The position numbers and the translations under genes were made by a program. A stretch of DNA of 64,000 nucleotides, taken from positions 3,660,001 through 3,724,000 of the forward strand of contig CM075992.1 of assembly GCA_038087875.1 (NCBI GenBank), given 5' to 3'. Below are positions 1-64,000 of the stretch, one piece after another (position 1 is the stretch's first letter; each line of letters begins with the position of its first letter). The notes under the pieces were generated by a model. The model had not been told where the DNA came from, did not search any database, and worked only from the letters and a program-made list of their open reading frames with translations. The DNA comes from Malacoraja senta (lineage: Eukaryota).

Positions 1-185
1 AGGCCAGTTCATTGGCTATATTTAAGAGGGAGTTAGATGTGGCCCTTGTGGCTAAAGGGATCAGGGGGTATGGAGAGAAGGCAGGTACACGATACTGAGT
101 TGGATGATCAGCCATGATCATATTGAATGGCGGTGCAGGCTCGAAGGGCCGAATGGCCTGCACCTATTTTCTATGTTTCTATGTA
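1..185 (+). mobile_element. CR1 3' end (truncated by window edge)
   Basis: Matches 44307-44490. Confidence 0.85.
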
Positions 186-1059
186 CGGGAATCTTAAAAT
201 CAATATTGGAATTAACACATGACTCATGACATTGACATGAATTTTACATCACCATTGTGGAATCCGGTTTCTTCATTTGCTCTTTTAAAGTTAATTGAGG
301 TAATTATTTCATTTAATCTTGTTATTTGAATTTCACGGCAATTTACATACATACAATAATAACAGACAGTAATAATCAAGGCATAATTGTACAACAGTAT
401 GTAAGCGATCCTCAAAACCCTTACCCTTACCCACCTTCAACCCACCCAAGTCAGGTCGGAGCCAAACACTCACATACGTACACATCCACACACAAATGGT
501 AGAATAGACGAAAAAAAATGTGCTATGTAAAAATAAAAATAGAAAAAATAAAAATAAAAAAATATATATATATATACATATATATCTAAATAAACAATTG
601 TAGGGAGGGGGGGATTAAGGGGAAAGCAGCTGCTGTATAACAAAACGATGATGGAGAACACTCAGTCCTCTTCTGAGTCCGGGAATTGAGGTCATTATTA
701 TTGATTAAAACACAATTACACTAAAACCAAGGAGAAAAGAATAATAATAAAAGTGTTTAAGAAGGAACTGCAGATGCTGGAAAATCGAAGGTAGACAAAA
801 ATGCTGGAGAAACTCAGTGGGTGCAGCAGCATCTATGGAGCGAAGGAAATAGGCGACGTTTCGGGCCGAAACGTTGAGCATACGTTTAGAAGGGAATGTC
901 ATAGATGCTGGTTGACATTCAAAGACATGCCTAGAGAAAGTAGTATCCAGGTGGGTCACAGAGATGAGGGGGGGGGGGGGATGTGGATGGGGAAAGATGG
1001 GTGGGGGATGGGGGGTTTTTGTAGGGGGGGGGGGGCAGAAAGCAGAGGGGTTGTTAGAG

Positions 1060-1590
1060 GCTACCTAAAATTGGCGCGTTCAATGTTCATACCACTGGGT
1101 CGTTCAATGTTCATACCATTGGGTCGTAAGCTACCCAAGCGGAATAGGAGGTGCTGTTCCTCCAGTTTGCGTGTTTAGTTTATTGTCACGTGTACCGAGG
1201 TATCGTTGCGTGCTAACCCAGTCTGCGGAAAGACAGCACATGATTACAATCGAGCCGTCCACAGCGTACAGATACACGATAGAGGGAATAACGTTTCGTG
1301 CAATGTTAAGTCTGGCAGTGGAGGAGGCCCAGGGCAGAAGGGTCAGTGTGGGATTGGGAAGAGGAGTTTAAACGGTGGGCAACCGGGAGATCCGGCTGGA
1401 CTTGGCAAACGAGCACAAGTGTTCGGCAAAAACGGTCGCTGATTCTACGCTTTGTCCTGTCGATGTGGAAGAGCCCATTTCGGGAACAAGGTGAGGTGAA
1501 GGTGAACCTCTATCTCACCTGGAAGGACTGCTGGCGTCCCTGGATGGAGGTGAGGGGGCAGGTATAGGGACAGGTGTTACATCTCCTGCA
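1060..1590 (-). mobile_element. Degenerate Penelope-like GIY-YIG fragment interrupted by a Rex1-type 3' fragment (~1172-1310)
   Basis: Similar to the left arm of the 53647 palindrome (aatatgaggtgctgttcctcc, ggtgaacctct, ggacaggtgttacatctcctgc). Confidence 0.65.
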
Positions 1591-1778
1591 GACACGGGGA
1601 TTTGTTTTGCAAACCAACATCAGCAGTTCCTTGTTTGTACAAAAAGTGCTTGAAATAGTTTACAGGGAAACATCACTTACTTCCTCATTCATTCATACTT
1701 AAAAAAAATAAAAAAATTTTGACTAAAAGTTTAATCAAAAGTGACAAAATTAAGCATAATTCAAATATGTTGAGTGAG

Positions 1779-1859
<81 letters not shown>

Positions 1860-1911
1860 TCTCTCATTTTCTGTCTCTCTCTCTCCCTCTCTCCCTCTCT
1901 CTCTATCACAC

Positions 1912-1942
<31 letters not shown>

Positions 1943-1948
1943 GTCTCC

Positions 1949-2011
<63 letters not shown>

Positions 2012-2065
2012 ATTTTCTGTCTCCTTTTCTCTCTCTCTCTCTCCCCCTCTCTCTCTCTCTCTCCC

Positions 2066-2122
<57 letters not shown>

Positions 2123-2169
2123 ATCTCTCTCTCATTTTCTCTCCTTTTCTCTCTCTCCCTCTCTCTCCC

Positions 2170-2242
<73 letters not shown>

Positions 2243-2435
2243 TTATGTCTCTCTCTCTCACACACTTTTTCTGTGTCTCTCTCTCTGTCTCTCACTTTTT
2301 CTGTCTCTCTCTCTCTATGTCTCTCTCCTTTCCTGTCTCTCTCTCTGTCTCTCACTTTTTCTGTCTGTCTCTCTCTCTCTATCTCTCTCCTTTCCTCTCT
2401 GTCTCTGTCTCTGTCTCTCTTTTTCTGTCTGTCCT
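1779..2435. repeat. (CT)n microsatellite / low complexity
   Basis: Direct inspection. Confidence 0.95.
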
Positions 2436-2483
2436 TGTGTGTCAGGACAAGTTCAAAGTTTGACAAAATCTTTTGCTAAACAT

Positions 2484-2792
2484 TTTAGTTTAGTTTAGAG
2501 ATACAGCACGGAAACAGGCCCTTCAGCCCACTGAGTCCGCACCAACCAGCGATCCCCGCACACTGATACTATCCTACACATTAGAGACAATTTGCATTGC
2601 AAACCGAGCTAATTAACCTACAAACCTGTACGTCTTTGGAGTGCGGGAGGAAACCGGAGATCCCGGAGAAAACCCACTCAGGTCACGGGGAGAACGTACA
2701 AACTCCGTATAGACAGCACCCGTAGTCAGGATCGAACCCGGGTCCCTGGCGCTGTGAGGCAGCAACTCTACCGCTGCGCCACCGGGCCGCCC
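2484..2792 (-). mobile_element. tRNA-derived V-domain SINE (HE1-like)
   Basis: tRNA-like head (tggcgcagcggt / ggttcgatcc A and B boxes), core ggtttcctcccacactccaaagac, LINE-like tail, (ctaaa)n. Confidence 0.85.
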
Positions 2793-3934
2793 TTTAGAAA
2801 GTCACAAAGCATTAGAGCCCTTTAAAACAACTCTGACGCCAAAACTCTAAGGTCGTGTTGCTACTTGCGAGCAAAGCACCAAGGCAAATTCCTTGTATAT
2901 GTACATACTTGGCTAATAACATTTATTCAATTCAATTCAATTCAAAAGAAAAGATTTAATTTAAATAAATGTAACTTTGTAAATAAATAAGTTGAGTTAA
3001 AATGCAGTCACACATGTGTCAAGGAGATTTTTGAACTTCAAGTCTTTAGAATAAAGAAATGTTTTGAAGTTATTGGCCACATTGTTTGGGCAGATCTGAT
3101 AGAAATATATAAAATTATGAGAGGCATAATCAGGGTTGACGGTCAGAACTTTTTCCCCAGTGTGGAATGAATTGTCAAGGGCTAGAGGGCAGAGTTTCAA
3201 GGTGAGTATTCAGTATTCAGTATTCAGTATTTACTTTAATATCATTTTCACTGAGTACTTACATACACAGAGGAAACGAAAAATTGTTTCTCAATCAGTT
3301 CCTGTCAGTGCAGTTAATAAAAACAGAATAAATACATACAACTTTAAAATTAACTTATCTAAAATAGACTTTAAAATTGAACTGAAAACAGACATTCAGA
3401 CCGGACAGTGGCTTTGCTTTGACAGGTGCCTAGCTGTCAAAGTATGGGCGAGGTTAGATGTGGGGGTGTATGATGTATGGGGAGGGGACACAGTCTGTTA
3501 ACCAGTTTTATTGCCTGTGGGAAGAAGCTGTGTAGCATCCTGCTGGTTCTGCAGCTGATACTCCTGTACCACTTCCCAGATGGCAGAATGGAGAAGATAT
3601 GTGGTGGGATGGGTGATAGAGCGCACCTGGATGCTGCGTTTCTGATAGATCTCCAACAGGAATGGGAGTGGAGCACCAATGATCCTACTGGCTGTCTTCA
3701 CTATCCTGTTAAGTTGTGAGAGGGGTAAAGTTTAAAGGCAATGCGCGTGACGGGTTTTTACACAGAGAGTGAGGGGTGCCTGGAATGTGTTGCCAGGAAT
3801 GGTCGAGGCAGATATGATAGTGGTTTTATTAAGAGGCTTTTAAGGAGCTGGAAAGGATACAGAGGAAACCTACGAGAATGTTGCCAGGACTTGAGGCCCT
3901 GGCCTGGGCGATGGGGAGAGGTTGAGCAGGTTAA

Positions 3935-4292
3935 AGCCCCTGTCCCACTGTACGAGGTAATTCAAGAGTTCTCCCGAGTTTTCCCCTGATTCGAACTCGG
4001 AGAATGTCCACAGCGAGTCCGTAGGAGTTCGTGGATGTCTCGTAGCGGCTCGTACGAGTAAAAAGTAACAAGTTATTTCATCACGAGTATTTTTCTACTC
4101 GTGGACATTTTTCACAGTGGATGAAAATACGTCACGAGTTTACCGGATTTCCCGAGTACCTACCGCTACTCGTACGAGCCGCTACGGGACATCCACGAAC
4201 TCCTACGTACCCGCTACGGACATACTCCGAGTTCGAATCAATGGAAAACTCGGGAGAACTCTTGAATTACCTCGTACAGTGGGACAGGCCCT
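3935..4292. mobile_element. PIF/Harbinger-like MITE
   Basis: Termini AGCCCCTGTCCCACT / AGTGGGACAGGCCCT, ~65-bp extended inverted arms, TAA on left flank. Confidence 0.8.
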
Positions 4293-5315
4293 TTTGGACT
4301 TTACTCCTTAAAACAAACGGTTGAGGAATGATCGTATAGAGATGCATAAAGTCAAGATGGGAAATAGATAGGGTGAATGGACACACTTTTTTCCCAGGGT
4401 GAGGGGATATCAAAGACGATAGGGCATAGGTTTAAGATGAGAGGGGAAAGATGAACCTGAGGGGAATTTTTTTACGCAGAAGGTGGTAGGTATGTGGATT
4501 GATCTGCCAGAGGAGGTAGTCGAGGTAGGTACAAGAACGACTTTTAAAAGACATTTGGACAGGTACATGGATAGGAAAGATTTAGAGGGATATGGGCCAA
4601 AGATGTGGAATTCTCTGTCACAGAAGGCAGTGGAGGCCAATTCACTGGATGTTTTCATATTATATAGCTCTTAGGGCTAACGGAATCAAGGGATATGGGG
4701 AGAAAGCAGGAACGGGGTACAGATTTAGGATGATCAGCCATGATCATATGGAATGGCGGTGCTCGCTCGAAGGGCCGAATGGCCTCCTCCTGCACCTATT
4801 TTCTATGTTGCTAAACGGGATTCGTTTAGATGGGCCATTGGAGAGTTGGCCTGTTTCTGTGCAGTATGATTCCCTGACTCGAAATGGGATTAGTGTGGAG
4901 AGATAGCAGGACAAAGGACAGCAGGTGGGTCTGTTTGCGAGTCATATATCTCTATCATCCCATGGGTGAAATACCTATCGGCAACTATGAAGGTAAAAGG
5001 ATTTGTCTGTCATTGACCACCCGTGACAAGTCACATAGCTGCACTATTATTAAGCAGTCCTCAACATAAGCCATAATATGAATCAAGCTACTGTTATTCC
5101 CTCTCTCATAATCTGCCGACGTCACTCATGTTTTTAATTTTCTCTGTTTAGTAAAGGATCCATAAATAGGTCACTTCAAATGTGTCACAGAAGGCTGTGG
5201 AGGCCAAGTCAATGGATATTTTTAAGGCGGAATTTGACGGATTCTTGATTAGTACGGGTGTCAGAGGTTATGGGGAGAAGGCAGGAGAATGGGGTTAGGA
5301 GGGTGCGATATATAA

Positions 5316-5685
5316 AGTCACAGAGTGATACAGCGCGGAAACAGGCCCTTCGGCCCAACTTGCCAACACCGACCACCATGTCCCAGCTACACTAGTCCCA
5401 CCTGCCTGCGCTTGGTCCATATCCCTCCAAACTTGTCCCATCCATGTACCTGTCTAACTGTTTCTTAAACATTGGCGTAGTCCCAGCCTCAACTACCTCC
5501 TCTGGCAGCTCGTTCCATACATCCACCACCCTTTGTGTGAAAAAGTTACCCCTCAGATTCCTATTAAATCTTTTCCCCTTCACCTTGAACCTATGTCCTC
5601 TGGTCCTCGATTCCCCTACTCTGGGCAAGAGACTCTGTGCATCTACCCGATCTATTCCTCTCATGATTTTGTACCCCTCTATAAG
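5316..5685 (-). mobile_element. CR1 3' fragment whose 3' end is shared with the V-SINE family
   Basis: RTRGHRFKVKGKRF...FFTQRVV; ends gggccgaagggcctgtttccgcgctgta, the same as the SINE tail. Confidence 0.85.
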
Positions 5686-6100
5686 ATCAGCCATGATTGA
5701 ATGGTGGGGTAGACTTGATGGGTCGAATGGCCTAATTCTACTCCGAGAACTCATGATCCTATAAATACAGTCTAAGTTGTCCATGTTTACTGATGCTCTG
5801 CCTTGTGTAAAAGGAGTTTAGAAATAAGTAGCTGAATGATTTAATGATTCAATTCAATGATTCAATGAATGTCATAGAACTCATTGTGCGCTGGTCAGCA
5901 GTGCCTCCACAGCCCGCATCAGGCAGACACAGAACCTCTGCGTAAGTGGCGGATAGATCGTTCATGTTCATAAGTGGTAGGAGCAGAATTAGGCCATTCG
6001 GCCCATCAAGTGTCCTCCCCCATTCAATCATGGCTGATCTATCTTTCCCTCTCAACCCCTATCCCCTGACACCCGTACAAATCAAGAATCTATCTATCTA

Positions 6101-6622
<522 letters not shown>

Positions 6623-7389
6623 TCAATTGGCTTCTGTACATCACCCCTGGTGTGTAGGATAGAACAAATGTACAAGTGATCATTGGTCAGTGGGGACAGC
6701 AGTGGGCCGATGGGCCTGTTTCCACGCTGTATCTCTAAAACTAAAAAACTAAAAATGAAACTGCTGGCCTATTTGGTCACACACTGTTTAATGAAGCAAT
6801 TAATGTTAGCAATGGGCCATTTATATTGGAGCTATAGTGTTGTAATATTAGAAGATTTTAGCCAGATCTATTTGGCAGACTTTGCCTTAGTTTCAGCACA
6901 GCAGGATATACAATAAATGATTGTTGGACAGGGCAATGTGAGAATGCTGGAATGATTGAAACTATTTCTAAACAGCATGTTTAGAGGCAGTGTTTTCCAA
7001 TCTACAATCTATTGTTTCCTGCGCTCTGTTTGACAACTAGAATTGTTATCATCTCCCACAAGCTAATATACATCCCAGAGGGGTAGATATTACAAAGCAA
7101 GGCATGCACTTAGTCTGTGCCTGCCTTAACTTCAGGATCTCAAAGCATGGTTCATAGACACCAATGTTTAATGTTTACCTACGGTTGTAATGTTAAGTAA
7201 TGAGGCTGCCTATTTTTGGGAACAGCAACATCATACAAATAGCAAAGCAATGTGTAATGTGAAAAACAGCAAGGACTTTGGAATCCGTGATCATCAGTTT
7301 AGTTTATTAACACCGTGGTTTGTGCAATCAATATGGTTAAAACTGCTAGAAATGAGGAACCACAGATGTTGGTTAACAAGGCCAACCTT

Positions 7390-9088
7390 GGAGCTGCTGA
7401 AGGCGACGCCTCGCTGGCAGAGGAGCTGAACCTCTTCTTTGCTCGCTTTGAAGTGGAGCCACCAGAGACAGCCATATCACGCCACATGGTCCACAGCAGC
7501 TTATCCCTCAAGATAGAGGAGCATGAGGTGAGGGCCATCAATCCGAGGAAGGCTACTGGACCCGACGGCGTTTCTGGACGCGTGCTGAAGGACTGCGCAG
7601 ACCAGCTGGCTGGAGTCTTTACGAGGATTTTCAACCAGTCTCTGGCCCAGTCCACTGTCCCATCCTGTCTGAAGTCCTCCACCATAGTCCCCTTGCCCCA
7701 AAAAAACCCACATTTCCAGTCTCAACGACTACCGGCCAGTCGCACTCACACCAGTGGTGATGAAGTGCTTTGAAAAACTGGTCCGGGGTCACATCACATC
7801 ACTCCTGCCCCGAAGCTTTGACCCCCACCAGTTTGCGTATAGAGCGAATAGATCCACAGAGGATGCTGTAGCCACAGCCCTCCATGCTGCACTGTCCCAC
7901 CTGGAGCAGCGGGGGAGCTACGTGCGGATGCTCTTTGAGGACTACAGCTCTGCTTTTAACACCATCCTTCCCCACAAACTGGTGGACAAACTGGGGGACC
8001 TGGGACTTCCACACTCCACCTGCATGTGGATAAAGAGCTTCCTGTCGGGTCGCAGTCAGAGAGTCAGAGTGGGCCATCACACATCCACGGCCCTCAGCCT
8101 CAGTACCGGCTCTCCACAGGGCTGCGTGCTGAGCCCCCTGCTTTACACCATCTACACATATGACTGCACCCCCGCCCACCACAGTAACACCATTGTCAAA
8201 TTCGCGGATGACACCACGGTGGTGGGGCTCATCTCTGGGGGGGATGAGTACGCTCATCTCTGGGGGGGATGAGGTGGAGCAGCTGACAGGGTGGTGTGGA
8301 GAAAATAACCTGCTCCTCAACACCTCAAAGTCCAAGGAGCTCATAATAGACTACAGAAAGAAGAAAACGGACATTACACCACTAATCATCGATGGGGACT
8401 GTGTGGAGAGCGTGGCGGATTTCCGCTTCCTGGGAATCCACATTGAGGAGGACCTGACATGGAGCATGAACACCTCTGCGCTGCTGAAAAAGGTCCAGCA
8501 GAGACTGTACTTCCTGAGGGTGCTCAGGAAGAACAACATCACCCAGAGACTGCTGCTATCCTCAATAGAGAGCATCTTAACATACTGTGTATGCGTGTGG
8601 TACACCCAGCTGCACAGCGGCTAAGAGGAAAGCGCTCCAGAGGGCTATTGACAACGCCCAGAAGATTATCGGCTGCCCTCTCCTCACCTTGGAGGACCTA
8701 CACAGTTCCCACTGTCTCAAAAAATCCCAGAAGATCATAAAGGACATTTTCCACCCCGGTCGGTCACTCCCTGTTTGAACTGCTGCCGTCAGGCAGACGG
8801 TACAGATCAATGAGGACAAGGACAAACAGACTCAAAAACAGTTTTTATCCCACAGCAATAACTACACCTAATGTAGCCACCAAATGAGTACAGGTGTGCT
8901 ACACACCAAAGGGACTGGGAAATCGACAGAAGAATGTGGTTTTTTTTCATGTTATTTATTTTAGTTGTTTATCTTGGACTTTTGCTCTAAGAAAATGTGT
9001 GAATTGTGCACTGACTGGATGGCATTTCTAATTTCGTTGTACATGTTTACATGTTATAATGACAATAAAGTATTCATTCATTCATTCA
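7390..9088 (+). mobile_element. Rex1/Babar-type non-LTR retrotransposon, 5'-truncated, frameshifted RT
   Basis: ORFs with [47 protein letters not shown]; 3' end aataaag + (attc)n tail. Confidence 0.88.
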
Positions 9089-9203
9089 TACACAAAAGGA
9101 TACAGAGTGCTGGAGTAACTCAGCGGGTCAGGCAGCATCTGTGGAGAACATGGATAGGTGACGTTTCACAGAGTGCTGGAGTAACTCAGCGGGTCAGGCA
9201 GCA

Positions 9204-9205
<2 letters not shown>

Positions 9206-9254
<49 letters not shown>

Positions 9255-9745
9255 TTATTTTTTTTTTTTTTAATTTTTATTTATTAGAAGTACATTACAT
9301 CACAGCCACATACATTAATACTCGTCATTTATATCTTCTTACAATTAATGTACTCCCTTTATTTATTTTTTTTACACTAAAGAAAGAAAAGATTGAAAGA
9401 GAGAAGAAAGTGAAGGAAAAAGTGCAAGTGTAGAAAAGTGTAGAAAATGTAACAACAAAAAAAAAGGACGAGGACCCTATGAGAGCGAAATTAAAAACAA
9501 AAAGAAAAAGAGTTAAGAAATAGGCCCTAAGAAAAGAAAAGAGAGAGAGAAAAAAAGAAAAACAAATGTTTTTTTTTTTTGAGCATCACGTAAATAGGAC
9601 ATACCAACTCTTCAACTATCATCCCCCCTTACCCGACCTCAATTTTTTATTTTTTTAAAGTACTTTTGCACCCTATGTTTGTAATAATTCTATAAATGCA
9701 GACCACGTCAGGTGGAAGTGATCTGGTTTACCTGCCTCCAAAGGT
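9206..9745 (-). mobile_element. L1/Tx1-like 3' end with poly(A) tail
   Basis: Long T-run (poly A on minus) preceded by AATAAA; L1-like C-terminal W..F remnant at ~9680-9740. Confidence 0.5.
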
Positions 9746-10338
9746 GCAGAGGTTTGATTTCGGAGTGGAGAGGAGACCGGCTGATGTGGATCTGAGGGAC
9801 TAAGAAGTGTCCTCACCCGAAACGTCACCCTTTCTTTTTCTCCAGAGATGTTGCCTGACCCGCTGAGTTACTCCAGCATTTTGTATCTATCATTAGATAT
9901 TCTTTAATTTTAGACACAAGGAACTGCAGATGCTGGTTTACACACAAAAAAAGACACAAAGTGCTGGAGTAACTCAGCATCGGCAGTTCCTTGTGTCTAC
10001 ATTAAAGTGTATGTGAAGATGGACACAGAGTGCTGGAGTAACTCAGCGGGTCAGGCAGCATCTGTGGAGCGAAGGAAATGGGCAACCTTTCGGGCCGAAA
10101 CCCTGAAGGAAATAGGCAACGTTTCGGGCCGAAACCCGGAAGGGTTTCGGGCCGAAACGTTGCCTATTTCCTTCGCTCCATAGATGCTGCCGGAACATGG
10201 ATAGGTGACGTTTCACAGAGTGCTGGAGCAACTCAGCGGGTCAGGCAGCATCTGTGGAGAACATGGATAGGTGACGTTTCACAGAGTGCTGGAGTAACTC
10301 AGCGGGTCAGGCAGCATCTCTGGGGAACATGGATAGGT

Positions 10339-10366
10339 GACGTTTCGGGTCGAGACCCTTCTTCAG
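10339..10366 (-). ncRNA. Hammerhead-like motif, dispersed copy
   Basis: Minus strand CTGAAGA-A-GGGTCTCGACCC-GAAACGTC (GUC cleavage triplet). Confidence 0.6.
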
Positions 10367-10489
10367 ACTGATTGAAGTGGGAGGGGGAGGGGAGAAAGCT
10401 GGAAGAGCGGAGAGGCAGGACAAAGCACGGCGGGGGGAGGGGACGTAGGCAAGGGGGGCTTTAGATAGGCAGATGGTTTGGAACAAATG

Positions 10490-10800
10490 GGCGGCACGGT
10501 GAGGCAGCGGTGGAGTTGCTGCCTTACAGCACCAGAGACCCGGGTTCCATCCTGACTACGGGTGCCGTCTGTATGGAGTTTGTAAGTTCTCACCGTGACC
10601 TGCGTGGGTTTTCTCCGGGTGCTCCGGTTTCCTCCCACACTCGAAAGACGTACAGGTTTGTAGGTTAATTGGCTTCGGTTAATAGTAAAAAATATTGTCC
10701 ATAGTGCGTGTAGGTTAGTGTATATGGTGGCAGCTGGTTGGCGCCTACTCGGTGGGCTGAAGGGCCTGTTTCCGGGCTGAATTTTTAAAGTCTAAAGTCT
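10490..10800 (+). mobile_element. tRNA-derived V-SINE
   Basis: Same family as 2484-2792. Confidence 0.8.
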
Positions 10801-12009
10801 AAAGGCCAGAGATAAGAACAGAAGGTGTGAGACAGGATTGAAGAGTTGTGAATTGCTAAACCTAGGGGGAGGAAAGTCCCAAGAGGGGAGGGGAGAAATA
10901 GGTGGGACACTAGGTGGGGCACGGGGAGGGGAGGAGGGAGAAATAGGAGGGAGGGGGGGTTGGGGGACAAAGGGAGGGTGTGAGGGGAGGGGGTTTGTAG
11001 GAGGTTACGCAAAGTTGGAGAATTCAATGTTCGTATCGTTGGATTGAATGCTACCCTCGCCTAATATGAGGTGTTCCGCTGTCGTTATCATGGTTAATGT
11101 GTTAACAAGACTAATTAAACCTTGTTTACCGTCGCGATTTGTCATCAGAGAGGGAAGACTCGTCACTTCATGGGAAGTTGCTTGGTCATGCTCATAGAAG
11201 AAATGAATGTTTTAACTGGAGGCACAAGAGACTTCAGAATCCAGAGCAAAAGAGGGCGGTGGAGGCAGGTTCTCTGGATGCTTTCAAGAGAGAGCTAGAT
11301 AGGGCTCTTAAAAATAGCGGAGTCAGGGGGATATGGGGAGAAGGCAGGAACGGGGTACTGATTGGGGATGATCAGCCATGATCATATTGAATGGCGGTGC
11401 TGGCTCGAAGGGCCAAATGGCCTACTCCTGCACCTATTGTCTATTGTCTATTGTCTATTGTCTAAAAGACTAATGCTGGAGGAACTCAGCGGGTGAGGCA
11501 GCATCTATGGAGCGAAGGGAATAGGCGACGTTTCGGGTCGAGACCCTTCTTCCGACTGAACAAACGGAGGAACTCAGCGGGTCAGTCAGCTTTCGTGGAG
11601 GGAATGGACAGAGGATGTTTTGGGCTGGGACCCTTCCTTTCAACTGATAGTTTGGACTGGGACTGTGGGCGTTGCTGGAGCAACAGAGGAAGAAGATAGA
11701 AAGAAGGAACTGCAGATGCTGGTTTACAAAAAAAAGGGCAGTAAGTGTCGGAGTAACTCAGCTGGTCAGGTAACATCTCTGGAGAACATGGACAGGTGAT
11801 GTTTCAGGTCCGGACCCTTCTTCTGACTGAGAAGAAGAGTCCAGATCAAACACATCACTTATCCATGTTCTCCAGAGATGTTGCCTGACCTGATGAGTTA
11901 CTCCAGGAGAAGATACTTTCTAATCCACTGTTGTCAGGTGTCCTTAGGTGCAGAAGGAGTGTGAGAACACTGTTTGGTTGAGAATTGTTCATTTACAGAA
12001 TTGTTCAGA

Positions 12010-12300
12010 GGTACAGTATGGAAACAGGCCCTTCGGCCCTGTGAGTCAGCGCCAACCGGCGATCCCCGCACACTAACACTATCCTACACACACTAGGGAC
12101 AATTTACAATGTTACCAAAGCCAATTAACCTACAAATCTGTACCTCTATGGAGTGTGGGAGGAAACCGGAGCACCCAGGGAAAACCCACGCAGGTCACGG
12201 GGAGAACGTACAAACTCTGTACAGACAGCACCAGTAGTCAGGATCGAACCCAGGTCCCTGGCGCTGTGAGGCAGCAACTCTACCCCTGCGACACCGTGCT
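12010..12300 (-). mobile_element. tRNA-derived V-SINE
   Basis: Same family. Confidence 0.8.
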
Positions 12301-12587
12301 GTCCGAAATTGGATCAAATGGACAAATTCTCTTTTTGAATTGTGGAATAAAGGCGATGATGACTCTTATATTCGCTGTCTCCACAGGACTCCATAAGCAG
12401 TAGAGATGGAAGGGTTGTTTACTTTAAGAGAGCAAACTGCATTTTTTTTTGTAACTAATGGCCTGGTAAAATAATTTCCACAAACATATTGGTTAGGTCA
12501 TCAGAATCATGCTGTAACAAGCTAGCATTTTGTAACACCTTGAAGGCAAAATAATCACTGACATTGAGGAGAATCTACAATTTCCAA

Positions 12588-13025
12588 TGACAATAGACAA
12601 AAGGTGCAGGAGTAGGCCATTCGGCCCTTCGAGCCAGCACCGCCATTCAATGTGATCATGACTGATCATCCCCGATCAGTACCCCTTCTCCCCATATCCC
12701 CTGACTCCGCTATTTTTAAGAGCCCTATCTAGCTCTCTCTTGAAAGCATCCAGAGAACCGGCCTCCACCGCCCTCTGAGGCAGAGAATTCCACAGACTCA
12801 CATCTCTCTGTGAGAAAAAGTGTTTCCTCGTCTCCGTTCTAAATGGCTTACCCCTTATTCTTAAACTGTGGCCCCTGGTTCTGGACTCCCTCCAACATCG
12901 GGAACATGTTTCCTGCCTCTAGCGTGTCCAAGCCCTTAATAATCTTATATGTTTCACTAAGATCCCCTCTCATCCTTCTAAACTCCAGAGTGTACAAGCC
13001 CAGCCGCTCCATTCTATCAACGTGA
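12588..13025 (-). mobile_element. CR1 3' fragment
   Basis: Same subfamily as 20371-20782. Confidence 0.85.
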
Positions 13026-14488
13026 CAATATACCCAGGAAACTATCTATTCAATGAATGTTTCAAACAGCAGGCAGAGAATGGCAGGTGCCTAGAACATG
13101 CTGCCAGGGGTGGTAGGGGAGGCAGATACAAACCTATTTTTTCGATCAACCGAATCTATTTCAACAGTAGATTCATAGAGCCAAAGAGATATATGGCATA
13201 GACACAGAGCTATTGCCTAATCCGGGCAGCATCTCTGGAGAAATGGAATAGGTGACGTTTCAGGTCGAGACCCTTGGTCAGATCCTTGACTTCAAACTAA
13301 ACTAAACTAAAAATAAACACAAAAAGCTGGAGTAATTCAGCGGGTCAGGCATCATCTCTGGAGAAAAGGATTAGTTGACGTTTTGGGTCGAGGCCCTTCT
13401 GCAGACCCTTGACTTCAAACTAAGCAAAACCATATTTAAGACATCCGTCAAAACATGAATGGGCTGCAAATCCTGTATCAGCCTCGAACAAATCAGGGCT
13501 TTCAATGATGTTTGGATGGATGCGATAAATAGTGTCGAGTATTTGGACCATATCCATTTAAAAACTTATAATAGTTGATATCGGTTTATTATCTGGCCCC
13601 GACTGCATGCAATTTCCCAGAACTTCTAATCAGATCACATGGAGCAGGAAACTAATGGCAGGATAAAACTAATTTAATGTTCAGTTAACCTTTACTAATC
13701 TTGCAAGAAAACAGCTCGACTGCCTCCTGAATTCCTACAAAGTGAATAACCATGTTATGCAGTGATTAGTCATTAAAAATGTGAAAATGTGCTCTCAAAA
13801 TAGCCTGGAAATAAACACCTTCCAAAGATATGCTTGCAACATGTTAATAACAGTCAACGGACTGACGAACATGATTTAGAGGATCGGATATATTTATCCT
13901 GAAATTGGCCATTCCAATGCAAAGCAGTGGCAAACAAAGTCTATCATTTCTTAGGAGATTTAGTTCAGTTTTAGTTTAGTTTAGAGATACAGCATGGAAA
14001 CAGGCCTTTCGGTCCACAGAGTCCGCAACGACCAGCGATACTTGCAGATTAACACTATCCTAACACACTGGGACAATTGCCAATTAACCTACAAACCTGT
14101 ACCTTCTGAACCTTCTGAATTTTGTAGTCAGCAGGGCAGTACTCTGCATATCGCCAACTTGGACAATTTTTATCAAGCCAATTAATCAGGCCAATGAACC
14201 TACAAACCTGCACGTCTTTGGAGTGTGGGAGGAAACCGAAGATCTCGGAGAAAACCCACGCAGGTCACGGGGAGAACGTGCAAACTCCGTACAGACAGCA
14301 CCCGTAGTCGGGATCGAACCCTGGTCTCTGGTGCTGCATTTTGCTGTAAGGCAGCAACTCTACCGCTGACCTACAATGAACCTACAAACTTGTGCATCTT
14401 TCGAGTGTGAGAGGAAATCAAAGATCTCGGAGAAAACCCACGCGGGTCACGTGAGAACATTAATAATAACAAACATTTATAATATTTA

Positions 14489-14723
14489 GGTAGACAAAAA
14501 TGCTGGAGAAACTCAGCGGGTGCAGCAGCATCTATGGAGCGAAGGAAATAGGTAACGTTTCGGGCCGAAACCCTTCTTCAGACTGATGAGCGAAGGAAAT
14601 AGGCAACGTTTCGGGCCGAAACCCTTCTTCAGACTGATGAGCGAAAGAAATAGGCAACGTTTCGGGCCGAAACCCTTCTTCAGACTGATGAGCGAAGGAA
14701 ATAGGCAACCCTTCTTCAGACTG
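14489..14723 (-). repeat. TSD-flanked tandem array of 51-bp hammerhead-motif units (3 full + 1 deleted)
   Basis: Unit starts at 14537, 14588, 14639, 14690; minus strand reads cagtCTGAAGAagggtttcggcccGAAACGTTgcctatttccttcgctcat. 15-bp TSD catttataatattta at 14474-14488 and 14724-14738. Confidence 0.85.
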
Positions 14724-15084
14724 CATTTATAATATTTATATCTGCTTCTAGATGGGGTAAATGCACAGAGTCTTTTACCCCTGAATAGGGGAATCAAGAA
14801 CCAGGGGACATAGGTTTAAGTTGAGTGGGGAAAGATTTAATAGGAATCTGCGAGGCGGCTTTTTCACACAGAGGGTGGTAGGTATTGTATATAGAACGAG
14901 CTGCCAGAGGAGGTGGTTGAGGCAGGTACTATAATATTTGGAAAGATACATGGATAGGAAAGGTTTAGAGGGATATTGGCCAAATGTGGGCTGGCGGGAC
15001 TAATGTAAACTGAGGCATCTAGGTCGGCATGGATGGGCCGAAGGCCTGTTTCTGTTCTGTATAACTCTATGAAATGCTCGGGGA

Positions 15085-15392
15085 AGGAGAATGAAATGCT
15101 TGGAGAAGGAGAGGTGCAGCACACAGGCCTTGAACCTGGTGAGACGCAGGAGGAGCCCGGCCAGGACTCACCCCCACAGAGCCCAGTCCCTCCACGCACT
15201 AGAGTCTCCCGACCCCTGCAGAGTAGTTATTAAGATGGCTGATCCGTGGGCGCTTGCTGCTGGGACACAAGTCGGGGCCTGATCAACCCCGGCTGGGTCG
15301 CCTGGACGAGAGGGTCTGATGTTGTGAGACCCCAAACACCCGATGATCCCAGGTCACATCACTGAGGATGCGTCCCAGCGCATCTAGAAGAT
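15085..15392 (+). mobile_element. HERO-like (restriction-like endonuclease non-LTR) element, internally deleted
   Basis: MKCL...PGETQEEPGQDSPHRAQSL (N-terminal-like) joined to IK.ADPW..AAGTQVG* and 3' UTR ctgatcaaccccggctgggtcgcctgg...catcactgaggatg; recognised from memory. Confidence 0.5.
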
Positions 15393-16088
15393 GGATATTT
15401 TTCACATTCTCATATGACTCTAATAAACAAAGCAATATTAGCTGCTTACCCTTAATATCCAGAACACATTCAAATACGAACCTGAAAGGAACAACCAAAA
15501 AAAACATGATTAGTACAGGTGTCAGAGGTTATGGGGAGAAAGCAGGAGAATGAGGTTAGGAGTGAGAGATAGATCAGCCATGATTGAATGGTGGAGTAGG
15601 CTTGATGGGCCGAATGGTGTAATTCTGCCCCTATCACTTATGAACCTAAGGATAGATACATCAACAAACCACAATAAAATGAATTTTGATTTAATTGAAA
15701 CATACAGCATGGAAACAGGCCCTTTGGCCCATCAAGTCCACGCCAACCTGTTCACACCAGTTCTATGCTATCCCACTTTTACAAAAACTCGAGAAAAAAA
15801 CTCCATACAGGTAAAACAAAGTGATTCTGGGACTCCAGGCCCCTCAGATCGGCCGACTTGGGGTTGCTGAATATCCCACGGTCTAGGCATAAGCTCAGCG
15901 GTTGCAGCCCCTAGACTGTGGAACAGCATCCCCTTTCCCATCAGAACTGCCCCCTCCATCGACTCTTTTAAGTCAAGACTAAAAATGTATCTATACTCCC
16001 AAGCCTTTCCTGACGTCCTCTGTGCTATATAAATAAATGTGACTTGACTTGACTTGACTTCAAAGACTAATCAGTTCAACTGATAGAC

Positions 16089-16398
16089 GGCGGCACAGTG
16101 GCACAGCGGTAGAGTTGCTGCTTTACAGCGCCGGAGACCCAGGTTCGATCCTGACTACGGGTGCTGTCTGTACGGAGTTTATACCTTCTCCCCGTGACCC
16201 CGTGGGCTTTCTCCGAGATCTTCGGTTTCCTCCCACACTCCAAAGACGTACGGGTTTGTAGCTTAATTGGCTTGGTGTAAATGTAAATTGACCCTGGTGT
16301 GTGTAGGATAGTGCTAATGTGTGCAGGGATCACTGGTCGGTGCGGACTCGGTGGGCCAAAAGGGCCTGTTTCCGCGCTGTATCTCTAAACTAAACTAA
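16089..16398 (+). mobile_element. tRNA-derived V-SINE, full length
   Basis: ggcggcacagtggcacagcggt ... gctgtatctctaaactaaac. Confidence 0.85.
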
Positions 16399-16625
16399 AG
16401 ACTTGAGTGCTTGAGTCTCAATGGGTTAAGTGCATCACCTTTCCAATCATTCACTGGCTTTTGATGTATTGTGCTTTCATACAATACAGACACAATTTCT
16501 GAAACAATAACTCTTGAAGGGGAAGTATTAGGATGAGAGCAATCGTCATGATCCATAAACATTATTTAGCCCTTGCGATTGCTCCCTCCCTTGAATCTTG
16601 TTGGAATCAGTCAATGGAACATTAA

Positions 16626-16771
16626 AGGGCCTGTCCCACTTGGGTGTCATTTGCGCGTCATTTACGCGACAGACGCGCGTTCGCACGCGGCGCACCAGGA
16701 TTTGGGGATTCAAAAAATCCTCACGTGCCACCTGCGTGACGCGCAAATGACGCCCAAGTGGGACAGGCCCT
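16626..16771. mobile_element. PIF/Harbinger-like MITE (146 bp)
   Basis: Perfect TIR AGGGCCTGTCCCACTTGGG; TAA TSD at 16623-16625 and 16772-16774. Confidence 0.88.
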
Positions 16772-17719
16772 TAACTTAACGACTGACTGTCAGGCAATCT
16801 CTGATATGTAGTAGCTTAGGCAAAAATACACCTAATTGGGTTCAGTAAGGCTAAGAAAGTGAACGCTTGGGACCCAGTGACACAAAATGCTGGAGGAACT
16901 CAGCGGGACAGGCAGCATCTCTGGAGAGAAGGAATGGGTGACGTTTCGGGTCGAGACCCTTCTTTCAGACTGGTTATGGATAAGGGAAACGAGAGATATA
17001 GACGATGATGTGGAGAGATAAAGAACAATGAATGAAAGATATGCAATAAAGTAACGATGATAGAGGAAACGGGCCATTGTGAAGGCTTTCGACCCGAAAC
17101 ATCACCTATTTCCTTCGCTCCATAGATGCTGCCTCAACCCGCTGAGTTTCTCCAGCATTTTTGTCTACCTTTCATTGTTAGCTGTTTGTTGGGTGAAAAG
17201 GAGAAGCTGGTGCGACTTGGGTGGGGGAGGGATGGTGAGAGAGGGAATGCCGGGGTTACTTGAAGTGAGAGAAATCGATATTCAGTTATAAGCTGTCCAA
17301 GCGAAATATTAGATGCTGTTCCTCCAATTTGCGTTCATCCTCACTCTGTCAATGGAGGAGACCTAGGACTCTGTATTGTTCTATGTTCTTAAGAAGGATT
17401 AGCAAAGTAATTGAGTTGGAAGCTCACACGTTTCCAGCTTAATTAAATTCAGCTTGACACTTGGCTGCTGAGGATTTAGTCAAGTCAATTTTATTTCTAT
17501 AGCACCTTTAAAAACAACTCTCGTCGACCAAAGTGCTTTACATCAGTGCAGGTACTAACATGCTACATACAGTGGTACCTAGATCTAACAATACATACAT
17601 AAATACATACATACAGCGCTTCCTCAGAGGACTCAAGAAACAGAGAGTGGTTGCACCTGAGACTTTTGATCTCACCTGGAAGAAGGTTGATGGGGCCAAT
17701 CTATCCACCATCCGCACAC

Positions 17720-18300
17720 TCGTTCTATCCTACACCACTGGGACAATTTACAGAAGCCAATTAACCTACAAACCCCCATGGCTTTGGAGTGTTGGAGGAA
17801 ACCCACGCGGTCACGGGGAGAGCGTGCAAACTCCGTGCAGACAGCACCCGTAGTCAGGATCGAACCTGGGTCTCTGGCGCCGTGAGGCAGCAACTCTACC
17901 GCAGCGCCATCGTGCCCCCGGAAAATGATCTGAAATGTCCTCCTTGCTGATGTGTATTACTACATAGGGCAACAATATTGGAACATAGAACACAGGGCGG
18001 CATGGTGGCGCAGCGGTAGAGTTGCTGCTTTACAGCGCTTGCCGCGCCGGAGACCCAGGTTCGATCCCAACGGGTGCTGTCTGTACGGAGTTTGCACGTT
18101 CTCCCCCGTGACCTGCGTGGGTTTTCTCCGAGGTCTTCGGTTTCCTCCCACACTCCAAAGACGTACAGGTTTGTAGGTCAATTGGCTTGGTGTAAATGTA
18201 AATTGTCCCTAGTGTGTGTAGGATAGTGTTGATGTGCGGGGATCGCTGGTCGGCGCGGAACCGGTGGGCCAAAGGGCCTGTTTCCAAACTAAACTAAACA
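17720..18300. mobile_element. Divergent head-to-head pair of V-SINEs (17720-17914 minus, 17995-18300 plus)
   Basis: Two tRNA heads ~80 bp apart in opposite orientation. Confidence 0.8.
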
Positions 18301-20029
18301 TAGAACAGTACAGCTAGATCCTTTTGGGTTTAACGAGGAATAACAAATTCCATTCTGCACCGCTGGCTCTTTCTACATAGCTTTAAATTTTTTCCCTCTT
18401 ATATATTTAACCAGTTTCCTCTTGAAGCCACAATGGAATCTACTTCCAACAGATCCCCAGCAGAAATGTAGAAACAAGGAACTGCAGATGCTGGTTAATA
18501 CACAAAAGAACCCAAAGTGCTGGAGTAACTCAGCGGGTCAGGCAGCATCTCTGGAGAACCTGGATAGGCGACGTTGCAGGTCAGGACCTTTCTTCAGAAT
18601 AGTCGATGGTCAACATGGCCTCGATGGGCAGAAGGGCCTGTTCCCATGCTGTATCTTTCAAAGAATCAATCGAATAAGCAATGATCGAGATGATGCCTTT
18701 AACCATGTAGACAATAGACAATAGACAATAGACAATAGGTGCAGGAGTAGGCCATTCGGCCCTTCGAGCCAGCACCGCCATTCAATGTGATCATGGCTGA
18801 TCATCCCCAATCAGTACCCCGTTCCTGCCTTCTCCCCAAATCCCCTGACTCCGCTATCCTTAAGAGCCCTATCTAGCTCTCTCTTGAAAGCATCCAGGGA
18901 ACCTGCCTCCACCGCCCTCTGAGGCAGAGAATTCCACATGTAGGAAGGAACTGCAGATGCTGGTTTACACTAAAGATAGATACAAAAAGCTGGAGTAACT
19001 CAGCGGGACAGGCAGCATCGCTCGAGAGAAGGAATGGGTGAAAAAGGGTCTGAAGAAGGGTCTCCACCAGCATGTCAACTATTCCTTTTCTTCAGAGATG
19101 CTGCCTGACTCCCTATCTTCCTTTAACCATGACCACCGATATTGTCTACGATCATTGCTGAGAGACTTTTGCCTGTTTGTGCCTCTATCTAGAGGGAGAG
19201 GTGTAGAATTAAAGATTGAAAATTAGTCACACTCAGATCTATGTCACGTGAACAACATGGTTTAGCTGAGGTACTGAAAATCATAAAGGTTTAGACGAAA
19301 TATTAAAAAGATAATTATAATTCAGTCGCATAGCTTTGGTTTACTGAACTTTGGAGTTAGTTATTGCCCTACAGCAAAAGTGTGTGTAGGCAGTTTAGAT
19401 ACGACTTTGGCTTTGGGCATGGTTGTCCTTGGCTGAGCGCCAATGTTGGTGTTATCGGAAAGTATTTTGTGTTTTAATAGTAATTTAAGCATTCTAGAGA
19501 TCCGGACCAAAGATAGAAACATAGAAAATAGGTGTAGGAGTAGACTATTTGGCCCTTCGAGCCAGCACCGCCATTCAATATGATCATGGCTGATCATCCC
19601 CAATCAGTACCCCCGTTCCTGCTTTCTCCCCATATCCCCTGATTCCTTTAGCCTTAAGAGCTACATCTAACTCTCTCTTGAAAACATCCAGTGGCTTGGC
19701 CTCCACAGCCTTCTGTGGCAGAGAATTCCACAGATTCGCAACTCTCTGGGTGAAAAATAATCAAATGACAAGAGTTCAAATCCAACCACAGCAGCTGGAG
19801 AATTTAAATGTAATTTGTTAAATGAATATGTAGCAGAAAGTTAGTATCAACAGTCGACATGACGTAATGACAGGACTGAAGATTAAAACTCAGCAAATTC
19901 ACCAATGTTTCTGCTGGTCTATAGACATGGCGTGAGACAGTAATGATTCTTAGCTGAAATGGCTAAGGGATGCATTTAGTTCAAGGTCGGTTAAGGTCAC
20001 CTGCATCCTATAAAGATTCAAGTTTAATG

Positions 20030-20308
20030 TTTAGTTCAGTTTAGTTAAGAGATACTGCATGGAAACAGGCCCTTCGGCCCACCAAGCCCGCACCAACCAG
20101 CGATCCCCGCACATTAACACTATCCTACACACACTGGGGACAATTTTTATCTTTACACCAAGCCAATTAGCCTACAAACCTGTGCAGCTTCGGAGTGTGG
20201 GAGGACACCGATGATCCCGGGGAAAACCCACGCAGGTCAGGGGGAGAACGGACAAACTCCGTACAGACAGTACCCGTGGTCAGGATCGAACCTGCGTCTC
20301 TGGCGCTG
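20030..20308 (-). mobile_element. V-SINE, head truncated
   Basis: Same family. Confidence 0.75.
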
Positions 20309-20370
20309 TTAATGGTAAAATAGCCAGACGTGAGAAAAAATGTTAAAGGAATGGATACGAAGGTTTGGAA

Positions 20371-20782
20371 CAATAGACAATAGACAATAGACAATAGACA
20401 ATAGGTGCAGGAGTAGGCCATTCGGGCCTTCGAGCCAGCACCGCCATTCAATGTGATCATGGCTGATCATCCCCAATCAGTACCCCATTCCTGCCTTCTC
20501 CCCATATCCCCTGACTCCGGTATTTTTAAGACCCCTATCTAGCTCTCTCTTGAAAGCATCCAGAGAACCTGCCTCCACCGCCCTCTGAGGCAGAGAATTC
20601 CACAGACTCACCACTCTCTGTGAGAAAAAGTGTTTCCTCGTCTCCATTCTAAATGGCTTACTCCTTATTCTTAAACTGTGGCCCCTGGTTCTGGACTCCC
20701 CCAACATCGGGAACATGTTTCCTGCCTCTAGCGTGTCCAAGCCCTTAACAATCTTATATGTTTTAATGAGATCCCCTCTCAT
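20371..20782 (-). mobile_element. CR1 3' fragment
   Basis: MRGDLIKTYK...; (ctattgt)n tail. Confidence 0.88.
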
Positions 20783-21429
20783 CCATCACACATTGATAAA
20801 TATGCTGACAACACAAACTCTTCAAAAGAAAATTGGGTGAATACTCAAAGGTAAAAATATTGCAGGGAAAAACCTGTGGATAAAAGGTGATTATAGTGTT
20901 TCCGTTGACTGGTTAGCATGCAGCAAAAAAAGGTTTTCACAGTATCCTGCTACACATGGCAATAAACTATAAACTAAACTAAACTAGTCTAAACTACACT
21001 AAACTAAATTAAAATAAACTAACCGACAGACTCGCACGTCTTTGGAATGTGGGCGGAAACCGGAGCACCCGGAGGAAACCCACTCAGTCACAGGTCGAAC
21101 ATGCAAACTCCACACAGACAGCACCCGTAGTCAGGATCGAACCTGGATCTCTGGAGCTATGAGGCAGCAGTTCTACCAGCTGTGCTGCTGTGCCCCTCTA
21201 ACAGCAGTTGTACCCAATTTTGCTGAATTGCTTCACCCACTCGTTTTATGAAGGGTTAAGATGGCAAATTAAGTTAAATAGCTTCTGGTGGCAGTAAGGT
21301 CAATAACCAGGGGGGGGGGGGGGCCTTACCTTCCCTCTACTGAAAGGAACTTGAATACTTCTAAGACAGACACAAAATGCCGGAGTAACTCAGCGGGACA
21401 GGCAGCATCTCTGCAGAAATGGAATAGGT

Positions 21430-21457
21430 GACGTTTCGGGTCGAGACCCTTCTTCAG
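21430..21457 (-). ncRNA. Hammerhead-like motif, dispersed copy
   Basis: Minus strand CTGAAGAAGGGTCTCGACCCGAAACGTC within a Penelope-derived short repeat. Confidence 0.6.
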
Positions 21458-22029
21458 ACTGAGAGTCAGGGGAGAGGGAAACTAGAGATATGAAAAGATA
21501 TAAAGAACAAATCAATGAAAAGGCATGAAGAGAACAAATCAAGGCCAGCCAAGATGATCAAGGAAAGGTGGAGCCCACAATGGTCCAATGTTGGCTGTGG
21601 AGAAGGTGATCGTGAGTGGATACAAAGAGTGCTTCTGTTCCACCTTAAATAGACACAAACTGCTGGAGTAACTCAACAGGTCAGACAGCATCTCTGAAGA
21701 AAAAGAATGGATGACATTTCGGGTCGAGACTTCACTGCACTTGACAAGTTTAAATCCAGTAGAACAAGTTTCGTGGTTGGGCAGCAAGAAAACCAATTTC
21801 ACGGAATGATTTTAGGTTGAATCATAATGTCTCTATTTTGCTTTGACATTTTGCGCGGACATTTTTGTCGGAAGATCGCAATAAATGTGTGATCTGTACA
21901 AGACTCTGTTGATTGTGGAATTATTTTCTTATTTTTATTTCGTTTTACAGATCCCTTTCTTAATAAATAAAGGTGGTATTAAAATCCCAGAACAGAATAG
22001 CACAGACAGCGACTTGTCTCGTTGTTTTT

Positions 22030-22496
22030 GGAAAGGGTCAAGAACTTCAAATTCCTGGGTGTGCATATTTCCGAAGATCTTTCCTGGTCCCAGCACACTG
22101 ATGCAGTTATAAAGAAAGCACATCAGCGCCTCTACTTCCTGAGAAGATTACGGAGAGTCGGTATGTCGAGGAGGACTCTCTTGAACTTCTACAGGTGCAC
22201 AGTAGAGAGCATGCTGACCGGTTGCATCGTGGCTTGGTTCGTCAACTTGAACGTCCAGGAGCGGAAAAGAATGCAGAGAGCCGTGACCACTGCCCAGTCC
22301 ATCATCGGCTCTGACCTCCCCACCATCGAAGGGATCTATCATAGTCGCTGCCTCAAACAGGCAGCCAGCATCATCAAAGACCCTCACCATCCTGGCCACA
22401 CACTCATCTCTCCGTTGACATCGGGAAGAAGGTACAGGAGCTTGAAATCTGGAACATCCAGGTTCAGGAACAACTGCTTCCCCACAGCCATCAGAC
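22030..22496 (+). mobile_element. Rex1-type LINE RT C-terminal fragment
   Basis: FKFLGVHISEDLSW, KAHQRLYFLRRL, FYRCTVES, HPGH...SGRRYRS. Confidence 0.85.
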
Positions 22497-22930
22497 TCAC
22501 CACTCTCTGTGAGAAAAAGTGTTTCCTCATCTCCGTTCTAAATGGCTTACTCCTTATTCTTAAACTGTGGCCCCTGGTTCTGGACTCCCCCAACATCGGG
22601 AACATGTTTCCTGCCTCTAGCGTGTCCAAGCCCTTAACAATCTTATATGTTTCAATGAGATGCCCTCTCATCCTTCTAAACTCCAGAGTGTACAAGCCCA
22701 GCCACTCCATTCTCTTAGCATATGACAGTCCCGCCATCCCGGGAATTAACCTTGTAAACCTACGCTGCACTCCCTCAAAAGCAAGTATGTCCTTCCGCAA
22801 ATTAGGGGACCGAATCTGCACACAATACTCCAGGTGTGGTCTCACTAGGGCTCTGTACAACTGCAGAAGGGCCTCTTTGCTCCTATATTTGATTCCTCTT
22901 GTTATAAAGGCCAACATGCCATTCGCTTTC
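22493..22930 (-). mobile_element. CR1 LINE fragment
   Basis: [35 protein letters not shown]. Confidence 0.9.
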
Positions 22931-23547
22931 TTGTATGCAGACAGCAGCCGTGGTCAGGATCGAACCCGGGTCTCTGGTGCTGTAAGGCAGCAACTCTACC
23001 GCTGCGCCACCATGCCCGCACTTTGCTAAAGATTCCAGCATCTGCAGTCTTTTGTGTCTCCTTAGTCTTTCTGATCTATGTAAGTGTAAAAGTATTCCTA
23101 AACTTTCAAGACAAAGCACTCACCGTCAAGTGAATGCTATTCAGTTGTTTAGATAAAGTTATGCACAATGTAAGCATAATATTCATAATCATCATTACCA
23201 TAATCATATTTATTAGCCAAGTATGTTTTGCAACACACGAGGAATTTGATTTGGTCATTTAATTTGGTGATTAATACCAACAATGTCATCTCCCAGGCAG
23301 TCCTGCACATTGCCACACTTCGCTTTAACCCAGTTTGTTTAACATCAGCAGAATTAAAGTGAGCCCCTTTGACCCATCAAGTTCACACTGACCATCAATG
23401 TCCATTTCCACTCATCCAACACTAATGCCAGTTTATAGGTCTTGTTCCATTGGCAATGGGCCAACGTTCCTGGAGCTCACACTGTACCATGGGTGGCCAT
23501 ACTCACATGCCGGTGAGCATTGACGGAGGTAACACTCCACATGTGCA

Positions 23548-24120
23548 TCTGTCTCTCTCTGTCTATCCCTCTTCTTTTCTTTCTCTCCCTCTCTCTATCT
23601 ATCTGTCTGCCACTGGCTTTTTCTCTCACTGTGCCTCCCCATCTTTCTCTCCCTCTCTCTATCTATCTGTCTGCCACTGGCTTTTTCTCTCACTGTGCCT
23701 CCCCATCTTTCTCTCACTGTGCCCCCATCTTTCTCTCCCTCTCTCTATCTATCTGTCTGCCACTGGCTCTTTCTCTCACTGTGCCTCCCCATCTTTCTCT
23801 CTCTCTGTTTATGTCTGTCTCTCTCTAGGTCTGTCTGCCTGTCCCACTCTCTCTCTCTGTCTCTCTCTCTTTCTCCCCATTTCTGTCTGTCTCTCTGTCT
23901 ATCTCCCTCTCTCTCTATCTGACTCACTCTCTCTCTCTATTTCTCTTTCTGTCTCACCATCTCTCTCTCTCCCAGTTTCTCTGTCTCGCATTGTCTCTCC
24001 CTCTCTCTGCCTGTGCCTCTCCTCCTTCTGTCTCTCTCTCTTTGTCTCTCCCCACTCTGCCTTTTTCGCTCTCTCTTTCTTTCCCTCTCTCTCCTCCTTT
24101 CGCACACACACACACATTCA
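23548..24120. repeat. CT-rich low complexity with ~60-bp subrepeats
   Basis: Repeated ctatctgtctgccactggctttttctctcactgtgcctccccatc. Confidence 0.85.
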
Positions 24121-24572
24121 CTGTGCACAAGTCAAGAAGTCAAGTCAAGTCAAGAGAGTTTATTGTCATGTGTCCCAGACAGGACAATGAAATTCGTGCT
24201 TGCTGCAGCACAACAGAATATTGTAGGCATAAATACAGAACAGTTCAGTTCAATATACACATAAATAAACAGATAAAGTGCAATAGGTGTTACAGTTCAG
24301 AGTCTGTTTGTTGGTGAGTTTAATAGCCTGATGGCTATTAAAGCACACACCTTGACCGCTATTACTGTGAACATTGCAAAATGTACTTCTCTGTATTCTT
24401 AACACAATTACATAATCAAACTCAGGTGTTTTATAATGAGATGCAACAGACATTAGATGTCAGAATATACTGGAGAGTTTGTAAACCTGTCAGGAAGGGT
24501 GGTATTTATTTTTTATTTATTTTTTGAAAATATTTTTTATTGGAGATAAGTACACAACATATTAACATCATT

Positions 24573-24791
24573 GTGTTAAAGAAGGAACTGCAGATGCTGG
24601 AAAATCGAAGGTACACAAAAATGCTGGAGAAACTCAGCGGGTGCAGCAGCATCTATGGAGCGAAGGAAATAGGTAACGTCTTCTCCCCACCCCCTATCAG
24701 TCTGAAGAAGGGTTTCGGCCCGAAACATTACCTATTTCCTTCGCTCCATAGATGCTGCTGCACCCGCTGAGTTTCTCCAGCATTTTTGTGT
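24573..24791. mobile_element. Penelope-derived fold-back short element
   Basis: Inverted arms of the same terminal repeat; 14-bp TSD atattaacatcatt (24559-24572, 24792-24805). Confidence 0.8.
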
Positions 24792-24879
24792 ATATTAACA
24801 TCATTACCAGTCTTACATTTTTAAATTGATAATATTGTCAATTATTATTACATTGTCTCCAATACCTTTTGCCTTTTTT

Positions 24880-25385
24880 TGTTTTTTTTAAACTAGATAG
24901 AACTAAAAAGATAGATGAAGTAAAGAAAGAAAAAAGAGAGAAGAAAAGAGAGAGAAAGAAAAAAAAAAAGAAGAAAAAAAAAACCAAAAACAAAAACAAA
25001 AAAAAAGAAAACAGAAAAGAAAAAGATAGTTAAAGAAGAATGGAAACATTTATTAAGATAAAAAACTTCGTTCGAGATATATTCGTACATTTCAGAGTAT
25101 AGCATTTCATCCATTCTTTAGCCCGAGTGTTAGTCAGGTTCCTGTGCTGAACCATTCTGACCCTTTAAATAATCAATGAAGGGAGACCATGTTCCAACGA
25201 ATAATTCCTGTTTGTCCAACAGGGAAAATCTGATTCTTTCCAGAAGGGTGGCATTTCTGGCAGATGTTCCTGTTAAAACCAGGATATGCGGGCAACCAAG
25301 AGATGGAATGTTTAACAAGTCCTTTGTATCATCTGTCTTTGACAATGAGGAAGGAGCAGCCAAAACGTTGGTTCAATGGAGATTA
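24880..25385 (-). mobile_element. L1-like ORF2 C-terminus plus T-rich 3' UTR
   Basis: LERIRFSLLDKQELFVGTWSPFIDYL resembles the fish L1 ORF2 end. Confidence 0.55.
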
Positions 25386-25876
25386 ATATAGAAAATGACA
25401 TCGGTGGGAAAGGCTTATTGTAAATCTGTTCCTTGGTCTGAGCAAAGTTCCCATCAGTGGTGTGTAGGAAGGAACTGCAGAGGCTGGTTTAAACCGAAGC
25501 TAGACACAAAATGCTGGAGTAACTCAGCGGGTCAGGCAGCATCTCTGGAGGAAAAAGAATAGGCGATGTTTCGGGTCGAGTCCCTTCTTCTGACTCTTGA
25601 ATCTGAGAGTCTGAAGAAGGGTCTTGACCCTAAACATCACCTATTCCTTTTCTCCAGAGAGATGCTGTCTGACCCGCTGAGTTACTCCAGCATTTTGTGT
25701 CTATCTATGAGAGGCACAGATGGAGCACGTTGGAGCTCCGCTCGGGCAGTGCGCTAGAAATTTTGTTGTATGTGTTTGCAATGGCAATAAAGTATTAACC
25801 ATATAACCATATAACCATTACAGCACGGAAACAGGCCATCTCGGCCCTTCAAGTCCGTGCCGAACATTTTTTTTAA

Positions 25877-25940
<64 letters not shown>

Positions 25941-26067
25941 ATTATTATTATTATTATTATAGGGTCGACAGTCAGAATGTAGAAATCTGAAGCGGTTTGA
26001 AGAAGGGTCCCGACCCGAAACATCACTTATCCGTGTTCTCCAGAGATGCTGCCTGACCTGCTGAGTA

Positions 26068-26600
26068 AGGGCCTGTCCCACTTGGACGACCTAATCCATG
26101 AGTTTAGAAGACCCTAGACGAGTTGAAAAAAATGTCAAGGTCGTGTTGAATCGCCGAAGTAAAAGGCCTCCTACGACTATGTCTACGACCTCCTACGACC
26201 CCCCTCGACCTCAGTCTTCCACACCTAAGACTAACTACGACTAGCTACGAGTGGAAAATGATCACATGTTAAAATGATTTCATGTTTGCATTTTTTTTCT
26301 CGGGCCAGTTACCGACCTACGACTATCTACGACTACCATCACGACCTACTACGACCTACCTACGAGTAAAAAGTATCTATCTTTTCCATGCCGACCTTTT
26401 TTTTACTCGTGGACATTTTTTATCAGGCTGGGAAAAACGCCGCGACCTACTTGAGGCCACGAGTACGCGGAGACCACTCACGAGCGTGAGGAAGAGTTAC
26501 GGAGACCTCCTACGACCTCGTGGCGACCATGCTGCGAGTATGAGTCAAGGGCAAACTCGGCAGAGGTCGCCAATTAGGTCGTGAAAGTGGGACAGGGACT
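26068..26600. mobile_element. PIF/Harbinger-like MITE nested in a Penelope-derived repeat
   Basis: AGGGCCTGTCCCACT ... AGTGGGACAGGGACT, inserted at the TTA of host gagTTActccagc; internal (c/t)acgac repeats. Confidence 0.82.
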
Positions 26601-28959
26601 TTACTCCAGCTTTTTGTGTCTTCCCTTAATGTCTTTCCTTAGCGTGAAAATCAGTTCACCCGTCCACCCAGGTAAAGGACAACAAGCAACATCAGTGGCA
26701 ACAGACACTATGGATTGGTATCAACAATATTCAGTGTAAAAATTGATCTGTCTGATACAGAAAGAAAATGTCTTTTCATCATTTAGCTGCATGAACTTTT
26801 GATAATTTATTTCATTGTCTCTGCTGCTTGGAAATAATTGGCCCTTTGTCACAGTTATGGTTCAGGTTTCATCAATCCCATATCCCGCTGTCTTGCAATG
26901 ATGACATTAAAATGATTTAACAATGGGGAGCTCTCTACTTATCGAAGCGTAAATCACGACAGCCAGAACGCAGACCTCCATCACAACCCAGGAAAGCCTC
27001 GTCTTTCCATTCTCTTGTGAAATATTTGCAGAAGGATCCTCCGTGAGTTTCTTTGCCAAGTTAACTTGGTCAGACTTGAATAGTGACCAAAACAAAAAAA
27101 GACACAAAGTGCTGGAGTAACTCAGCGGGTCAGTCAGCATCCGTGGAGCATTGATGTTTCGGGTCGGGACCCTTCGTCATGGCCATCTCTGCTAACGTGC
27201 CCCTACTCTAAAATTGTGTTTCTTGTTTTCTTTTGGTGCTCTTGAAATTGAATTCTGTCCTTGATTTGTGTACTGTGGTGTTTTTATATTTAATTTATTC
27301 CGATTATGTGTTTTGTATTTTTTTTGTGATTCTATGCATTGTAAGGTGTCCTAGGGTTTTAGAAAGGCGGCAGTAAATAAAATGATTATTATTATTATTA
27401 TTATTATTACTCGCCTTCTCACTGCTGAAACCCCCCTGGTCCTGAAGACTGCAACATCCAGGTTCAGGAATAGTTACTTCCCCACAGCCATCAGGCTATT
27501 GAACTCAACTCAAACAAAACTCTGAACATAATAGCCCATTATCAGTTTATTTGCACTTTTATCTGTGTTATTTATTCATGTGTGTATATATTTATACAAT
27601 GGTATATGGACACACTGATCTGTTCTGTATTTATGCCGACTATGTTCTGTTGTGCTGAAGCAAAGCAAGAATTTCATTGTCCTATCTGGGACACATGACA
27701 ATAAACTCTCTTCAATCTTGAATCTTGAATCCATATTTTTGTTACCTCCACTATGCCAAACCTACTTGGTTTCCTATCCATCCCTGCACCCCCCCCGCAC
27801 CGGAGACTTGAGATCAACCAAAGGTCTTCTGATTCCATGTGGAGTCACAGAGTCAAACAGCACAGAAACAGGCCCTTCGGCCCAACTTGTCCATGCCGAC
27901 CGAGATGCTAACTGCCGACCATTATATTAACTCTCATTACACCAGTCTCACCTGTTTTTACCGACCAACCTTGGCTTCTATTCTCTGAACTCTTTGATTA
28001 TAACATCAAGTCAAGAAGAGTTTAATGTCATAAGCACAAGTGTGAAGAGTAACAAGAAGAAGGGTCTCGACCCAAAACGTCACCCATTCCTTCCCTCCGG
28101 AGATGCTGCCTGTCCCGCTGAGTTACCCCAGCATTTTGTGCCTACCTATGGTGATTAACAGATACAACGAAAAATAATTCTCATCCTTGTAAACTTCTCT
28201 GTAAACTTGTTCAAATCTATGACCCTCCCTATCACTAACACCTCATCTATCCCCATATTAACATAAATTCTGGCCTCTTACACATCCTCTGTTTCGTTCA
28301 CCCTTTTGTTAGCAGTCCGGCCCCATCATAGACTCCATCAACCCTTCATGCAGCCAACATAATCAAAGGCTTGTCCCACCATGGTCACTCCTTCTCTCCC
28401 TTCTCCCAAGGGGTAGAAGATACAGAAGCTAGAGAGTATCCATTAGACTCAGGGAAAACTTCTTCCCCTCTGTTATCAGGCTTCCAAATCCAAGTCCTAT
28501 CCTAAACTTCTACCCTGTTGCGGACTGGATTTTGTCTGTGGAACTGACGTGCTAGAATGTGTAGGGAGGAACTGCAGATGCTGGTTTACACCAAAAATGG
28601 ACACAAAACGCTGGAGTAACTCAGCGGGACAGGCAGCGTCTCTGGAGAGAAGGAATGGGTGACGTTTCGGGTGGAGACCCTTTTACAGACCCGTATACCC
28701 GGATAAGTGGAATACATTGCTGCACCTTCTTCATACATAGAAACATAGAAACATAGAAAATATGTGCAGGAGTAGGCCATTCGGCCATTTGAGCCAGCAC
28801 CGCCATTCAATATGATCATGGCTGATCATTCAATATCAGTACCCCGTTCCTGCTTTCTCCCCATATCCCATGATTCCGTTAGCCCTAAGAGCTATATCTA
28901 ACTCTCTCTTGAATACATCCAGTGAATTTGCCTCCACTGCCTTCTGTGTCAGAGAAGTA

Positions 28960-29427
28960 CACAGATTCACAACTCTCTGGATGAAAATCCACAGATTCAC
29001 AACTCTCTGGGTGAAAATCCACAGATTCACAACTCTCTGGGTGAAAATCCACAGATTCACAACTCTCTGGATGAAAATCCACAGTTTCACAACACTAGGT
29101 GAAAATTCACAGATTCACAACTCTCTGGGTGAAAATCCACAGATTCACAACTCTCCGGATGAAAATTCATAGATTCACAACTCTCTGGATGAAAATCTAC
29201 AGTTTCATAACTCTCTGGATGAAAATCCAGTTTCACAACTCTGGGTGTAAATCCACAGTTTCACAACTCACTGGATGAAAATCCACAGATTCACAACTCT
29301 CTGGATGAAAATCCACAGTTTCATAACTCTCTGGATGAAAATCCATAGATTCACAACTCTGGATGAAAATCCACAGATTCACAACACTAGGTGAAAATTC
29401 ACAGATTCACAACTCTCTGGGTGAAAA
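28960..29427. repeat. ~30-bp minisatellite derived from a CR1 segment
   Basis: About 16 copies of ccacagattcacaactctctggRtgaaaat, continuous with the CR1 remnant at 28736-28985. Confidence 0.9.
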
Positions 29428-30152
29428 CTGCGTGAAAAACTGTGAAACCATCCCCCTTCTAACAATCCCACAGGAGAACCCTTCACAACTGTTTCTCCAA
29501 GACAATTCGCGATGAACAAACAAAGCTGACCTAAACGGCTCCACACTTCCTGTAATCAGCAGTATGAATCAAAGATCCTTTGGTATGAATCGGTAATGTA
29601 CACTCCTTTGAAGTCATGATCTGATGATCTGTCTAATAACACTAATTCAGCAGGGTTTTAGGAAACAGCTTTTCAAGTGCGTGTCGCTAACATTTTAAGC
29701 ATTGACAATCTGCCACCTTGTTCTTCCTTAGTTGGTTAGAAGTTCTTGGACGCCTTTCCCAAACATGTACTGCAAATTGCAATTCTGCTTCCCACTCCTG
29801 TTTTCATACAAAACTTCCAAAGAAATTAAAAGTATCCAAACTCCCCCAGGCTTTCAAGCCCAAACATTGACGGAGAACGTAAGCATGTCAAGCAAAACAG
29901 GAAGTTGTTGCAATAAAAGTCGTCTCCTTGAGATCCAAGATTAACATTGCAATCGCTTCATCACAGAGTTGTTGCACAAAACAGAAACATGGGCTGAAGG
30001 GGGTGAGAGCGTCATGAGTTGTAAAGATCAGAGCCAGTGATTATTTAACCAAAGGGAATGATCCAAAATGGATACCAGTTGTAAAACGGAGAGCATGGCG
30101 AGAATGGGGAGAGTTGCGTGTGAGGCATTGCCAAAGACCGAATGAAGAGTTA

Positions 30153-30545
30153 AAGGCATGTCCCACTTAGGAGACCTAAACAGCAACCTCTGGTGACCTT
30201 GCCCGCCACCCAAAAAAAAAAAATCAAGATCGAGGTGACCTGCAACCTCCTACCACCTCCCACGCATATGTTGAAAACCTTCCTCGACTATGAAGAAAAC
30301 CGGCTTCGACTAGACCTGTGACTAATAAATTATTGATTTTTAAAACGCCAACCTATTTTTAGTCGAGGCCGGTTTTAAACATGATGAAAAAATAGCAGCA
30401 ACCTAGATGAAGCCTCGACCATGCGGAAACCACTTTCGACCATTAGGGAGAGTGACCAAAACCTCCGGTGACCTCGTGAAAACCTTGGGTGGCGGGCAAG
30501 GTCACCAGAGGTTGCTGCTTAGGTCTCCTAAGTGGGACAGGGGCT
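30153..30545. mobile_element. PIF/Harbinger-like MITE
   Basis: AAGGCATGTCCCACT ... AGTGGGACAGGGGCT with ~60-bp inverted arms; TTA TSD (30150-30152, 30546-30548). Confidence 0.85.
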
Positions 30546-30944
30546 TTAGGCAATCACTTGTAGAATCTTAGCATGGTTACAGAACAGAAGGAGGCCATTC
30601 AGTCCATCGTGTCAATGCTAGTTTAGCTTGTAGTTTAGAGATACAGCGTGGAAAGTGACCGTTCGGCCCACCGATTCCGCGCCGACCAGCGATCCCCGCA
30701 CATTAACACTATCCCACACACACCAGCAAGTGTAGTAAGGTAGACAAAAACTGCTGGAGTAACTCAGCGGGTGAGGCAGCATCTCTGGAGAGAAGGAATG
30801 GACGACGTTTCGGGTCAAGACCCTTCTTCGGACTGATGTCAGGGGAGGGAGTGGGACAGAGATAGAATGTAGTCGGAGATAGTAAGACTAGTGGGAGAAC
30901 TGGGAAGGGGGAGGGGATGGAGAGAGAAAGCAAGGGCTACCTGA

Positions 30945-31540
30945 AGTAAGTAAGTAAGTTTATTGGCCAAGTATTCACATACAAGGAATTTGCCTTGGTG
31001 CTCTGCCCACAAGTAACAACAGTGACAGTTACGAATGACTCAGAAAACACTAAACATTAATAATAATAAGACATTAATGATAAAACACCATTGATCAAGC
31101 ATGTGAACCAACAAAATACCAGATCAAAGGGAGGCTACAGATTTTTGGCTGTTGAGTAGAGCAACTACTCGTGGATAAAAACTGTTTTTATGTCTGGCTG
31201 TGGCAGCTTTGACAGTCCGGAGTCGCCTTCCAGAGGGAAGTGATTCAAAGAGTTTGTGGCCAGGGTGAGAGGGGTCAGAGATGATCATGCCCGCTCGCTT
31301 CCTGGCCCTTGCAGTGTACAGTTCATCAATGGAGGGAAGGTTGCAGCCAATAACCTTCTCTGCTGATCGGACGAATCGCTGCAGCCTCCAGGTGTCGTGC
31401 TTGGTGGCTGAGCCAAACCAGACCATGATGGAGAAGATGAGAACGTACTCTACGATGGCCGTGTAGAATTGGACCATCATTGCCTGTGGCAGATTGTGCT
31501 TCCTCAGCTGCCGTAGGAAGTACATCCTCTGTTGTGCCTT
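30945..31540 (-). mobile_element. Rex1-type LINE 3' fragment nested in a Penelope remnant (~30740-31735)
   Basis: KKAQQRMYFLRQL...HPGH...SGRR; (ttac)n tail; flanks continue the GIY-YIG remnant (AQHFNSPSHSQSDL). Confidence 0.8.
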
Positions 31541-32426
31541 TTTGAAGTTAGAGAAGTCTATGATCATACCGCTGGGGTGTAAACTACGCAAGCGAAATAT
31601 GAGGTGCTGTTCCTCCAATTTGCGCAGGGCCTCACTCTGACAATGGAGGAGGCCCAGGACAGAAAGGTCAGATTGGGAATGGGAGGGGGAGTTGAAGTGC
31701 TGGGCCACCGGGAGATCAAGTAGGTTAAGACGGATTTAATGGGAAGGGGGAGTCGGCATGGACTCGGTGGGCCGAAGGGCCTGTTTCCATGCTGTATCTG
31801 TAAACTAAATATTAAATAAATGGAATGCTTTGGGTAGGACAGCTGCATTAATAAGAAACAAAAACTATTTTAAAAAAGGCATCATAATACTTTGCGCTAG
31901 GGGGGGTGGGGCAGTAAGTATGTACATGTTATCACAGACTGTGTGAGTAACACTTCCAACTTAACTGTTTGGGAAGCCATGAAGCTTGATAACATTAACA
32001 TCTACAATCACCAGCATTTTCATTAACTGAAAATATTGCCTTCTTATCCCAATTGTAATAAAAATCCAGATTTAATGACCATCTAATGAAGTGCAATTGT
32101 ACAATATAATAGCAAACAAGCTAATATAGCAATGGGGGCACATCTAAGTAGTGTAGACCATGAGATCACCCATGGTCAGTCATGACCGAGGGGGGCCAAC
32201 CACTAGACAATGAGAGTGAAGCCAGTTGGACATATTCCCCCAACACTTCAAATCTTTAGGAAGAGCTGAAGTGATTGAATGATTTTTCAGGCTGCAAAGT
32301 TTCAGGGCCATGCAGAAAAGTTCACCAAGTTTCTGAAGAGCCACATCTCTGTATCGTCGCAGATAGACACAGAGTGCTGGAGTAACTCAGCGGGACAGGC
32401 AGCATCCCTGGAGGGAAGGGATGGGT

Positions 32427-32454
32427 GACGTTTCGGGTCGAGACCCTTCTTCAG
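32427..32454 (-). ncRNA. Hammerhead-like motif, dispersed copy
   Basis: Identical core to 21430-21457; flanks 32360-32630 resemble 21365-21630. Confidence 0.6.
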
Positions 32455-34183
32455 ACTGAGAGTCAGGGGAGAGGGAAACCAGAGATATGAAAAGGTATAA
32501 AGAACAAATGAATGGAAGGCATGAAGAGAACAAATCAAGGCCAGCAAAGATGATCAAGGAAAGGTGGAGCCCACAATGGTCCAATGTTGGCTGTGGAGAA
32601 GGTGATAACGAGTGGATACAAAGAGTGGATACAAAGAGATACATCCTGGCCACTCACTCGTCTCCCCGCTGCCTTCAGGTAGAAGGTACAGGAGCTTGAA
32701 ATCTGCAACATCCAGGGTCAGGAATAGCTGCTTCCCCACAGCCATCAGGCTATTAAACTCAACTCAAACAAAAACTCTGATCTTTAATAGCCCATTGCAC
32801 TTTATCTATTTATTTATGTGTGTGTGTATATATATATATATTCATTGGTATATGGTCACACTGATCAGTTCTGTTCTGTATTTATTCATGCCTACTTCTT
32901 TTTTCTGTTGTGCTGAAGCAAAGCAAGAATTTCATTGTCCTATCTGGGACACATGACAATAAACTCTCTTGAATCTTGAATCTTGAAGAGGCCCTTATTC
33001 AGACTGAGAGTCAGGGGAGAGGGAGACAAAGAGATATGGAAGGGTAAGGTGTGAAGACGAGAGGTCAAAGGGGATGAAGATCGATGAAAATATGGAATAG
33101 ATCACTGTTGGCTGAGGGGAAGGTGACAACGAGGCACACAAGCTGTAAAATGTATCAGTGGAACTAGTCGGAGAACTAGGAAGGGGGAGGGACGGAGCAA
33201 GGGTTACTTGGAGTTAGAGAAGTCAATATTTATACTGCTGGGTTGTCAGGTGCCCAAGCGAAATATGAGGTGCTGTTCCTCCAATTTGCAGGAAACTCCC
33301 ACATCGTGGTTGTGTATTGTACCAAGTAGAGAAGTGGCTTTGTCATTAATGGTTTATTTAAAGGCTCAAGATGGTGCGGCGTGGTGCAGTGTGGGGACTA
33401 AATGGAATACTTTGTAACATTGTCGGTGTCCTTTATGTGGCGTCTATTTGCATACCTTGGGTAGGCAAAGCAAATAATCTCACTGTGACTTGTCACATGT
33501 GAAGTATCATAAAGGTTGGATCCCGGATCCCTGGCGCTGTGAGGCAGCTGTCCTACCTGCTGCACCTCTGTGCCGCCCTACAAATGTAAATGCAATTGTT
33601 GCAATGCTTATCAAAAATACTTCATAAGAGGAGGGTCGCCTCTCTGGCGTGTAAAAGCTGAATGAATGCGCGACATATAGAGTTATGGCTTAAGGGAGCA
33701 TATGGTCATTGGGGAAAGACATTATTAACCTGGAGGTGGAAGATATGAGAATACACCACCTGTCTTGAGTTATGTCCCAGGTAGTATACTTGATGCATTG
33801 GGAACCAAGATAAAGGATATTGGCCTGCCATGCAGAAAGTTAGCAAGTCTCGAAAAAATAGAGATACAATGCAAAAATACAAAATACAAGAGAGCCTTCT
33901 TCAGACTCACCAGGGTTTGAACCTGATGAGACTGACACTAACTGGACAAATCTGGTTTCACGTTTCAGCTCTGCCCTACATTTCGCAGTGTTTGCATATC
34001 ATCTTGTTTGTTTCTCTCCCTTTCACTAACTTCCTTCATGAAATTATTCAGATGCCAATGCAAATATCAACTGGGCCTCACCCCATCAGGGATATTACCT
34101 TTCTCTTATTATCCGTCCCCTCCCTTTTTTTTTAGTTTCGTTTAGTTTCGAGATACAGCGTGGAAACAGGCCCTTCGGTCCTG

Positions 34184-34215
<32 letters not shown>

Positions 34216-34361
34216 CTTCTCTTTCTCTCCGAGTCCGCACTGGCCAGCGACCCGCGTACATTAACACTACCTTACACACACTAGTGACAATTCGACGTTT
34301 ATACAATTATACCAAGCCAAATAACCTACAGACCTGTACGTCTTTGGAGTGTGGGAGGAAA

Positions 34362-34800
34362 CGGATAGACTCGGCTTGTACTCGCTAGAATTTAGAAGAT
34401 TGAGGGGGGATCTTATAGAAACTTACAAAATTCTTAAGGGGTTGGACAGGCTAGATGCAGGAAGATTGTTCCCGATGTTGGGGAAGTCCAGAACACGGGG
34501 TCACCATTTGAGGATAAGGGGGAAGTCTTTTAGGACCGAGATGAGAAAAACATTTTTCACACAGAGAGTGTGAACCTGTGGAATTCTCTGCCACAGAAGG
34601 TAGTTGAGGCCAGTTCATTGGCTATATTTAAGAGGGAGTTAGATGTGGCCCTTGTGGCTAAAGGGATCAGGGGGTATGGAGAGAAGGCAGGAACGGGGTA
34701 CTGATTGGGGATGATCAGCCATGATCACATTGAATGGCGGTGCAGGCTCGAAGGGCCGAATGGCCTACTCCTGCACCCATTTTCTATTGTTCTATGTTTC
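34362..34800 (+). mobile_element. CR1 3' fragment inserted into a V-SINE (34135-34935)
   Basis: DRLGLYSLEFRR...; SINE sequence resumes after 34800. Confidence 0.85.
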
Positions 34801-35417
34801 TATTTCGGAGAAAAACCCCGGAGGTCACGGGGAGAACATGCAAACTCCGTACAGACAGCACCCTTAGTTGGGATCATACCCTGGTTTCCAGCGTTGCAAG
34901 CACTGTAAGGCAGCAACTCTACCGCTGCGCCACCATGCCACGCTAAACCCCCGTGTTCCTTGCAACTTGTTTTCTCAGCCCCCATTTCAACCTGAAATCA
35001 CAACTTTGATTCTTCTTCCGCAGAGGCTGCCTGACCTACTGAGTGTTTCCAGCATTTTTTTTGGTTTTAGCTTCATGCTTTAAAATGTGCTAAGATCATG
35101 AGATGGTAAGATATAGGAGGAGAATTAGGCCATTCGGCCCATCGGGTCTGCTCTGCCATTCGATCACAGCTGATCTCTGTTTCTCCCTTGACACCATCCC
35201 TCTCAACCTTCTCCACCTAACCTTTGCCGCCCTTACTAATCAAGAACCTATCAACCTCCAGTTTAAACGTACCCAATGTCCATGTGTTTGTTTCCTTCTC
35301 ATCCATTCCATTCCATCCACAGATGCTGCCTGACCCGCTGAGTTACTCCAGCACTTTGTGTTTTGTTCAAGATTCAAGCGTCATGCAGTTCCTCATGTCT
35401 CCATATTAATTACCACC

Positions 35418-35843
35418 ATCATAGATACATAGATACATAGAAAATAGGTGCAGGAGTAGGCCATTCGGCCCTTTGAGCCTGCACCGCCATTCAATATGAT
35501 CATGGCTGATCATCCAACTCAGTATCCCGTACCTGCCTTCTCTCCATACCCCCTGATCCCCTTAGCCACATCTAACTCCCTCTTAAATATAGCCAATGAA
35601 CTGGCCTCAACTACCCTCTGTGGCAGAGAGTTCCAGAGATTCACCACTCTCTGTGTGAAAAAGTTTTTCCTCATCTCGGTCTTAAAGGATTTCCCCCTTA
35701 TCCTTAAGCTGTGACCCCTTGTCCTGGACTTCCCCAACATCGGGAACAATCTTCCTGCATCTAGCCTGTCCAACCCCATAAGAATTTTGTACGTTTCTAT
35801 AAGATCCCCTCTCAATCTCCTAAATTCTAGCGAGTATAAGCCA
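35418..35843 (-). mobile_element. CR1 3' fragment
   Basis: RGDLIETYKIL...RTRGHS. Confidence 0.88.
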
Positions 35844-36717
35844 AGTCATCTATTGCGACAAGTGATGGCTTCCACTGATTGTCGCCGGAAGCCTGCGTCG
35901 CTTTACAGGACGGACGATGCCAGCGAGGTCAACATCTGTAACAAGGTGGACACGGAAAGAAGAAGCACGCTCCACCTGAAAAAAATCTCCTCAAAATATG
36001 ACTATTTGAAGTAAGCAAAATGCTGGAGTAACTCAGCAGGTCAGGCAGCACCTGTGGAGGGATTGGATAGGCGACATTTTGGGTTGGGACCGTTCTACAG
36101 AATTCCTTGGGACCCTTCAAAACATTTGTGTTTAGTTGACTAGACTGCGGAACAGCGTCCCTCTCCTCATCAGAACTGCACCCCACTCCTTTAAGTCGAT
36201 GTTAAAAACCTATTTCAACTCCCTAGTGTTTTTTGAGTCCCTCAGAGGGGGCGCTGTAAACAGTTTATGTACGTATTGTTAGGTCTGTGTACCTTTGTAT
36301 GTGGCACATTAGTACCTGCACCGATGTACAGCACTTTGGTCAACGTGAGTTGTTTTTAAATGTGCTATACCAATAAAAATTAATTGATTGATCCATTCCC
36401 TCCACAGACGCTGCCTGACCAGCTGAGTTCCTCCAGTATCTTGTGTTTTCCTCAGGATTCCAGCAGCTGCAGTTCCTTGTGTCTCTTCCTCACTGGTTTG
36501 AAGTTCTCCTCCTCTCTCCAACCGAGACCCTCTCTCACTGCTTGTCTATTCCCTCCACAGATGCTGCCTGACCCGTTGCGTTACTCCAACATTCCAGAGC
36601 AGAATTATCGCTTCTTGTCAATGCTCTTTGTTTGCTGGAATATGCAGAAAGACCAGTTTTAAGATTTTTTTTTTTTAAAGTGGATGGGTGGGGAGAGCAG
36701 GGGATGATGTGGTTGGA

Positions 36718-37479
36718 GAACATAGAAACATAGAAACATAGAAAATAGGTGCAGGAGTAGGCCATTCGGCCCTTCGAGCCTGCACCGCCATTTGATATGA
36801 TCATGGCTGATCATCCAACTCAGTATCCCATCCCTGCCTTCTCTCCATACCCCCTGATCCCTTTAGCCACAAGGGCCACATCTAACTCCCTCTTAAATAT
36901 AGCCAATGAACTGGCCTCAACTACCTTCTGTGGCAGAGAATTCCACAGATTCACCAGTCTCTGTGTAAAAAATGATTTCCTCATCTCGGTCCTAAAAGTC
37001 TTCCCTCTCATCCTTAAACTGTGACCCCTAGTTCTGGACTTCCCCAACATCGGGAACAATCTTCCTGCATCTAGCCTGTCCAACCCCTTAAGAATTTTGT
37101 AAGTTTCTATACGATCCCCCCTCAATCTTCTGAATTCCAACGAGTACAAGCCGAGTCTATCCAGTCTTTCCTCATATGAAAGTCCTGCCATCCCAGGAAT
37201 CAGTCTGGTGAACCTTCTCTGTACTCCCTCTATGGCAAGAATGTCTTTCCTCAGATTAGGAGACCAAAACTGTACGCAATACTCCAGGTGTGGTCTCACC
37301 AAGACCCTGTACAACTGTAGTAGAACCTCCCTGCTCTTATACTCAAATCCTTTTGCTATGAATGCTAACATACCATTCGCTTTCTTCACTGCCTGCTGCA
37401 CCTGCATGCCTACTTTCAATGACTGGTGTACCATGACACCCAGGTCTCGTTGCATCTCCCCTTTTCCTAATCGGCCACC
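36718..37479 (-). mobile_element. CR1 LINE 3' fragment
   Basis: QRDLGVMVH...[14 protein letters not shown]; (ctatgttt)n tail. Confidence 0.92.
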
Positions 37480-37849
37480 ATGAGAGGTACATAAGAAAAA
37501 AAATCGAGCGATGCTGTGTAACAAAAGGGGTGGAGATGCATGCAATTAGTGAAAATCACCAGAGCTGCATATTGAAAGGAATGCTGTAATGCAATGCTGA
37601 CTCATGATTAGCAATGTTATGTTTGACATTTGCCCATGGCAATTTACTCGCCGGGTAGGGACGCACGATAAATTGTTTCTGTCCAGGATGATCATTGTTG
37701 AAATCTTGAAACCGGGAAAGGGAAAAGCAGATAAAGTGGACACAAGCAAAATGCTGCAGATGCTGGAAATCTGAAATAAAAATACCATCGAGCTATCCGC
37801 AGTGTACAGATACATGATCGATGGAATAACGTTTAGTGCAAGATAAATA

Positions 37850-38240
37850 ATGTCTGATTAAAGATAGTCCGAGGGCCATCAACGAGACAGATTGCAGTTC
37901 AGTATTGCTCTCTAGTTGTTGGTAGGATGGTTCAGTTGCCTGATAACAGCTGGGAAGAAACTGTCCCTGAATCTGGAGGTGTGCGTTTACACACTTCTAT
38001 ACCTTTTGCCCGATGGGAGAGGGGAGAAGAGGGAGTGACTGGGATGCGACTCGTCCTTGATTATGCTGCTGGCCTTGCCGAGCAATGGAATCAATGGAAG
38101 GGAGGTTGGTTTGTGTGAGGGTCTGGGCTTGCGTCCACAATTCTCTGCAGTTTCCCCGCGGTCTTGGATGGAGCTGTTCCCAAACCGTGCTGTGCTGCAT
38201 CCCAACAAAATGCTTCTACGGCGCGTCTGTAGAAGTTGGT
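37850..38240 (-). mobile_element. Rex1-type LINE 3' fragment
   Basis: KASSIIKDESHPSHSLFSPLPSGKRYRS; similar copy at 56395-56612. Confidence 0.75.
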
Positions 38241-38674
38241 GGGGGCCATGCCGAACTTCACGTCTTCACAGAGGCACAACTGCTAGAGCTGCTGCCTCAC
38301 AGCTCCAGCGACACAGGTTCGATCCTAATCTCGGGTGCTATTCGCGTGGAGTTTGCACGTTCGCCCTGTGAACCTTATCCTTCATAGTTTTCTATACCTC
38401 CATAATGCCATGCCTCAGCCTCCCACCCTCAGGGGGAAACAGGTCCCAGTCTATCCAGTCTCTCATAATTCAAGCCATCAATTCATGGCAATGTCATAGA
38501 AACCTAGAAAATAGGTGCAGGAGGAGGCCATTCGGCCCTTCGAGCCAGCACCACCATTCATTGTGATCATGGCTGATCATATGGATGTCCTTGTGAATTT
38601 TTTCTGCATCCTTCCAGTTTGATAACATCTTTGAATGAAAATTCTGATTTATTATTTTGGTGTTAGTATTTTTG

Positions 38675-38965
38675 TTTTAGAGATACAGTGAGGAAACAGG
38701 CCCTTCAGCCCACCGAGTCTGCGCTGGCCAGCGATCCCCACGCATTAACTCTATCCGACACACACAAGGGACATTTTACAATTTTACCGAAGCCAATTAA
38801 TCTACAAACATGTACGTCTTCGGAGTGTGGGAGGAAACCAGAGCACCTGGATAAAACCCACGCAGGTCACGGGGAGAACGTACAAACTCCGGTCAGACGG
38901 CACCCGTTGTCAGGATCGAACCGGGGTCCCTGGCACTGTAAAGCAGCAACTCTACCGCTGCAACA
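38675..38965 (-). mobile_element. tRNA-derived V-SINE
   Basis: Same family. Confidence 0.78.
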
Positions 38966-39686
38966 CCCTTATTCAGAAAACTATCAAGCACTTCTTTGTT
39001 TCTCCCTTTAAGGTTTAGTTGAGTTTAGTTTATTGTCACGTGTACCGAGGTACAGTGAAAAGCTTTTGTTGCGTGCTAACCAGTCAGCGGAAAGACAATA
39101 CATGATTACAATCGAGCCGTCCACAGTGTACAGAATAACATGATAATGGAATAACGGTTTAGTGCAAGATAAAGCCAGTAAAGTCCGATCACAGATAGTC
39201 CGATGGTTTCCAATGAGGTAGATAGTTCTATGACTCGTTTGTCCCAAGCAACCTAGAGTATGAGTGCTGGCATCTCCTGGTCCAAACTCTGGAACAGTAG
39301 ACCCGAAACGTCACCCATTCCTTCTCTCCAGAGATGCTGCCTGACCCGCTGAGTAATTCCAGCATTTTATCTTTGCCTGCTTCGTTGTCAACTTCCCCTA
39401 GTTAATAATGATCTATTCTGCATTCTCCTTGATCTACGACCCCTTTGATGTCTCGTATTCACACCTTACTCTTCCATATCTCTGTGTTTCCCTCTCCCCT
39501 GACTGTCTGTAGAAGGGTCTCAGCCCGTTGAGTTACTCCAGCATTTTGTGTCTATCTTCGGTTTAAACCGGCATCTGCAGTTCCTTCCTACACATCTATA
39601 GTTCCTTCCTACATACAAAGATAAATGTTTTGTTAGGATAATTTGCAGTCTTTCAATGCAGCCTCAAAGCACAAGATTCTCTTTTT

Positions 39687-39760
39687 ATTGGTTCTGGGAG
39701 GGGGGCTGGACGCGGGGGAGTGGGCCTGGTTATAAAGAGGTGGGAAAAGAGGGAGATTGG
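39687..39760 (+). promoter_or_regulatory. Candidate Pol II core promoter
   Basis: ATTGG (39687), G-rich GC-box-like stretch, TATAAA (39731-39736), second ATTGG (39756). No linked exon identified. Confidence 0.3.
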
Positions 39761-39761
39761 C

Positions 39762-40123
39762 TGAGAGTGAGAAAGAGAGGTTGAGAGAGAGAGATGGGAG
39801 AGATTGAGAGAAAGAGAGAGATTGAGAAAGAGAGATTGAGAGAGAAAGAGATTGTGAGATTGACAGAGAGAGAGATTGAAAGATGAGAGAGATTGAGAGA
39901 GAGATTGAAAGAGATTGAGAGAGAGATTGGGAGAGAGTTTGGGAGAGAGGGAGTGAGAGATGAAAGGAGAGGTTGAGAGAGAGGTTGAGAGAGAGAGAGA
40001 GAGTAGAGAGAGAGAGATTGAGAGAGAGAGAGAGAGAGAGTTTGGGAGAGAGATTGAGAGAGAGATTGGGAGAGAGATTGGGAGAGAAGGAGTGAGAGAT
40101 TGAAAGAGAGATTGAGAGAGAGT

Positions 40124-40154
<31 letters not shown>

Positions 40155-40421
40155 GAGAGAGAGAGAGAGAGAGTAGAGAGAGAGAGAGAGAGAGAGATAG
40201 AGAGAGAGAGAGTAGAGAGAGAGTAGAGAGAGAGAGAGAGAGATTGAGAGATAGAGAGAGAGAGAGAGAGAGTAGAGAGAGAGAGATTGAGAGAGAAGAG
40301 AGAGAGAGTAGAGAGAGAGATTGAGAGAGAGAGAGAGATTGAGAGAGAGAGAGAGAGATTGAGAGAGAGAGAGAGAGATTGAGAGAGAGAGAGGGAGTAG
40401 AGAGAGAGAGATTGAGAGGTT

Positions 40422-40456
<35 letters not shown>

Positions 40457-40517
40457 TGAGAGAGAGGTTGAGAGAGAGAGAGAGTAGAGAGAGAGAGATT
40501 GAGAGGGGGGGGGGGGT
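39762..40517. repeat. (GA)n-rich tract
   Basis: Direct inspection. Confidence 0.95.
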
Positions 40518-40704
40518 AGACCAGTGATCAGCGCACTGAAGCTCAGAACTGCACGGGGTTCGTTTATCGGAGACGGTGTTCCTAAAACGAGAAAGACTTT
40601 CGCTTTCAGAGGACACAGCTTTAGTGCGGGACACGACCGCGGGAAAGAGCGGCGACTCAAAGATCCCGCATCAAAATCCGCAAGAAAGTTGATTGAAGAG
40701 ATCT

Positions 40705-41870
40705 TGCTCTGTCTCTCCTCCCCCCTCCCTCCACTCCACCACCTTCCCCGCTTCCTCTTCACTACCCTCTCCGTCCCTCTTCTCCCCATCTCTTCCCCAC
40801 CCCTCCCCTCCTCATTCCTTCACCTCCCCCCATTTCACCTCCCCACCTCCTCCTCCCCCTCCACCCCTTCCCCTCTGCTCCAGCCCTCCCCACCTTCCCA
40901 CTCCTTCCCACTCCACCACATTCCCCTCCTCTCCGTCCTCTTCTCCCCATCTCTTCCCCACCCCTCCCCTCCTCCTTCCTTGACCGCCCCCCATTTCACC
41001 TCCCCACCTCCTCCTCCCCTCCACCCCTTCCCCTCTGCTCCAGCCCTCCCCACCTTCCCACTCCTTCCCACTCCCTCCACTCCACCACCTTCCCCTCCTC
41101 TCCGTCCCTCTTCTCCCCATCTCTTCCCCTCCCCTCCTCCTTCCTTCACCTCCCCCATTTCACCTCCCCACCTCCTCCTCCCCCTCCACCCCTTCCCCTC
41201 TGCTCCAGCCCTCCCCACCTTCCCACTCCTTCCCACTCCACCACCTTCCCCTCCTCTCCGTCCCTCTTCTCCCCATCTCTTCCCCTCCCCTCCTCCTTCC
41301 TTCACCTCCCCCCATTTCACCTCCCCACCTCCTCCTCCCCCTCCACCCCTTCCCCTCTGCTCCAGCCCTCCCCACCTTCCCACTCCCTCCACTCCACCAC
41401 CTTCCCCTCCTCTCCGTCCCTCTTCTCCCCATCTCTTCCCCTCCCCTCCTCCTTCCTTCACCTCCCCCCATTTCACCTCCCCACCTCCTCCCCCTCCACC
41501 CCTTCCCCTCTGCTCCAGCCCTCCCCACCTTCCCACTCCCTCCACTCCACCACCTTCCCCTCCTCTCCGTCCCTCTTCTCCCCATCTCTTCCCCACCCCT
41601 CCCCTCCTCCTTCCTTCACCCCCCTCTATTCCACCTCCATCTCTCCTCCTCCCCCTCTGCTCCAGTCCTCCCCACCTTCCCACTCCCTCCAATACCCCCT
41701 CTCTCCCTCCCCACCCTCTCCCATCCCACTCCCTCCACCACCCCTCCCCTCTTCCTCCCTCCCTCCACCCCCTTTCTCCTGCCCACACCTCCTCCTCCTC
41801 CTCCTCCCCGCCTCCATCCCCTCCCATCTCCACCACCTCCTTCTCCTCTCACTCTCACTCTGTCTCTCTC
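40705..41870. repeat. C/T-rich tract with higher-order ~140-bp minisatellite units
   Basis: Recurrent ctctgctccagccctcc / catttcacctcccc / ctccgtccctcttctccccatc blocks. Confidence 0.9.
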
Positions 41871-41994
41871 AGGACGTCTCACAAGTCACAACGCTGAAGG
41901 AGAGAGAGGGCAGGACTTCCCTCCCCCTTCTCGCCGGCAAGTGGAGCGGTGCCCTGCCCTGTTTTAAAAGCTTCAACCTCTGCGAGTGTGTGTT

Positions 41995-42525
<531 letters not shown>

Positions 42526-44019
42526 ACGCAGCGAATACATGCAGCGACTCCTTGGAACCTGTCGCCTTTGAGAAGGTGCAAGTTGTCCCACCAGCGCCCG
42601 GACTGTAGGAAGATCCTCGCCGAGAGTTGGTTCAACAGGAGAAGGAGCCGGACTCTCTCTCTCTCTCTCTCTGTCTCTGTCGCACTCCGCCCGGCCACCT
42701 CTAGTCCACGGGAGAGGAAGCATCGCCGAGGTAGGTCTTCATGTGAAGTATGTCTGGTGGTCCTGGGGCTTTCCGAGGGTCCCCTCTTCTCTGACCAAGG
42801 ACAACTGTTTGGACTTGAGGGAGGGTCGTGAAGCCAGTTGTCGAGATCTCCAGTGTTTGGAAGGGCTGCGTGTTGTCTGAGAACCTATTTGGATGGAGAG
42901 GTATTTCAGGGGGGGGGGGGTTATTCATTGGGGAAGAGCAAATGAGTTGGCCAAGAGGGGAGGGGGCAGGAAGGAGGTGGAGAAGAGGGGGGTGGGTAGA
43001 AAGACTATGGAGGAGGTAGGGAGAGGAGGTGGGGATGGGGAGAGGGAGTGAGGGATAATGTTGGAAGGGGTGGGTAGGAGATAGAGAGGAGAGGGATTGG
43101 AGAAGGAGTATGGGGGGTGGGGTGGGTAGGGAGGAGAGGCGAGAGGGTCATGTTGGAAGTTGGGTGTGACGAGGGTCACTGGGAGGAAGATAGCGGAGTC
43201 AGGGGATATGGGGAGAAGGCAGGAACGGGGTACTGATTGGGGATGATCAGCCATGATCACATTGAATGGCGGTGCTGGCTCGAAGGGCCGAATGGCCTAC
43301 TCCTGCACCTATTGTCCATTGTCTATTGAAGTGGGGAGAGGCAGCGAGGAAGGTGATGGAGAAAGTGGGACGGAGGAAGAGGTGAAGACCAAAAGAGCCA
43401 ACATGACTGGCGGGTTCCCCAAACCTTCTCCAGAGAGCGCGAACAGGCGCGATGGCCCAAATGGCCTTTGAGACTCTGCAGAGAAACGAGTGCTCTGTTT
43501 CCCAATCTGATTTGCTTATGAGACTGGGGCTATCAGAAGGGGGAGTGGCGAGGGGGGGGGGTGAGTGAGGAAGGAGGTCTCCCCCGGAGGAGAGAGGAGG
43601 GGGGTGGGGGGGGGCGTCTGGGAGTCTGTGGGAGGTGGGTGCTGGGTCCACAATCCTCAGCCATCCTCTCCGGGACTCCGGCAACTGTGGTCTGCATCCT
43701 CCCTCTCAACAGTGAGTGTGAGTGAGTGAATGCCAGGGGAACACAGGGTCTAGGCAGCGTGTAGGTGGTTGCCCTTCCAACCTTTGAGCCCAAACGTGGG
43801 GTTACATCAACAGCAGGAAAGGCTCAGCAGTTGAGAAGAGAGAAAGGGACGGCTTCTTCCCAGCCAAGTGAACCATCCTATCAAGCAGTCGTGAACTATT
43901 ATCTGAAGGGTCTCGGGCCGAAACGTCACCCATTCCTATCCAGAGATGCTGCCTGTCCCGCTGAGTTACTCGTACTATCTTTGATCAGACTTTACTGGCT
44001 TTACCTTGCATACCATATA

Positions 44020-44492
44020 ACAATTCCTGGGATGTCAGGACTTTCATATGAAGAAAGACTGGATAGACTTGGCTTGTACTCGCTAGAATTTAGGAGATTG
44101 AGAGGGGATCGTATAGAAACGTACAAAATTCTTGTGGGGTTGGACAGGCTAGATGCAGGAAGATTGTTCCCGATGTTGGGGAAGTCCAGGACAAGGGGTC
44201 ACAGCTTAAGGATAAGGGGGAAATCCTTTAAGACCGAGATGAGGAAAAACTTTTTTCACACAGAGAGTGGTGAATCTCTGGAACTCTCTGCCACAGAGGG
44301 TTGTTGAGGCCAGTTCATTGGCTATATTTAAGAGGGAGTTAGATGTGGCCCTTGTGGCTAAGGGGATCAGGGGGTATGGAGAGAAGGCAGGTACAGGATA
44401 CTGAGTTGGATGATCAGCCATGATCATATTGAATGGCGGTGCAGGCTCGAAGGGCCGAATGGCCTACTCCTGCACCTATTTTCTATGTATCT
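44020..44492 (+). mobile_element. CR1 LINE 3' fragment
   Basis: IPGMSGLSYEERLDRLGLYSLEFRRLRGD; conserved 3' end. Confidence 0.9.
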
Positions 44493-44884
44493 ATTAAACG
44501 TTATTCCCTTATCGTGTATCTGTACACTGTTAAAGGCTCAATTGTAATCATGTACGGCCTTTCCGCTAACTGGATAGCACAAAAAGCTTTTTGCTGTACC
44601 TTGGTACACGTGACAATAAACTGAACTGAAACTGCACTGAAACTGAACTAACCAGCTTCAGATCCCAAATCTTCCATCAGAATGGCGGTTCTTGCCAAGT
44701 GTGTTCATAAGTCATAGGAAACAGATGTGGACCGTTCAGCCCATCAGGTCCACTCCGCCATTCGATCATAGCTGAATGCTTGTCTGTTCGATGGGTGTGC
44801 GATCAAAACTCTGTCTATGTATGTCTAAGATCTCATGCCCAATTCGGACGGCAAAGTGCTGGAGTAACTCAGCGGGCCAGGCAG

Positions 44885-45084
44885 NNNNNNNNNNNNNNNN
44901 NNNNNNNNNNNNNNNNNNNNNNNNNNNNNNNNNNNNNNNNNNNNNNNNNNNNNNNNNNNNNNNNNNNNNNNNNNNNNNNNNNNNNNNNNNNNNNNNNNNN
45001 NNNNNNNNNNNNNNNNNNNNNNNNNNNNNNNNNNNNNNNNNNNNNNNNNNNNNNNNNNNNNNNNNNNNNNNNNNNNNNNNNNNN
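44885..45084. other. Assembly gap (200 N)
   Basis: Run of exactly 200 N. Confidence 1.
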
Positions 45085-45239
45085 AAGCTGCAAGGGTAAT
45101 GGAACCCATAAGAGGATTTGCCAGTTCAATCCTGACTACGGATGAGTTTGTACGTTCTCCCCATGGGTTTTCTCCGAGATCCTCGGTTTCCTCCCACTCC
45201 GGTTATGTAGGCTAGCATGCAGGAGTAGGCATTCGGCAC

Positions 45240-47330
45240 AAAGTAGGCCATTCGGCCCTTCGAGCCTGCACCGCCATTCAATATGATCATGGCTGATCAT
45301 CCAACTCGGTATCCTGTACCTGCCTTCTCTCCATACCCCCTGATCCCTTTAGCTACAAGGGCCACATCTAACTCCCTCTTAAATATAGCCAATGAACTGG
45401 CCTCGACTACCTTCTGTGGCAGAGAGTTCCAGAGATTCACCACTCTCTGTGTGAAAAATGTTTTTCTCATCTCGGTCCTAAAGGATTTCCCCTTAATCCT
45501 TAAACTGTGACCCCTTGTCCTGGACTTCCCCAACATCGGGAACAATCTTCCTGCATCTAGCCTGTCCAACCCCTTAAGAATTTTGTACGTTTCTATAAGA
45601 TCCCCCCTCAATCTTCTAAATTCTAGCGAGTACAAGCCGAGTCTATCCAGTCTTTCTTCATATGAAAGTCCTGACATCCCAGGAATCAATCTGGTGAACC
45701 TTCTCTGTACTCCCTCTATGGCAAGAATGTCTTTCCTCAGATTTGGGGACCAAAACTGTACGCAATGCTCCAGGTGTGGTCTCACCAAGACCCTGTACAA
45801 CTGCAGTAGAACCTCCCTGCTCCTATACTCAAATCCTTTTGCTATGAATGCTAACATACCATTCGCTTTCTTCACTGCTTGCTGCACCTGCATGCCTACT
45901 TTCAATGACTGGTATACCATGACACCCAGGTCTCGTTGCATCTCCCCTTTTTCTAATCGGCCACCATTTAGATAATAGTCTACTTTCCTGTTTTTGCCAC
46001 CAAAGTGGATAACCTCACATTTCTCCACATTATACTGCATCTGCCATGCATTTGCCCACTCACCCAGCCTATCCAAGTCACCTTGCAGCCTCCTAGCATC
46101 CTCCTCACAGCTAACACTGCCCCCCAGCTTTGTGTCATCCGCAAACTTGGAGATGTTGCATTCAATTCCCTCGCCCAAATCATTAATATATATTGTAAAT
46201 AGTTGGGGTCCCAGCACTGAGCCTTGCGGTACCCACTAGTCACTGCCTGCCATTGTGAAAAGGAGTAGTTTACTCCTACTCTTTGCTTCCTGTTTGCCAG
46301 CCAGTTCTCTATCCACATCAATACTGAACCCCCAATACCGTGTGCTTTAAGTTTGTATACTAATCTCTTATGTGGGAACCTTGTCGAAAGCCTTCTGAAA
46401 GTCCAGATATAACACATCCACTGGTTCTCCCCTTATCCACTCTACTAGTTACATCCTCGAAAAATTCTATAAGATTCATCAGACATGATTTACCTTTCGT
46501 AAATCCATGCTGACTTTGTCCAATGATTTCACCACTTTCCAAATGTGCTGCTATCCCATCTTTAATAACTGACTCTAGCAGTTTCCCCACTACCGATGTT
46601 ATACTAACTGGTCTGTAATTCCCGTTTTCTCTCTCCCTCCCTTTTTAAAAAGGGGGGTTACATTAGCTACCCTCCAATCCTCAGGAACTACTCCAGAATC
46701 TAAGGAGTTTTGAAAAATTATCACTAATGCATCCACTATTTCTTGTGCTACTTCCTTAAGTACTCTGTGATGCAGCCTATCTGGCCCTGGGGATTTATCG
46801 GCCTTTAATCCATTCAATTTACTTACCACTTCCCGGCTAACCTGGATTTCACTCAGTTCCTCTATCTCATTTGACCCGCGGTCCCCTGCTATTTCCGGCA
46901 GATTATTTATGTCTTCCTTAGTGAAGACAGAACCAAAGTAGTTATTCAATTGGTCTGCCATGTCCTTGTTCCCCATGATCAATTCACCTGTTTCTGACTG
47001 CAAGGGACCTACATTTGTTTTAACTAATCTCTTTCTCTTCACATATCTATAAAAACTTTTGCAGTCAGTTTTTATGTTCCCTGACAGTTTTCTTTCATAA
47101 TCTATTTTCCCTTTCCTAATTAAGCCCTTTGTCCTCCTTTTCTGGACTCTGAATTTCTCCCAGTCCTTTGGTAGGCTGCTTTTCTGGCTAATTTGTACGC
47201 TTCATCTTTGTTTTGATACTAACCCTGATTTCCTTATTATCCACGGATGCACTACCTTCCCTGATTTATTCTTTTGCCAAACTGGGATGAACAATTTTTG
47301 TAGTTCATCCATGCAGTCTTTAAATGCCTT
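45240..47330 (-). mobile_element. CR1 (HER1-like) LINE, 5'-truncated ORF2 with frameshifts
   Basis: KSPGPD, WRVANVTPLFKKG, SQHGFTKGKSCL, KFADDTKLGG, VRPHLEHCVQFWSP across frames; ends in the conserved 3' hairpin. Confidence 0.93.
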
Positions 47331-47631
47331 ATCCCCAGTTCATCCCCAATCAGTACCCCGTTCCTGCCTTCTCCCCATATCCCCCTGACTCCGCTATTTT
47401 TAAGAGCCCTATCTAGCTCTCTCTTGAAAGCATCCAGAGAACCAGCCTCCACCGCCCTCTGAGGCAGAGAATTCCACAGACGTTTTTACCACAATTTAGT
47501 CACTGCACAGATGCAAGTTACATGTGGAAATGAAGGAAATCATATCATTCTAACTATTAATAAATGATATCCAAGTTGCTGTTACAGTACTGCATACTGA
47601 GGATCTGCAGTCCCCTCGATCGGGACTATAT

Positions 47632-47644
47632 TGCCACCTGGTGG
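47632..47644 (-). promoter_or_regulatory. Candidate CTCF site
   Basis: Minus strand CCACCAGGTGGCA matches the CTCF core, in non-repetitive sequence. Confidence 0.5.
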
Positions 47645-47685
47645 CGAGTCTGCACAGTGCTGGCATCAGAAAGAAATAATATCAC

Positions 47686-47949
47686 TATTCTCCCAATTCT
47701 GCTAGCCCTTGCTGTCCCCTCCCCTTCATCAGCCCTCTGGTTGTCTCCTCCCTCCCCCAGCCCTCAGGCTCCTCCTCCGCCTTTTTCCTTTTTTCCTTTC
47801 TTCTCCCCACCCCCTATCAGTCTGAAGAAGGGTTTCAGCCCGAAACGTTGCCTATTTCCTTCGCTCCATAGATGCTGCTGCACCCGCTGAGTTTCTCCAG
47901 CATTTTTGTGTACCTTCGATTTTCCAGCATCTGCAGTTCCTTCTTTAAC
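47686..47949 (+). mobile_element. 5'-truncated Penelope-like 3' end with hammerhead-like motif (47822-47849)
   Basis: Near-identical to 54763-55027; 14-bp TSD agaaataatatcac (47672-47685, 47950-47963). Confidence 0.85.
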
Positions 47950-48464
47950 AGAAATAATATCACGTTGAATTCTCTTAAATAAAAACATACAAGTACTTGC
48001 TTTTGCATTTTATATTTCTGCTGGGTTGGTGACAATTCTTTAGCTTATGAGCTTAAATACAGCCTGGCTCACAACAAGGAGATTTCAGGCCGCGAGCTCA
48101 AAATAAGGAGAGGCCCAAACAACTAAAATCATCATGGCTTGAAAAGTCAAAGATACACACAAAGTCAGCAGATCAGACAGCATCTCTGAAGGAGAGTAGA
48201 AACTAGGAGCTGCAGATGCTGCTTTACAATAAGAAGATTGGTTCCAACCCAAAACTTCACCTGTCCTTTTAATCCAGAGATGCTGCCTGACCCGCTGGGT
48301 TACTCCAACACTCTGTGTCTATCTTTGGCATAAACCAGCGTTTGCAGTTCCTTGGTTCTACATTATGGCTTGAAAGTCAACCAGTCCTTGAGCCTCTTTG
48401 ACAAGAATAAAATCTAATCTAATCTCTAATCTAATCTAATCTTTGGGGTTAGGTTAGGTAAGGG

Positions 48465-49190
48465 GATGGTGCAGCGAGACCTGGGCGTCCTTGTACACCG
48501 CTCACTGAAAGTTGACGTGCAGGTCCAGCAGGCAGTGAAGAAAGCTAATGGAATGTTGACCTTCATGACAAGAAGATTTCAGTATAGGGGTAGAGAGGTT
48601 CTTCTGCAGTTGTATAGGGCTCTGGTAAGACCACATCTGGAGTATTGTGTACAGTTTTGGTCTCCTAATTTGAGGAAGGACATCCTTGTGATTGAGGCAG
48701 TGCAGCGTAGGTTCACGATATTGATCCCTGGGATGGCGGGACTGTCATATGAGGGAAAGATTGAAAAGACTAGGCTTGTATTCACTGGAGTTTAGAAGGA
48801 TGAGGGGAAGATCTTATAGAAACATATAAAATTATAAAAGGACTGGACAGGCTAGATGCAGGAAAATGTTCCCAATGTTGGCGAGTCCAGAACCAAGGGC
48901 CACAGTCTTAGAATAAAGGGGAGGTCATTTAGTACTGAGGTGAGAAAAAACGTTTTCACCGAGAGTTGTGAATTTGTGGAATTCCCTGCCACAGAGGGCA
49001 ATGGAGGCCAAATCACTGGATGGATTTAAGAGAGAGTTAGATGGAGCTCTAGGGGCTAGTGGAATGAAGGGATATGGGGAGAAGGCAGGCACAGGTTATT
49101 GATTGGGGACGATCAGCCATGATCACAAATGAATGGCGGTGCTGGCTTGAAGGGCCGAATGGCCTCCTCCAGCACCTATTTCTATGTTTC
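48465..49190 (+). mobile_element. CR1 LINE 3' fragment
   Basis: QRDLGVLVHRSLK...[14 protein letters not shown]; tail ctatttctatgtttc. Confidence 0.9.
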
Positions 49191-49889
49191 AACCTTGGCC
49201 AAGGCCTCCACATCTCCCCGGGGGATGCATTTAAATTGCCCACAGAGGAAAGTGTGAAGTATGCCCGCAATTATAAAGGTAGCATTACAACATCTGCAGA
49301 TGCTAGCAACAGCCCCACAGACTTTAGTGCTTACAACCACCTCAGGAGAAGATGTTTTAAACACAGAGGAGCACAACATTTTAGGAAGTTCCCGATGGGG
49401 AACGCTGCACTGTCTTTAAGATGCGAAAGCAAGTCCTTATCTGATCTCTCGGGCGGACAGCAGCTCTTTTTCTAGAAAAACTGGTCTCCCTAGTGCCTGG
49501 TGTTTATCACTGGATGGTCACGGAAAAGGATTAACTGGTCAATATTATATTACTGTTTGCGAGACCTTGGTGTGCACAAAATGGTTGCCAAGTTTCCTAC
49601 GTTGCAAATGACCACACCAAGTAGTTGACTGGTTGTCAAGCGTGAAAGGAGCTACGGAAATTAGATTCTCTTTGTAAACGTGTCAGCATTTTTTTTTTTT
49701 GGAAAACTAAATGTCAAAAGACCACAACAACAGATTTGGGTTTTTTAAAATGCAGCAAGGCACAATGATCTGAAACGTGGCTGCTGGTTTAAAATGTACT
49801 TTCAAAAGGGCATTGCATCAATATTTGGACAAATTTCAAGTGGTTAGGCAAGTTAATAGGGACCAAACTCCAATTAGCATATGAACTGG

Positions 49890-50080
49890 GGTAGCATGGT
49901 GGCACAGCGGTAGAGTTGCTGTCTCACAGCGCCAGAGACCCAGGTTCCATCCTGACTACGGGTGCTTTTTGTACGGAGTTTGTACGTACTCCCCGTGACC
50001 GCGTGGGTTTTATCCGGGGCTCCGGTTTCCTCTCACACTCCAAAGATGCACATGTTTGTAGGTTAATTGGCTAGGGTAAA
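49890..50080 (+). mobile_element. V-SINE, tail truncated
   Basis: Same family. Confidence 0.75.
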
Positions 50081-50489
50081 AATTGTACTCCAGCACTTTT
50101 TGTGTATCTCTGGTATAAACTAGCACCTGCAGTTCCTTGTTTCTGAAGAAGCTCTAAAGAAGGGTTCGGACCCGAAACATCACCCATCAGTTTTCTCCAG
50201 AGATGAACCGCTGAGTTACTCCAGCACTTTTTGTGTATCTCTGGTATAAACTAGCACCTGCAGTTCCTTGTTTCTGAAGAAGCTCTAAAGAAGGGCTCTG
50301 ACACGAAACGTCACCCATCCCTTTTCTCCAGGTATGCTGCGTAACCTGCGGAGTTACTCCACCTCTTTGTGTTCATCTCCACTTAACATGCTGGGGTCAG
50401 TGGCCAAATGTTTGTCTTGGGTGCAGGTTTTAGGAAGTATCTTAAAGAGATAGAACATTTTTAATTTCACACGAGGACGACTTACTCAC

Positions 50490-50670
50490 CGAAAGCCTTC
50501 AGGGGCTCGACGAGACGCAGAGTGAACAACTGCCCCTTCACGAGACCCTTCAGCAACTTGGCGACCTCGAAGTGGCGGGATCCAATGACATTCTGGCCGT
50601 TGATGGTCTCGATCAGATCCCCCACCTTGACGACCTGCATCCGATCAATGAGACTGCCCTCCTTGATTCT
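50490..50670 (-). CDS. GIPC1: Next GIPC1-like coding exon (PDZ C-terminal half): RIKEGSLIDRMQVVKVGDLIETINGQNVIGSRHFEVAKLLKGLVKGQLFTLRLVEPLKAF
   Basis: 181-bp exon between cag| (50672-50671) and |gtgagt (50489-50488); in frame with the 186-bp exon; typical GIPC PDZ sequence ending EP.KAF. Confidence 0.92.
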
Positions 50671-51149
50671 CTGCCAATTCAAACACAGTGCTTAGGGAGG
50701 CTGGGCAAGGGTCGTGTTTTCACGCTGCTCTGACAATAGACAATAGGTGCAGGAGTAGGCCATTCGGCCCTTCGAGCCAGCACCGCCATTCAATGTGATC
50801 ATGGCTGATCATCCCCAATCAGCACTCCGTTCCTGCCTTCTCTGCTGTGCTGAAATTCAAGACAATGGAGTCAGAGGGTGGTGAATCCTTTTAGCCAGAG
50901 GGTGGTGAATCTGTGGAATTCATTGCCACAGACGGCTGTGGAGGACAAGTCAATGGTTATATTTTTAAGGCAGAGATCGACAGATTCACGATTAGGACGG
51001 GTGTCAGGGGTTATGGAGGGAAGGCAGGAGAATGGGATCGAGAGGGAAAGATCAGCCATGATTGTGTGGCGGAGTGGACCCGATGGGCCAAATGGCCTAA
51101 TTCTGCTCCTCGAACTTATGAAGACCTCTTTGCTTCTATCACTTTTCCG

Positions 51150-51806
51150 AGATTAAGGAGATTGTTACGCACCTCTTGAAAGACTGGAATGGCAGCACTG
51201 CGCTCTGCAGTGGGCCACAACAGAGATGAGCGGCAATGTTAAACAGCAAGAGAAAACACGGGGCCACCATCACGTAACATTGGGGGAAAGTACCAGTGGG
51301 TACTGGTCTCCGATATTGTCTTTGCACTATTTGGGAGAAAGATCGTCACAGAGACACCACGACGAGTGCGCCTCAAGTCACGGCGCCCCTTTGCCACGCA
51401 AGCCCAAGGGCTGCTCTGCACAACACCGGCTGACGCTTCTAAGGCCGCCTGGGTCAAGACGAGGTGGAGAGACCAGTGGAAGTCAGCGGAACCTAGGCTA
51501 CACCATTACATCAATGACCCCATGGACGTCCCTGGCCAGGACCTACCCCGAAAGCAGTGGACAACCCTCAACCACTTGAGGGCAGGCATCGGACGCTATG
51601 GAGTAGCGATGAAGCGGTGGGGCCTCGTGGACAGCGCCTCCTGCGAGTGTGGGGACCCAACACAGACAGTGGAGCACATGGTCACCAGTTGCCCCAAACA
51701 CCGGCCACCGAATGGTGAACGAGGTCTGATTGACCTGGACGATGACACGTTGGCCTGGCTCGCCTCAACGGAGCTGCAGGTCTAAAAGACACACGACAGA
51801 AGAAGA
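51150..51806 (+). mobile_element. Vingi/Ingi-like (I-group) non-LTR 3' fragment
   Basis: RLKSRRPF, WTTLNHLRAG, CECG...EH...C zinc knuckle, stop then short UTR and (aga)n tail. Confidence 0.6.
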
Positions 51807-52579
51807 GAAAGATTGGGATGAACTCAAGGAACTCCAAAAATTTGATGTACTGAGAAACTACGCAAAGCAGGAGGAAGAGCAACTATCAACAACTCGAGAG
51901 TGGTCCTCAGCCACCATTTTCTGAGGACCCCCTTCCTTACTAGGAGGTGAAAATACCACGATCGGATTGCTAACTCAAGGTCCATGGATAAGAATACTTT
52001 TTCACCTTAGGTAGCGGGAAGTGAGTACACCATTTCCCAGAGTCAAAGATTACAAAGTCAAAGTCAATTTTATTCGCCACACGCACCCGAAGGTGCAGTG
52101 AAATGAATTTGCCAGCAGCGATACACTTAAAAAGGACACACAATACACAACAGAATTTAACACAAACATCCACCACAGCATTCTTCACTGTGGTGGAAGG
52201 CAGCAAAGTTCAGCCAGTCCTCCTTCCTTTGTTCACCTGTGGTCGGGGCCATGAACCCTCCGTAGTCGCCGCTACGGACGGCCCTCTCGTCGGGATGATC
52301 CAAACTCCGACATCGGGACGGTCGAACACACTCCGCGGCTTGGAGTACCCGAATCAGCACTTTACACAGCAAGGATTTGGAAAGCATCTGTTGAGCCAGA
52401 ATCCCGGCTGATAAGGACTGGTGCTGATGTGTAAGTAAAGCTGAACAGTACAGCGTTTCCACAATTAATCGGTAGCCATCTTTTAATCACCACGCCAGCT
52501 TCTTACAGTATCCCCATTTCACGGCCAATAGCTCTACCCAGTGGTGAAGTGCGAGACTGCAGGCCCGTCATCGATTTCA

Positions 52580-53077
52580 AGACTCAAGAGAGTTTATTGT
52601 CATGTGTCCCAGATAGGACAATGAAATTCTTGCTTTGCTTCAACACAACAGAATATAGTAGGCATGAATACAGAACAGATCAGCGTGTCCATATACTATT
52701 GAATATATATATACACACGTAAATAAACAGATAAAGTGCAATGGGCTATTAAAGTTCAGATTTTTGTTAGAGTTGAGTTTAATAGCCCCGATGGCTGTGG
52801 GGAAGCAAGCTATTCCTGAACCTGGATGTTGCAGATTTCAGGCTCCTGTACCTTCTACCTGAAGGCAGCAGGGAGATGAGTGAGTGGCCAGGATGGTGTG
52901 GGTCTTGATGATGCTGGCAGCCTTTTTGAGGCAGTGACTGCGATAGATCCCCTCGATGGTGGGGAGGTCAGAGCCGATGATGGACTGGGCAGTGCTTACA
53001 ACTTTTTCAGTCTTTTCCGCTCCTGGGCGCTCAAGGTGCCGAACCAGGCCACGATGCAACCGGTCAGCATGCTCTCT
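52580..53077 (-). mobile_element. Rex1-type LINE 3' fragment
   Basis: Similar to 22200-22496 and to 3' UTR copies at 27445-27730 and 32640-32990. Confidence 0.8.
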
Positions 53078-53646
53078 AAAATCAAGGGTGATTTTCCAGA
53101 GCCTTTCGGGATTATCAGGCCAACAAATGTCGTGAGAGGAGAGGAGCCGAACACTACCGGATTAGTCTACCTAGGCCACTCAGGGGCCCCCGAGACACCA
53201 GACACTCGGAAGTTGGCTATGAGAACGGATCTGCTGGGAAGAAGAAAACTAGGAGAGAGGAGGGGCTGGTAACTTGTGCCATTTGATAGCGCAAAGCACA
53301 GCAGGTCATAGGTGAAGATAGACACAAAATGCTGGAGTAACTCAGCGGGACAGGCAGCATCTCTGGAGAGAAGGAATGGGTGACGTTTCGGGTCGAGGTC
53401 CTTCTTCAGTACGACCCGAAACGTCACCCATTCCTTCTCTCCAGAGACGCTGCCTGTCCCGCTGAGTTACTCCAGCGTTTTGTGTCTATCTTCGGTTCAA
53501 ACCAGCATCTGCAGTTCCTTCTTACACCGGCGAGGTGGGTTTTCATAAGCAGATGGGTGGACAAAGGCCAGAGGGGGAAAATAAGGTGTGAGACAAACGG
53601 ATTGAAGAGCTGTGAATTATGAAGCCAGAGGAAGGAATGTTGGTTG

Positions 53647-55027
53647 GTACACAAAAATGCTGGAGAAACTCAGCGGGTGCAGCAGCATCTATGGAGCGAA
53701 GGAATAGGTAAAGTTTCGGGCCGAACCCTTCTTCAGACTGATAGGGGGTGGGGAGAAGAAAGGAAAAAAGGAAAAGGAGGAGGAGGAGCCCGAGGGCTGG
53801 GGGAGGGGAGGAGACAACCAGATGGCTGATGAAGGGGAGGGGACTGCCAGGGCTAGCAGAATTGGGAGAATTCAATGTTCAGGCCACCAGGATGTAGACT
53901 GGCCCAAGCGGAATATGAGGTGCATTTCCTCCAATTTACGGTGTTGCTCGCTGTGGCCATGGAGGAGACCCAGGACAGAGAGGTCAGATACGGAATGGGA
54001 GGGGGAGTTGAAGTGCTGAGCCACCGGGAGTTCAGGTTGGTTATTGCGGACCGACCGGAGGTGTTCGGCGAAACGATCGCCAAGCCTCCGCTTGGTCTCA
54101 CCGATGTAGATCAGCTGGCATCTAGAGCAGCGAATGCAATAGATGAGGTTGGAGGAGATGCAGGTGAACCTCTGTCGCACCTGGAACGACTGCTTGGGTC
54201 CTTGAATGGAGTGGAGGGGGGAGATGAAGGGACAAGTGTTGCATCTCTTGCGGTTGCAAGGGAAAGTACCAGGGAGGGGGTGGTATGGGAGGGAAGGGAA
54301 GAATTGACAAGGTGGCCTGTCCCTTGTCAATTCTTCCCTTCCCTCCCATACCACCCCCTCCCCTGGTACTTTCCCTTGCAACCGCAAGAGATGCAACACT
54401 TGTCCCTTCACCTCCCCCTCCACTCCATTCAAGGACCCCAAGCAGTCGTTCCAGGTGCGACAGAGGTTCACCTGCATCTCCTCCAACCTCATCTATTGCA
54501 TTCGCTGCTCTAGATGCCAGCTGATCTACATCGGTGAGACCAAGCGGAGGCTTGGCGATCGTTTCGCCGAACACCTCCGGTCGGTCCGCAATAACCAACC
54601 TGAACTCCCGGTGGCTCAGCACTTCAACTCCCCCTCCCATTCCGTATCTGACCTCTCTGTCCTGGGTCTCCTCCATGGCCACAGCGAGCAACACCGTAAA
54701 TTGGAGGAAATGCACCTCATATTCCACTTGGGCAGTCTACATCCTGGTGGCCTGAACATTGAATTCTCCCAATTCTGCTAGCCCTGGCTGTCCCCTCCCC
54801 TTCATCAGCCATCTGGTTGTCTCCTCCCCTCCCCCAGCCCTCGGGCTCCTCCTCTGCCTTTTCCTTTTTTCCTTTCTTCTCCCCACCCCCTATCAGTCTG
54901 AAGAAGGGTTTCGGCCCGAAACGTTACCTATTTCCTTCGCTCCATAGATGCTGCTGCACCCGCTGAGTTTCTCCAGCATTTTTGTGTACCTTCGATTTTC
55001 CAGCATCTGCAGTTCCTTCTTTAACAC
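53647..55027. mobile_element. Penelope-like (Neptune-type) retroelement 3' fragment arranged as a ~1.35-kb inverted repeat; GIY-YIG endonuclease remnant
   Basis: Arms ~53647-54312 and 54322-54990 around a 9-nt spacer. Each encodes PGTFPCNRKRCNTC ... NLIYCIRCSRCQLIYIGETKRRLGDRFAEH ... GLN. 15-bp TSD aaggaatgttggttg at 53632-53646 and 55028-55042. Confidence 0.9.
54898..54925 (+). ncRNA. Minimal type I hammerhead-ribozyme-like motif in Penelope terminal repeat
   Basis: CTGAAGA-A-GGGTTTCGGCCC-GAAACGTT: conserved core, stem II hairpin, palindromic ACGT helix III; downstream of the GIY-YIG stop. Helix I pairing is weak. Confidence 0.65.
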
Positions 55028-55355
55028 AAGGAATGTTGGTTGATGTTCCCACCACTATCCTGCAACACCAGGCCCATGTCGGGATGCAAGCAGAAGCCTC
55101 CACGTGCGCATCCCGAGCAATGCTGACGACAGAAACTGTACCACAGTGACTGACTGAAGTAGCCAATTCTGCAACCACCGACCGTCAACCGTCACTGACC
55201 GACCAGAAAGACGTGATGTGGAAGATGGCCGGACACGAGGAAGAAGAAGAAGGCCCATGTCACAATTGTGATAGAATTAAAAGCTATTGCTTGCACCATG
55301 GGGTGCCTACTTTCAGTTAAGTTTTTTTTTTAATTTTGTAAGTTTACTTGCTTAA

Positions 55356-55570
55356 TGGGCCTGTCCCACTTAGGCGACACTTTAGGCGACTGCCAGGGAC
55401 TAGTTTTAATGGAATTCACCTACGACACCTGGCGACAACCTACGTTAACCTATGACAACACCTACATCATCCTACGACAGCAAAAATTGTCGCCGCCGTC
55501 GCCGAAAATGTTTCAACATGTTGAAAATTTTGCGGCAGTCGCCTGTAGTCGCCCAAGTGGGACAGGCCCA
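55356..55570. mobile_element. PIF/Harbinger-like MITE
   Basis: TIR TGGGCCTGTCCCACTT; TAA TSD (55353-55355, 55571-55573). Confidence 0.88.
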
Positions 55571-56631
55571 TAAGCCTCTCCCAGAAAGACCAGTTCCACT
55601 TCGGTCTTCAAAACCTGCCCGACTGGCCACCCTGACCTGGGCGGATCTCAAGGTTATCACTGCTGGGGTATTGGTGTACACAGTAGTTCAATGCAAGGAA
55701 TTATTTTGACAAGGGCGGGGATGCTAGTCCCAGGACACAAACAAATTGCAGGCAGATGCGCCTAGTGCAAACTGGAGGAGTGCCACACTGCTGTCTGCAG
55801 GGTGAGGCCTTATTTACAGCCACTCCTTAGCAACAAGATAACAGTTACTGTCACGGTACTTCCAGCCTTGGGCTGTCAAAATATAGAAAGGTTATTGTTC
55901 AATGCAAGCCCTTCTCCCTTATCCACCAGCTAGCAAATGGCACATTTTACAGATGACTCGGCCAGCACAAGCTTCTCATCCATCAGTCTTTAAATGACAG
56001 CAGTGTTTAGTTTAGTTTAGTTTAGATATACAGCGCAGAAACAGGCCCTTCGGCCCACTGAGCCTGCTCCGTGAACACACTAACACTATCCCACGCACAC
56101 TAGAGCCAATTTACAATTATACCAAGCCAATTAACCTACAAATCTGTATATCTTTGGAGTGTGGGAGGAAAACGGAGAAAACCCACACAGGTCACGGGGA
56201 GAATGTACAAACTCCGTACAGACAGCACCCTGTAGCGTTGCTTTGGCTAAGCATAAAAATACAGATATGCTCAATTCTGACCAACCTCTCTGGTAGCCTG
56301 CCAATCTGAGAAATATGCATTTACAGTATTTCTACTCTTTGCACTCTGCCTGTTAATTCTACCAGAGGACATAGGTTAAGCCAGAGAACAAAGATAAAAC
56401 ACTGCTCTCTGGTTGTGGTAGGATGGTTCAGTTGCCTGATAACAGCTGGGAAGAAACTGCCCCTGAATCTGGAGGTGTGCGTTTACACACTTCTGTACCT
56501 TTTGCCCGATGGGAGAGGGGAGAAGAAGGAGTGGCCAGGGTGCAACTCTTCCTTGATTATGCTGCTGGCCTTGCACGAGGTATACATGGAGTTGATAGAA
56601 GGGAGGTTGGTTCGCTCGCACCTGGACTCAC

Positions 56632-56817
56632 CTTTATGAAGGCATAGCCCGCACCATTGTCTGTGATGGTCAGTCCCAAAGCGTCTTCCGATTTAAAGAT
56701 CTCCACCTCTTTCTTCTGCCCTTTGACGTGGGCAAAGATGAAATCCTCCAGGCCGATCTGACCGCCCAGCAGTTTGTCCATGTCCACTTTATGGGTGTTC
56801 AGAGTGCAGAATATGAT
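56632..56817 (-). CDS. GIPC1: Internal coding exon of GIPC PDZ-domain protein (GIPC1-like): [62 protein letters not shown]
   Basis: 186-bp phase 0-0 exon between tag| (56819-56818) and |gtgagt (56631-56630). Contains GH1 end and PDZ start (ALGL loop). DMDKLL and KGQ.KEVE.FKSEDAL resemble GIPC1 more than GIPC2/3 (from memory). Confidence 0.93.
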
Positions 56818-56901
56818 CTATGGATAAACAGAGAAATACATATACGCTCAATTCAACCAACATTTCACTCGCTAAAGGAAAACAATCGAAGAATATTATT
56901 T

Positions 56902-57333
56902 GTTTAAAAAAGAACTGCAGATGCTGGGAAAATTGAAGGTAGACAAAAAATGCTGGAGAAACTCGGCGGGTGAGGCAGTATCTATGGAGCGAAGGAATAG
57001 GTGACGTTTTGGGTCGAGACCCTTCTTCAAGTCACGTCAAGTCAAGTGAGTTTATTGTCATGTGTCCCAGATAGGACAATGAAATTCTTGCTTGCTGCAG
57101 CACAACAGAATATTGCAAAAAAAAATACAGGACAGTTCAGTTCAATATACACATAAATAAGCAGATAAAGTGCAATAGGCTGTTAATGTGGGATGGGTGG
57201 GTGGGTGGGGGGGGGGGGGGCGGGAACCTCATCAGTCTGAAGAAGGCTCTCGACCTGAAACGTCACCTATTCCTTCGCTCCATAGATGCTGCCTCACCCG
57301 CTGAGTTTCTCCAGCATTTTTGTCTACCTTCGC
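56902..57333. mobile_element. Penelope-derived fold-back element with nested Rex1-like 3' fragment
   Basis: Inverted arms; 12-bp TSD agaatattattt (56890-56901, 57334-57345); internal tcaagtcaag-tailed fragment ~57027-57185. Confidence 0.75.
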
Positions 57334-58719
57334 AGAATATTATTTAGTTCCTAATCCAGTCCCAGGCCACTTCATCTAAACCTGATATTTGTCCCTTCTG
57401 CTCTCCCTCAGTTTCTACTAATGGTATCCATTATTTAATTTGATGGCCTTTTGGTAATATAATTTTAATCTCATTATCTGAGGAAATTTCTAATAAATTC
57501 TCAACTGAATTGATACTACATTGAAACAACGATTATCTTACATAGAGTCATACAGCTTCGAAACAGGCCCAAAATGTTGGGAGTAACTCAGCGGGTCAGA
57601 TAGCATGTCTGGAGACAAGGACTAGGTGACGTTTTGGGTCCGAATCCTACTTCAGACTGAAAGATAGAGAAGGCCAGAACAAAACAGTACTGGCTTTTGT
57701 CTAGATTTGCCTGGATAGCACACAAAATAATGTTTTTCACTGTATCTCAGTGAACCGAACAATAATAGGACTGACACAAAGTGCAAAAGTAACTCAGTGG
57801 ATCAGGCAGCATCTTTGGAGAATGAGGATGGGGGACGTTTTGGGTCAGGACCTTTCTTCGGACTCCGACCCGAAACGTCACCCATCCTTTTTCTCCAGAG
57901 ATGCTGCCTGGTCCACTGAGTTACTTTTGCACTTTGTGTCTACTGTCTGAGTCACTCCAGCACTGTGTGCCTATCTTTGGTATAAACCAGCATCTGCAGT
58001 TCTTCGTTTCTATAATAATAAACCAATATCGATGTCAAAATTTAACTTCCAAACCGTATGGGCCCCACAAGCCTGTTCCAACCGACTGTGGTGACTCAGC
58101 TCCATGGAACCAACCTTTCTCTCAAATTTAATGTCAAATAAAAATCCCAATAATTTCCTTCGCAAGAGAGCGGACCCACAGAGCACTCTTCCGATCAGCT
58201 GAAATAACATGCTTAGACCCAGGGAAACTAAGCCAAGCCATTAGTCCCAGCACATTGAACACTGGTGAGCGCAAAGCCATTCCATTGCACATCGGAGATG
58301 CAAACTGTCCAACTTAATGCCAACTCAGCAGCTCGAGGGAATGAAATAATGATTTGCAGTATTGCATAGCCAATTCTTTCCAGCAGTGCAAAGGTTCTTT
58401 TACACCACGTTTGGAACGCCGTGCACTCGATGTTGGAAGGAGAGAAGATGGCAAGGGAGAGAGTCGAGGTGTATGGTGGAGCCAAGAACCGCTGCTGTAA
58501 CCTTAACAACTGAGCTGAATTTCTTCTGGAAATGTGTCAGGATGCATTTCTTCAAACAAAGGACGTTGGAAAAAGGACACAAAGTCCTGGAGGAACTCAG
58601 GCGGTATCTCTGGAGAACGTGGATGGGTGGCGTTTCAGGCCGAGACCCATCTTCAGACATGTTGTCAAGACAACAACCTCTCCCTCAATGACAGCAAGAT
58701 GGAGGAGCTGGTTATTATC

Positions 58720-59298
58720 AATAGACAATGGACAATAGGTGCAGGAGTAGGCCATTTGGCCCTTCGAGCCAGCACTGCTATTCAATGTGATCATGGCTGA
58801 TCATCCCCAATCAGTACCCCGTTCCTGCCTTCTCCCCATATCCCCTGACTCCGCTATTTTTAAGAGCCCTATCTGGCTCTCTCTTGAAAGCATCCAGAGA
58901 AGCTGCCTCCACCGCCCTATGAGGCAGAGAATTCCACAGACTCACAACTCTCTGTGAGAAAAAGTGTTTCCTCGTCTCCGTTCTAAATGGCCTGCCCCTT
59001 ATTCTTAAACTGTGGCCCCTGGTTCTGGACTCCCCCAACATCGGGAACATGTTTCCTGCCTCTAGCGTGTCCAAACCCTTAACAATCTTATATGTTTCAA
59101 TGAGATTCCCTCTCATCCTTCTAAACTCCAGAGTGTACAAGCCCAGCTGCTCCAATCTCTCAGCATATGACAGTGTCGCCATCCCGGGAATTAACCTTGT
59201 AAACCTACGCTGCACCTCCCTCAATAGCAAGAATGTCCTTCCTCAAATTTGGGGACCAAAACTGCACACAATACTCCAGGTGTGGTCTCACTAGGGCT
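58720..59298 (-). mobile_element. CR1 LINE 3' fragment
   Basis: [12 protein letters not shown]...RTRGHSLRIRG; (ctattgt)n tail. Confidence 0.9.
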
Positions 59299-59686
59299 TC
59301 AGAAAGCAAAGTGGAGTACATGCCCCAATCAACATTAACGGCACCAAAGATGAGATGGCCACGAGTTTGATGTTCCTCTGCATCAACATCACCAGCATTG
59401 TTCTGGACCAACCATACTGATGCTACAGCAGAAGCAGCACATCAAAGCCCAATGAAATACTGCACATCTCCAATTACTCCCACCAACTTTGACAGATGCC
59501 CCGTGGAAACCATTCTCTCGGGATGAATCACAGCTTGATTTAACAACAGCTCTGCCCGAAGAATGCAAGAAGTCGCACAGAGTTGTGATGTAGCCCAGCC
59601 CCTCACTAGGACCAGCCAGGCCCATCACTAGGACCAGCCTCTCCACATCGACCAGCTCCATTTCACCACAGCAGATGAGCAGCTAA

Positions 59687-59965
59687 TGGCCTTGTCTTAC
59701 GGTGCGAGTCCACCCACGAGTGATCCTGAGATTAAAACAAATCAAACTCGTGGTAATCACGTAGAATTAACGTAGCGGGAATGTCGGAACTTGTGGACGT
59801 AACTTAGCGACTCGTAACGCTAACGGCAGGTACTCGGGAAACTTGTTAACTCGTGAAAATCTTTCAACATGATTTCCACGAGTCAAATTTACTCTTGAAG
59901 TAAAAACGTTAACTTTTAAACTCGTTGTAAGAAACGTAGTAGCCCGTGAGTTTAACGTAGTGATC
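59687..59965. mobile_element. Degenerate/truncated member of the same MITE family
   Basis: TAA + decayed TIR tggccttgtcttac; internal ggcaggtactcgggaaa matches the reverse complement of ~4148-4164. Confidence 0.5.
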
Positions 59966-60202
59966 AAATACATTTCTCACACCGGTCATCTCGCTCCCTT
60001 TGGCCAGAAGAAAGAAAAACGTTGACAGCACATACCACCAGATTCAGGAACAGCTTCTTTCCTGCTGTTCTAAGACTACTGAATGGCCACACATTGTGGA
60101 CCTTAGACTTTATCTCTGTAACTATAACACTATAATACTGTAACACTGTATTCTAATCTCTGGTTAGTTTCTCCTTGGGTGACCCATTGTACGTATCTAT
60201 AG

Positions 60203-60422
60203 TGTTTAAGAAGGAACTGCAGATGCTGGAAAATCGAAGGTAGACAAAAGTGCTGGAGAAACTCAGCGGGTGCAGCAGCATCTATGGAGCGAAGGAAATA
60301 GGCAACGTTTCGGGCCGAAACGTTGCCTATTTCCTTCAGGGTTTCGGCCCGAAACGTTGCCTATTTCCTTCGCTCCATAGATGCTGCTGCACCCGCTAAG
60401 TTTCTCCAGCACTTTTGTCTAC
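60203..60422. mobile_element. Penelope-derived fold-back short element
   Basis: Inverted arms; 14-bp TSD gtacgtatctatag (60189-60202, 60423-60436). Confidence 0.85.
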
Positions 60423-60459
60423 GTACGTATCTATAGGTTGATTGTGCTCGTATATAATG

Positions 60460-60681
60460 TAACTACGCCGTGTCACAGAGACAAAGCGACAGCACTGTAA
60501 GGAGAGAGAGAGAAGGGGGCTCGACGACTACCAACCACCGCCAGTCTCCACTGCCCACGTTACACCAAGGTGCGTGGATCGCGGATCGGCCTCTACAGAC
60601 ATCTGCAGACCCACAAGTAGACCACCCTATGGAGAGGAGAGGACAGTCATACTCGTTTCCAGTGACCGCCGATGATGATGT
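60460..60681 (+). mobile_element. RTE-type LINE 3' end
   Basis: SRIGLYRHLQTHK* followed by short UTR and (gat)n tail. Confidence 0.65.
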
Positions 60682-60894
60682 ACTCGTATGTTGTACAATG
60701 TGATATGACGTGCTGTCGAGATTTTCTTTCTTCTGCACACGGTGTAGATTGAAAATGATATTTAAATGCAAGTTGTTGATGTAGAGAAATAGACTGATAG
60801 AATTTAATGCTGGAATTAAGGGGCAAGTGACCAAATGGTAGAACAAGGTAGTACATTGGTTGGGGGAAGGTGGCGAGAGGGGACGGGGATCAAT

Positions 60895-61560
60895 TCCCCA
60901 TCCCCCCCCACCCCCCACGCCGCCAACCAACCCCGCACCCCCCCACACTACCCCTCACCCCCGCCACCCCCCATACACAACCCCCCACCCCCCATACACA
61001 ACCCCCCCCACCCCCCACTACCCCCACCCGCCGCCACACTGCCCCCTACTCCCCCCACAATACCCCCCACCCCTCCCCCACTACACCCCACCCCCCCATA
61101 CACAACCCCCACCTCCCCACACTACCCCCACCCCCCCATACACAACCCCCCACCCCCCCTCACACCTCCCGCCACACTACCCCCACCCCCCACATACACT
61201 ACCCCATACACAACCCCCCACCCACCCCCACACTACCCCCCACCCACCCCCACACTACCCCCCACCCCACACTCCTGCCACCCAACCCTCCACCCCCCCT
61301 ACACTACCCCCCACCCCCCACAATCCCCCACACACACAACCCCCCCCATACACAACCCCCCACCCCCACACACAACCCCTCACCCCTCCCACACAACCCC
61401 TCACCCCCCCCCCCACACACAACCCCTCACCCCCCCACACACAACCCCCCACACACAACCCCCCCAAACACAACCCCCCCCACACACACACCCCCCACCC
61501 ACCCCCACATACAACCCCTCACCCCCCCACACACAGAACTTCCCCACCCTACCCCCCCAC
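60895..61560. repeat. C-rich low complexity (acacaacccc / acactacccc)
   Basis: Direct inspection; G-run rich on the minus strand. Confidence 0.9.
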
Positions 61561-61834
61561 AGCTAGCCAGTTGAGTTGAGTTTATTGTCACGTGTACCGA
61601 GGTACAGTGACAAGCTTTTGCTGTGTACTACAGTCAGTAGAAATACAATACATGATTTACAATCGAGTCATCACAGCATACAGATGGATACATGATAAAG
61701 GGAATAGCGTGAATGATATTTAGTGCAAGATAAAGCCAGTAAAGTCAGATCAAAGATAGTCTGAGGGTCTCCAATGAGATAGATAGTAGTTCAGGACTGC
61801 TCTCTAGTTGTGGTCTTTGGCAAGCAACACCACT

Positions 61835-62280
61835 GACAATAGACAATAGACAATAGGTGCAGGAGCAGGCCATTTGGCCCTTCGAGCCAGCACCGCCATT
61901 CAATGTGATCATGGCTGATCATCCCCAATCAGTGCCCCGTTCCAGCCTTCTCCCCATATCCCCTGATTCCGCTATTTTTAAGAGCCCTATCTAGCTCTCT
62001 CTTGAAAGCATCCAGAGAACCTGCCTCCACCGCCCTCTGAGGCAGAGAATTCCACAGACTCGCCACTCTCTGTGAGAAAAAGTGTTTCCTCGTCTCCGTT
62101 CTAAATGGCTTACTCCTTATTCTTAAACTGTGTGGCCCCTGGTTCTGGACTCCACCAACATCGGGAACATGTTTCCTGCCTCTAGCGTGTCCAAGCCCTT
62201 AACAATCTTATATGTTTCAATGAGATACCCTCTCATCCTTCTAAACTCCAGAGTGTACAAGCCCAGCTGCTCCATTCTCT
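61835..62280 (-). mobile_element. CR1 3' fragment
   Basis: LGLYTLEFRRMRG; (ctattgt)n tail. Confidence 0.85.
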
Positions 62281-63036
62281 GCCATTGCCAGGGTGCACTA
62301 CACAAGGAGGCAAGGAGAACAATTGTCCTGTTGTCAGTCGCAAACTCCACCACAATTCACTGCTGTTTGCGCACATCTGCAACATCCCTCCCCAGGGAGT
62401 TAAACCTGCCCTGCAGTATTCCTGAAAAGCCACCCTGTGCCTTTAGTACAGCAGCTGCAGACCAGCGTTAGACAACAGCCCTGCAAACTGGCTCACTGAA
62501 GCCAGACAACAAAATGCTGGAGTAACTCAGCGGGACAGGCAGCATCTCTGGAGAGAAGAAATAGGTGATGTTTCGGGGCGAGACAATAGACAATAGGTGC
62601 AGGAGCCAGCACCGCCATTCAATATGATTATGGCTGATCATCCACAATCAGTACCCCGTTCCTGCCTTCTCGCCATATCCCTTGACTCCACTATCAATAA
62701 GAGCTCTATCTAACTCTCTCTTGAAAGCATCCAGAGAATTGGCCTCCCTTCTGAAGCAGAGACTTCCACAGACTGACAACTCTCTGGGTGAAAAAGCTAT
62801 TCCTCATCTCCGTTCTAAATGGCCGACCTCTAATTCTTAAACTGTGGCCCCTGGTTCTGGATTCTTCTTCAGACTGAGACCCTTCTTCAGACTTAGATTT
62901 TGCAGACTTCTTGGAAAGAAAAAATGTTAAAACTACATTATTAACAAGTAACAACTCTATCTCGGCACGCCCGAGATTTCTGCATCTTGGCTTCTGGTTT
63001 CATGTTTGCTCCAAACCTAATCATTCCATCAGAGGT

Positions 63037-63219
63037 ACACATAAATGCTGGAGAAACTCAGCGGGTGCAGCAGCATCTATGGAGCGAAGGAGATAGGCAA
63101 CGTTTCGGCCCGAAACGTTGCCTATCTCCTTCGCTCCATAGATGCAGCTGCACCCGCTGAGTTTCTCCAGCATTTTTTGTGTACCTTCGATTTTCCAGCA
63201 TCTGCAGCTCCTTCTTTAA
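63037..63219. mobile_element. Penelope-derived fold-back short element
   Basis: Near-perfect hairpin centred on aacgtttcggcccgaaacgtt; 15-bp TSD cattccatcagaggt (63022-63036, 63220-63234). Confidence 0.85.
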
Positions 63220-63664
63220 CATTCCATCAGAGGTGCGTGTGTCCATGGCTCTCTAGTCCCCATCCCTCCACTGTGCTCCTTATAATCTTCTATTCTGCCC
63301 TATTATTCCAGCATTAAATTCTATCAGGACATTACTCAGGAGTCAAGAGCGTTTAATTGTCATATATCCCGAAAATGGAACGATTAAATTCTCACTTGCA
63401 GCAGAGGCACAGCAGATTCGTAAACACGTGCTCAATAGATAATATAATAAGCAAAACAAACAAAAAGTCCAATAAATACAAACACTTCCAGATTCAGGGA
63501 CAGTTTCTTCCCAGCTGTGATCAGGCAACTGAATCACTCTACCACAACCAGAGAGCAGTGCCTGAACTACTATCCACCTCATTGGTGACCCACGGACTAT
63601 CTTTGATCAGACTTTACTGGCACGATTCCCTTATCAAGTATCTACACGCTGTAAGTGGCTCGAT

Positions 63665-63966
63665 TTCCAGAACCAGGGGCCACAGTTAAGAATAAGGAGT
63701 AAGCCATTTAGAACGGAGACGAGGAAACACTTTTTCTCACAGAGAGTGGTGAGTCTGTGGAATTCTCTGCCTCAGAGGGTGGTGGAGGCCGGTTCTCTGG
63801 ATGCTTTCAAGAGAGAGCTAGATAGGGCTCTTAAAAATAGTGGAGTCAGGGGATATGGGAGAAGGCAGGAACGGGGTACTGATTGGGGATGATCAGCCAT
63901 GATCACATTGAATGGCAGTGCTGGCTCGAAGGGCCAAATGGCCTACTCCTGCACTATTGTCTATTG
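63665..63966 (+). mobile_element. CR1 3' fragment
   Basis: Same 3' end and ctattgt tail. Confidence 0.85.
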
Positions 63967-64000
63967 TAATCATGTATTGTCTTTCCGCTGACTGGATAGC

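Follow-up and report, generated by a model that had tools for sequence, protein, structure and literature searches.

Telomerase copies one stretch of template repeatedly into exact tandem cDNA. The concatemers made by the DRT2 reverse transcriptase likewise come from repeated copying of one template stretch (PMC12039810). The reverse transcriptases of Penelope-like elements (PLEs) are the sister group of telomerase reverse transcriptases (PMC8557442). Insertions of EN+ Neptune-type PLEs are described with a pseudo-LTR (pLTR) behind a C-terminal GIY-YIG open reading frame (ORF), heavy 5' truncation, copies that are inverted or partly tandem, two 3' ends with a spacing of about 35 nt and an AT-rich target (PMC8557442, PMC11167929). 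The endonucleases of this type carry a CX2-5CxxC linker and CCHH, and PMC8557442 gives the linker as absent from Penelope and Poseidon. A two-ended "tail" has been explained by two internal sites at which reverse transcription starts once AT-rich DNA has been cleaved (PMC11167929). The minimal type I hammerheads of metazoan PLEs cleave weakly, as dimers or trimers, and a variant with a 2-bp helix I is described for D. virilis (PMC4209133).

Tandem hammerhead units also define the retrozymes. Characterised animal non-LTR retrozymes are 170-400 nt long, with canonical hammerheads, multi-locus families and circular RNA (PMC7229834). A recent preprint uses an operational definition of two or more units in a row that carry a complete type I hammerhead (bioRxiv 10.64898/2026.07.22.740005). 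The pLTR-derived hammerhead tandems in it have consensus lengths of 51-972 bp and mostly no more than 7 units, and one chondrichthyan genome is included. In our literature search, with most subscription papers outside its scope, no description was seen of a 51-bp stretch reiterated exactly inside a single PLE insertion with flanking TSDs.

Such a reiteration was found in a 64,000-nucleotide stretch of Malacoraja senta DNA (the window). Positions 14489-14723 are one insertion of 235 bp between exact 15-bp target-site duplications (TSDs). The direct repeat (14474-14488 and 14724-14738) cannot be extended and is absent elsewhere in the 64-kb window, and a flanking exact repeat of at least 15 bp was seen for 3 of 3000 random 235-bp intervals. 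Family coordinates are counted from C3 of the hammerhead core, which is position 0.

14474-14488, plus strand: left TSD copy, 15 bp, 14 of the 15 bases A or T
14489-14536, minus strand: non-repeated 48-nt 3' part of the pLTR (+45 to +92), the ordinary family tail
14537-14587, minus strand: unit 1 (-6 to +44), continuous with the tail; core 14581-14554, A at +28
14588-14638, minus strand: unit 2 (-6 to +44); core 14632-14605, G at +28
14639-14689, minus strand: unit 3 (-6 to +44); core 14683-14656, G at +28, one private C-to-T change
14690-14723, minus strand: unit 4 (-4 to +44), 34 nt, 5' end of the insertion; no hammerhead core
14724-14738, plus strand: right TSD copy, 15 bp, exact match to the left copy

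On the minus strand, the segments run from -4 to +44 with 15 nt deleted, twice from -6 to +44, and finally from -6 to +92. Tandem Repeats Finder (TRF) reported a period of 51, 3.4 copies and 97% matches over 14537-14709, and the core-to-core distances in the array are 51, 51 and 36. The inner units begin at -6 and the outermost unit at -4. The 15 nt missing from unit 4 lie between two GTT triplets and correspond to an inverted-repeat hairpin; their loss covers the 3' side of helix II and the GAAAC box. An earlier note, made from the letters of this DNA, had proposed one TSD-flanked, reverse-transcribed insertion, and the exact repeats and the segment map bear this out. It had also listed three exact-period 51-bp units and a deleted fourth, each with a full core, and the full core holds for units 1-3 but not for unit 4. 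It had described the whole insertion as tandem units, which is true of 14537-14723 but not of the 48 unrepeated nucleotides at 14489-14536.

Judged by its sequence, the insertion is the truncated 3' end of a Neptune-type PLE. Over 96 nt, unit 1 and the tail differ at 1 position from the family copy that follows a GIY-YIG ORF.

54308-55027, plus strand: reference copy, with the end of the GIY-YIG ORF (54308-54781) followed by the pLTR with hammerhead segment and tail

This copy is half of an inverted, TSD-flanked insertion at 53647-55027. The Pfam GIY-YIG model matched the ORF with E=1.2e-4 and 22.7 bits against a cut-off of 22.6, and the atlas placed the ORF at 0.97 to GIY-YIG clusters. Its best homologues were named cartilaginous-fish proteins with 59-70% identity. 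A reverse transcriptase domain (PF00078) was present in 4 of 25 longer homologues, for example P0019 (902 aa, 50% identity); family copies in the window are truncated before this domain, and the fusion of reverse transcriptase and endonuclease was seen in relatives only. A CX4CxxC linker and CCHH were read by eye in the ORF translation, and the Neptune assignment is based on these motifs rather than on a reverse transcriptase tree. The family has 58 matches at 40 loci in the 64-kb window.

With EN+ Neptune-type insertions (PMC8557442, PMC11167929), the family has in common a pLTR that follows a C-terminal GIY-YIG ORF carrying the CX4CxxC linker and CCHH, as well as the heavy 5' truncation, inversions and partial tandems, 3' end spacing and AT-rich target described for them. 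Among 18 segments of at least 85% identity that reach +60, 11 end at +80 to +99 and 7 at +120 to +131, two clusters that match the two-start "tail" of PMC11167929. The 48-nt tail of our insertion stops at the shorter of these two ends (+92), and we infer that this end (14489) was the start of reverse transcription. Unlike the described insertions, the array is a 51-bp internal slice in exact register without ORF sequence, and only the first copied segment has the tail. An independent self-cleaving unit of about 51 nt, as the earlier note had proposed, is not supported; the unit is an internal slice (-6 to +44) of a Penelope-like pLTR.

Next, the hammerhead letters were compared with the metazoan PLE motifs. 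On the minus strand, units 1-3 each hold CUGAAGA, an extra A, a 4-bp helix II, GAA, a palindromic ACGU and H17 = U. All core letters of the minimal type I hammerhead (boxes, extra base 9/10.1, G10.1-C11.1, palindromic 15.2-16.2, UH) were found in units 1-3 and not in unit 4. The array shares with the hammerheads of PMC4209133 the CUGAnGA and GAAA boxes, the extra base 9/10.1, G10.1-C11.1, the palindromic 15.2-16.2, the missing helix III loop and the dimer-dependent design. In contrast to those hammerheads, helix II has 4 bp instead of 7-8 and helix I has 2 instead of 4-5, the young subfamily of the array has U at H17, and neighbouring motifs are 51 nt apart. In the array, as in 16 of the 26 motif copies, helix I has 2 contiguous bp, fewer than 4-5. 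H17 is U in 6 of these copies and C in 20, and GUU is counted among the cleavable NUH sites (PMC3138052). The predicted cut lies at +27/+28, which in unit 1 is between 14554 and 14553. Rfam gave no match at the gathering threshold across the window, and at E<=10 the 7 weak matches in 14400-14800 did not include a hammerhead.

The palindromic ACGU of neighbouring units can pair, and the bare fold of helix II and helix III was predicted at -9.2 kcal/mol, which agrees with the idea in the earlier note that adjacent copies would supply the partner for helix III. With helix I included, the bare dimer fold came to -3.7 to -4.0 kcal/mol. Within the array, helix II had a predicted probability of 0.001-0.002 and the double-hammerhead fold lay 31-32 kcal/mol above the free ensemble, as estimated without a positive control and with tertiary contacts and protein help ignored. 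The 235-nt strand folds no better than its shuffles (z -0.94, 32/200), and the predicted stem-loop of the hammerhead segment spans about +2 to +40. We infer that the hammerhead letters in the array are passengers and that, without protein, its cleavage is probably weak or absent. The hammerhead of Anolis PAc is reported to show no cleavage without protein and to be dispensable for insertion in vitro (PMC11167929), and 8 of 9 Xenopus dimers failed to cleave (bioRxiv 10.64898/2026.07.22.740005).

Upstream of the core, a pyrimidine tract (17-19 of 21) and an AG at -3/-2 were present in 7 of 7 copies checked (54898, 47822, 24702, 32454, 21457, 10366, 30831). These resemble a splice acceptor that coincides with the 5' strand of helix I, an arrangement also described for D. 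virilis Penelope. Of 23 GT sites considered as donors for a longer helix I, none allowed more than 2 bases to pair. A circle produced by back-splicing was rejected; the units retain what lies upstream of the acceptor-like AG, and a GT is absent at +45.

The locus is probably a dead, 5'-truncated compound PLE insertion whose array was made by template jumps of the reverse transcriptase during insertion. The GIY-YIG endonuclease would cut an AT-rich site with a 15-nt stagger, and reverse transcription would start at the internal site (+92) on the pLTR RNA. Copying would pass the structured hammerhead segment, stall at -6, a frequent break-off point in the family, and be re-primed at +44, just 3' of the stem-loop, with the same pLTR RNA or a different one as template. 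The first jump, at the least, would take place during insertion; the further exact copies could be repeated jumps or slippage of the new tandem. The last pass would skip the 15-nt hairpin, and the cDNA would join the target at -4. Repeated template jumps had been offered in the earlier note as one of two origins and are the one we favor. Template jumping is cited for R2 (PMC2718515), and the model extends it to the enzyme of this element by analogy.

The ends of the units bear on the timing. The inner units reach up to -6, and an insertion of one unit that began at -4, as the present one does, would not contain a whole inner unit. Two upstream bases are thus present inside the array and missing at its outer end, which makes it probable that at least one joint was formed during insertion. 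The AT at -6/-5 of the units could alternatively come from +46/+47 plus a one-base loss. An extra one-base loss of this kind is required if a single unit with its tail was inserted and everything else followed by replication slippage or unequal exchange, since -6 and -5 are missing at the 5' end of the insertion. The perfect period, the many short tandem repeats in the window and the local amplification proposed for pLTR ends (bioRxiv 10.64898/2026.07.22.740005) would suit such an expansion. However, two single-base differences are private to their units and unshared by the neighbours, and the TSD copies are still identical, suggesting that little time has elapsed since insertion. Expansion after insertion is decidedly unlikely as the only source of the array.

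The three joints fall at the same bases, which exceeds the expectation from independent random jumps. To account for them takes a strong hot spot, slippage at a later time or a template that was multimeric from the outset. Compared with the reference copy, exact microhomology at the joint (+44/-6) is 0-1 nt. Unit 1 has A at +28 and units 2-4 have G. Both alleles (window position 14553) are common in the contigs of the sequencing runs; A also occurs in the insertions at 24573 and 53647, and G in those at 47686, 60203 and 63037. The A/G split is consistent with a change of template to a second RNA, which could be a multimer or circle, or with a single mutation at a later time.

One multimeric template would be the RNA of a 51-bp tandem that arose once elsewhere. 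Its linear read-through RNA, with units and tail, would be mobilised in trans by a Penelope-like protein, as in a small non-autonomous retrozyme-like family. This would account for the three identical joints and the different base of unit 1 in one step, the array retains the tail end where copying begins, and vertebrate tandem hammerhead families from pLTRs go down to 51 bp (bioRxiv 10.64898/2026.07.22.740005). The +44/-6 joint was found at only 1 of the 40 family loci in the window, which argues against such a family, and we hold this origin to be unlikely.

Another multimeric template would be a circle. Array RNA would cleave itself as dimers into 51-nt monomers, these would be circularised, and a reverse transcriptase that started on pLTR RNA would jump on and roll almost three rounds. 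The exact period, the full core letters in each complete unit and the possible ACGU pairing between neighbours are consistent with this, as is the +28 allele that units 2-4 share and unit 1 lacks, and circular templates have been proposed for PLEs (PMC4209133). However, the unit joint (+44/-6) is off the predicted cleavage site, so a ribozyme-made circle cannot have created the joint, and a dimer at the DNA level must come first. A circle would also lack the tail where copying begins, and the first 48 nt of the insertion lie outside the unit. Helix I has only 2 bp, H17 is U where most motif copies have C, and folding predicts that the active structure is very rare. Reiterations of 34 bp without a core arise in the same family, and RNA-seq of Anolis PAc is reported to contain no reads with a start or a stop at the cut site (PMC11167929). 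The self-cleaving mini-circle of the earlier note is very improbable on these grounds. Template jumps on pLTR RNA remain our preferred origin.

The 34-bp reiterations come from a +40/+7 joint without the CUGA box, found at 2 loci, near 10112 and 60330.

60203-60422, plus strand: sibling with a 14-bp TSD, an inverted copy and a 34-bp direct reiteration (+40/+7)
10031-10190, minus strand: second +40/+7 locus, with a different inversion point; TSD not found

With this joint at two loci, recurrence of a joint cannot separate a circle from a jump hot spot. The +40/+7 joint, at 10105-10137 and 60322-60337, could be a recurrent break point or mark a small lineage. TSDs of 14-15 bp were found at 6 of the 19 family loci examined (14489-14723, 24573-24791, 47686-47949, 53647-55027, 60203-60422 and 63037-63219), repeats of 6-8 bp at 2, and none at 11. 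Five of the six TSD-flanked insertions are compound: four are inverted pairs, and the fifth is the direct array at 14489-14723. Segments of at least 85% identity number 22, 3 in the array and 19 elsewhere. Thirteen of the latter start between -6 and +10, four further upstream and two later, although for copies of greater age the apparent start could simply reflect where they diverge from the reference. The window thus maps break points of the enzyme (-6 to +10, and +40/+44).

Strand switches at 753-885, 60202-60340, 63033-63221 and 10139-10190 cluster at an inverted repeat, +10 to +24, which overlaps helix II and GAAAC and is the hairpin lost by unit 4. At 10139-10190, its central base is flipped. 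Other tandems of the same pLTR family lie at 10193-10346, 11478-11647 and 50086-50331, with periods of 66, 88 and 131.

Support for the array in sequencing data was sought in the contigs of 4 of 24 runs (X19, X20, X21 and X1), which were compared with 14150-15050 at 90% likeness; repeat copies swamp the result. None of the 24 runs is recorded as RNA. An 84-bp contig of X19 covers 14695-14778, that is, the deleted unit, the TSD and the flank, with 0 differences and a depth of 28.8. This run may be the assembly's own source, and the independence of its support for the 5' joint is limited accordingly. An empty-site or single-unit allele was absent among the 15 of 1636 joints and 32 of 615,705 pieces listed, a weak test given the swamping by repeats, and none of the pieces listed confirms the number of units. 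A misassembly could thus have inflated this number, as none of the listed contigs spans the array. The units differ by private changes and a deletion, the TSDs are exact and the 5' joint is present on an exact contig, all of which make an assembly artefact hardly credible. One X19 contig with a related variant that skips the hairpin has a depth of 1033, whereas the contig of the locus has 28.8; this suggests that hairpin skips are multi-copy. Weak go-back joints in the run contigs (14552 to 14494 in X19, 14675 to 14542 in X21) hint at other periods.

The array shares tandem units, type I hammerhead letters, pLTR origin and a long TSD with animal non-LTR retrozymes (PMC7229834, bioRxiv 10.64898/2026.07.22.740005). 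It differs from the characterised ones (PMC7229834) in its 51-nt unit and minimal motif, and it is known as sequence only. The unit was called much smaller than described retrozyme monomers in the earlier note; this is true against the 170-400 nt of PMC7229834 but not against the range in bioRxiv 10.64898/2026.07.22.740005, as 51 bp is the smallest consensus length given there. Set beside the operational definition of that preprint, the array has the core letters in 3 consecutive units and a helix I of 2 bp, as judged by letters and not by the authors' descriptor. By analogy, the array would work like the first step in the formation of a non-LTR retrozyme, and its own status as a retrozyme is that of a candidate. 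The locus may be seen as a clean snapshot of how a hammerhead-bearing tandem can arise from a Penelope-like pLTR in the course of a single insertion, and it illustrates the step of retrozyme birth that bioRxiv 10.64898/2026.07.22.740005 leaves open.

In DRT2 and telomerase the reiteration is programmed, whereas the array is one locus and its siblings have other break points. There is a small chance that a PLE reverse transcriptase can reiterate a fixed, structure-bounded 51-nt template in exact register, on its own pLTR RNA or on a self-cleaved 51-nt circle that it has jumped to. Such events would then give rise to the smallest hammerhead retrozyme families of cartilaginous fishes, and many independent sites in these genomes would carry the same joint. 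If exact reiteration were programmed and recurrent, PLE copying would be linked to telomerase-like repeat addition. As it stands, the array is instructive yet ordinary, a side product of a high-copy Penelope-like element with 40 loci in 64 kb, and the significance of one dead insertion is modest.

The target adjoins an older dispersed repeat with an internal duplication on one side (14160-14473, 27 other matches) and a diverged LINE-like piece on the other (14739-15070, 3 other matches). An intact-looking VCP/p97 exon, for residues about 270-315, lies at about 6150-6300 on the minus strand. A search of the window with 20 VCP peptide motifs gave only this lone exon near 6200, which is either a lone duplicate or part of a gene with very long introns. 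If it belongs to a gene, the array would sit on the gene's sense strand. The window also contains an assembly gap of 200 N at 44885-45084 and a 30-bp minisatellite of about 16 copies at 28960-29427.
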